33,538 bases of DNA, from positions 1 through 33,538 of the forward strand of contig CAXBPH010000047.1 of assembly GCA_963977445.1 (NCBI GenBank), given 5' to 3'. Below, piece after piece: positions 1 through 33,538 of the stretch (its first letter is position 1; every line of letters begins with the position of its first letter). The notes under the pieces are model-generated. The model had not been told where the DNA came from, ran no database searches, and saw only the letters and a list, made by a program, of their open reading frames with translations. The position numbers were made by a program, and so were the translations under genes. The stretch comes from an uncultured bacterium (GTDB lineage: Bacteria; Hydrogenedentota; Hydrogenedentia; Hydrogenedentales; JAEUWI01).

Positions 1-55
1 CATCCTCACCATCCTCACCATCCTCACCATCCTCACCATCCTCACCATCCTCACC
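1..55 (-). repeat. 9-bp tandem repeat (CATCCTCAC)x6, encoding (Gly-Glu-Asp)n on the minus strand; runs off the window edge
   Basis: Six perfect copies at 1-54, in frame with the CDS starting at 637 (...NSKAPGEDGEDGED...). Confidence 0.95.
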
Positions 56-637
56 GGGCGCCTTGGAATTATCCGCAGCATCGTCGACCGTCTCGCTCGT
101 TTCTTCTGTTACTTCTGGCGCGGCTTCCGTTTCGGCTGCTTTTTCGAGTTCCTGGAGGCGGGCGAGGAGCAAATTACGTGCTTGTTCCATTTCCAGGTAG
201 CTGAATTGAGGGTCGGGTACCTCTATCAGGCGATTGCCAATGCGATCGGTGTAGAGGGTAATGCGAACTTCGCCATCAGACTCATCGGACTCTTTGATGA
301 GCCGGAACACTTTCTGGCGACGCAACAGACCAGCGGCAAGGAAGGCCTTGGCCATTTCCACCCGTGACGATTCTTCCGCCGCTTCGTAGAAGAGCTGGCG
401 TAGGGGGGAGAACACCTCCGGTGCATCGTTTTCTTCGATTTTCGGGTCAAAATAGACCATTTTCCATACGGAATAGGCATGGTGATCGGTCTGGGCGGTC
501 CAACAGTCGGCGCAAAAGTCCTCTCGCTGCAGGGCTCCTTCTACGACGCGAACCGTAGACGTGACGGCTTGTTCGTGTATGAAATCATTCCCGCACGCGG
601 CGCATGCATGGGCGTTTTTACTGATTTTTATATTCAT
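1..637 (-). CDS. Hypothetical protein with an N-terminal CxxC...CxxC putative Zn-binding domain and acidic tail; 3'-truncated, absent from the ORF track
   Basis: Manual translation from ATG 637: MNIKISKNAHACAACGNDFIHEQAV...REDFCADCW...LAAGLLRRQKVFRL...IEVPDPQF...EAAPEVTEE...(GED)n. Open for 212 codons to the edge, same strand as and 40 bp after the AsmA gene. Confidence 0.85.
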   Translation of the reverse strand, partial: MNIKISKNAHACAACGNDFIHEQAVTSTVRVVEGALQREDFCADCWTAQTDHHAYSVWKMVYFDPKIEENDAPEVFSPLRQLFYEAAEESSRVEMAKAFLAAGLLRRQKVFRLIKESDESDGEVRITLYTDRIGNRLIEVPDPQFSYLEMEQARNLLLARLQELEKAAETEAAPEVTEETSETVDDAADNSKAPGEDGEDGEDGEDGEDGED

Positions 638-677
638 GGTGGGGTACTGCTAACCTGGTCGTGTTGAGGGAAGGGGA

Positions 678-3668
678 TTATTCGGCGGGGGCTTTCTTGC
701 CCCCAGCCCCGACGATACCGCCCCCGATCTTAAACAGATCGAGGAGGATTTGTCTAGGGAGATCGACGACTTTCATGACATCGCTGGTGACTTCCACGGC
801 TCCGCTGACGATGGTATCACCAACTGACGGCAGCCCTTCAAGTTCCATCTTGGGGGCGAAACTCGGGCCAAAGATGTGAAAGGTCAGTTCCAGATTGGTC
901 TGGCTGTGCTTCAGGCCGTCGAGATTGAAATAGGTGCGTAAGGCGGGGACCCCTTTGGCCGTAGCGGCGGGCAGGGAGAACCGAAGCAGATAATCCATAT
1001 CACCATTGACCACGAAGTGGCCGTTGCCCGATATTTTTACCGCGTCCGATTCGAGAAGCATATTGGTGGTCTTAACCAAATCGCCTTCAAGGGCCACATC
1101 GGCAGTGAAATGGGTAAAGCGGAGGGAGGGGGGCAGGGTGATGGATGCTTCTTCTATCTGCCGCTCAAATTGGGCAAAGAGGTAGTCCGCACTGAATTGC
1201 CCGTCTACCACATCGAAGTAGCCCGTTCCCTTGAGGGTGCCGGTATCGTCTTTGTCCACTTCGTACGCGATACCGCCCGTCATGGTTCCGGTAAAAATCT
1301 CCGGTAATTTCAGGTGTTCGAGCAGGTAGGCGGCGGGTACCTTGTCCCAATTGGCGTCGAGCTGGTGGACGTTGTCTGGTTTTGATGCGGAATACATACC
1401 ACCGATACTGCCGCCACTCACCATCGCTTTAAATGACTTGAAGCCGCTCTTGTTCACATCGGCATAGGCGGAACCACTGAAGTTGGTCCCTGACCAGGGA
1501 GGATAACTGATAACATCGGCTTGAAGGTCATAGATCCAGGCCCGATCCAGTGGGGGAAAGGTTTCCAGGGATGGATCATCTTCTGCACGTAACGGAAGCA
1601 ACCAGGGGGTCCCAAAGGGGGGAAGCGACGCGGAGGCGGTTTTCAGGGTCAAGGTACCGGTCCGCACTTCGCCTTCCTTGAAGACTCGGGTATCGATGCT
1701 TATGTCGGAGCCGGTAATGGGGCGGTTTGTCCCGTCGGGTAACATCGTAAGGGTGTCGATATGGCCACCGATTCTCAATTCGAGTATTGCCGGTGATCCG
1801 GTTGTTCTGCTCCATCCCAGATGGCCTTCCGTTCCGACACCACCGGAGACCGTGTAGGGCAGATTCAGGACCTTATCCACGGTGCCCATTTCAATGTGGG
1901 GGGAATCAAGATCAAGTGCCTGAAGTTCCCATTTCTTCCCCGTGTAGCCAAGTGCGATGTCTGCATTGATTTCGGCCGTATCCAAGGCGGCTGTTCCCGT
2001 AATCGTTATCGACTTTTTCGGGATAACGTCTATATGGAGGCGCTGAATGCGAGCGCCGATACCGGGACGCTTTGCCAACCACCATTCCCAATCGAGTTGG
2101 GTGCGGGTCAGGTCGGCGGCGGCGTCGATCTCATAGCGTTTGGGGGAAATGGTGCCGGTCAGGGAGTTAATGGTGACGGGGCCGCGCATGGTCAGGAGCG
2201 GGTGGTTGGCCACGGCCTCAATCTCTTCCACGGCCCCGAGGTCACCAGCGAGATTCAGCGACAAGGTCTCGGAGGCCATGGTGTAGTCCAGGCTTCCCCG
2301 TATCGTGTTGCCAGCAATCTGGGCAATCAGTGGTTTGAAGGCGAGGGTTCCGTCTCCAAGGATGAGTGTACCGGTGATGTTTTCGGCGAGAATTCCCGAT
2401 GCATCATGATTGATAGTTCCATCACTCAGCGAAAGACGTCCTGTGGGCAGGGAGCCATCGGAACGCCAGGAGAGGCTCATGAAATTGAAGGCCAGATCGG
2501 CGTTTGGCAGGGCGGAGGTGCTGGGCACAAAGCGGAGCCCCCCGGCACCCAACTGGGCCTCTACGCCGACGTCGGGTGAGGTCGCATCGCCCTTAAAGGT
2601 CACATAGAAGACGTAGGGGTCTGAGGCTTCGAGGGTCAACTTGCCGTGTTCTTCGAGCCAACTGCCCGAGGCGAGGGCCATGATGTCGTCTATTGCGAAT
2701 TGCTGAACCTCGAGTTTCAGATCGAGTACGGGTGGGTCTTGTGCGAAGGATACCGTTCCTTCCACCTGCCCCTCGAATTCGGGCGATAGGGTCTTGGCGG
2801 TGTTCAGCGTGAGGAGGTGGGTGTTCACGTCGTAACTGGCCAGGGCATTGAGCAGGCCGGACTCAGGGACGGGCATATCCTGGGCCGCCCGCAGTTGCAG
2901 GTCTTGAAAGGGCACTTCCAGTCCCAGGACCATGGTGCGACGGGGATAGCCGGACACCCGGATGCTTGGCTGGGCTGTGCCGGCGCTTACGTGCTTGTCG
3001 AGTAGGGGGAATATGGGGGCGAGGCGCTGAGAATCGAGGGCGTCACATTGTATACGAAGGTCGAAATTTTCGAGCGAGGCGTAGCGCGCAAATACCTGGA
3101 AGCCCCCGGTTTCACCTTCATCGAGGTGACCGTCGAGATTGGCAATGATATGGGAAGAGTCGGGGAGTCGATTTAGATCAAAGTTGATCGTATCTATCCT
3201 AAAGGCAGTATCACCAACAATATGCTCGATCTCGATGCTGCAATTTCGGCCGACTGCCCGAAAGGGGATAGGCTTTGCCAGGGCGGAGCGCTCAGCCAGA
3301 TCGCTGGTGAACCAGTAGTTGCCCCGGGGCCGTGTCAGGCGAATCCTGGCATTATCCAATTGGATTCGACTTATGGATACGTGCCCCTGAAGCAGATCGG
3401 CAATGTTTACCCGCAAGAGTGCCTCAGGGACGTGGATTTCTACGGTGGGTCCGGTCTCGGAGTCGACAAGCACGTGGAGCGCTTGCATGCGCAACCCCCG
3501 AAGGCCATCGACGCGGACGCCCTGGGCATCGAGAAGCACGCCAGTTCGTTGTTCAATCTCGGCCTGCACGGTGGTGCGTAGTGCTTCGAGCTGATACTTT
3601 ACGAAAAGTACCCCGCCCGCAACGATCGCCGTAAGAACAAGAAGGGCCAGTAGCCACAGACGAGTCAT
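678..3668 (-). CDS. AsmA/YhdP/TamB-like envelope-spanning protein (putative lipid-transfer bridge)
   Basis: About 1000 aa; single N-terminal TM (MTRLWLLALLVLTAIVAGGVLFV), long beta-rich body, AsmA-like C-terminal region (LKGTGYFDVVDG...KISGNGHF...DY). Start moved to ATG 3668 because the track start at 3743 overlaps recA. Confidence 0.75.
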   Translation of the reverse strand: MTRLWLLALLVLTAIVAGGVLFVKYQLEALRTTVQAEIEQRTGVLLDAQGVRVDGLRGLRMQALHVLVDSETGPTVEIHVPEALLRVNIADLLQGHVSISRIQLDNARIRLTRPRGNYWFTSDLAERSALAKPIPFRAVGRNCSIEIEHIVGDTAFRIDTINFDLNRLPDSSHIIANLDGHLDEGETGGFQVFARYASLENFDLRIQCDALDSQRLAPIFPLLDKHVSAGTAQPSIRVSGYPRRTMVLGLEVPFQDLQLRAAQDMPVPESGLLNALASYDVNTHLLTLNTAKTLSPEFEGQVEGTVSFAQDPPVLDLKLEVQQFAIDDIMALASGSWLEEHGKLTLEASDPYVFYVTFKGDATSPDVGVEAQLGAGGLRFVPSTSALPNADLAFNFMSLSWRSDGSLPTGRLSLSDGTINHDASGILAENITGTLILGDGTLAFKPLIAQIAGNTIRGSLDYTMASETLSLNLAGDLGAVEEIEAVANHPLLTMRGPVTINSLTGTISPKRYEIDAAADLTRTQLDWEWWLAKRPGIGARIQRLHIDVIPKKSITITGTAALDTAEINADIALGYTGKKWELQALDLDSPHIEMGTVDKVLNLPYTVSGGVGTEGHLGWSRTTGSPAILELRIGGHIDTLTMLPDGTNRPITGSDISIDTRVFKEGEVRTGTLTLKTASASLPPFGTPWLLPLRAEDDPSLETFPPLDRAWIYDLQADVISYPPWSGTNFSGSAYADVNKSGFKSFKAMVSGGSIGGMYSASKPDNVHQLDANWDKVPAAYLLEHLKLPEIFTGTMTGGIAYEVDKDDTGTLKGTGYFDVVDGQFSADYLFAQFERQIEEASITLPPSLRFTHFTADVALEGDLVKTTNMLLESDAVKISGNGHFVVNGDMDYLLRFSLPAATAKGVPALRTYFNLDGLKHSQTNLELTFHIFGPSFAPKMELEGLPSVGDTIVSGAVEVTSDVMKVVDLPRQILLDLFKIGGGIVGAGGKKAPAE

Positions 3669-3714
3669 GCGGCTCTGGCCCAAAGGCGCGGATGCGGTGT
3701 GTGTATCTACGTTC

Positions 3715-4797
3715 TTACTCGCCTGCACGCGCTTCCTGTACAACCTCTTCTTCTATAGTAGCGCTGACCTGAGCACCACGATTGGCCCAGGGTAGATCCT
3801 TGGCTTTGATAATCTGGTCTCGGACCTGCTCAGCAATCTCGGGGTTGTCTTTGAGATATTGGCGTGTCGCTTCCCGACCCTGACCAAGATTTTCTCCATT
3901 CATAGAAAACCAGGCCCCGCTTTTGCGTATGATTTTCTCTTCCACCGCAAGATCAAGAATATTACCTTCCTTCGAGATACCTTCATTGAAAAGGATATCG
4001 AACTCTGCAATACGGAAGGGAGCACCAAGTTTGTTTTTAACAACCTTGACCTTAACCCGGTTACCCACGTTGGCTTCTCGTTCCTTGATGGCCGCAATCC
4101 GGCGAATATCCAGACGGATGCTGGCATAAAACTTCAACGCCCGGCCACCGGTGGTGGTTTCGGGGCTGCCAAACATGACGCCGATTTTCTCACGAATCTG
4201 ATTGATGAAAATCACCAGCGTATTGGATCGACTGATAATGGCAGTAAGCTTACGAAGGGCCTGAGACATAAGCCGGGCCTGCAAGCCCATGTGGCTGTCG
4301 CCCATGTCGCCTTCTACTTCCGCTCTGGGTACGAGGGCCGCAACGGAGTCGATGACAATGACATTGACCGCATTGCTGCGAACAAGACTCTCACAGATCT
4401 CGAGGGCCTGCTCGGCGGTGTCGGGTTGGGAAACCAGCAGATTATCGATGTCTACGCCAATTTTGGTCGCAAACTGAGGATCCAGTGCGTGCTCGGCATC
4501 GATAAAGCAGGCAATACCACCATTGCGCTGTGAATTGGCAACCACATGGAGGGCCAACGTCGTTTTACCCGAGGATTCGGGGCCGAAAACTTCGACGACC
4601 CGGCCAACGGGCAAGCCGCCGATTCCGGTGGCAATATCCAGGGCCAGACTGCCCGTAGAAATGGCATCAATCCGCTGGGTCATGCTGTCATCACCCAGAC
4701 GGACCAAGGTGCCCCGTCCAAATTGTTTTTCCAGTTGGGAGAGCGCGATATCGAGCGCTTTGCCCTTGTCTTCATTAGGTGTTGGTTTGGCAGCCAT
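3715..4797 (-). CDS. recA: Recombinase A
   Basis: GPESSGKTT Walker [60 protein letters not shown] upstream; no intein. Confidence 0.99.
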
Positions 4798-4818
4798 GGC
4801 TAGCTCCTTTGGTTACAC

Positions 4819-4832
4819 TGAACAAAAATTCA
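4819..4832. promoter_or_regulatory. Candidate LexA/SOS operator TGAAC-N4-ATTCA
   Basis: Near-palindrome one mismatch from GAAC-N4-GTTC, between the predicted promoter and the recA RBS; a similar site at 4858-4871 overlaps the -35. Confidence 0.45.
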
Positions 4833-4842
4833 CCACGTCCCT

Positions 4843-4871
4843 ATAGTGCCAAAACACTGAATGAATGTCAA
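4843..4871 (-). promoter_or_regulatory. Putative sigma70 promoter of recA
   Basis: Minus strand: perfect TTGACA (4871-4866), 17-bp spacer, CACTAT (4848-4843). Confidence 0.6.
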
Positions 4872-4946
4872 GTAAAAAGTTCGGCGTATTTCTGAACCCT
4901 AGTGTACGCCTTTTTTCCCGCTAATGTACACGTCCAGGTGCACGCC

Positions 4947-7007
4947 CTACTCCGTTTCAATACGCTCGAGCGCATAGGTGCCAGAATATAGGCCCAAGCC
5001 CACAATATCCAGCTCAAAATGCTCCCCAACCACATCAATGATTACCTGATTTTTCTCGGTAATTGTATAGCGGCCTTTAATCGTGCCATTGACGAGCAAG
5101 ACGTTCTCCGGCTGAAAATGTAAACGGAATTGTCCGCCCGACCAGATCGTTCCGATGAGGGATTCAGCGTTCAGGGTCGGTCCCTGGGCTTCCGTCGCAG
5201 TTCGGGCTTTCATTTCCGCCATGCGCTTTTCCCGCCGGACGCGCCAGCGTTCCAGGGCTTCTTCGATGCGACCAACGGGAACGCTGTAGGTCATATAGCC
5301 GATGAACATCTCTTCAAAGGTCTGATCACCGAAGCCAACGGTGTCGGACGGGTCAGGATTGGCCGGGTTCTGGGCGGAGTTATCAAAGGCACCTTCACAG
5401 AGAATGACCGTATCGGCGGGGAGGATTTTGGGCGCAGCGAGTTGATAGGTGGTCTGCCAGTCGAAGTTATAGCGGGGCACCGAAAGCAGGACTTCCGATT
5501 CGCCAGAGGGGTAGAGGGCCGTGTATCGGAAGCGGCTGCCGCGATAGTGCATGTGGGGCGACATGCCGTAGAGGGTGACCTCGCCTGGCCAAACTCGATG
5601 ATCTTCTTCCACCGGAAAGTCACGGACTCCCGGAGGTATCTTAAAGCTGCCATTGAAGGCGGCCCGCGTTACGAGCTGGTGGGTCGGCGTTCCGTCATAA
5701 AAATAGAGGCCCAGAGCTGATTGGTCCGTCTCGGCCTTACCGGTGGTCACATAGTGGATTTGAAACAGAAAGGTCGAGCCAGCAGGAACGAACTTGGCCG
5801 TGCCCGGGGGAAAGGGTTCCTGTCGACCGCCGGGAACGAATCCCGCGAAATAGCCGCTGGCACCTCCATCCACCTCGGGTTCAAGTTGTTTCTTTTCGTC
5901 AGGATACTGAATGAATACGAGGGCATGATGCACGACCTCGGGGTTACCGGGTCGTATCTCAATGGCCCGTAGCCAGGTGTCTTCATGCAGTCCGGAAGGA
6001 ACGGAAATAAGCTGATACTCCACAACACCCTCGGGTGGGATTTCCTGGGCCGACGCCATGGTGAGGAGCTTGTCGGGCGTGCCATTGTCCCATTCCTGTG
6101 GTGCGCGCTCAGGCAGATCGGCGAGGGGGTCCGGTCCCTCACCCCGGGGTGTACCTTGATCAATCCAGGCCAGCAAGCTGCGTTTCTCTTCGCCAGAGAG
6201 GGAAAAATCGTTGCGGAAGGTGCCAATGTGGGGATCGGCACTCCAGGGCGGCATCCGGTCGGTGAGAATAACTTCCCGGGTCATTTCGGCCCAACCACGG
6301 ACCTTTTCATAGCGATTGAAGGCGAAGGGCGCCGCACCATTTTCTTGATGACAGGTCACACAGCGCCGAATCAGGATGGGCGCAATATCCTTTTCGTAGG
6401 TCAGGGAGTCGAAGGGCGGCGCAATAGGTAAGGCAGGGGATTCGGGAATGGCTACCTCGGTCGGTACGGGTGTGCGAAAGAGAGAAGACATTTTTTCGGC
6501 CTCTGCGGCGATGGTGCTCCGGAGGGTGGTGCGCCATCCGTCGGTTGCGATCATGAGCAAGGTGCCGTTCTGGGTGACCGCCAGCGCCCCGGTGACCAAC
6601 TGGTCCTGGTCCATTAAGATGGGGAGATTGGTCGCGTCCCGGATAGCCGGATCGGCCATGCGCGCATCGTCGCGGGCCATTCCTGGACTGGTATTCACGA
6701 TGAAATGCCGCATGCTGCTGGTGGATGTTGCATCGGCAAGGGCCTGAAAGGTGCGCAGCGACGTCGGCGTGTCCTCCAGCCGAATATCGCAAAACAGGAG
6801 GGCCAAGGTCTGTACATCGGCGTTTCGATAGAGCTCAACCGCACGTCCCTCGTGATCCAGCAAGGCGAAATTTGGAACCGCTTGCCCCGTTGCGCAGGTG
6901 TTGGAGACCGTCAACAGGCAGAGCAGCAGGGGGAAGAGGTGTCGGCCTGCGTCTGACCAGCAACCTGAATTGCATGGGCGACTACCGTGGAAATCCAGCA
7001 TGTGCAT
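4947..7007 (-). CDS. Exported redoxin-like + cytochrome c + copper type II ascorbate-dependent monooxygenase-like fusion protein
   Basis: Signal-like hydrophobic stretch, VPNFALLDHEG redoxin-like start, CVTCH heme motif plus MPPW, then VVHH, QIHY, PHMH and EEM motifs; start uncertain (7046/7007/7001). Confidence 0.8.
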   Translation of the reverse strand: MHMLDFHGSRPCNSGCWSDAGRHLFPLLLCLLTVSNTCATGQAVPNFALLDHEGRAVELYRNADVQTLALLFCDIRLEDTPTSLRTFQALADATSTSSMRHFIVNTSPGMARDDARMADPAIRDATNLPILMDQDQLVTGALAVTQNGTLLMIATDGWRTTLRSTIAAEAEKMSSLFRTPVPTEVAIPESPALPIAPPFDSLTYEKDIAPILIRRCVTCHQENGAAPFAFNRYEKVRGWAEMTREVILTDRMPPWSADPHIGTFRNDFSLSGEEKRSLLAWIDQGTPRGEGPDPLADLPERAPQEWDNGTPDKLLTMASAQEIPPEGVVEYQLISVPSGLHEDTWLRAIEIRPGNPEVVHHALVFIQYPDEKKQLEPEVDGGASGYFAGFVPGGRQEPFPPGTAKFVPAGSTFLFQIHYVTTGKAETDQSALGLYFYDGTPTHQLVTRAAFNGSFKIPPGVRDFPVEEDHRVWPGEVTLYGMSPHMHYRGSRFRYTALYPSGESEVLLSVPRYNFDWQTTYQLAAPKILPADTVILCEGAFDNSAQNPANPDPSDTVGFGDQTFEEMFIGYMTYSVPVGRIEEALERWRVRREKRMAEMKARTATEAQGPTLNAESLIGTIWSGGQFRLHFQPENVLLVNGTIKGRYTITEKNQVIIDVVGEHFELDIVGLGLYSGTYALERIETE

Positions 7008-7183
7008 AATCTGCTCCGGTTTGTATAGGGCATGGTAAAAATACAACAGGCCCGCCGACAGGCGCTGGGCTCAGGTTAGACCGGGAAAGTTGGCCCGGGG
7101 TTGCGCGGAGGAAGCCTCAACATTGATTCGGGATTCGTCGTGGTGTCGTGTTAAGATAGGCCTGAAAGTGGGGCGTTTGATAA

Positions 7184-8005
7184 ATGAGGAATGACGTAAT
7201 GACGATGCTTGGTGTCCTATTGATAAGTTTAGTTGGCGGCACTGTTTATGACAAGGCTCCGGCCGACGTCGATGCCTATTTGCAGGCCCTGACGACTACC
7301 GAGCCTACCTTTGTCGAACGGTTTACCCACGTGGTGAAAGATGCCGTTGGAACACCCTACGCCGATGGCCCCCTTGGCGAAGGCCCCCAGGGTACCTACG
7401 ACACCGATCCCCTGATGGATTTGTCCCGGGTCGATTGCGTCACCTTTGTGGAGCAAAGCGTTGCGCTGGCCACCGCGGGCGACACCCATGAGGCGGAGGC
7501 GAAACTGCAGTTGCTGCGGTATGCGGACGGGCAGATTGACTTTGCCACGCGCAATCACTTTATGCTGGTGGACTGGATTCCCAATAATCCCTGGTGCCTG
7601 GATACGACGGCGACCCTCGGTGTGCCCACGGCGAAGGTGACGCGCACTATCAGTAAGTCGGCATTTTTTAAGTTGGTGAAGGCCCCCACATTGGGGCAGG
7701 ATATCCCCGACCGGGATGTGACCATAACCTACGTGCCCTCGGCCAATGTGGCTGCCGCCGAAGCCCGCTTGCGGGAGCCGACCCTCGTTGTGTTTCTTGG
7801 TACCGTCGATTGGCTTTTCTCGCTCCATTGCGGTATCTATCTTCCCGACGGAAACGGTGGCGGGGCTTTGTATCACGCCAGCTCCAAGGCAGGAAACGTT
7901 TCCGTCACTGATTTGTCCGACTATGTGGCGGGCCAGGGCAAGCGTTATATCGGCATTACGACCTATACCATTACATCACCACTGACAACCAGCGCCGCTG
8001 GTTGA
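7184..8005 (+). CDS. DUF1460 family N-acetylmuramoyl-L-alanine amidase-like protein (NlpC/P60 fold)
   Basis: GTPY...PLGEG...DLSRVDCVTFVE, RY.DG.I....RNHF..DW, HCGI and LYHASS motifs; N-terminal signal. Confidence 0.85.
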   Translation: MRNDVMTMLGVLLISLVGGTVYDKAPADVDAYLQALTTTEPTFVERFTHVVKDAVGTPYADGPLGEGPQGTYDTDPLMDLSRVDCVTFVEQSVALATAGDTHEAEAKLQLLRYADGQIDFATRNHFMLVDWIPNNPWCLDTTATLGVPTAKVTRTISKSAFFKLVKAPTLGQDIPDRDVTITYVPSANVAAAEARLREPTLVVFLGTVDWLFSLHCGIYLPDGNGGGALYHASSKAGNVSVTDLSDYVAGQGKRYIGITTYTITSPLTTSAAG

Positions 8006-8087
8006 CAGCGAGTGCTATTAATATTATCTGAACCAAATCGTGTAACTATCACTGAATTCGGATACGGAGACTACGGAAGGGATCCTT

Positions 8088-9578
8088 ATGAGACTGCAGG
8101 ATAATACCACAGGAATTGACCGCTCTCACCCACTTGCCGTGGTAGTGGTGGGTGCGTCTGGCGACCTGGCGTTGAAAAAAATATACCCCGCGTTGTTTGC
8201 GCTATTTTGCCAGGACCTGCTGCCGAAGCAGTTTCATATTGTGGGCTTTGCCCGCAGCGAAATGAGCAACGAAGATTTCAGGAATCGTGTGGAAGAAAAA
8301 CTGACCTGCCGCTATGTGCCGGGCCAGCAATGCGATGAACTGATGAGGGCCTTTCTTAAGAATTGCACCTATATGTCGGGCAACTACAATAGCGCCGAAT
8401 CGTATCGCAAGCTCCACACAGAGCTGGAGCACATCAAAACCGAAGGCCAGGAAAACCGTGTTTTCTATATGGCCATTCCTCCCTTTCTGTTTCTGGAAGT
8501 GGCCAATGCCCTCCACGACGCCGAGCTGGTTACGCAGGAAGAAAAGCGTGGCTGGAGCCGTGTGGTAATCGAGAAGCCTTTCGGTAGCGACCGAGAGTCT
8601 TCCGATGCCTTGACCGAGAGCATGCGCCATGTATTCAGTGAAGAGCAGACCTACCGGATTGATCACTATCTGGGCAAGGAAGTCATACAGAATCTTCTGG
8701 TACTTCGCTTCGCCAACTTGATCTTCGACCCCATCTGGAATCGTACCCATATCAAGAACGTGCGTATTTCCTGGACGGAGAATCTAAGCTTGCAGGGGCG
8801 GTCCGGCTACTTTGACCAATACGGCATTATCCGTGATGTTATGCAGAACCACCTCTTACAGATGGTCGCGTTGGTCGCCATGGAACAGCCGGTTGCGTTG
8901 AATTCAACCTATGTTCGCGATGAAAAAGTTAAAGCACTTCGTGCCATTAAGCCGCTGGCACTTGCCGATGTCGTAGTGGCCCAATATGGCCCCGGCTCGA
9001 CCGACGGCAAACAGCACTTTGGCTATCTCCAGGAAAAGGGGACGCCTGAAGGATCGATTACGCCAACCTATGCGGCCGCTGCGCTCAAGATTAACAACCG
9101 TCGCTGGGATGGCGTGCCCTTTCTCATTCGTGCGGGAAAGGGCCTGGGCGATTCTAAAACCGAGATTCGTATCCGTTTCCAGGCCATGCCGGGCAATATT
9201 TTTGCCAAAGCGGCCAAAGGTCTGCCGGAGAACGAACTGGTGATTCAGGTGCAGCCCGATGCAGGGTTGACCATGCGGATCGTTAACCGGGTTCCGGGGC
9301 TGGGAATTCGCCTCGATGAGACCAAACTCGACTTACGCTATTCATCGGCCTTTGAAGGCGCGATTCCCGATGCCTATGAATCACTGATTCTGGACGTGAT
9401 TCAGGGCGATAAGAGCCTGTTTATCCGTGCTGACGAACTTGAAGCGGCCTGGGATATCTTCACACCGGTTCTCCATGATCTGGAAGCCAAGCATGTGGAG
9501 CCCGAGAGCTATGAATTTGGAAGCGAAGGCCCGGAAGCCGCGGACGCCCTCGCCGCACGCTTTGGCGCCAAGTGGTAG
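8088..9578 (+). CDS. zwf: Glucose-6-phosphate 1-dehydrogenase (plastid/eukaryote-like sequence type)
   Basis: GASGDLA, EKPFG, RIDHYLGKE, GIIRDVMQNHLLQ, RWDGVPFLIRAGK, PDAYE. Confidence 0.98.
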   Translation: MRLQDNTTGIDRSHPLAVVVVGASGDLALKKIYPALFALFCQDLLPKQFHIVGFARSEMSNEDFRNRVEEKLTCRYVPGQQCDELMRAFLKNCTYMSGNYNSAESYRKLHTELEHIKTEGQENRVFYMAIPPFLFLEVANALHDAELVTQEEKRGWSRVVIEKPFGSDRESSDALTESMRHVFSEEQTYRIDHYLGKEVIQNLLVLRFANLIFDPIWNRTHIKNVRISWTENLSLQGRSGYFDQYGIIRDVMQNHLLQMVALVAMEQPVALNSTYVRDEKVKALRAIKPLALADVVVAQYGPGSTDGKQHFGYLQEKGTPEGSITPTYAAAALKINNRRWDGVPFLIRAGKGLGDSKTEIRIRFQAMPGNIFAKAAKGLPENELVIQVQPDAGLTMRIVNRVPGLGIRLDETKLDLRYSSAFEGAIPDAYESLILDVIQGDKSLFIRADELEAAWDIFTPVLHDLEAKHVEPESYEFGSEGPEAADALAARFGAKW

Positions 9579-9655
9579 TACTTGGTACACCGTGAAATGT
9601 ACGTGACCTCGCCCGCCCCATCGGGCAGCGAGGCTGAAACCTGGAATATCGTAAA

Positions 9656-10324
9656 ATGACTATTAACGTTCGTGATTTTGATTCTAAAGATGCCCTGCTT
9701 GCTGAAGTGGAGGCGTTGATTCGCTCCACCCTTTCCAAATCCTCCGAGCGGGAATACGCCCTGATGGTGTCGGGGGGGAATACCCCCTTGCCTGTGTACG
9801 CCGCAATTGCCGCCGACCCCATCGAAGCGTCACCCCAAGCCTATCTGGCCTTTACGGATGACCGGTATGTACCCATCGATTCTCCCGACAGCAACTTCGG
9901 GAATGCCCGCGCCATGATTGAGGCGGTCGGCTTGGCCGAGCGCACCATACGCATTAACCCGGATCTCGATATAGAAGCCTGTGCCGCCCGGTATGACGCC
10001 GATTTGGCGGCTTTCCTGGCCCGTGGTGCATCCATCCCTGTAGCGCTGCTGGGCCTTGGGGCAGACGGTCACACGTGTTCGCTATTTAATGACACGGATC
10101 TGGCCCGCGCGGAGAATTGTTTAGCAGCGCCCGCCTACAAGGAAAGCCCGCCGGACCGTATTACGGTGAGCCCGAAATTGCTTGCCCAGGTAGGTGAAAT
10201 TATATTCGTGGTGGCCGGCGACGACAAGGCCGAGATGATCGATGCCTTAATTAACAACCCCGATTCCATAACGGCTGGCAAAGCTGTTTCACAATGTGCG
10301 TCCGTTTCCCTTTGGCGGGTCTAG
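9656..10324 (+). CDS. pgl: 6-phosphogluconolactonase
   Basis: SGGNTP, DDRYVP...DSNF, LGLGADGHTCSLF, RIT; directly after zwf. Confidence 0.92.
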   Translation: MTINVRDFDSKDALLAEVEALIRSTLSKSSEREYALMVSGGNTPLPVYAAIAADPIEASPQAYLAFTDDRYVPIDSPDSNFGNARAMIEAVGLAERTIRINPDLDIEACAARYDADLAAFLARGASIPVALLGLGADGHTCSLFNDTDLARAENCLAAPAYKESPPDRITVSPKLLAQVGEIIFVVAGDDKAEMIDALINNPDSITAGKAVSQCASVSLWRV

Positions 10325-10352
10325 AGGACGCTAACTGAGGCGGTGGAAACAT

Positions 10353-11483
10353 GTGTTTCCTCCGCAGCTATCCGCAAGTCAGAGGCCAATGAGAAATCGC
10401 GGACGAAATGTATCAGTCTGGATTCAGGGCGCTATCCGTGTATCTATGGGTATGGTGCTCTGCATGACGGCCCTGAGCGCCCGCGGGGATGTATTGGAAA
10501 CGGCGGGCGGGGAGTCTCTCTCCGGCCAGCTTACCCGTATCGTCGACGGTATACTCGTCTTTCGAACCTCCCTCAAGGGTCAGATGATGGTTCCCATGGG
10601 GGAAGTGCAATCTGTCCGGACCGATGCGCGCTGGATAATAACCCTGCGGGACGGCGCGGTTTATATTGGCCAGTTTGCCGACGGGGGCGTACTCGAAGAT
10701 GGCAGGCCGAGCGAGACGACGCCCCTTTCCATGCTCCTCATTGATTCGGCCAAGCTGGCCCCGCCATTGCCCGCGAAGTCCCAACCGGACTGGTCGGAGA
10801 ATAAACGGTGGGGTCACCAGATGGCCACCGGCGTTTCGTCCCATTGGGGCACGGAAGAATCGGTAAAGCCCTTTGCAGAGTGGATAGGGACTCGCCAGAC
10901 GGAGCGCAGTGAACTCGCCCTGCGCTTTCGTTTTGATTTGTCCGCCTATGACGATCTGGGAGACTATCTGCGGGCGGATGCCTTGTGGTTTGGCCGTAAT
11001 TCCGGGGCCTGGTCGCCTTTTGCCGCTGTCAGCGTGGGGCGCAACGTGGAAGAAGCTATCGACTGGCGCACCGGACTCACCATCGGGCTTCGTCACGAAT
11101 TCGCATCGGGGGCAGATGTCGAGACAGCCGTCTATGGGGGATTCACGGCAACCGAAAGCGATTGGGAAGGCATCGGGCGGGATTTTCCGTGGTTTCTCCG
11201 TCACCCCCCGACGGAAGAGCGTGATTTACGACTCTATCTTGGTCTCTCTCACGCCCAGCCGGTGTGGGGCGGCGGTCGTTGGGACGGACGGCTATCCCTC
11301 ATGCCCCAATTGTCCACGTCCAGCAATTTTCGTGCAGAGCTGGAATCGGCACTTACCTATCCATTGACCACGCAACTCCGTTTGCGGCTGGATGTGTTGA
11401 TTACGTTTGAAGAAGAGCCCGAGTTTGCCCCCGTGAATTCCATTGATACCCGCGTGGGAGCAAGTGTACAGTTTCAGTTTTGA
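10353..11483 (+). CDS. DUF481-like outer-membrane beta-barrel protein
   Basis: Signal peptide (ALSARG/D), N-terminal 'G+.LSG.L.....G.L.F.T' small domain, amphipathic beta strands, C-terminal SVQFQF; start uncertain. Confidence 0.65.
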   Translation: MFPPQLSASQRPMRNRGRNVSVWIQGAIRVSMGMVLCMTALSARGDVLETAGGESLSGQLTRIVDGILVFRTSLKGQMMVPMGEVQSVRTDARWIITLRDGAVYIGQFADGGVLEDGRPSETTPLSMLLIDSAKLAPPLPAKSQPDWSENKRWGHQMATGVSSHWGTEESVKPFAEWIGTRQTERSELALRFRFDLSAYDDLGDYLRADALWFGRNSGAWSPFAAVSVGRNVEEAIDWRTGLTIGLRHEFASGADVETAVYGGFTATESDWEGIGRDFPWFLRHPPTEERDLRLYLGLSHAQPVWGGGRWDGRLSLMPQLSTSSNFRAELESALTYPLTTQLRLRLDVLITFEEEPEFAPVNSIDTRVGASVQFQF

Positions 11484-11518
11484 TTGATGGTGCTGTGCCG
11501 CCGTCGAATGGGCAGTAA

Positions 11519-12541
11519 ATGAATTGGAGAATCAGGTTTATGAAATTCTGGCCAGCAGGTGCCGCGCGCCTCGCAGAATTGGTACTCGGTTTGACCTACC
11601 TGACGGCAGCGATGCTGAAGGCAGTCGATATCAACGCCTTCCTGCCGCAGATACACGCCTATCAGATAGTCAGTTCGAGTAGTCAACTCGTTGCCATCGC
11701 CCTGACCGCCCTGGCCCTGGAAACGGCGTTGGGCGTGTGCATGGTGCTTGGGACGCCCCGGCGAAACCTGGTTTTCGGGCTCGGCGCCGCCATGTTGTGC
11801 TTTTTTACGGCTGTCATTGTGTATGCCTGGCAGGTCAATGGCCTTGAAGATTGCGGCTGCTTTGGTAAAGTTAAGTTTACCCCGCCCCAGGCTATCGGTA
11901 AGAATCTCGTCATGTTGGCCCTGACGGGGTTGGCCTGGTATGGCCTGGTGTGGCGGACGAAGAATCCCGAACCCATTCGGGGAGGCGTGTTGCGCATGGT
12001 TTCTGCCGTCATCCTGGCGGCAATCGTATGCGTGGCGGTTGTGCCGCAACTGGGAACTACCGAGGTAATTGAGGTGCCAACGACACCTGGTGGCGGGGGC
12101 GAAGCGACGCCCAACGAGCCTGTGGGGCCTTTTTCGGGGTATGTCATCCAATCTGACTACGGAGACACCTTCGATCTCAGCAAAGGAGACCATCTGGTGG
12201 CCCTGCTGAGCATGACCTGCGATCATTGTATGGATTCGGTGCCTCAGCTCAATGAATTTGCCTTTGACAATACCCTGCCCCCCTTGGTTGCGATATGTCT
12301 GGAGCCGGAAGAGGGCAGCATGGCCGAGTTTAAAATGATTACCCAGCCCCAGTTTCCCCTCTTTTCCATTGGCGACAAAGGATTAAAGTTCTTCCCCTTG
12401 TTGGAGACCGCATCGAGTCCGCCACGGTTGGTTCACGTCCGCGATGGGGTAACGGTGCAATCCTGGGACGGGGAAATGCCCGATTATGCGACACTTGTAG
12501 AGGCCCTTTCGAGCGCAGGATTTGCGCAAAGTGAGAAATAA
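11519..12541 (+). CDS. MauE/DoxX-family membrane protein fused to a thioredoxin-like CxxC domain
   Basis: About 5 TM helices with the DCGCFG signature, then a soluble domain with SMTCDHC and a distal PP. Confidence 0.8.
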   Translation: MNWRIRFMKFWPAGAARLAELVLGLTYLTAAMLKAVDINAFLPQIHAYQIVSSSSQLVAIALTALALETALGVCMVLGTPRRNLVFGLGAAMLCFFTAVIVYAWQVNGLEDCGCFGKVKFTPPQAIGKNLVMLALTGLAWYGLVWRTKNPEPIRGGVLRMVSAVILAAIVCVAVVPQLGTTEVIEVPTTPGGGGEATPNEPVGPFSGYVIQSDYGDTFDLSKGDHLVALLSMTCDHCMDSVPQLNEFAFDNTLPPLVAICLEPEEGSMAEFKMITQPQFPLFSIGDKGLKFFPLLETASSPPRLVHVRDGVTVQSWDGEMPDYATLVEALSSAGFAQSEK

Positions 12542-12813
12542 AAGGGATATGTGCAATCTACTTCAAATTCGCTGGATTGTTACTTTGCATAATTTAGAGC
12601 GATTTGCTATCATCATTTTCCTGTGTTTACTTGGGTCGAAGGTAGAATGGCTGGTATGCCGTCCATATTGACGTATCCCGGGTTGTCAGAGTACGAAGCG
12701 TTTTCATAAAAATATTTTCTGGTCATCCATAGAGTGTGCAAAATACTCCGTTTTGGGGGTTTTGCAGGTAGTATCGCCTCTGGGCGCGCAAACCACACGA
12801 AAGGCCTCATTCT

Positions 12814-13758
12814 GTGTCTGTAGTAATCGAAACGAAGGGACTTTCGAAGATCTACGAGAGTTCGTTCCGAGGGCAGGATGTTCATGCCCTCAAGGAACTG
12901 GACCTCACCGTAAAATCGGGAGAGATCTTCGCCTACCTGGGACCGAATGGTTCGGGTAAGACGACAACGATTAAGATGCTTCTGGGGCTTATTTTCCCCA
13001 CATCGGGAAGCATCGAAATACTTGGGTTAAAGGATATTGCATCGGCAAAGGTGCGCCAGAATATTGGCTACCTTCCTGAAGGTGCCTATTACCCCGACTT
13101 CCTCAAAGGCGAAGAAATTCTGCGCTTTTATGGCCAACTCTATGGGTTGGGGGGTAAAAAGCTTGAAATCCGTATTTCCGAAGTGCTGGAGGAAGTGGGC
13201 ATGACCCACGCCCGCAAGCGCTTACTTCGGGGCTATTCCAAGGGTATGCGCCAGCGCATCGGCCTGGCCCAGGCCCTTATCAGCGATCCACAGATTCTGA
13301 TTCTGGACGAGCCGACCACCGGTCTGGACCCCATTGCCCGTAAGGAGATGCGTGATATTCTTGCCCGTCTTCGTGATCGGGGCAAAACCCTCATGATTTC
13401 AAGTCACGAGCTGCTGGAAGTAGAACTTATCAGCGACCGGGCTGGAATTCTCTATCAGGGCGTGCTTCAGAATCTGGGTACCATCGACGAGTTGTTGACG
13501 GACCGGGATTTGACCATCGAAGTGGCGAGCGCTTCGGAAAGTGATCTCAGTGTGTTGGCGGAGAAAGGAATCACCCAGGAAGATCGGGTGGCCGGCAAAA
13601 TGATTCTCCGTGTTGCCAACACGCTCAGCGCCTATGATGCGCTGGAGATATGCAAAGCGCAAAATTTGGAGTTAGTGAGTGTCGCGCCCCGGCGTGAAAC
13701 CTTGGAAGAACTCTTTGTCCGCACCGTCGGTGAAGCACAAAATCGGAGTATCGCCTAA
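12814..13758 (+). CDS. ABC transporter ATP-binding protein (PilH/XapD-like)
   Basis: GPNGSGKTT, YSKGMRQR signature, LILDEPTTGLDP, SSH. Confidence 0.95.
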   Translation: MSVVIETKGLSKIYESSFRGQDVHALKELDLTVKSGEIFAYLGPNGSGKTTTIKMLLGLIFPTSGSIEILGLKDIASAKVRQNIGYLPEGAYYPDFLKGEEILRFYGQLYGLGGKKLEIRISEVLEEVGMTHARKRLLRGYSKGMRQRIGLAQALISDPQILILDEPTTGLDPIARKEMRDILARLRDRGKTLMISSHELLEVELISDRAGILYQGVLQNLGTIDELLTDRDLTIEVASASESDLSVLAEKGITQEDRVAGKMILRVANTLSAYDALEICKAQNLELVSVAPRRETLEELFVRTVGEAQNRSIA

Positions 13759-14609
13759 TGTCGGCTGTAGTAGATTATTTTCGCGGTCCCTGGTGTATCG
13801 CCGTCTTTACGTGGCGGGAAGGGATTCGTAAGAAGACCCTCGTAGGCTTTCTTATCCTCAGTCTGCTTGTGATTTTCGGTTCCTTCTTCATGTCGTCTTT
13901 TCTTAATCAGACGACGGGTGGTGGACAGGTCGAGACAGAAATTGACGCCAAGCTCATTAAAGATATCTGCGTGGCAACGATTTCTATTTTCGGCATGTTG
14001 ATAACCATCTTTATTTCGGCGTCTGTTGTGCCAAACGAAGTAGAAAACAAAGTGGTTTATACCGTGCTCTCCAAACCGGTTCGCCGGATGCAGTATCTGC
14101 TTGGAAAGTTCATGGGTGTACAACTTATCGTCCTGGCGAACTTGTTGCTGATGACCTTGTTATTTATCAGTGCCATTTACATCAGACAGGATGAGTTTCC
14201 CAAACTGCTCCTGTGGTCGGCCTTATTGACCTACTTTGAGTTTCTCATCGTTTCGTCCTTTACCTTCGCCATTTCCTGTGCGGCAAGTTCTGCGGTATTG
14301 CCAACGATCGGTGGGTTGTTCATTTACCTGACCGGCAATCTAACGGAATACCTGAGTGACGTCAGCAACCGTTCCGACGAAGCTGAATTTTTCAGCGCCA
14401 TGATCGGTAACGTGGCGGATGCGCTCTACAATATTCTGCCCAATCTCCAGAAATTCAGTATCAAGACGGAAATCCTTGCCCTGAGTCCCGGTGCGCCACT
14501 TTCGCCGGAGAAGTATGAGCAGATTCCCAATCTGATTCTTTACGGTATTGCCTACGCCGTATCTGGATATGTGCTTGCGTATTGGGTCTTCCGCCGTAAG
14601 GAGCTGTAG
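13758..14609 (+). CDS. ABC-2 type permease (PilI/XapB-like)
   Basis: Six hydrophobic segments; EVENKVVYTVLSKPVRRMQYLLGKFMG motif; ends FRRKEL; start overlaps the ATPase stop (TAATG). Confidence 0.9.
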   Translation: MSAVVDYFRGPWCIAVFTWREGIRKKTLVGFLILSLLVIFGSFFMSSFLNQTTGGGQVETEIDAKLIKDICVATISIFGMLITIFISASVVPNEVENKVVYTVLSKPVRRMQYLLGKFMGVQLIVLANLLLMTLLFISAIYIRQDEFPKLLLWSALLTYFEFLIVSSFTFAISCAASSAVLPTIGGLFIYLTGNLTEYLSDVSNRSDEAEFFSAMIGNVADALYNILPNLQKFSIKTEILALSPGAPLSPEKYEQIPNLILYGIAYAVSGYVLAYWVFRRKEL

Positions 14610-14616
14610 TCATCCT

Positions 14617-16059
14617 ATGAAGAAGTATCCTAACTTAACACTCGCGGCCATCATGTGTTTCGCTATATTGGTCGGCTCTATTCAAGGCCAACGTCTTGAT
14701 CGACTCTTTGAAGTGGAGGCCTTCCTTCAGTGGATGGCCGCCGCCGCTGCCAATGAACGGCTCGATTTCGACGAATCCACGGAACACGAGGATAGTGCAC
14801 TTTACAGCGAGGTCGTCGCTGCGACCCAGGATCAGGTTGCGGCAGAAGTGACCGGCGAGCTGGAAGAGGGGCACAATGCCCTCAGCGAAGCGCTGGAAGA
14901 CAGCAAGTATGACGCCTTCTTGTATAAAATGGCGAAGAGCGATGAGCTTAAGCCACTGCGCGATGAGTTTCTTGAGTCGCTGCGCAGTGGAAAGCTGCGC
15001 TATACACAGAATGTGACCTACGCAGCGGTTGTGAGCGGCATGGAAGGGCAGGGGTCGGTCAGTATCTTCAACCTCTTCTTTGGATTCCGTAAAGTCGCCG
15101 CAAACTTTGTCTGGTTGCAGGTTGACCGTTACTGGCACGCTGGATTGCTTCATCGGATGATTCCGTTGATGAAGACCTGTGTGCTTCTGGATCCCGGGTT
15201 TGTTGATGCCTACCTGCTTGGCTCTTGGCATCTGGGATACAACGTGACTGCGAGTATGGATTTTACGCCCTATCCGCTGCGCACGTGGAGTGACAAGTAC
15301 CAGGACTGCATCGGTGATCAGCAGAATTACTACTACATCGCCGTGGATTTCCTGAAAGACGGTATCCGGAATAATCCCCGAAATTACAAGTTGTATTTCG
15401 ACCTGGGATTCTCCATGTATCGGGAAAAACTTAATGACACAGAGAATGCGGTCAAGTACCTGACCCGTGCGGCCCGTTTGCCCCACGAACGTTGGGTGCC
15501 CCGGATGCTCTACAAGTGTCTGGAAGAAAACGGTGATTACGAGAAAGCCCTGGAAGGCTGGAAAATCAATTTAGAACGCTTTCCGGGACACGAGGTGACG
15601 TTGCGCTCCATTGAACGCATCCATGGCCTCATCGCCGAGCGCAATGCCCAGCAGGCCCGAATGAAGGCCAAAGGGACCACGGACCCGGTTGAGCGGGAAA
15701 ATCTCATGTCTGAATACCGCGCCCACGTGGCGGAGGCCCGTGCCATCTGGGAAAAGATGAACGAGCCATTTTCGGTCGGTCGCTTGCTCCGCTTGGATGC
15801 CATCGATCGGGCGGACAAGGGACTGTATCTGGAAGCGGTAAGTCTTCTGGACAAAGGTCGCTATGAGACGGGTTCACTTTTTGATGAGTTTTCCAATCTC
15901 ATCATTGAGTTCAAGCATGCCGGTGGTCTGCCCCTTTCCCTCTCCGAACAGAAGCAAATGATTCGTGAAGAAGAAAGCACCAGTTGTATTGGTATGCCGG
16001 AATCGGTCCGCCAGGAACGTCTGATTGCCTATCAGGAGAGTCAGCAGCCCACAATCTAA
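14617..16059 (+). CDS. Membrane-anchored TPR-like protein (PilG/XapA-like ABC partner)
   Basis: RBS AAGGAG then ATG 14617; N-terminal anchor; GFRKVAANFVWLQ, LLDPGFVDAY and GIRNNPRNYKLYFDLGF TPR-like helices. Confidence 0.75.
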   Translation: MKKYPNLTLAAIMCFAILVGSIQGQRLDRLFEVEAFLQWMAAAAANERLDFDESTEHEDSALYSEVVAATQDQVAAEVTGELEEGHNALSEALEDSKYDAFLYKMAKSDELKPLRDEFLESLRSGKLRYTQNVTYAAVVSGMEGQGSVSIFNLFFGFRKVAANFVWLQVDRYWHAGLLHRMIPLMKTCVLLDPGFVDAYLLGSWHLGYNVTASMDFTPYPLRTWSDKYQDCIGDQQNYYYIAVDFLKDGIRNNPRNYKLYFDLGFSMYREKLNDTENAVKYLTRAARLPHERWVPRMLYKCLEENGDYEKALEGWKINLERFPGHEVTLRSIERIHGLIAERNAQQARMKAKGTTDPVERENLMSEYRAHVAEARAIWEKMNEPFSVGRLLRLDAIDRADKGLYLEAVSLLDKGRYETGSLFDEFSNLIIEFKHAGGLPLSLSEQKQMIREEESTSCIGMPESVRQERLIAYQESQQPTI

Positions 16060-16085
16060 GGGGTTATTAGCTAAGAACGTGATAC

Positions 16086-16126
16086 CGGGTGAGCCTGCTG
16101 AAATTCAGCATGGCTCACTCGTTTTT
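16086..16126 (+). terminator. Intrinsic terminator after the ABC/TPR operon
   Basis: Hairpin CGGGTGAGCC-TGCTGAA...TTCAGCA-TGGCTCACTCG followed by TTTTT. Confidence 0.7.
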
Positions 16127-16144
16127 CAGGGGTAATTAATTTTC

Positions 16145-16813
16145 GTGAGCGAAGCAAAAAAAATCGGCCAGAATCTGGCCACCATACAGTCTCAAATTGC
16201 GTCGGCGGCCCAGCGTTCCAGACGTGACGCGTCGGCTATTACCCTCGTTGCGGTTACGAAGTCCGTTGGCCTCGATGAAATACGCATACTGCGAGACTTG
16301 GGTATCACCCATTTCGGTGAAAACCGCGTGGATATCGCCCGTGAGAAGATAGAGACCCTGTCGGATACGTCGCTCACCTGGCACATGATTGGCAACGTGC
16401 AGCGACGAAAGGCTAAAGAAGTCCTTCAGCTTTTTGATACTATAGACGCCATTGATCGAATCTCCCTTGCAGCGACCTTGCAGCGGCATGGTGAAGGGGA
16501 AGATCGTTTGTGTCGGGGGCTGGTGGAGGTGAATGTGTCCGGAGAGGCCCAGAAGCACGGGTTTTCCCCCGATAATCTTGCAGAGGGTCTGGCCGAAATT
16601 ACTGCAATGGACCGGATACAAATCGACGGGTTGTTGACCATGGCGCCGTACACAGCGGATCGTGAGGCGTTGATGGCCCTGTTTGGCACCCTGCGGACAC
16701 TGGCAGAAGCGTTTAGACTCCCGGTTGTCAGCATGGGTATGAGTAGAGATTTTGAAGAGGCGATCGAGGCGGGAGCGACCCAGGTACGGATCGGCCGTTC
16801 ATTATTTGCTTAG
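16145..16813 (+). CDS. yggS: PLP homeostasis protein (YggS/PLPBP family)
   Basis: LVAVTK, FGENRV, WHMIGNVQRRK, VEVNVSGE..KHGF, SMGMSRDFEEAIEAGATQVRIGRSLF. Confidence 0.96.
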   Translation: MSEAKKIGQNLATIQSQIASAAQRSRRDASAITLVAVTKSVGLDEIRILRDLGITHFGENRVDIAREKIETLSDTSLTWHMIGNVQRRKAKEVLQLFDTIDAIDRISLAATLQRHGEGEDRLCRGLVEVNVSGEAQKHGFSPDNLAEGLAEITAMDRIQIDGLLTMAPYTADREALMALFGTLRTLAEAFRLPVVSMGMSRDFEEAIEAGATQVRIGRSLFA

Positions 16814-16890
16814 GTACGGAAACGACACATAGATGTGGAACATCGCGGTGGTGATGACTGCCGCGAAGCGATAGAAGGAAAGTAGCTTTC

Positions 16891-17907
16891 ATGAAAGAAC
16901 AACTCGAGGCTCTCCAGGCCCAGGCGCTCGAAAAGATCGCCCAGGTGGCTGATCTGGCCGCGTTGGAAGAAACACGCGTCAATTTTCTGGGACGGAAGGG
17001 AGCCGTAACGGAAATACTGCGTGGTCTCGGGAAAGTGGCTGCCGAAGACCGCCCCGCCATGGGACAGCTCGCCAACGTGGTGAAAGACGCCATCGGATCC
17101 GCTCTCGACGGACGTAAGAGCGACCTGTCGGTCACCGCCGATGCAGCCCGAGAGGCGAGTGAGGCGATTGACCTTTCTCTGCCCGGACGTCGCCCAAAGG
17201 GCGGGCATGTCCACATGGTCAACCAAGTGACCGAAGAGATTATCGATATCTTTGCCGGACTGGGTTTCCAGGTGGCGGTGGGGCCGGATATTGAGACGGA
17301 GTTTTACAATTTTGATAGCTTGAATACGCCTGCAGATCACCCGGCCCGTGATTCTCACGATACCTTCTTCGTGAAACCCGGCGTCGTGCTGCGTACCCAC
17401 ACGTCCCCCGTGCAGATGCGCGTGATGGAACAGGTCAAGCCCCCCGTGGCGGTCCTTGCACCAGGTCGTGTCTATCGGGTGGACTACGATGCCAGCCATA
17501 GCCCCATGTTCAATCAGATCGAAGGACTCCTCGTGGATGAAGGGGTAACCTTTTCCGACCTGAAGGGCACCCTGATGCATTTCGTGCATCATCTTTTTGG
17601 CAAGAACACAAAAGTGCGTTTTCGTCCCCATTTCTTTCCCTTTACGGAGCCTTCCGCCGAAATGGACATTAGTTGTACCGTTTGCTCGGGTTCGGGATGT
17701 CGCCTGTGTAAGAACAGTGGCTGGCTCGAAGCGTTGGGCTGTGGGATGGTGCACCCGGAAGTTTTCAAGCATGCGAACTACGACTACGAGAAGTATTCCG
17801 GTTTTGCATTTGGCTTGGGTATTGACCGCATCGCCATGTTGCGCCATGCCGTGCCCAGCATCAATCACCTCTACGATAATGACCTTCGTTTCCTGGAGCA
17901 GTTTTAA
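16891..17907 (+). CDS. pheS: Phenylalanyl-tRNA synthetase alpha subunit
   Basis: NFDSLNTPADHPARDSHDTF, LRTHTSPVQ, RFRPHFFPFTEPSAE, GFAFGLGIDR; CxxC-x4-CxxC insert. Confidence 0.99.
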   Translation: MKEQLEALQAQALEKIAQVADLAALEETRVNFLGRKGAVTEILRGLGKVAAEDRPAMGQLANVVKDAIGSALDGRKSDLSVTADAAREASEAIDLSLPGRRPKGGHVHMVNQVTEEIIDIFAGLGFQVAVGPDIETEFYNFDSLNTPADHPARDSHDTFFVKPGVVLRTHTSPVQMRVMEQVKPPVAVLAPGRVYRVDYDASHSPMFNQIEGLLVDEGVTFSDLKGTLMHFVHHLFGKNTKVRFRPHFFPFTEPSAEMDISCTVCSGSGCRLCKNSGWLEALGCGMVHPEVFKHANYDYEKYSGFAFGLGIDRIAMLRHAVPSINHLYDNDLRFLEQF

Positions 17908-17909
17908 TC

Positions 17910-20306
17910 ATGCGCATTTCACTGAATTGGTTACAAGACTATATTGATATTGACGTCCCCGTGGAAGCGCTTGCCCACGAGATGACCATGCTGGGTTTGG
18001 AAATCGAGTCAATTGAGCAGCTGGGCGATGACGTTCAGGGCGTGGTGGTCGGCAAAATTATCCAGATTGAACCCCATCCCGATGCGGATAAAATTGTGGT
18101 ATGCCAGACCGATGTGGGTGGGGATGAGCCCCTACAGATTTGCTGTGGGGCGAAGAACATGAAGGTGGGGGACAAGGTGCCCACAGCGGTGGTTGGTGCA
18201 TCCCTCCCCGGTGGTTTTCAGATCGCCCGTCGTAAGATGCGCGGTGTCGAATCCCAGGGCATGATGTGTGCCGCCCAGGAAATTGGCCTCCCCGAAGGGG
18301 AAGACGGCCTGCTCATTCTCGATGAAGACCTGCCCATCGGTGCGGATATCAAAGAAGTACTGGGCTTGGGCGATGTGGTCCTGGAAATCGAAGTGACGCC
18401 GAATCGCGCCGATTGGGCCAGCATGATTGGTGTTGCCCGGGAATTGTCCGCACGCTACCAGAGCGAACTACGCATTCCTGAGGTGGCGCTCATCGAGCAG
18501 GGTGCACCGATTGAGACCGTCATATCGGTCACCGTGGAAGATTCCGAACTGTGCCCACGCTATATGGGACGGATGCTGACGGATGTCACGGTGGGGCCGA
18601 GTCCCGAATGGCTTTGCGAGCGACTGGTGGCCGCTGGACAGCGTCCGATTAACAATATTGTGGATATCACCAACTTCGTTCTCCTGGAGACGGGTCAGCC
18701 CCTACACGCCTTTGACTTCGACAAACTCGCCGACAAGCGTATTGTCGTTCGGAAGGCCCAGGCCAACGAACCTATCAACACGCTCGATGGGGAAGCCCGG
18801 AAGCTCGGCGAAGAGATGCTGGTGATCGCCGACGGGAAGAATCCCCAGTGCGTCGCCGGCGTCATGGGTGGTGCCGACAGCGAAGTCGGTGACAGCACCA
18901 CGACGATCTTCCTGGAGAGTGCCTTCTTTCAGCCCGCGTCAGTGCGAAAGACATCGCGCCAACTGGGGCTGGTTTCGGAATCCTCCCAGCGATTTCAGCG
19001 CGGTGCCGATCCCGAAATGGCCGCCTATGCACTGGACCGGGCCGCCGAATTGATTCAGGATCTGGCGTCCGCCAAGATTGCACACGGCGTAATCGATCAC
19101 TACCCGACACCCTTCGTGCCCCGGGAAGTTACGCTCCGCTATGCCCGTACCTACCGCTTGCTTGGGGTGGACGTTCCGCCGGAAGAGCAACGGGACTACC
19201 TGGAGCGCCTTGAATTTGAGATACTGGACCACAACGACACTGAGGTGAATGTGCGCGTGCCCTTGCGCCGCCACGATGTCAGCATGGAAGCCGATCTTAT
19301 CGAAGAGATTGCCCGGCTATACAGCTTCGACAACATCCCCGTATCGTTGCCCCGCGCACGTCAGTGTGAAAAGGTTTTCGCGCCTCAGGAAAAGCGAATC
19401 CGCACCTTGCGTCACTTTCTGGTGGGATTGGGCCTGACCGAGTTCTACAACTGGTCCTTCAGCAACGCCGACGAAGTGGAGCGTGCTGCCTTGCCCGAGC
19501 AATACCGCGCCATGGTTAAGTTGGAAAATCCCCTTTCTGAGAAGCAGGCTACCATGCGTTCGAGCATTGTTCCCGCAGCCATTGGAAATGCCGCGCGAAA
19601 TCTGAACCATGGTGTTCCGTCGGTATCCGCCTTTGAAATTGGACCTATCTATGTTCCCGGAGAAGGCGACGCCATGCCGGGGCAGCACAATCGGGTTTCT
19701 TTTGTCCTGGCTGGAGAGATGGAGTCGGCCCATTGGTCGCGCTCCAAGCGTGTCGTGGATTTCTACGATATGAAGGGCATCATCGAGGAGTTGGTTGGTC
19801 ACTTTGGCCTGACGGCTACCTTTGAAGCTTCCGACTGGCTGACGTTCCAACTGGGACAGCGGGCGACCGTGCGTGTTGGAAAACACGTCGTGGGTACCTT
19901 TGGCCGTGTTGCCAGTGCCGTTGCCCGCGCCTTTGAAAGTGACCAGGTGATTTACGTTGCAGAAATCGACCTGGACCTGCTGTTGTCCCAGGAAGTCAGC
20001 GAGCCCCAGTTTCAGGCCGTCCCCACTTTTCCGCCGTCGGTGCGCGATCTCGCGGTTGTCGTTGATAGCGCGGTGCCCGCCGGCGAATTGCGGGAAAAGG
20101 CCGCTCAGTCGGGCGGTAAAATACTGCGTTCCGTCGAACTCTTTGATATATTTGAAGGGGAGCAAGTAGGAGCGGGTAAGAAGAGTGTGGCCTTGAACCT
20201 GGTCTTCCAATCAGAGGAGCGCACCTTGACCGACAAAGATACGCAGAAGGCCATCGACAAAGTGTTGAAGCGCCTCAAACATGAATATAAGGCGGAGCTT
20301 CGTTGA
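17910..20306 (+). CDS. pheT: Phenylalanyl-tRNA synthetase beta subunit
   Basis: HPDADK, RGVESQGMMC, TPNRAD, NNIVDITN, DLIEEIARLY, C-terminal FDX-ACB domain (RDLAVVV...ERTLTD). Confidence 0.99.
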   Translation: MRISLNWLQDYIDIDVPVEALAHEMTMLGLEIESIEQLGDDVQGVVVGKIIQIEPHPDADKIVVCQTDVGGDEPLQICCGAKNMKVGDKVPTAVVGASLPGGFQIARRKMRGVESQGMMCAAQEIGLPEGEDGLLILDEDLPIGADIKEVLGLGDVVLEIEVTPNRADWASMIGVARELSARYQSELRIPEVALIEQGAPIETVISVTVEDSELCPRYMGRMLTDVTVGPSPEWLCERLVAAGQRPINNIVDITNFVLLETGQPLHAFDFDKLADKRIVVRKAQANEPINTLDGEARKLGEEMLVIADGKNPQCVAGVMGGADSEVGDSTTTIFLESAFFQPASVRKTSRQLGLVSESSQRFQRGADPEMAAYALDRAAELIQDLASAKIAHGVIDHYPTPFVPREVTLRYARTYRLLGVDVPPEEQRDYLERLEFEILDHNDTEVNVRVPLRRHDVSMEADLIEEIARLYSFDNIPVSLPRARQCEKVFAPQEKRIRTLRHFLVGLGLTEFYNWSFSNADEVERAALPEQYRAMVKLENPLSEKQATMRSSIVPAAIGNAARNLNHGVPSVSAFEIGPIYVPGEGDAMPGQHNRVSFVLAGEMESAHWSRSKRVVDFYDMKGIIEELVGHFGLTATFEASDWLTFQLGQRATVRVGKHVVGTFGRVASAVARAFESDQVIYVAEIDLDLLLSQEVSEPQFQAVPTFPPSVRDLAVVVDSAVPAGELREKAAQSGGKILRSVELFDIFEGEQVGAGKKSVALNLVFQSEERTLTDKDTQKAIDKVLKRLKHEYKAELR

Positions 20307-20599
20307 ACCCACTGGTCAAAAGTTATCTCCGCCAGATAACAGAGTCCACGGCGGCGCTGAATGAAATCCTCTCGCAACAGCGGGAGACGATTGCGATCCA
20401 ACAGGAATCGCGCGATGCGCTGCAGAAACAGGTGTGGAGCCGAAGCAAAGAAAATATTGTCCTGCAGGGAGCTGCTGCGGACTACGATGAATTGAAACAG
20501 GCCAACACCGCCTTTCGGGAACGAGAGGCGGAGTTGGCTGTTCGTTTACGCAATGTCCTGGCCTATTCCAGGGCACTGACCGAGGAAATTCGCCGATGA
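20303..20599 (+). CDS. Short coiled-coil protein, ZapB-like by position
   Basis: Heptad-rich 98 aa, overlapping the pheT stop and the next gene's start. Confidence 0.55.
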   Translation: MNPLVKSYLRQITESTAALNEILSQQRETIAIQQESRDALQKQVWSRSKENIVLQGAAADYDELKQANTAFREREAELAVRLRNVLAYSRALTEEIRR

Positions 20600-20898
20600 A
20601 AGGTGAAACGGTTCAGACCAAAATCGCAAATGTGACCCTGCGCCTCCCGGTCTTTCGGGATGAAAAAACGACCCTCGAATTGGCCGAAGAAGTGGGGAGA
20701 GTGGTCCTGGCGATGGAAGCCGATGCGGAGCGCTTTGATACCCAGGCCTTCGCCCTGCGGGCCGCCTTCGAATTTGCCCGAAGGCTCAAGGCACTGGAGT
20801 TGGAGAACGCGGCGGACCTTCACGAGCTCGTCAAGGCCCTGGATGGCATGGCAACGGGGCTCCATCAATTGGTCGAAGAATTCGACGAAGATCAATAG
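20596..20898 (+). CDS. zapA: Cell division protein ZapA-like
   Basis: N-terminal beta hairpin (TVQTKIANVTLRLP), 'ELAEEVGR', 'ALRAAFEFA', C-terminal coiled coil; canonical position after pheT. Confidence 0.65.
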   Translation: MKGETVQTKIANVTLRLPVFRDEKTTLELAEEVGRVVLAMEADAERFDTQAFALRAAFEFARRLKALELENAADLHELVKALDGMATGLHQLVEEFDEDQ

Positions 20899-21057
20899 GG
20901 CGAGTGGGGGCCTTCCCGCTGCACCCGTTATCAACGTCTCCACAGTTCTTTCCGGTCACCATTTCTCCCCCAGTCGCCTCCAGCCTCTCCATTGTTTTTC
21001 ACCGAAAAATGATGCACTATGAGTGCATTCATTTGGTAGTAACTGGAGAGTTTGGGC

Positions 21058-22335
21058 ATGAAGCAAACTACACGTAGACAGGTATTGCAACAAGGCGTCG
21101 CGGCTATAGCGACCCTTTCGGTGGCCTCGGGAAGCCGCGCTGCGGAGCCGGGCAAACCCATCCGCCATGCGGTCATTGGCTTGGGTGGCCAGGGACAGCG
21201 ACACGTCAGTTCTTTTGCCCGTTCCACCAACGCCAGCGTCGTCGCGGTGTGCGACCTCGACCCGGAACGACGGGGTAAAGTGGCCGAGTGGATGAAGGGC
21301 AAATTTGAGGCCCGTCTGGAAGATGATTTTCATTCAATTATTGACGACCCCGATATTGACAGTGTCAGCATTGCCACCCCCGACCACTGGCACACCCCCA
21401 TTGCGCTCCACGCCCTGAAGGCGGGCAAGCACGTCTATGTGGAAAAGCCCTGTGCCCACAACATGGCCGAAGCCTATGCTCTCGAAAAAGCGGCGGCTTC
21501 CACTGGCTTGTGTGTGCAGCATGGTACCCAGCACCGCAGTGGCGAAGGCCCCATGCTCGCCGTGAAATTCATGCGCGATGGGGGACTGGGCAAGGTGCGC
21601 ATGGCCAAGGCGATCAACCACCAGATGCGTGGTCCCATCGGTCGCGCAGAAGTTTCTTCGCCGCCAGCGGGTGTCGACTATGACCGGTGGTTGGGCCCGG
21701 CCCCGGAGCATGCCTTTACCAAAAATCGCTGGCACTACAACTGGCATTGGTTCTGGGAGTATGGCTGTGGCGACGCGGGCAACGATGGTATCCATCAGAT
21801 TGATATGATGCGTTGGGGAATGGGTGTGGGCTATCCCAAACGTGTGGTCGGAAGTGGGGGGCAGCTCTTCTATGACGACGATCACGAGACGCCCGATACG
21901 CAGGTGGTCACCTTCGAATACGACGACTGCTATCTCATGTATGAGATGCGCCTCTGGACCGACTACAAGATGGAAGGACACGACAATGGCGTGGTCTTCT
22001 ATGGCGATAAAGGCATCATGGAGGTGGGCCGTAACGGCTGCGAAGTCACGCTGATTGGGGAAGAAAAGAAGAAAATCGGTGGCCCCAATGACTTCGACGC
22101 AAACATTCAAAATTTTGTCGATTGTGTCCATGCCGGAACGCCAGACCAATTGAATGCACCTATCCGCGAGGGGGTTATCTCTACGGCCTTGTGTCATCTG
22201 GCGAATATCAGCACCCGTGTATCCCGTCCATTGCAGATGTCGGCCGATGGGCGTGCGATCGAAAACGACGCCGAGGCCCAGGGGCTCATGTCGCGAAGCT
22301 ACCGGAAGGGTTACGAACTCCCCCATGTCGGATAA
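21058..22335 (+). CDS. Tat-exported Gfo/Idh/MocA family oxidoreductase
   Basis: TRRQVL twin-arginine signal, IGLGGQG, IATPDHWH, GKHVYVEKP, DYDRWLGPAP; RBS GGAGAG. Confidence 0.93.
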   Translation: MKQTTRRQVLQQGVAAIATLSVASGSRAAEPGKPIRHAVIGLGGQGQRHVSSFARSTNASVVAVCDLDPERRGKVAEWMKGKFEARLEDDFHSIIDDPDIDSVSIATPDHWHTPIALHALKAGKHVYVEKPCAHNMAEAYALEKAAASTGLCVQHGTQHRSGEGPMLAVKFMRDGGLGKVRMAKAINHQMRGPIGRAEVSSPPAGVDYDRWLGPAPEHAFTKNRWHYNWHWFWEYGCGDAGNDGIHQIDMMRWGMGVGYPKRVVGSGGQLFYDDDHETPDTQVVTFEYDDCYLMYEMRLWTDYKMEGHDNGVVFYGDKGIMEVGRNGCEVTLIGEEKKKIGGPNDFDANIQNFVDCVHAGTPDQLNAPIREGVISTALCHLANISTRVSRPLQMSADGRAIENDAEAQGLMSRSYRKGYELPHVG

Positions 22336-23188
22336 AAACATCGGATTAATTGGGCTGGGGCTGCTGGGAAAGGCCCTGGCCCAACGTCTTATAGACGGGG
22401 GATACCGGGTTTGTGGATATGACATCGACGAGGGAGCCCGTGAAGCTGCGGGTTCCCTGGGTGTCGCGGTCCTGTCATCGCCCGAGGCGGTCGCTACGTG
22501 CTGCACGTCCATCCTGCTGAGTCTGCCCCATTCCGAGGTGCGCAGTGAGTTGCTCTTTGGTGATTCCAATTGGGCGGCCAGCCTCACCGAAGGCACGCTG
22601 CTGCTGGATACGACAACCGGTCGTGCCGAGGATCTTGAGCGTGATGCCGAGCGCCTCCGGGCCCTGGATGTCTATCTGATCGACGTGTGCGTGCTCGCCT
22701 CCAGCGCCCAGGTGGGGAACAAGGATGCGGTGCTCCTGGTGGGCGACTCCGAAGGTCGGGCCGTGGGCTATGCGCCCATCATCCAATGTTTTGCGCGACG
22801 CATCTTCTATCTGGGTAAACCGGGGGATGGGTGTCGCATGAAGCTGGTGGCCAATCAGGTAGTGGGACTTCATCGGCTGGTGTTGGCGGAGGCGCTGGGA
22901 CTGGCGGACCACGTGGGTCTTGACCCGGAAGTCACACTGGCGGTGTTGCAGTCCGGCCTGGCCGCTTCCGCCGTCATGGCGACGAAGGGCCGAAAGATGC
23001 TGGATCGCGATTTCGAGCCGGTCGCCCGTGTGGCCCAGCATGCGAAGGATGTTGACCTGATTCTGGAGCTCGGGGACCAGTCCGGGGCGAAATTGCCCTT
23101 GAGTCGTTTGCACCAGGAGATCCTGCAGGGACTCATCCAGGACGGCTTTGGTGGTGAAGATAACTCGGCGGTCATTCGAGCTTTTTGA
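22325..23188 (+). CDS. NAD(P)-dependent beta-hydroxyacid dehydrogenase (HIBADH/GarR-like)
   Basis: Start MSDKNIGLIGLGLLG (Rossmann fold), MKLVAN catalytic Lys, LAEALGLA, KDVDL; the track start at 22154 is spurious. Confidence 0.88.
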   Translation: MSDKNIGLIGLGLLGKALAQRLIDGGYRVCGYDIDEGAREAAGSLGVAVLSSPEAVATCCTSILLSLPHSEVRSELLFGDSNWAASLTEGTLLLDTTTGRAEDLERDAERLRALDVYLIDVCVLASSAQVGNKDAVLLVGDSEGRAVGYAPIIQCFARRIFYLGKPGDGCRMKLVANQVVGLHRLVLAEALGLADHVGLDPEVTLAVLQSGLAASAVMATKGRKMLDRDFEPVARVAQHAKDVDLILELGDQSGAKLPLSRLHQEILQGLIQDGFGGEDNSAVIRAF

Positions 23189-23205
23189 GGTTCAGGCGGC
23201 CTCGG

Positions 23206-24000
23206 CTACTTCTCGTGTCCCTTGAAGTGGTCCATGGCGCGATAAATACCCAGTCCCTTGCCGATGACGGGTTCAAAAATCCACGAGGGCAGCAGGTTGT
23301 AACACAGGGGCATGAGATTGACCATCCAGGGCATGTTCACTTTGGCGTGATTGCCTTCTATGGCACGTAGAATTCGTCCCGCAGCGTATTCCGGGGCGAG
23401 TATGGGGGCGCCGATAGGCGCGGTAACGCCATCAAACATGCCCGTGTTGATGTAGCTGGGGCAGACCGTTGTGACGTGGACGTTGGGTTGGTCGCGAAGT
23501 TCCACGCGGAGGGATTCGGAGAAACCCAGGCACGCCCATTTGCTGGCGGCGTAGGTGGTGAGTCGGGGAAGGGGTATGTAGCCCGAGGCCGAGGCCATAT
23601 TGACGATATGGCCGCCCTGCGCCAGCATGTGGGGAAGAAAGGCCCGTGTCGTATGTATGACGCCCGACACATTCACGCCAATGGTGCGGTCAATGTCTTC
23701 GTGGCTCTGCTCCGCCAGGGGTTTACCCGCCACGATTCCCGCATTGTTGATTAGAATATCGATGGGGCCTGCCGCTTCGGCAGCGCGCGCGATTGCCGCA
23801 CTATCCTGTACATCGACTACCATGCCTTCAACGGGTGCACTTCCCGACAGTTCGGCCACCGTAGTGTCCAACGTGGCCTTGCTGATGTCCCACAGGACAA
23901 TTCGGGCCGCCTGACGTTCGATACACCGTTGGGCGAGCAATTTTCCGAGCCCTTGAGCGCCACCGGTAATTAAAACGGTCTTATTCGCAATACGTGTCAC
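23206..24000 (-). CDS. Short-chain dehydrogenase/reductase
   Basis: ITGGAQGLG, LINNAG, NMASASG, YAASK, VCPSYINTGMF. Confidence 0.95.
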   Translation of the reverse strand: MTRIANKTVLITGGAQGLGKLLAQRCIERQAARIVLWDISKATLDTTVAELSGSAPVEGMVVDVQDSAAIARAAEAAGPIDILINNAGIVAGKPLAEQSHEDIDRTIGVNVSGVIHTTRAFLPHMLAQGGHIVNMASASGYIPLPRLTTYAASKWACLGFSESLRVELRDQPNVHVTTVCPSYINTGMFDGVTAPIGAPILAPEYAAGRILRAIEGNHAKVNMPWMVNLMPLCYNLLPSWIFEPVIGKGLGIYRAMDHFKGHEK

Positions 24001-24094
24001 AAAACTCTCCTAGAAATACTTGTTCGCGAAAGAGTAGCATAACCACTCCATAAAGCGAAGCGTACGAGAGCGAATTCCGGAAAGTGCAGGAATC

Positions 24095-25405
24095 ATGTCA
24101 AACGAAATCACCCGTAGAAACTTTACGAAAACGTCCGTCGCTGCCTTGGGCGTCGCTGCAGCCGGCGTGGCCCGCGCACAGAGCACCCCGAGCGCCAACG
24201 ATAAGATACGACTTGGCTTTATCGGCGTGGGGAACCGTGGTGGCCAACTCATCAACGCCTTCATGGCCCACGAGGACAAAGAAATCATCGCGATTTGCGA
24301 TATCTATGAGCCCTACCTCGCGCAGCAAAAGGAACGCATTGGCGGCAATGTAGAAACCTACAAGGATTTCCGCAAGATTATCGAGCACCCCGGCATCGAC
24401 GCGATCGTGATCGCCACGCCCGATCACTGGCACGCCATCATGACCATTGACGCCTGCAACGCCGGGAAAGATGTGTATTGCGAAAAACCCTTGTCTATCA
24501 CGGTCCACGAAGGACGTAAAATGGTGGAAGCGGCCCGTCGAAATAAACGCATTGTCCAGGTGGGTACCCACCGACGTTCCTCACCGCTCTATCACCGACT
24601 CCACGATGTGGTCAGCTCCGGGAAGATTGGCCATGTGACCGTTGGCCGTTCTTATCGCCTCAGCAACATGTATCCCAACGGCATAGGCAAGTCGGCCCAT
24701 ACCACGCCCCCGGCCGACCTCGACTGGGACATGTGGCTCGGCCCCCGTCCCGCGCGGCCCTATCAGGACAACATTGCGCCCTACAAATTCCGCTGGTGGC
24801 ACCTCTACTCCTCGCAGATGGGGAACTGGGGCGTCCACTACCTCGATGCGAGCCGATGGATGTGTGATGACCTGTCACCCTCCTCGGTGTGCGCCATGGG
24901 AGGGCGATTTGCCATCGACGATGATCGCACGGTACCCGATACGATGGAGGCCGTGTTTCAATTGCCCTCGGGCCGCCTGTTTACCTTCGGACAATACGAA
25001 GCGAGCGGTAATCCGGCGCTTCGATCGGGCGAAGTGGAACTACGCGGTACCCAGGGCACGGTATACGTGAGTGGTAACAGTTACCAGATTATTCCCGAGC
25101 GAGGTGGGCAATTTCAGGATAGGGAACCCCGAATGGAGGCAATGGAGGATAAGGACGAGGGCAACAACGCAACGTTGACCGAGCATCATGCCCGGAACTT
25201 CCTGGATTGTGTTCGTTCCCGTGAATTGCCCAATGCGGATGTGGAAATCGGCCACCGCTCGACGACCTTCAGTCTGCTGGCCAACATTTCCATTGCCATC
25301 GGCATTCGCCTGGAATGGGATGCCGAAAAAGAGCAAATTACCAATAGCAACGAAGCCAATGACCTCCTTCACTACGAATATCGCGGTGATTGGAAGCTGG
25401 GTTAG
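24095..25405 (+). CDS. Tat-exported Gfo/Idh/MocA family oxidoreductase
   Basis: TRRNF twin-arginine signal, IGVGNRG, IATPDHWH, GKDVYCEKP, DWDMWLGP, NWGVH. Confidence 0.95.
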   Translation: MSNEITRRNFTKTSVAALGVAAAGVARAQSTPSANDKIRLGFIGVGNRGGQLINAFMAHEDKEIIAICDIYEPYLAQQKERIGGNVETYKDFRKIIEHPGIDAIVIATPDHWHAIMTIDACNAGKDVYCEKPLSITVHEGRKMVEAARRNKRIVQVGTHRRSSPLYHRLHDVVSSGKIGHVTVGRSYRLSNMYPNGIGKSAHTTPPADLDWDMWLGPRPARPYQDNIAPYKFRWWHLYSSQMGNWGVHYLDASRWMCDDLSPSSVCAMGGRFAIDDDRTVPDTMEAVFQLPSGRLFTFGQYEASGNPALRSGEVELRGTQGTVYVSGNSYQIIPERGGQFQDREPRMEAMEDKDEGNNATLTEHHARNFLDCVRSRELPNADVEIGHRSTTFSLLANISIAIGIRLEWDAEKEQITNSNEANDLLHYEYRGDWKLG

Positions 25406-25500
25406 GGGACACCCCACGTCGCAGGCTTTCTCCGCGAAGGGGTGAATCCAAAAATGACGTGGGCGAACAAGTCGACCGTAATATAGCCAAGCGTACGTTT

Positions 25501-25669
25501 GGGTGCCACGGACAAGCCCGCAGGGCTTGCCCGTGATGAGACTGGAGTTCGGCACCTATTCTTCGGCAATGCAAAAGGTAGTTCGGGTACTGAATAATAG
25601 GACCCATATGAATTTCTCAGAGCACCAATGTTAACACGGGCAAGCCCTGCGGGCTTGTCCGTGGCACCC
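25501..25669. repeat. REPIN-like doublet: two perfect inverted 35-bp palindromic REP units with a 99-bp spacer
   Basis: GGGTGCCACGGACAAGCCCGCAGGGCTTGCCCGTG at 25501-25535 and its exact reverse complement at 25635-25669; each unit is itself a hairpin. Confidence 0.88.
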
Positions 25670-25726
25670 CGAATTTTCTCATATAACAACGGGTACACCG
25701 GACATCTCAACGTCTTGTGTATCTTC

Positions 25727-25775
25727 CTCGTTCCCAAGCTCTGCTTGGGAATGCAGTCCCCGGAGCTCTGCTCCG
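25727..25775. repeat. Second-class REP-like element with two tandem hairpins
   Basis: TTCCCAAGC-TCT-GCTTGGGAA (25731-25751) and CGGAGC-TCT-GCTCCG (25761-25775), sharing the AGCTCTGCT core. Confidence 0.6.
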
Positions 25776-25913
25776 AATGTAGAGCCAAATGACACGGGAC
25801 AATAAAAACTAAGACCTATGGTGAACGTAGGTTGGTCGTCAAGGGTGTCAGCACCGTGGCACACGCCTCTGGTGCAAGCAAGAGACAGCCGAGACATTTA
25901 AAGGATAGTAATC

Positions 25914-27491
25914 ATGCTAAACAAGACCATAGCGCTTTCCCTCGCAATAGGAATGGCACTTTTCGCCATTCCGGCCCTCGCCGCGCCCCTCACCCTGCAC
26001 ACCCGTGACCGGGTAAAAACGTCGGAATGGGTGCCACCGGAAAAGGCCCACACCAAGCTCGATATTCCCGTGAGTGAGCGCCCCTTCACCTTCGTGTACA
26101 AGACGCAGGAATGGGATTCCGCCAAGACGGCCATCATCGTCTGCGACATGTGGAATGATCTCAAGAATAAAATCCCCGCCGACCGCGTCGCTGAATTGGC
26201 GGTTGAAATGAATGAGGTACTCAAGGCAGCCCGGGAGAAGGGCGTCCTCATCATTCATGCGCCCAGTGCCACGGTGGATTTTTACAAGGACACGCCCCAG
26301 CGGGCCCGCTGCTTGAATGCGCCCGTCGTGGAGACCGACCCGCCACTCCAGTGGAATTATCTCAACAAGGACCGGGAGGCAGAACTCCCGGTAGACGATT
26401 CGGACAATGGCTGGGAGGGTCCGGTACTGGAGGGACGTCCCCAGACCCGCCAGCACCCGGCCATCGAAATCGGTGAAAATGACGCCATTGGCCACGAGAA
26501 GGAAGTCTATTACCTGCTCAAGGAAGAGGGCATCGAGAACGTTATCCTCATGGGCGTCCACACCAACATGTGCGTTTTGGGGCGGCCCTTCGGCATCCGC
26601 CAGTTGACCTATCTCGGTATGAACGTGGCCCTCATGCGCGATATGACCGATAGCCTCTACAACCCCGAAATGGAGCCGAAGGTCAGCCACTATCGCGGCA
26701 CGGAAATGATTATCGAGCACATCGAAAAGTATTGGTGTCCCACCGTGCTCAGCACCGATTTTACCAGTAAACCTGCCTTCCGTTTTTCGGGGGATACCCG
26801 TCCCCGCGTGGTATTCATGGTGAGCGACGACCATTATCACGGCGACAAGACCCTTCCCGAATTCGCCCAGATGCTTCGTGAAGAAGCGGGGATTGATGCC
26901 CTTGTGCTCCATGGCGAAGGGGGCAACGACATTCCCGGCACGGCGAATTTCGCCACCGCCGATGCGGTCTTTGTCTTCGTGCGCCGCCTGGGTCTGCCGC
27001 CAGAGCAAATCAAGGCCCTTCAGGATTACGTGGCCTCGGGTGGTGCGATTCTAGGCCTGCGCACGGCGAGCCACGCGTTCAAGATCAAGTTCGCCCCCGA
27101 TGGGAGTTACGAGTTACCCGAAGGGCAGGCCGAATGGACGACCTTCGACCACGACATCTTGGGCGGCAACTACAACAACCACCAGGCGAATGACCTGAAG
27201 TTGGATATTAAGAACGTCAACAGTATCCATCCGGTCATGGAAGGCGTAACCCCGGCGGAGTGGCGCAGCAAGGGCTCGCTCTACAACACCGCGCCCATTG
27301 CGGACGACGCCACCCTGCTTCAAGAAGGTACGGTACCCGGCGTGACGGAGCCTGTCACCTGGATTCGCGAAGCCGTGCCTGGTCGGGGCAAAGTCTTCTA
27401 CTCAAGCCTTGGTTACCCGGAAGATTTTAAAGAGCAACAGTTTCGCCAGATGCTGGTGAATGCCATCAAGTGGGCCGTGAAGGATAATTGA
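25914..27491 (+). CDS. Exported isochorismatase-like cysteine hydrolase fused to a ThuA-like domain
   Basis: Signal peptide; IIVCDMW and GVHTNMCVLGRPFGIRQ; C-terminal ThuA-like motifs (GLRTASHAF, GSLY, EPVTW, KVFYSSLGYPEDF). Confidence 0.88.
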   Translation: MLNKTIALSLAIGMALFAIPALAAPLTLHTRDRVKTSEWVPPEKAHTKLDIPVSERPFTFVYKTQEWDSAKTAIIVCDMWNDLKNKIPADRVAELAVEMNEVLKAAREKGVLIIHAPSATVDFYKDTPQRARCLNAPVVETDPPLQWNYLNKDREAELPVDDSDNGWEGPVLEGRPQTRQHPAIEIGENDAIGHEKEVYYLLKEEGIENVILMGVHTNMCVLGRPFGIRQLTYLGMNVALMRDMTDSLYNPEMEPKVSHYRGTEMIIEHIEKYWCPTVLSTDFTSKPAFRFSGDTRPRVVFMVSDDHYHGDKTLPEFAQMLREEAGIDALVLHGEGGNDIPGTANFATADAVFVFVRRLGLPPEQIKALQDYVASGGAILGLRTASHAFKIKFAPDGSYELPEGQAEWTTFDHDILGGNYNNHQANDLKLDIKNVNSIHPVMEGVTPAEWRSKGSLYNTAPIADDATLLQEGTVPGVTEPVTWIREAVPGRGKVFYSSLGYPEDFKEQQFRQMLVNAIKWAVKDN

Positions 27492-29995
27492 TGTCGCGAT
27501 TTAAAGTTGTCTTGTCCTGTACCGCCGCGCTACTCGTTGGCATAGTTCCTTCCCTGTGGGCCGCAGATCTGCCCGCTGGCCTCGTCTTGCAATTGGATGC
27601 CGGACAGCAATCCTCGGTCCACCGTTCGGACGGTGTGGTGGACCGATGGGACAACCTCGTTCCCGGCTTGTCCGATGGTCTACTCGGTGACGGTGCAAAG
27701 CGGCCCCGGTATATTGAGCGGGAGGGCGTTCCTGCTCGTTCCACCATCCAATTTGATGGTGTGAATGATGTGCTGCTGGCGCCAGCGTTTGGCGTGCGCA
27801 CGGAAACGTGGACGTTGTTTGTTGTTGCTGCGCCCCATGGGCCGTCGGGAAGCGGAGCCTTCGCAAGCGCGACGGCCCTTGGCGGGCATGACTTCGACCC
27901 CGGATTTACCGTCGATCTTTACCAGTCGGGCGCGAAGTTTGACTGTGTAAGCGTGGAAGGGGCGGGCAGAATCGGTGGGCAGCAGGACCAGATGCAGGCC
28001 GCATACGATTACGGCACGCTGCACATGCTCATGGTCGAGCGGGCACCCGAATCCATAGGTCTTCGAATTGATGGGTTCCCGGAGGGTACACGGCCCGTCA
28101 GTCCTGCGACGACCGTCATGGATGCCCTCCGGATTGGCGCGCGCTTTTACGAAGACATGGAACGGGGCTATTTTAAGGGGGAGATCGCCCAAGTACTCTT
28201 GTTCAACCGCATATTGACCCCGGCCGAACGTGATCAGGTGGAGCGGAAGCTTTTCGTTTCGAGCGCCGAGCGCGAGGAACGGCAGCAAGCCTGGTTACAT
28301 GCCGAAGCGGAGCGGAAAGCGAACCGAATGCGCCCGCCCGTGGTGGTGAAAACCTGGCCGAGCATGGAAGCCTATCTTGAGGATCAGCCCGAACACGGCG
28401 TAGGAACACCACAGCGTTCTCTTTCCGAATTGCCGGTGCGCACCGATATACGGGAGGCCATCGCTCTCACCATGACCCACCTGGTAAGCCTCTTTGATGC
28501 GGACCTGAACGACGAGCCTTTTTTCTACTCCAACGGTCGCGCCGATGGCATGGGCGAGATGCATCACTCCCTGGAAATCGGGATTCCCCACGTGGTGGGC
28601 CGTTGTTTGCTGGGCATAGTCGCGGGTGAAGAAGCCACGGGCATTCCAGCCAGCCCGGAGGGACTGTCCATCCTCGAGCGCTACTGTCAGCAGTCTTTCG
28701 ACAATCCCTATAAATTGAATGCCTATCTCAATCCCAAGCTGGACAACGCACCGGCAATCGAGTTTCACAACATGCGGGAAGGCCTCTACGGGCTCTGGGC
28801 GTTAATCCAGGAAAAGGATTCTCCATGGGCCAAGGAAGCGGCAATCCAGATGGTTGACGCCCTCAGGGAAATCACCGGGGAAGGCGACGTTTGGACCGCG
28901 AAGGCGGTGGAGCAACACATACCGGCCGGGTACTACGGGGGCAACAGTGTTCCCAATGCGGCGCGACTTGTGGATGCCCTGTTGGCCTACTACACCGTCT
29001 CTGGCAATGAGGCCGCATTGCGCCTCGCCGGCATCTACGCCCGCGTTGGTCTGGCAACCCTGTTTGAGGCAGATGGACGATTTGCGCCCATGGATCGCTC
29101 TTCGGGCCACGTGCATTCGATTACGTCCGCCCTCAGCGGCATTACGGCCTACGCCCTGCAAACAAAAGACCAGGCCATGGTGGAGCAATGCATCCGCGTG
29201 ATGGAGCATGGGGTGCCGCAATACCACAGTTCCTGGGGATGGGGCGATGAAGTATTCCCGGAACATCCGGCGAACCTGGTGGGACGGGGCGAGATTAACC
29301 AGACGGGAGATGTCATTCGGACGGCTCTGCTCCTTGGTGATTCGGGACGGCCGGAATATTACGAAATGGCCGAGCGGTGGCTGCGAAGTATGTTGTTGCC
29401 CACCCAGTACCACGAGGCAGACCTGCGCGCGTTTCTACACGACAATCCCAATCCCCAACGCGACGGGGAGCGTGACGTGATCCAACGCAGCATCGGTGGA
29501 TTCTCCATGCAGTTTCCCAACGACCGCCGCCGGGAAGGTGACTGGCCCATCTCCACCTTGGACATCAGCTCGGGTGCGGTCCATGCCCTGAGCGAATGCT
29601 ACCGCCACCGCGTGACGGGGGACGGCGAAACGTCCAACGTAAACTTGCTCTTCGATTATGAAGGCCCCGATGTGACGATAGACAGCGCGCTCCCCCTGGA
29701 GGGACGAATTGCCTTTACCTTCGGGAAAGCAACAAATCTGGCCATTCGCATCCCCGATTGGGTGGCACCGAATACCCTACACGTGGAGGTCGAAGGGGCA
29801 GGACGGGTCATCCATATCGAGTCCGGCTATCTGAAGGTGGAAGGCCAGGCGGGACAATCAGGCCGATTGACCTTTACGCTGCCCTGCAAGCAGGAAAAAG
29901 AAACCGTCGATGAAACGGAATATACCACGACCTGGATCGGAAATCAGATCGTGGATATTCAACCAAGAGGATCGGTCAGCCCCTTGCCATTTTAA
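27491..29995 (+). CDS. Exported LamG/ConA-like domain + GH127/GH146-like (alpha/alpha)6 protein
   Basis: Signal peptide; LVLQLDA...W.N...IQFDGVND...FKGEIAQVLLFNRILT LamG-like domain; C-terminal VNLLF...LPLEGRI...LAIRIPDW beta-sandwich; TGATG-coupled to the upstream gene. Confidence 0.65.
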   Translation: MSRFKVVLSCTAALLVGIVPSLWAADLPAGLVLQLDAGQQSSVHRSDGVVDRWDNLVPGLSDGLLGDGAKRPRYIEREGVPARSTIQFDGVNDVLLAPAFGVRTETWTLFVVAAPHGPSGSGAFASATALGGHDFDPGFTVDLYQSGAKFDCVSVEGAGRIGGQQDQMQAAYDYGTLHMLMVERAPESIGLRIDGFPEGTRPVSPATTVMDALRIGARFYEDMERGYFKGEIAQVLLFNRILTPAERDQVERKLFVSSAEREERQQAWLHAEAERKANRMRPPVVVKTWPSMEAYLEDQPEHGVGTPQRSLSELPVRTDIREAIALTMTHLVSLFDADLNDEPFFYSNGRADGMGEMHHSLEIGIPHVVGRCLLGIVAGEEATGIPASPEGLSILERYCQQSFDNPYKLNAYLNPKLDNAPAIEFHNMREGLYGLWALIQEKDSPWAKEAAIQMVDALREITGEGDVWTAKAVEQHIPAGYYGGNSVPNAARLVDALLAYYTVSGNEAALRLAGIYARVGLATLFEADGRFAPMDRSSGHVHSITSALSGITAYALQTKDQAMVEQCIRVMEHGVPQYHSSWGWGDEVFPEHPANLVGRGEINQTGDVIRTALLLGDSGRPEYYEMAERWLRSMLLPTQYHEADLRAFLHDNPNPQRDGERDVIQRSIGGFSMQFPNDRRREGDWPISTLDISSGAVHALSECYRHRVTGDGETSNVNLLFDYEGPDVTIDSALPLEGRIAFTFGKATNLAIRIPDWVAPNTLHVEVEGAGRVIHIESGYLKVEGQAGQSGRLTFTLPCKQEKETVDETEYTTTWIGNQIVDIQPRGSVSPLPF

Positions 29996-30065
29996 TCGTG
30001 CCTGGTAGGGGCCTTACGGCCAATGGAAGGAGGGAGAGCGTTTTTTGTGTTTGCGGAAACGTTCG

Positions 30066-30110
30066 CACCCACAAAGCCGCTCGTGCCTCCCGTCTGTGTA
30101 GGTGGCACCC
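30066..30110 (-). repeat. Variant REP-like palindrome between convergent genes
   Basis: Minus strand GGGTGC-CACCTACACAG...CTTTGTGGGTG; same GGGTGCCAC...GTG architecture as the 25501 unit. Confidence 0.5.
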
Positions 30111-30161
30111 GGTAGGTGATTGATGGCGACCAGGAAGAAAAATATAGACGTTGTCCAGTGC

Positions 30162-31733
30162 CTACTCGGCCATGAATACCGGTAGGGCCCATTTGTTAAT
30201 GAGGATGGTTTCACCGACCGCGCAATCTTTTTGATAGAGGGTGCAGTAACTCTCGGGGCCGCCAAAGAGGCGCATTTCGGGGAGGGCGACCTTTTCGAAG
30301 CCCTGATCCAGGAGGGCTTGCGATTGGGAGTCCTGGTTGCGGCTTGGCGCGGGGGTGAGAAAGAACACGGTCCCCGCTCGCTGACACGTCACGGTCTTGT
30401 TGTCGTTCATCGCGACAGGGAGGATGTGTGCCCCCTTCAAGGTGTCGGGAAACTCTTCTGCCGTGTAGGTACGGTCCGAGAACAGCGTGACATTACGTAC
30501 AAGAGGACGTGCCTCTACGCCCGCGCTGGCGAGGGTGCCGGGGGTCTCCGTGCGCAGGGCAGCCCCGTCTTTATTGTCACTGATCGGATGGGCCACGGAG
30601 GCTTTCTTCAATCCGCCGCTGGCGACGCTGACGACCTGACGCAAGCGCACGGCATCACTCACTGGTTTGCCTGCGGCCGCGTCTTCCTCGCGGAAGGTGG
30701 CCATGAGAATGTTCCGCTCTGCGGTTCGGCGGTAATCATAGATGATGCGGATGAGGCCATCGGGGGTTTGCTGGCCGTCGGGATAGGAAACGTGATTGCG
30801 TTCATCGAGCAAGAGGCCGCCGCCCCAACTCGCTCCCTCGTCCGTGGAGATGTAGGCAGTAAGGTGGGAGCGGCCCGTTTGTCCGTCGAGGGGACCATGT
30901 TTGACGAGCAATAGATTTCCCGAGGCGAGGGTGCGAATGAAGAATCTCGCAGGGGTGTGGGGGAGGGCTAACGGCTTGAGGTCGGGCCAGGTGGCACCCC
31001 GGTCTGTGCTTATGCTTTCGCCGATGCCATAGGTTGTGCGCACGAGTAACCAGATGGAGCCCTCGGTGCGTTCAATAAACAGGTGCTCATCGAACTGGCG
31101 GTCTTCCACGGGGACGTTGCAGGCACCGCGCAGCGTCCACGTTTTGCCCGCGTCGGCAGAGACCACCATTTGGGCGCTGTTGTCATTCGTGCGCCAGGTA
31201 GAGCGGGGGAGGACCCACTCACCGGAGGACAGCACGAGGGGCTTGCCCATCATTACGCCATAGCCCATGTCGCGGGGCGCGGTCCAGGTGGGTTTCGCCG
31301 AATCGGGCGCATCCGTCTCGATGTACCACAGATTAAGGCCCCCACACATTTGTGACCAGAACAAGAACAAGCGTCCGTCGGGAGAGATCCACACCTGGGG
31401 GTCAAAACTGCGGGAAGGTCCAGGCCCATCGGGATCGACGATAAGCACCTCTTCCCACGTCGCGCCGTTGTCGTTGCTTGTGCTGAGCACGACGTAGTTG
31501 TTCAGATCCTCGCCCGGCGTTTCGCCCCCATACCATGTCGCCCATAAACGTCCTTCCGGTGCCACCGCCAGACTCGGAATGCCGCTGAAGCGGCGATTGG
31601 TCTCCGCATGCTGGGGCAACGGGGGGCCAACGTACTCGGGGGGATCGCTAGCTTTAGGCTCGGCAGCATGCAGCGTGGTCGATGTGACGAGTAACGCGAT
31701 GACAAGAAGGAATACGTGTTTCATTGGATGCAT
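30162..31733 (-). CDS. Exported BNR/Asp-box sialidase-like beta-propeller with an extra C-terminal domain
   Basis: Signal peptide, RRFSGIPSL, four Asp boxes (SNDNGATW, SADAGKTW, STDRGATW, STDEGASW), VSYPD. Confidence 0.88.
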   Translation of the reverse strand: MHPMKHVFLLVIALLVTSTTLHAAEPKASDPPEYVGPPLPQHAETNRRFSGIPSLAVAPEGRLWATWYGGETPGEDLNNYVVLSTSNDNGATWEEVLIVDPDGPGPSRSFDPQVWISPDGRLFLFWSQMCGGLNLWYIETDAPDSAKPTWTAPRDMGYGVMMGKPLVLSSGEWVLPRSTWRTNDNSAQMVVSADAGKTWTLRGACNVPVEDRQFDEHLFIERTEGSIWLLVRTTYGIGESISTDRGATWPDLKPLALPHTPARFFIRTLASGNLLLVKHGPLDGQTGRSHLTAYISTDEGASWGGGLLLDERNHVSYPDGQQTPDGLIRIIYDYRRTAERNILMATFREEDAAAGKPVSDAVRLRQVVSVASGGLKKASVAHPISDNKDGAALRTETPGTLASAGVEARPLVRNVTLFSDRTYTAEEFPDTLKGAHILPVAMNDNKTVTCQRAGTVFFLTPAPSRNQDSQSQALLDQGFEKVALPEMRLFGGPESYCTLYQKDCAVGETILINKWALPVFMAE

Positions 31734-32033
31734 CTCTTTCGATAGTTCCGGATGACGACACTATCGATGAGGGGATGGTGCCGGGAGCTTGTGTCCGCTT
31801 TGTTTTTTTTGGGAAAACGCAGTGTATACGCTGAATAGAAATCATGCAAACCAAGGCGGCCATCGGCTGAGCGAATTCGGTCTCCTGTGAACCTTGCCGA
31901 ATTGGCACGCCATTCACTGCGAGCTCCCGGCGGTGCCATTGTTATAACCAATATCTATCGGATACTATGATCCCCATGGGCGACACCGCTCATTAAAATT
32001 TGGTCTCAAGCCAGACAGCGAAGGTAATGCATC

Positions 32034-33538
32034 ATGTTGAACAGAACCGTCCAGAAAATGCCACGAACTACACGCTCCAGAGCCAAGTGGCACGTGATGG
32101 GTTATTGTGCCGTTGCCTTATCGATGGTTGTACCCTCGGCCGTGGCGGTCGGAGCGGATGCCGTCAATATCGGGGCGCGTCGCGAACTCTTCATGGACAA
32201 CGCCCTTATCGAGTCCCTTTCTGGCGGCGCACGTCAACAGCTTCATCATCCGGTTGCCCGGGAGGTCGCCCTGGAACATGACGCTTCGTGGGAAGGCACC
32301 GGTTGTGGCTATCACAATGTCTTTCAGGATGGCGATATATACCGCATGTATTACAACGGTCGCCACCTGGAAGTGCTGGAGGGCGGAAGGCTCAGTGTAA
32401 ATCGACATCCCTATTACCTGTGCTACGCGGAGAGTACGGACGGTATTCACTGGACCAAGCCAAATCTGGGCCTGGTGGAGCATGAGGGGTCCACGGAAAA
32501 CAATATTGTCATGAAGGTGGGACTGGTCGGTGGCGTGGAGGCCGACGCCGCCCATGTGTCGGTTTTCCTCGATGAAAATCCCGATGCCCCGGCCGATGCG
32601 CGCTACAAGGCCATGATCCGCTCGCCCAAGCCCTTGGGACTGTGGCCCTTCAAGTCGCCCGATGGCCTTCATTGGACGCCCATGAGTGAAGCGCCCGTTT
32701 TGCAGGGCGTGGGCGCCTTTGATTCGCAGAACCTGGCCTTCTGGGATCCCACCATCAAGCAATACCGTGCTTATTGGCGTATTTTTACCGGAGGGGTCAC
32801 CACGACGGACGAATGGAAACCTTCGGGCGTGCGCACCATCCGCACGGCAACGTCGGACGATATGGTGCACTGGGGACCCCATACGGACCTCGACTATGGT
32901 GATGCGCCGAGTCAGGAACTGTACACCAATCAAATCAAGCCCTATCACCGGGCACCCCACCTCCTCATGGGCTTTCCCGCGCGCTACATCGAGCGGGGTT
33001 GGTCCCAATCCATGCGGGATCTGTCCAATCTGGAAGGCCGGGAGATGCGGGCGACTTCGCAGGAGCGCTATGGCACCGCCCTGAGTGAGGGGCTGGTAAT
33101 GACGAGTCGCGACGGCGTCCATTTTAACCGTTGGAATGAGGCGTTCATGCGCCCGGGGCCGGAACGTCCCGACGCGTGGCACTATGGTCAGCAATTTATC
33201 GCGTGGCATGCGGTGGAGACGGCCTCCCACCTGCCGGGCGCGGCCAACGAGCTTTCCCTCTACGCCGCCGAAGGCTTCTGGCATGGCGCGGGTAGTGCCC
33301 TGCGCAGGTATACACTCCGTCTCGATGGCTTTGTCTCCATCAACGCGCCCCTGAGTGGGGGAACCCTTGTTACCAAGCCTATAGTATTCGACGGAAATTC
33401 GCTGCACCTTAATTTCTCCACGTCGGCAACTGGCAGTCTGCGGGTGGGTCTCCAAACGGAAGATGGCACAGCCATTGACGGCTTCGCCCTCGAAGATTGC
33501 GACGAGCTCTTTGGCGATCAATCCATCGACCCCGCGCT
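32034..33538 (+). CDS. Exported five-bladed beta-propeller glycosidase-like protein (GH32/GH43-like fold); 3'-truncated, absent from the ORF track
   Basis: Manual translation: ...GADAVNIGARRELFMDNALI...YRMYY...CYAESTDGIHWTKPNLGLVE...FDSQNLAFWD...SRDGVHF...LRLDGFVS...; open to the window end; start ATG 32034 or 32058. Confidence 0.85.
   Translation, partial: MLNRTVQKMPRTTRSRAKWHVMGYCAVALSMVVPSAVAVGADAVNIGARRELFMDNALIESLSGGARQQLHHPVAREVALEHDASWEGTGCGYHNVFQDGDIYRMYYNGRHLEVLEGGRLSVNRHPYYLCYAESTDGIHWTKPNLGLVEHEGSTENNIVMKVGLVGGVEADAAHVSVFLDENPDAPADARYKAMIRSPKPLGLWPFKSPDGLHWTPMSEAPVLQGVGAFDSQNLAFWDPTIKQYRAYWRIFTGGVTTTDEWKPSGVRTIRTATSDDMVHWGPHTDLDYGDAPSQELYTNQIKPYHRAPHLLMGFPARYIERGWSQSMRDLSNLEGREMRATSQERYGTALSEGLVMTSRDGVHFNRWNEAFMRPGPERPDAWHYGQQFIAWHAVETASHLPGAANELSLYAAEGFWHGAGSALRRYTLRLDGFVSINAPLSGGTLVTKPIVFDGNSLHLNFSTSATGSLRVGLQTEDGTAIDGFALEDCDELFGDQSIDPA

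Follow-up and report, generated by a model that had tools for sequence, protein, structure and literature searches.

A plastid-type cysteine pair in a bacterial glucose-6-phosphate dehydrogenase suggests a redox switch older than chloroplasts

Introduction

The redox inactivation of plastid glucose-6-phosphate dehydrogenase (G6PDH) is a textbook case of metabolic control and is usually viewed as an adaptation to coexistence with the Calvin cycle. Among the classical thioredoxin targets, it is the one that reduction turns off (PMC10351500). Excerpts of PMC11432348 describe how a Cys149-Cys157 disulfide activates the plastid enzyme and how reduced Trx f1 deactivates it. According to the portions of PMC6128849 that treat the mechanism, the disulfide affects the position of Arg131 and the positioning of NADP+, the cysteine pair of Populus P2 lies on a loop guarding NADP+ access, and in the P2 mutants C175S and C183S the Vmax is under 20% of the wild-type value and redox regulation is lost; as of 2018, a crystal of a plastid isoform was not yet available. 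Cyanobacterial G6PDH is described as having none of these cysteines, the disulfides residing in OpcA (excerpts of PMC11648896). As to where the eukaryotic enzyme came from, the main text and supplement labels of Santana-Molina, Williams, Snel and Spang (2025, Nat Ecol Evol; PMC11976288) give the Planctomycetota-Verrucomicrobiota as its likely donors, place all eukaryotic G6PD in one orthogroup of the last eukaryotic common ancestor (LECA; label ‘G6PD_K00036-LECA-B-U’), and explain plastid copies, in general, by nuclear genes that were duplicated and retargeted (section 12, supplementary file 1).

A stretch of 33,538 nucleotides from an uncultured Hydrogenedentota bacterium, hereafter the window, encodes a G6PDH with two cysteines that had been predicted, from the letters of the DNA, to be the plastid regulatory pair. 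Here we ask whether these cysteines are the plastid pair, how a heterotrophic bacterium and the plastid isoforms came to share them, and what they may do in the bacterium.

Results

The window encodes a eukaryote-like G6PDH

The zwf gene (8088..9578, plus strand) has an intact, stop-free translation of 496 aa, and all the strings quoted from it in the original prediction (LTCRYVPGQQC, FLKNC, NRVPGLGIRLD, IPDAYE, LFIRADELEAAW, YEFGSEGP and LAARFGAKW) are present. The product is an NADP-type G6PDH of a ‘eukaryote-like’ clade of PVC and Hydrogenedentota bacteria. It scores 576.6 bits against the zwf equivalog model TIGR00871 (cut-off 400.6), which makes it a member of that family, and matches Pfam G6PD_N and G6PD_C at 210.3 and 366 bits, respectively. 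A search of the host genome, which is 94.2% complete, found this gene as its only zwf match. In alignment A1 (41 sequences), residues G22, A23, S24, G25 and L27 are invariant, as are R56 and the catalytic motifs E162-K163-P164-F165-G166, R190-I191-D192-H193, K197-E198 and H255. We take GASGDL to be the dinucleotide-binding motif and RIDHYLGKE the substrate motif, next to EKPFG and the catalytic His. The protein has no transit peptide, its Rossmann motif starting at residue 22 of 496. The best match in the PDB is human G6PD with 452 bits over residues 17-494, while the Leuconostoc enzyme scores 262 bits.

The cysteines are in register with those of the plastid isoforms

The window Zwf has four cysteines, at residues 41, 74, 82 and 93. 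Cys74 (codon 8307..8309, plus strand) and Cys82 (8331..8333, plus strand), which start exactly where the original prediction had put them, are the first and second cysteines of the putative regulatory disulfide and correspond to Arabidopsis Cys149 and Cys157. The Arg of GFARS, Arg56 (8253..8255, plus strand), corresponds to Arg131 in the GYART of the Arabidopsis isoform P0350 (576 aa), and Cys93 (8364..8366, plus strand) corresponds to Arabidopsis Cys168 and Populus P2 Cys194, which is outside the plant regulatory disulfide. The spacings within R56/C74/C82/C93 of the window Zwf (P0001) and R131/C149/C157/C168 of P0350 are identical: the first regulatory cysteine follows the Arg by 18 residues in both proteins, Cys82 lies 26 residues past the Arg of GFARS, and the interval from 82 to 93 equals that from 157 to 168 as well as that from 183 to 194 given for Populus P2 in excerpts of PMC6128849.

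The C-x7-C spacing that the prediction had given for plastid isoforms was recovered, together with the register, in the alignment, where C74 and C82 fall on Cys149 and Cys157 within LTCRIDQREKC of P0350, and the same C-x7-C match was found in Ricinus, Sarracenia, Selaginella and red algae. In one clean block of the alignment, the bacteria have the LTCR context in common with red algae, green algae, land plants and Paulinella. Judged by this register, Cys74 and Cys82 are homologous to the Cys149-Cys157 pair of plastid G6PDH. A counterpart of Cys93 occurs also in many cytosolic eukaryotic G6PD, and therefore this residue is not specific to the switch. In an AlphaFold model of the window Zwf (pLDDT 86.7), a helix (61-71) is followed by a loop (72-80; pLDDT of the block, 74) that contains Cys74 and by a second helix (81-90) with Cys82 at its N-terminus. 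This predicted helix-loop-helix position matches the exposed plant loop as described.

The pair is conserved across six bacterial phyla

Counterparts of both Cys74 and Cys82 are present in 169 of 184 rows of the bacterial clade, a count from which only identical strings were removed so that some proteins appear twice (e.g. P0031 and L025). Both are absent from 11 rows (one of them a fragment) and a single one is present in 4, and therefore the pair is mostly kept or lost together. Poor alignment or conservation in orthologues had been named beforehand as grounds for giving up the idea; the cysteines align exactly and are retained across the clade, whose sequences are otherwise about 47-90% identical. 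As the original prediction held for typical bacterial Zwf, none of the 8 outgroup rows of ordinary Zwf and none of the 15 actinobacterial loci has the pair, and it is likewise absent from cytosolic eukaryotic G6PD. Because it is kept in so many divergent sequences and is missing from ordinary Zwf and the actinobacterial loci, the pair is far more than a chance occurrence.

The clade bearing the pair spans Hydrogenedentota, Omnitrophota, Verrucomicrobiota, Kiritimatiellota, Lentisphaerota and Planctomycetota. Among named genome loci, the motif was found in 55 of 80, again in six phyla; when actinobacterial loci and those that do not reach the region are set aside, this is 55 of 63. A regular expression for the motif matched 14 of 140 full-length representatives at 50% identity, the query and P0041 among them; the single match among ordinary Zwf looks spurious. 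Counting against a switch, the spacing varies to some extent, with C-x8-C in 25 of the 184 rows and C-x4-C with an extra Cys in 5 rows, and several Hydrogenedentota lineages have neither cysteine (L019, L040, L042, L045, L046 and L048).

These counts also bear on a different role for the cysteines, in which they would serve the structure of the loop, a metal site in which Cys41 and Cys93 take part, or sensing through S-thiolation or persulfidation, with no switching by reduction. All four cysteines are conserved at 85-93% (Cys74 in 172, Cys82 in 170, Cys93 in 170 and Cys41 in 156 of the 184 rows); since Cys41 and Cys93 are nearly as conserved as the pair, which counts against a switch, a metal site or other thiol chemistry is possible. 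Three-cysteine variants, which occur in L011 and L023 as well as in several metagenome proteins, have C-x4-C-x2-C and lack Cys93, and they point in the same direction. Many hosts in the clade are likely anaerobic, with a strongly reducing cytoplasm in which the disulfide might form rarely, and this too favors a different role over a switch. However, the usual joint loss of the two cysteines (10 or 11 rows against 4) counts against this role. Plants have no counterpart of Cys41, the position being Tyr in at least 12 named plastid-type rows (plant, red-algal and Paulinella). The plant counterpart of Cys93 lies outside the disulfide (excerpts of PMC6128849), and the homologous plant pair is, by experiment, a regulatory disulfide in the excerpted parts of PMC11432348 and PMC6128849. 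We therefore regard a non-switching role as unlikely.

In the best tree, eukaryotic G6PD as a whole is the sister of the bacterial clade

With FastTree the base of the eukaryote-like group did not resolve, and IQ-TREE PMSF trees took its place, a quick one and then a careful maximum-likelihood (ML) one. In the careful tree, a 27-row bacterial clade that includes the window Zwf has a support of 97/95, and its sister group comprises the whole of eukaryotic G6PD, the plastid and the cytosolic forms together (joint clade 99/97, eukaryotes 100/99). Within the eukaryotes, whose basal split has supports of 89/85 and 89/83, fall both a green plastid clade (100/99) and a red-type clade (100/95). The successive outgroups of the joint clade are bacterial, the next being Spirochaetaceae and Lentisphaerae, and ordinary Zwf is set apart at 100/99; a grouping with ordinary bacterial Zwf, named beforehand as grounds for giving up the idea, is thus not seen. 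The quick tree and FastTree agree in placing it with PVC sequences and apart from ordinary Zwf. In the phylogenetic sense, the label ‘plastid-type’ had to be dropped, as the protein sits in the bacterial sister clade, outside the green and red-type plastid clades.

An ordinary bacterial Zwf with chance cysteines was also considered, and it is ruled out by the scores of the human and Leuconostoc structures (452 vs 262 bits), the 100/99 separation and the conservation of the pair.

The original prediction further proposed that the protein could be a sister of the plastid isoform, could have given rise to it, or could have been received from it. In the best tree the sister relationship holds with all eukaryotes rather than with the plastid isoform, whereas a tree in which the bacteria, the green plastid and the red-type sequences are held together is worse by a delta lnL of 9.23 and is not rejected by the AU test (p-AU 0.346). 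A specific transfer would make the plastid isoform and the bacterial clade closest relatives to the exclusion of the cytosolic enzymes, with the gene moving from a bacterium to an algal ancestor or from an alga to bacteria, and the cysteine pair would be a derived feature shared by these two alone. Besides the AU result, both groups share the pair itself, the LTCR context and a final W at the C-terminus, and a single move into Archaeplastida would need fewer losses than a paralogue lost in the other eukaryotes. The identity of the bacterial clade to plastid isoforms is 48-49%, slightly above the 45% to cytosolic ones, but slower evolution of the plastid isoforms can account for this small difference. 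The best tree, like the quick one, nests the plastid isoforms in the eukaryotes (100/99) and leaves the bacterial clade monophyletic outside them (97/95), and the direction from alga to bacteria is disfavored by the occurrence of this type across six phyla and by bacterial next outgroups (Spirochaetaceae and Lentisphaerae). The single LECA orthogroup and the duplication and retargeting of plastid copies set out in the consulted sections of PMC11976288 also speak against a specific transfer, which we consider improbable on balance.

Independent acquisition of both cysteines by the bacteria and the plastid isoforms is also conceivable. The cysteine-pair trait changes at least 8 times on a 79-row tree, but these changes are mostly scattered absences inside clades that otherwise bear the pair. 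The title of a 1999 study by Wendt et al. speaks of evidence that cyanobacteria and plants converged in function, which counts for such an origin, and cyanobacteria did reach redox control of G6PDH by another route, through OpcA (excerpts of PMC11648896). Against it, the bacteria and the plastid isoforms agree exactly in register, in the distances to the Arg and to Cys93 and in the flanking L-T-C-R, and they adjoin in the tree, making convergence very improbable.

The best explanation, to which we give a somewhat better than even chance, is an ancestral thioredoxin-operated thiol switch that plastid isoforms preserved and cytosolic ones gave up. In its simplest form, the switch would be ancestral to the bacterial-plus-eukaryotic clade and would have persisted in the isoform directed to the plastids of Archaeplastida. 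This scenario requires either two early-eukaryote paralogues and many losses or a deep duplication, which counts against it, as do the 8 or more trait changes on the 79-row tree and the supports of 89/85 and 89/83 at the basal eukaryotic split.

Genome context and the thioredoxin system

The next gene, pgl (9656..10324, plus strand), encodes a 6-phosphogluconolactonase (Glucosamine_iso, 130.5 bits; TIGR01198, 120.2 bits, slightly below the cut-off of 124.45). It follows zwf on the same strand after a gap of 77 nt (9579-9655) without a terminator-like site and is probably co-transcribed with it; in the related loci examined, pgl is immediately 3' of zwf in 16 of 43. As remarked beforehand, zwf and pgl have no opcA between them. 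A search of the 94.2%-complete genome for OpcA (PF10128) gave no match, while the Synechococcus, Deinococcus and Corynebacterium controls were positive, and OpcA-type control was rejected on this ground. The host genome encodes two thioredoxins above the cut-off, one thioredoxin reductase (TrxB, 380 bits) and one 6-phosphogluconate dehydrogenase (gnd). In the coordinates of this genome (G000), the thioredoxin genes lie at G000:C402:2026-2313 and G000:C83:23137-23430 and the TrxB gene at G000:C24:17807-18730. The RuBisCO large subunit had no match in this genome (94% complete), and avoidance of a plastid-like futile cycle was rejected for this reason.

An AmiA-like gene lies upstream of zwf in the window, and a DUF481-like gene lies downstream of pgl. 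The gene after the latter encodes a MauE domain and a C-terminal part with a CDHC motif. This part was considered as a redox partner in the neighborhood but was not established as one, because its matches to PDB thioredoxins (E 0.2-0.25) are not significant.

In 10 of the 43 related loci, a full DsbD gene lies directly upstream of zwf on the same strand, and the cysteine pair is present in all 10. In 6 of these loci, dsbD and zwf are separated by -4 to about +10 nt. The Zwf proteins of the 10 loci are only 52-74% identical. L028 and L058 are examples in which the order is dsbD-zwf-pgl. The arrangement supports the switch as a genomic tie to the thioredoxin system; against this, the synteny is limited to one PVC subclade and does not extend to the window. 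In the literature searched, we found no report of a dsbD-zwf operon.

Discussion

The original prediction proposed an intrinsic thiol switch on oxidative pentose phosphate flux in this lineage. With the enzyme outside ordinary Zwf, the cysteines exactly aligned and the pair conserved in orthologues, a putative switch of this kind is a well-founded hypothesis at the sequence level; the restriction to one lineage did not hold, as the pair extends to at least six phyla.

From the homology to the plant pair we infer that the bacterial cysteines form a disulfide that affects activity, with the following physiological logic. The oxidized form, with the Cys74-Cys82 disulfide, would be the fully active enzyme, as in plastids, and reduced thioredoxin would open the disulfide and lower the activity. 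Zwf and Gnd would supply the NADPH for thioredoxin reductase. Were oxidative stress or electron export of the DsbD type to drain thioredoxin, the disulfide would persist or re-form, and oxidative pentose phosphate flux would rise. Because no RuBisCO was found in this heterotrophic host, the switch would not serve day/night control; it would rather act as a feedback homeostat.

A more comprehensive proposal is that the switch did not arise in plants but was already in a PVC/Hydrogenedentota-like donor of eukaryotic G6PD, passed from there into early eukaryotes, survives among eukaryotes only in the plastid isoform of Archaeplastida, and still works in non-photosynthetic bacteria as an NADPH/thiol-redox homeostat that increases pentose-phosphate flux once thioredoxin is depleted. 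In some PVC bacteria it would be part of a dsbD-zwf-pgl ‘reducing-power export’ operon. We offer this tentatively, at a little less than an even chance.

The kinship of the bacterial clade with eukaryotic G6PD is already published; what is new is the putative switch and its distribution. In the main text and supplement labels of PMC11976288 we came across neither the regulatory cysteines nor Hydrogenedentota; its supplementary tree figures and discussion may bear on this. Likewise, the literature searched yielded no account of a bacterial G6PDH with plant-type regulatory cysteines, although an earlier mention in Wenderoth 1997, Wendt 1999, Nee 2009/2014 or Cardi 2016 is possible. The presence of the same cysteines in non-photosynthetic bacteria of six phyla, the nearest bacterial kin of eukaryotic G6PD, makes it likely that the origin of the switch predates plastids, and suggests a redox switch older than chloroplasts. 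It also predicts a hitherto undescribed post-translational control of the NADPH supply in PVC, Hydrogenedentota and Omnitrophota bacteria. The bacterial enzymes are simple, soluble and free of a transit peptide, and could be used to study the mechanism and structure of the switch.

Among known systems, the nearest solved structures are those of human G6PD (7zve, 2bh9 and 6e08), which have no Cys at either position and an aligned segment free of Cys. The relationship recovered here is the one that the main text of Santana-Molina et al. 2025 gives for the donor lineage, and our clade adds Hydrogenedentota and Omnitrophota to it (PMC11976288). In the OpcA-controlled G6PDH of cyanobacteria and actinobacteria, the same pathway step is under thioredoxin thiol-redox control, which by analogy is putative in the window Zwf. 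The cyanobacterial disulfides are in OpcA according to the excerpts of PMC11648896, whereas the window has the cysteines in the enzyme itself and no OpcA was found in the host genome; the actinobacterial loci are 36-40% identical and lack the pair. The named plastidic P1/P2 enzymes carry ~90-190 extra N-terminal residues, which puts the first regulatory Cys at 149-213 rather than 74; the plant Cys119/145 position is Leu44 in the window Zwf, and Cys41 of the window Zwf has no plant counterpart. Their futile-cycle rationale is inapplicable to the window host, in which RuBisCO was not matched. At about 46-53% identity, however, the plastidic enzymes (Arabidopsis G6PD1, Cys149-Cys157; Populus P2, Cys175-Cys183) have the fold, the catalytic motifs and the register of the cysteines in common with the window Zwf.

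The cysteine pair of P0001 is in register with the plastid regulatory cysteines

The zwf gene (8088..9578, + strand) translates without a stop into a 496-residue protein, P0001, which scores 576.6 bits against the zwf equivalog TIGR00871 (cut-off 400.6) and contains the Pfam domains G6PD_N and G6PD_C. No other zwf match was found in the host genome (7.1 Mb, 464 contigs, 94% complete), whose nearest named relatives are Candidatus Hydrogenedentota MAGs. All of the sequence strings quoted in the original prediction are present in P0001, and the cysteine codons lie where it placed them. P0001 has four cysteines (41, 74, 82 and 93), of which Cys74 and Cys82 had been proposed to match the plastid regulatory pair, and the match held. 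The Arabidopsis sequence P0350 (576 aa) carries LTCRIDQREKC with cysteines at 149 and 157 and the Arg of GYART at 131, the same numbers as those published for the regulatory disulfide of plastid G6PDH (Cys149-Cys157; review, PMC11432348) and for the arginine whose position this disulfide is described as steering (Arg131; PMC6128849). The Arg of GxAR(S/T), the two regulatory cysteines and the cysteine that follows them are residues 56, 74, 82 and 93 in P0001 and 131, 149, 157 and 168 in P0350, giving spacings of 18, 8 and 11 in both proteins; the Populus P2 cysteines 175, 183 and 194 reported in PMC6128849 have the same 8 and 11 spacings. In an L-INS-i alignment of 79 sequences, the L-T-C-R-x6-C block is gap-free and common to the bacterial sequences, six named red algae, three green algae, five land plants and Paulinella, while cytosolic eukaryotic G6PD (Drosophila, Hartaetosiga, Closterium and others) and ordinary bacterial Zwf lack Cys at both columns.

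The pair is widespread among bacterial homologues

In a set made up of the query and its 120 best homologues (121 rows), 117 rows have Cys74 and 115 have Cys82. The motif occurs in 55 of 80 named genome loci, with carriers labelled Hydrogenedentota, Omnitrophota, Verrucomicrobiota, Kiritimatiellia, Lentisphaerae/Victivallales and Planctomycetaceae, and a few bins labelled Nitrospirales. It is absent from all 15 actinobacterial loci (36-40% identity) and from ten others, two of which are fragments missing the region. When homologues and loci were pooled (184 rows, distinct as strings, with near-duplicates remaining), both cysteines were found in 169 rows, neither in 11 (one a fragment), only the first in 3 and only the second in 1, so the pair is kept in orthologues. 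Of the rows, 136 have the x7 spacing, 25 have x8 and 5 have x4. A motif regex matched 14 of 140 full-length representatives of 50%-identity clusters (query and P0041 included), one of these matches, in an ordinary Zwf, being apparently spurious.

It is possible that the conserved cysteines serve other thiol chemistry or a metal site, as Cys41 and Cys93 are conserved nearly as well as Cys74 and Cys82 and three-cysteine variants exist. The likeliest reading is that Cys74 and Cys82 mark an ancestral switch sensitive to thioredoxin. The three-cysteine variants (L011, L023, P0052, P0075, P0077 and P0093) have a C-x4-C-x2-C loop, e.g. CRYGPCDHC, without a Cys93 counterpart, and may form a different disulfide or bind metal.

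A Zwf match was found in 93 of 121 sampled genomes of the phylum. The best match has 55% or more identity to P0001 in 53 genomes (the eukaryote-like type), and in 40 genomes, mostly of family f2, the sole match is 36-42% identical (the ordinary type). Two genomes, G100 and G112, have both types (e.g. contigs C414:3304-4764 and C468:2473-3954 of G100), and the presence of two types suggests that the gene was replaced or transferred within Hydrogenedentota.

P0001 belongs to a eukaryote-like bacterial clade

The main tree (IQ-TREE, LG+C20+F+G4 by PMSF, 79 rows, 459 columns; supports are ultrafast bootstrap/SH-aLRT) omitted positions 72-94, the columns of the trait itself. P0001 does not group with ordinary bacterial Zwf, which is set apart at 100/99. 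The next successive bacterial branches are an unnamed metagenome protein, a Lentisphaerae protein and a Spirochaetaceae protein, followed by a 99/97 clade that unites a 27-row bacterial group containing P0001 (97/95) with a 41-row eukaryotic group (100/99). Within the eukaryotes, where deep nodes have only moderate support, a cytosolic group (89/85) stands against a second group (89/83) of Acrasis, the green plastid isoforms (100/99) and the red-type isoforms with Paulinella and chlorarachniophytes (100/95). A quick tree and FastTree were compatible with this topology.

The original prediction had also raised kinship with the plastid isoform. The best tree shows no specific grouping of this kind, but a specific link between the P0001 clade and the plastid isoforms is possible because the AU test does not reject a constraint placing the bacteria with the green and red-type isoforms (9.23 lnL worse, p-AU 0.346). 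The original observation is confirmed and its interpretation partly supported.

The sister relation of the bacterial clade to all eukaryotic G6PD is already published (Santana-Molina et al. 2025, PMC11976288), in a study that handles eukaryotic G6PD as a single orthogroup and gives Planctomycetota-Verrucomicrobiota as potential donors of LECA G6PD; P0001 is a member of this recognised clade. No mention of the cysteine pair was found by a term search of its main text, in its sections 9, 10 and 12 or by a search of its supplements. We found no report of a plant-type pair in a bacterial G6PDH in open-access papers and preprints, and the plastid-homologous pair and its spread over six bacterial phyla appear to be undescribed.

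Several eukaryotic sequences deserve separate mention. P0131 from Paulinella micropora (719 aa), whose chromatophore arose independently of plastids, is a red-algal-type G6PD with the pair and a ~230-residue N-terminal extension, sister to Porphyridium (99/96); it may stem from transfer from red algae or prey, or from contamination. P0141 (Amorphochlora amoebiformis, a chlorarachniophyte, 854 aa) and P0142 (an unnamed MMETSP transcript, 1114 aa), which group together inside the red-type plastid-isoform clade and have lost both regulatory cysteines, are probably fused proteins. P0187, from the plastid-lacking metamonad Carpediemonas membranifera, has a Cys pair at the same site, separated by a longer spacer, and groups on long branches (95/87) with the unnamed P0139 (465 aa), which has a typical bacterial LTCRYVPGESC; the Carpediemonas pair could reflect retention in a plastid-less eukaryote or a separate transfer.

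zwf is linked to dsbD in some related loci

In the window, pgl (9656..10324, + strand) lies 77 nt 3' of zwf on the same strand, with no terminator-like site seen in the gap. The close relatives L001 and L003-L005 show the complete order of the window, AmiA-like, zwf, pgl, DUF481-like. In L025 the AmiA-like gene precedes zwf, but no pgl or DUF481 match was found downstream of zwf. The second gene past pgl (11519-12541, +) encodes a membrane protein that contains a MauE domain (61.8 bits) and whose C-terminal part has a CDHC motif and matches thioredoxins only weakly (E 0.2-0.25); it may be an envelope thiol-disulfide oxidoreductase. A 699-aa ORF at 4947-7046 (-) has a haem-c-type CxxCH motif (CVTCH) and no Pfam match at E 0.01.

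A scan of 122 ORFs neighbouring zwf at 43 related loci showed that in ten of these loci the gene immediately 5' of zwf, on the same strand, encodes a full-length DsbD with DsbD_N, DsbD_TM and thioredoxin-like domains. The ten (L028:4283-5965, L029:4348-5979, L030:4344-5978, L036:4255-5979, L049:4025-5611, L051:4044-5795, L052:4176-5831, L054:4192-5841, L058:4157-5980 and L069:4231-5856) are labelled Lentisphaerae, Verrucomicrobiota, Kiritimatiellia or unclassified. In six of the ten, dsbD and zwf either overlap, by 4 nt at most, or are no more than ~10 nt apart, and all ten Zwf proteins carry the pair. Because these proteins are only 52-74% identical, the linkage is old, and with pgl often following zwf, dsbD-zwf-pgl looks like a conserved unit. 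Since DsbD takes its electrons from cytoplasmic thioredoxin, such a unit connects this type of Zwf with the turnover of thioredoxin, an unexpected support for the thioredoxin link. The dsbD-zwf arrangement is absent from the window, and no report of the unit was found in open-access papers and preprints. Further oxidative-stress neighbours, each at a single locus, are a Fe/Mn superoxide dismutase after zwf (L034:7603-8331) and a Fur-family regulator that follows zwf together with pgl (L055:8206-8619).

A putative redox switch and its counterpart in the plant enzyme

In the simplest account, the pair would have arisen on the stem of the bacterial-plus-eukaryotic clade. Most bacterial members would have retained it, as would the plastid-targeted isoform of Archaeplastida, and it would have been lost in cytosolic isoforms and, secondarily, in chlorarachniophytes and several Hydrogenedentota lines; the trait requires at least eight changes on the 79-row tree. 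By homology, the oxidised enzyme is expected to be active and reduced thioredoxin to lower its activity. We lean slightly towards such a mechanism in the bacterial enzyme, and our confidence in the homology and distribution of the pair is higher. The genome encodes two thioredoxins over cut-off, one thioredoxin reductase (380 bits) and one 6-phosphogluconate dehydrogenase. Neither OpcA nor the RuBisCO large subunit had a match in the 94%-complete genome. The reason for the switch in plastids, to prevent futile cycling against CO2 fixation, is therefore not applicable here, and the switch would more probably serve as a feedback loop that couples the supply of NADPH to the redox state of thioredoxin. 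A caveat for the proposed switch is that many hosts of the clade are probably anaerobes.

In the AlphaFold2 model of P0001 (mean pLDDT 86.7, pTM 0.86), Cys74 lies within a nine-residue loop (72-80; block pLDDT 74) between helices 61-71 and 81-90, and Cys82 is in the first turn of helix 81-90. The modelled arrangement fits the description of an exposed loop in the poplar enzyme (PMC6128849).
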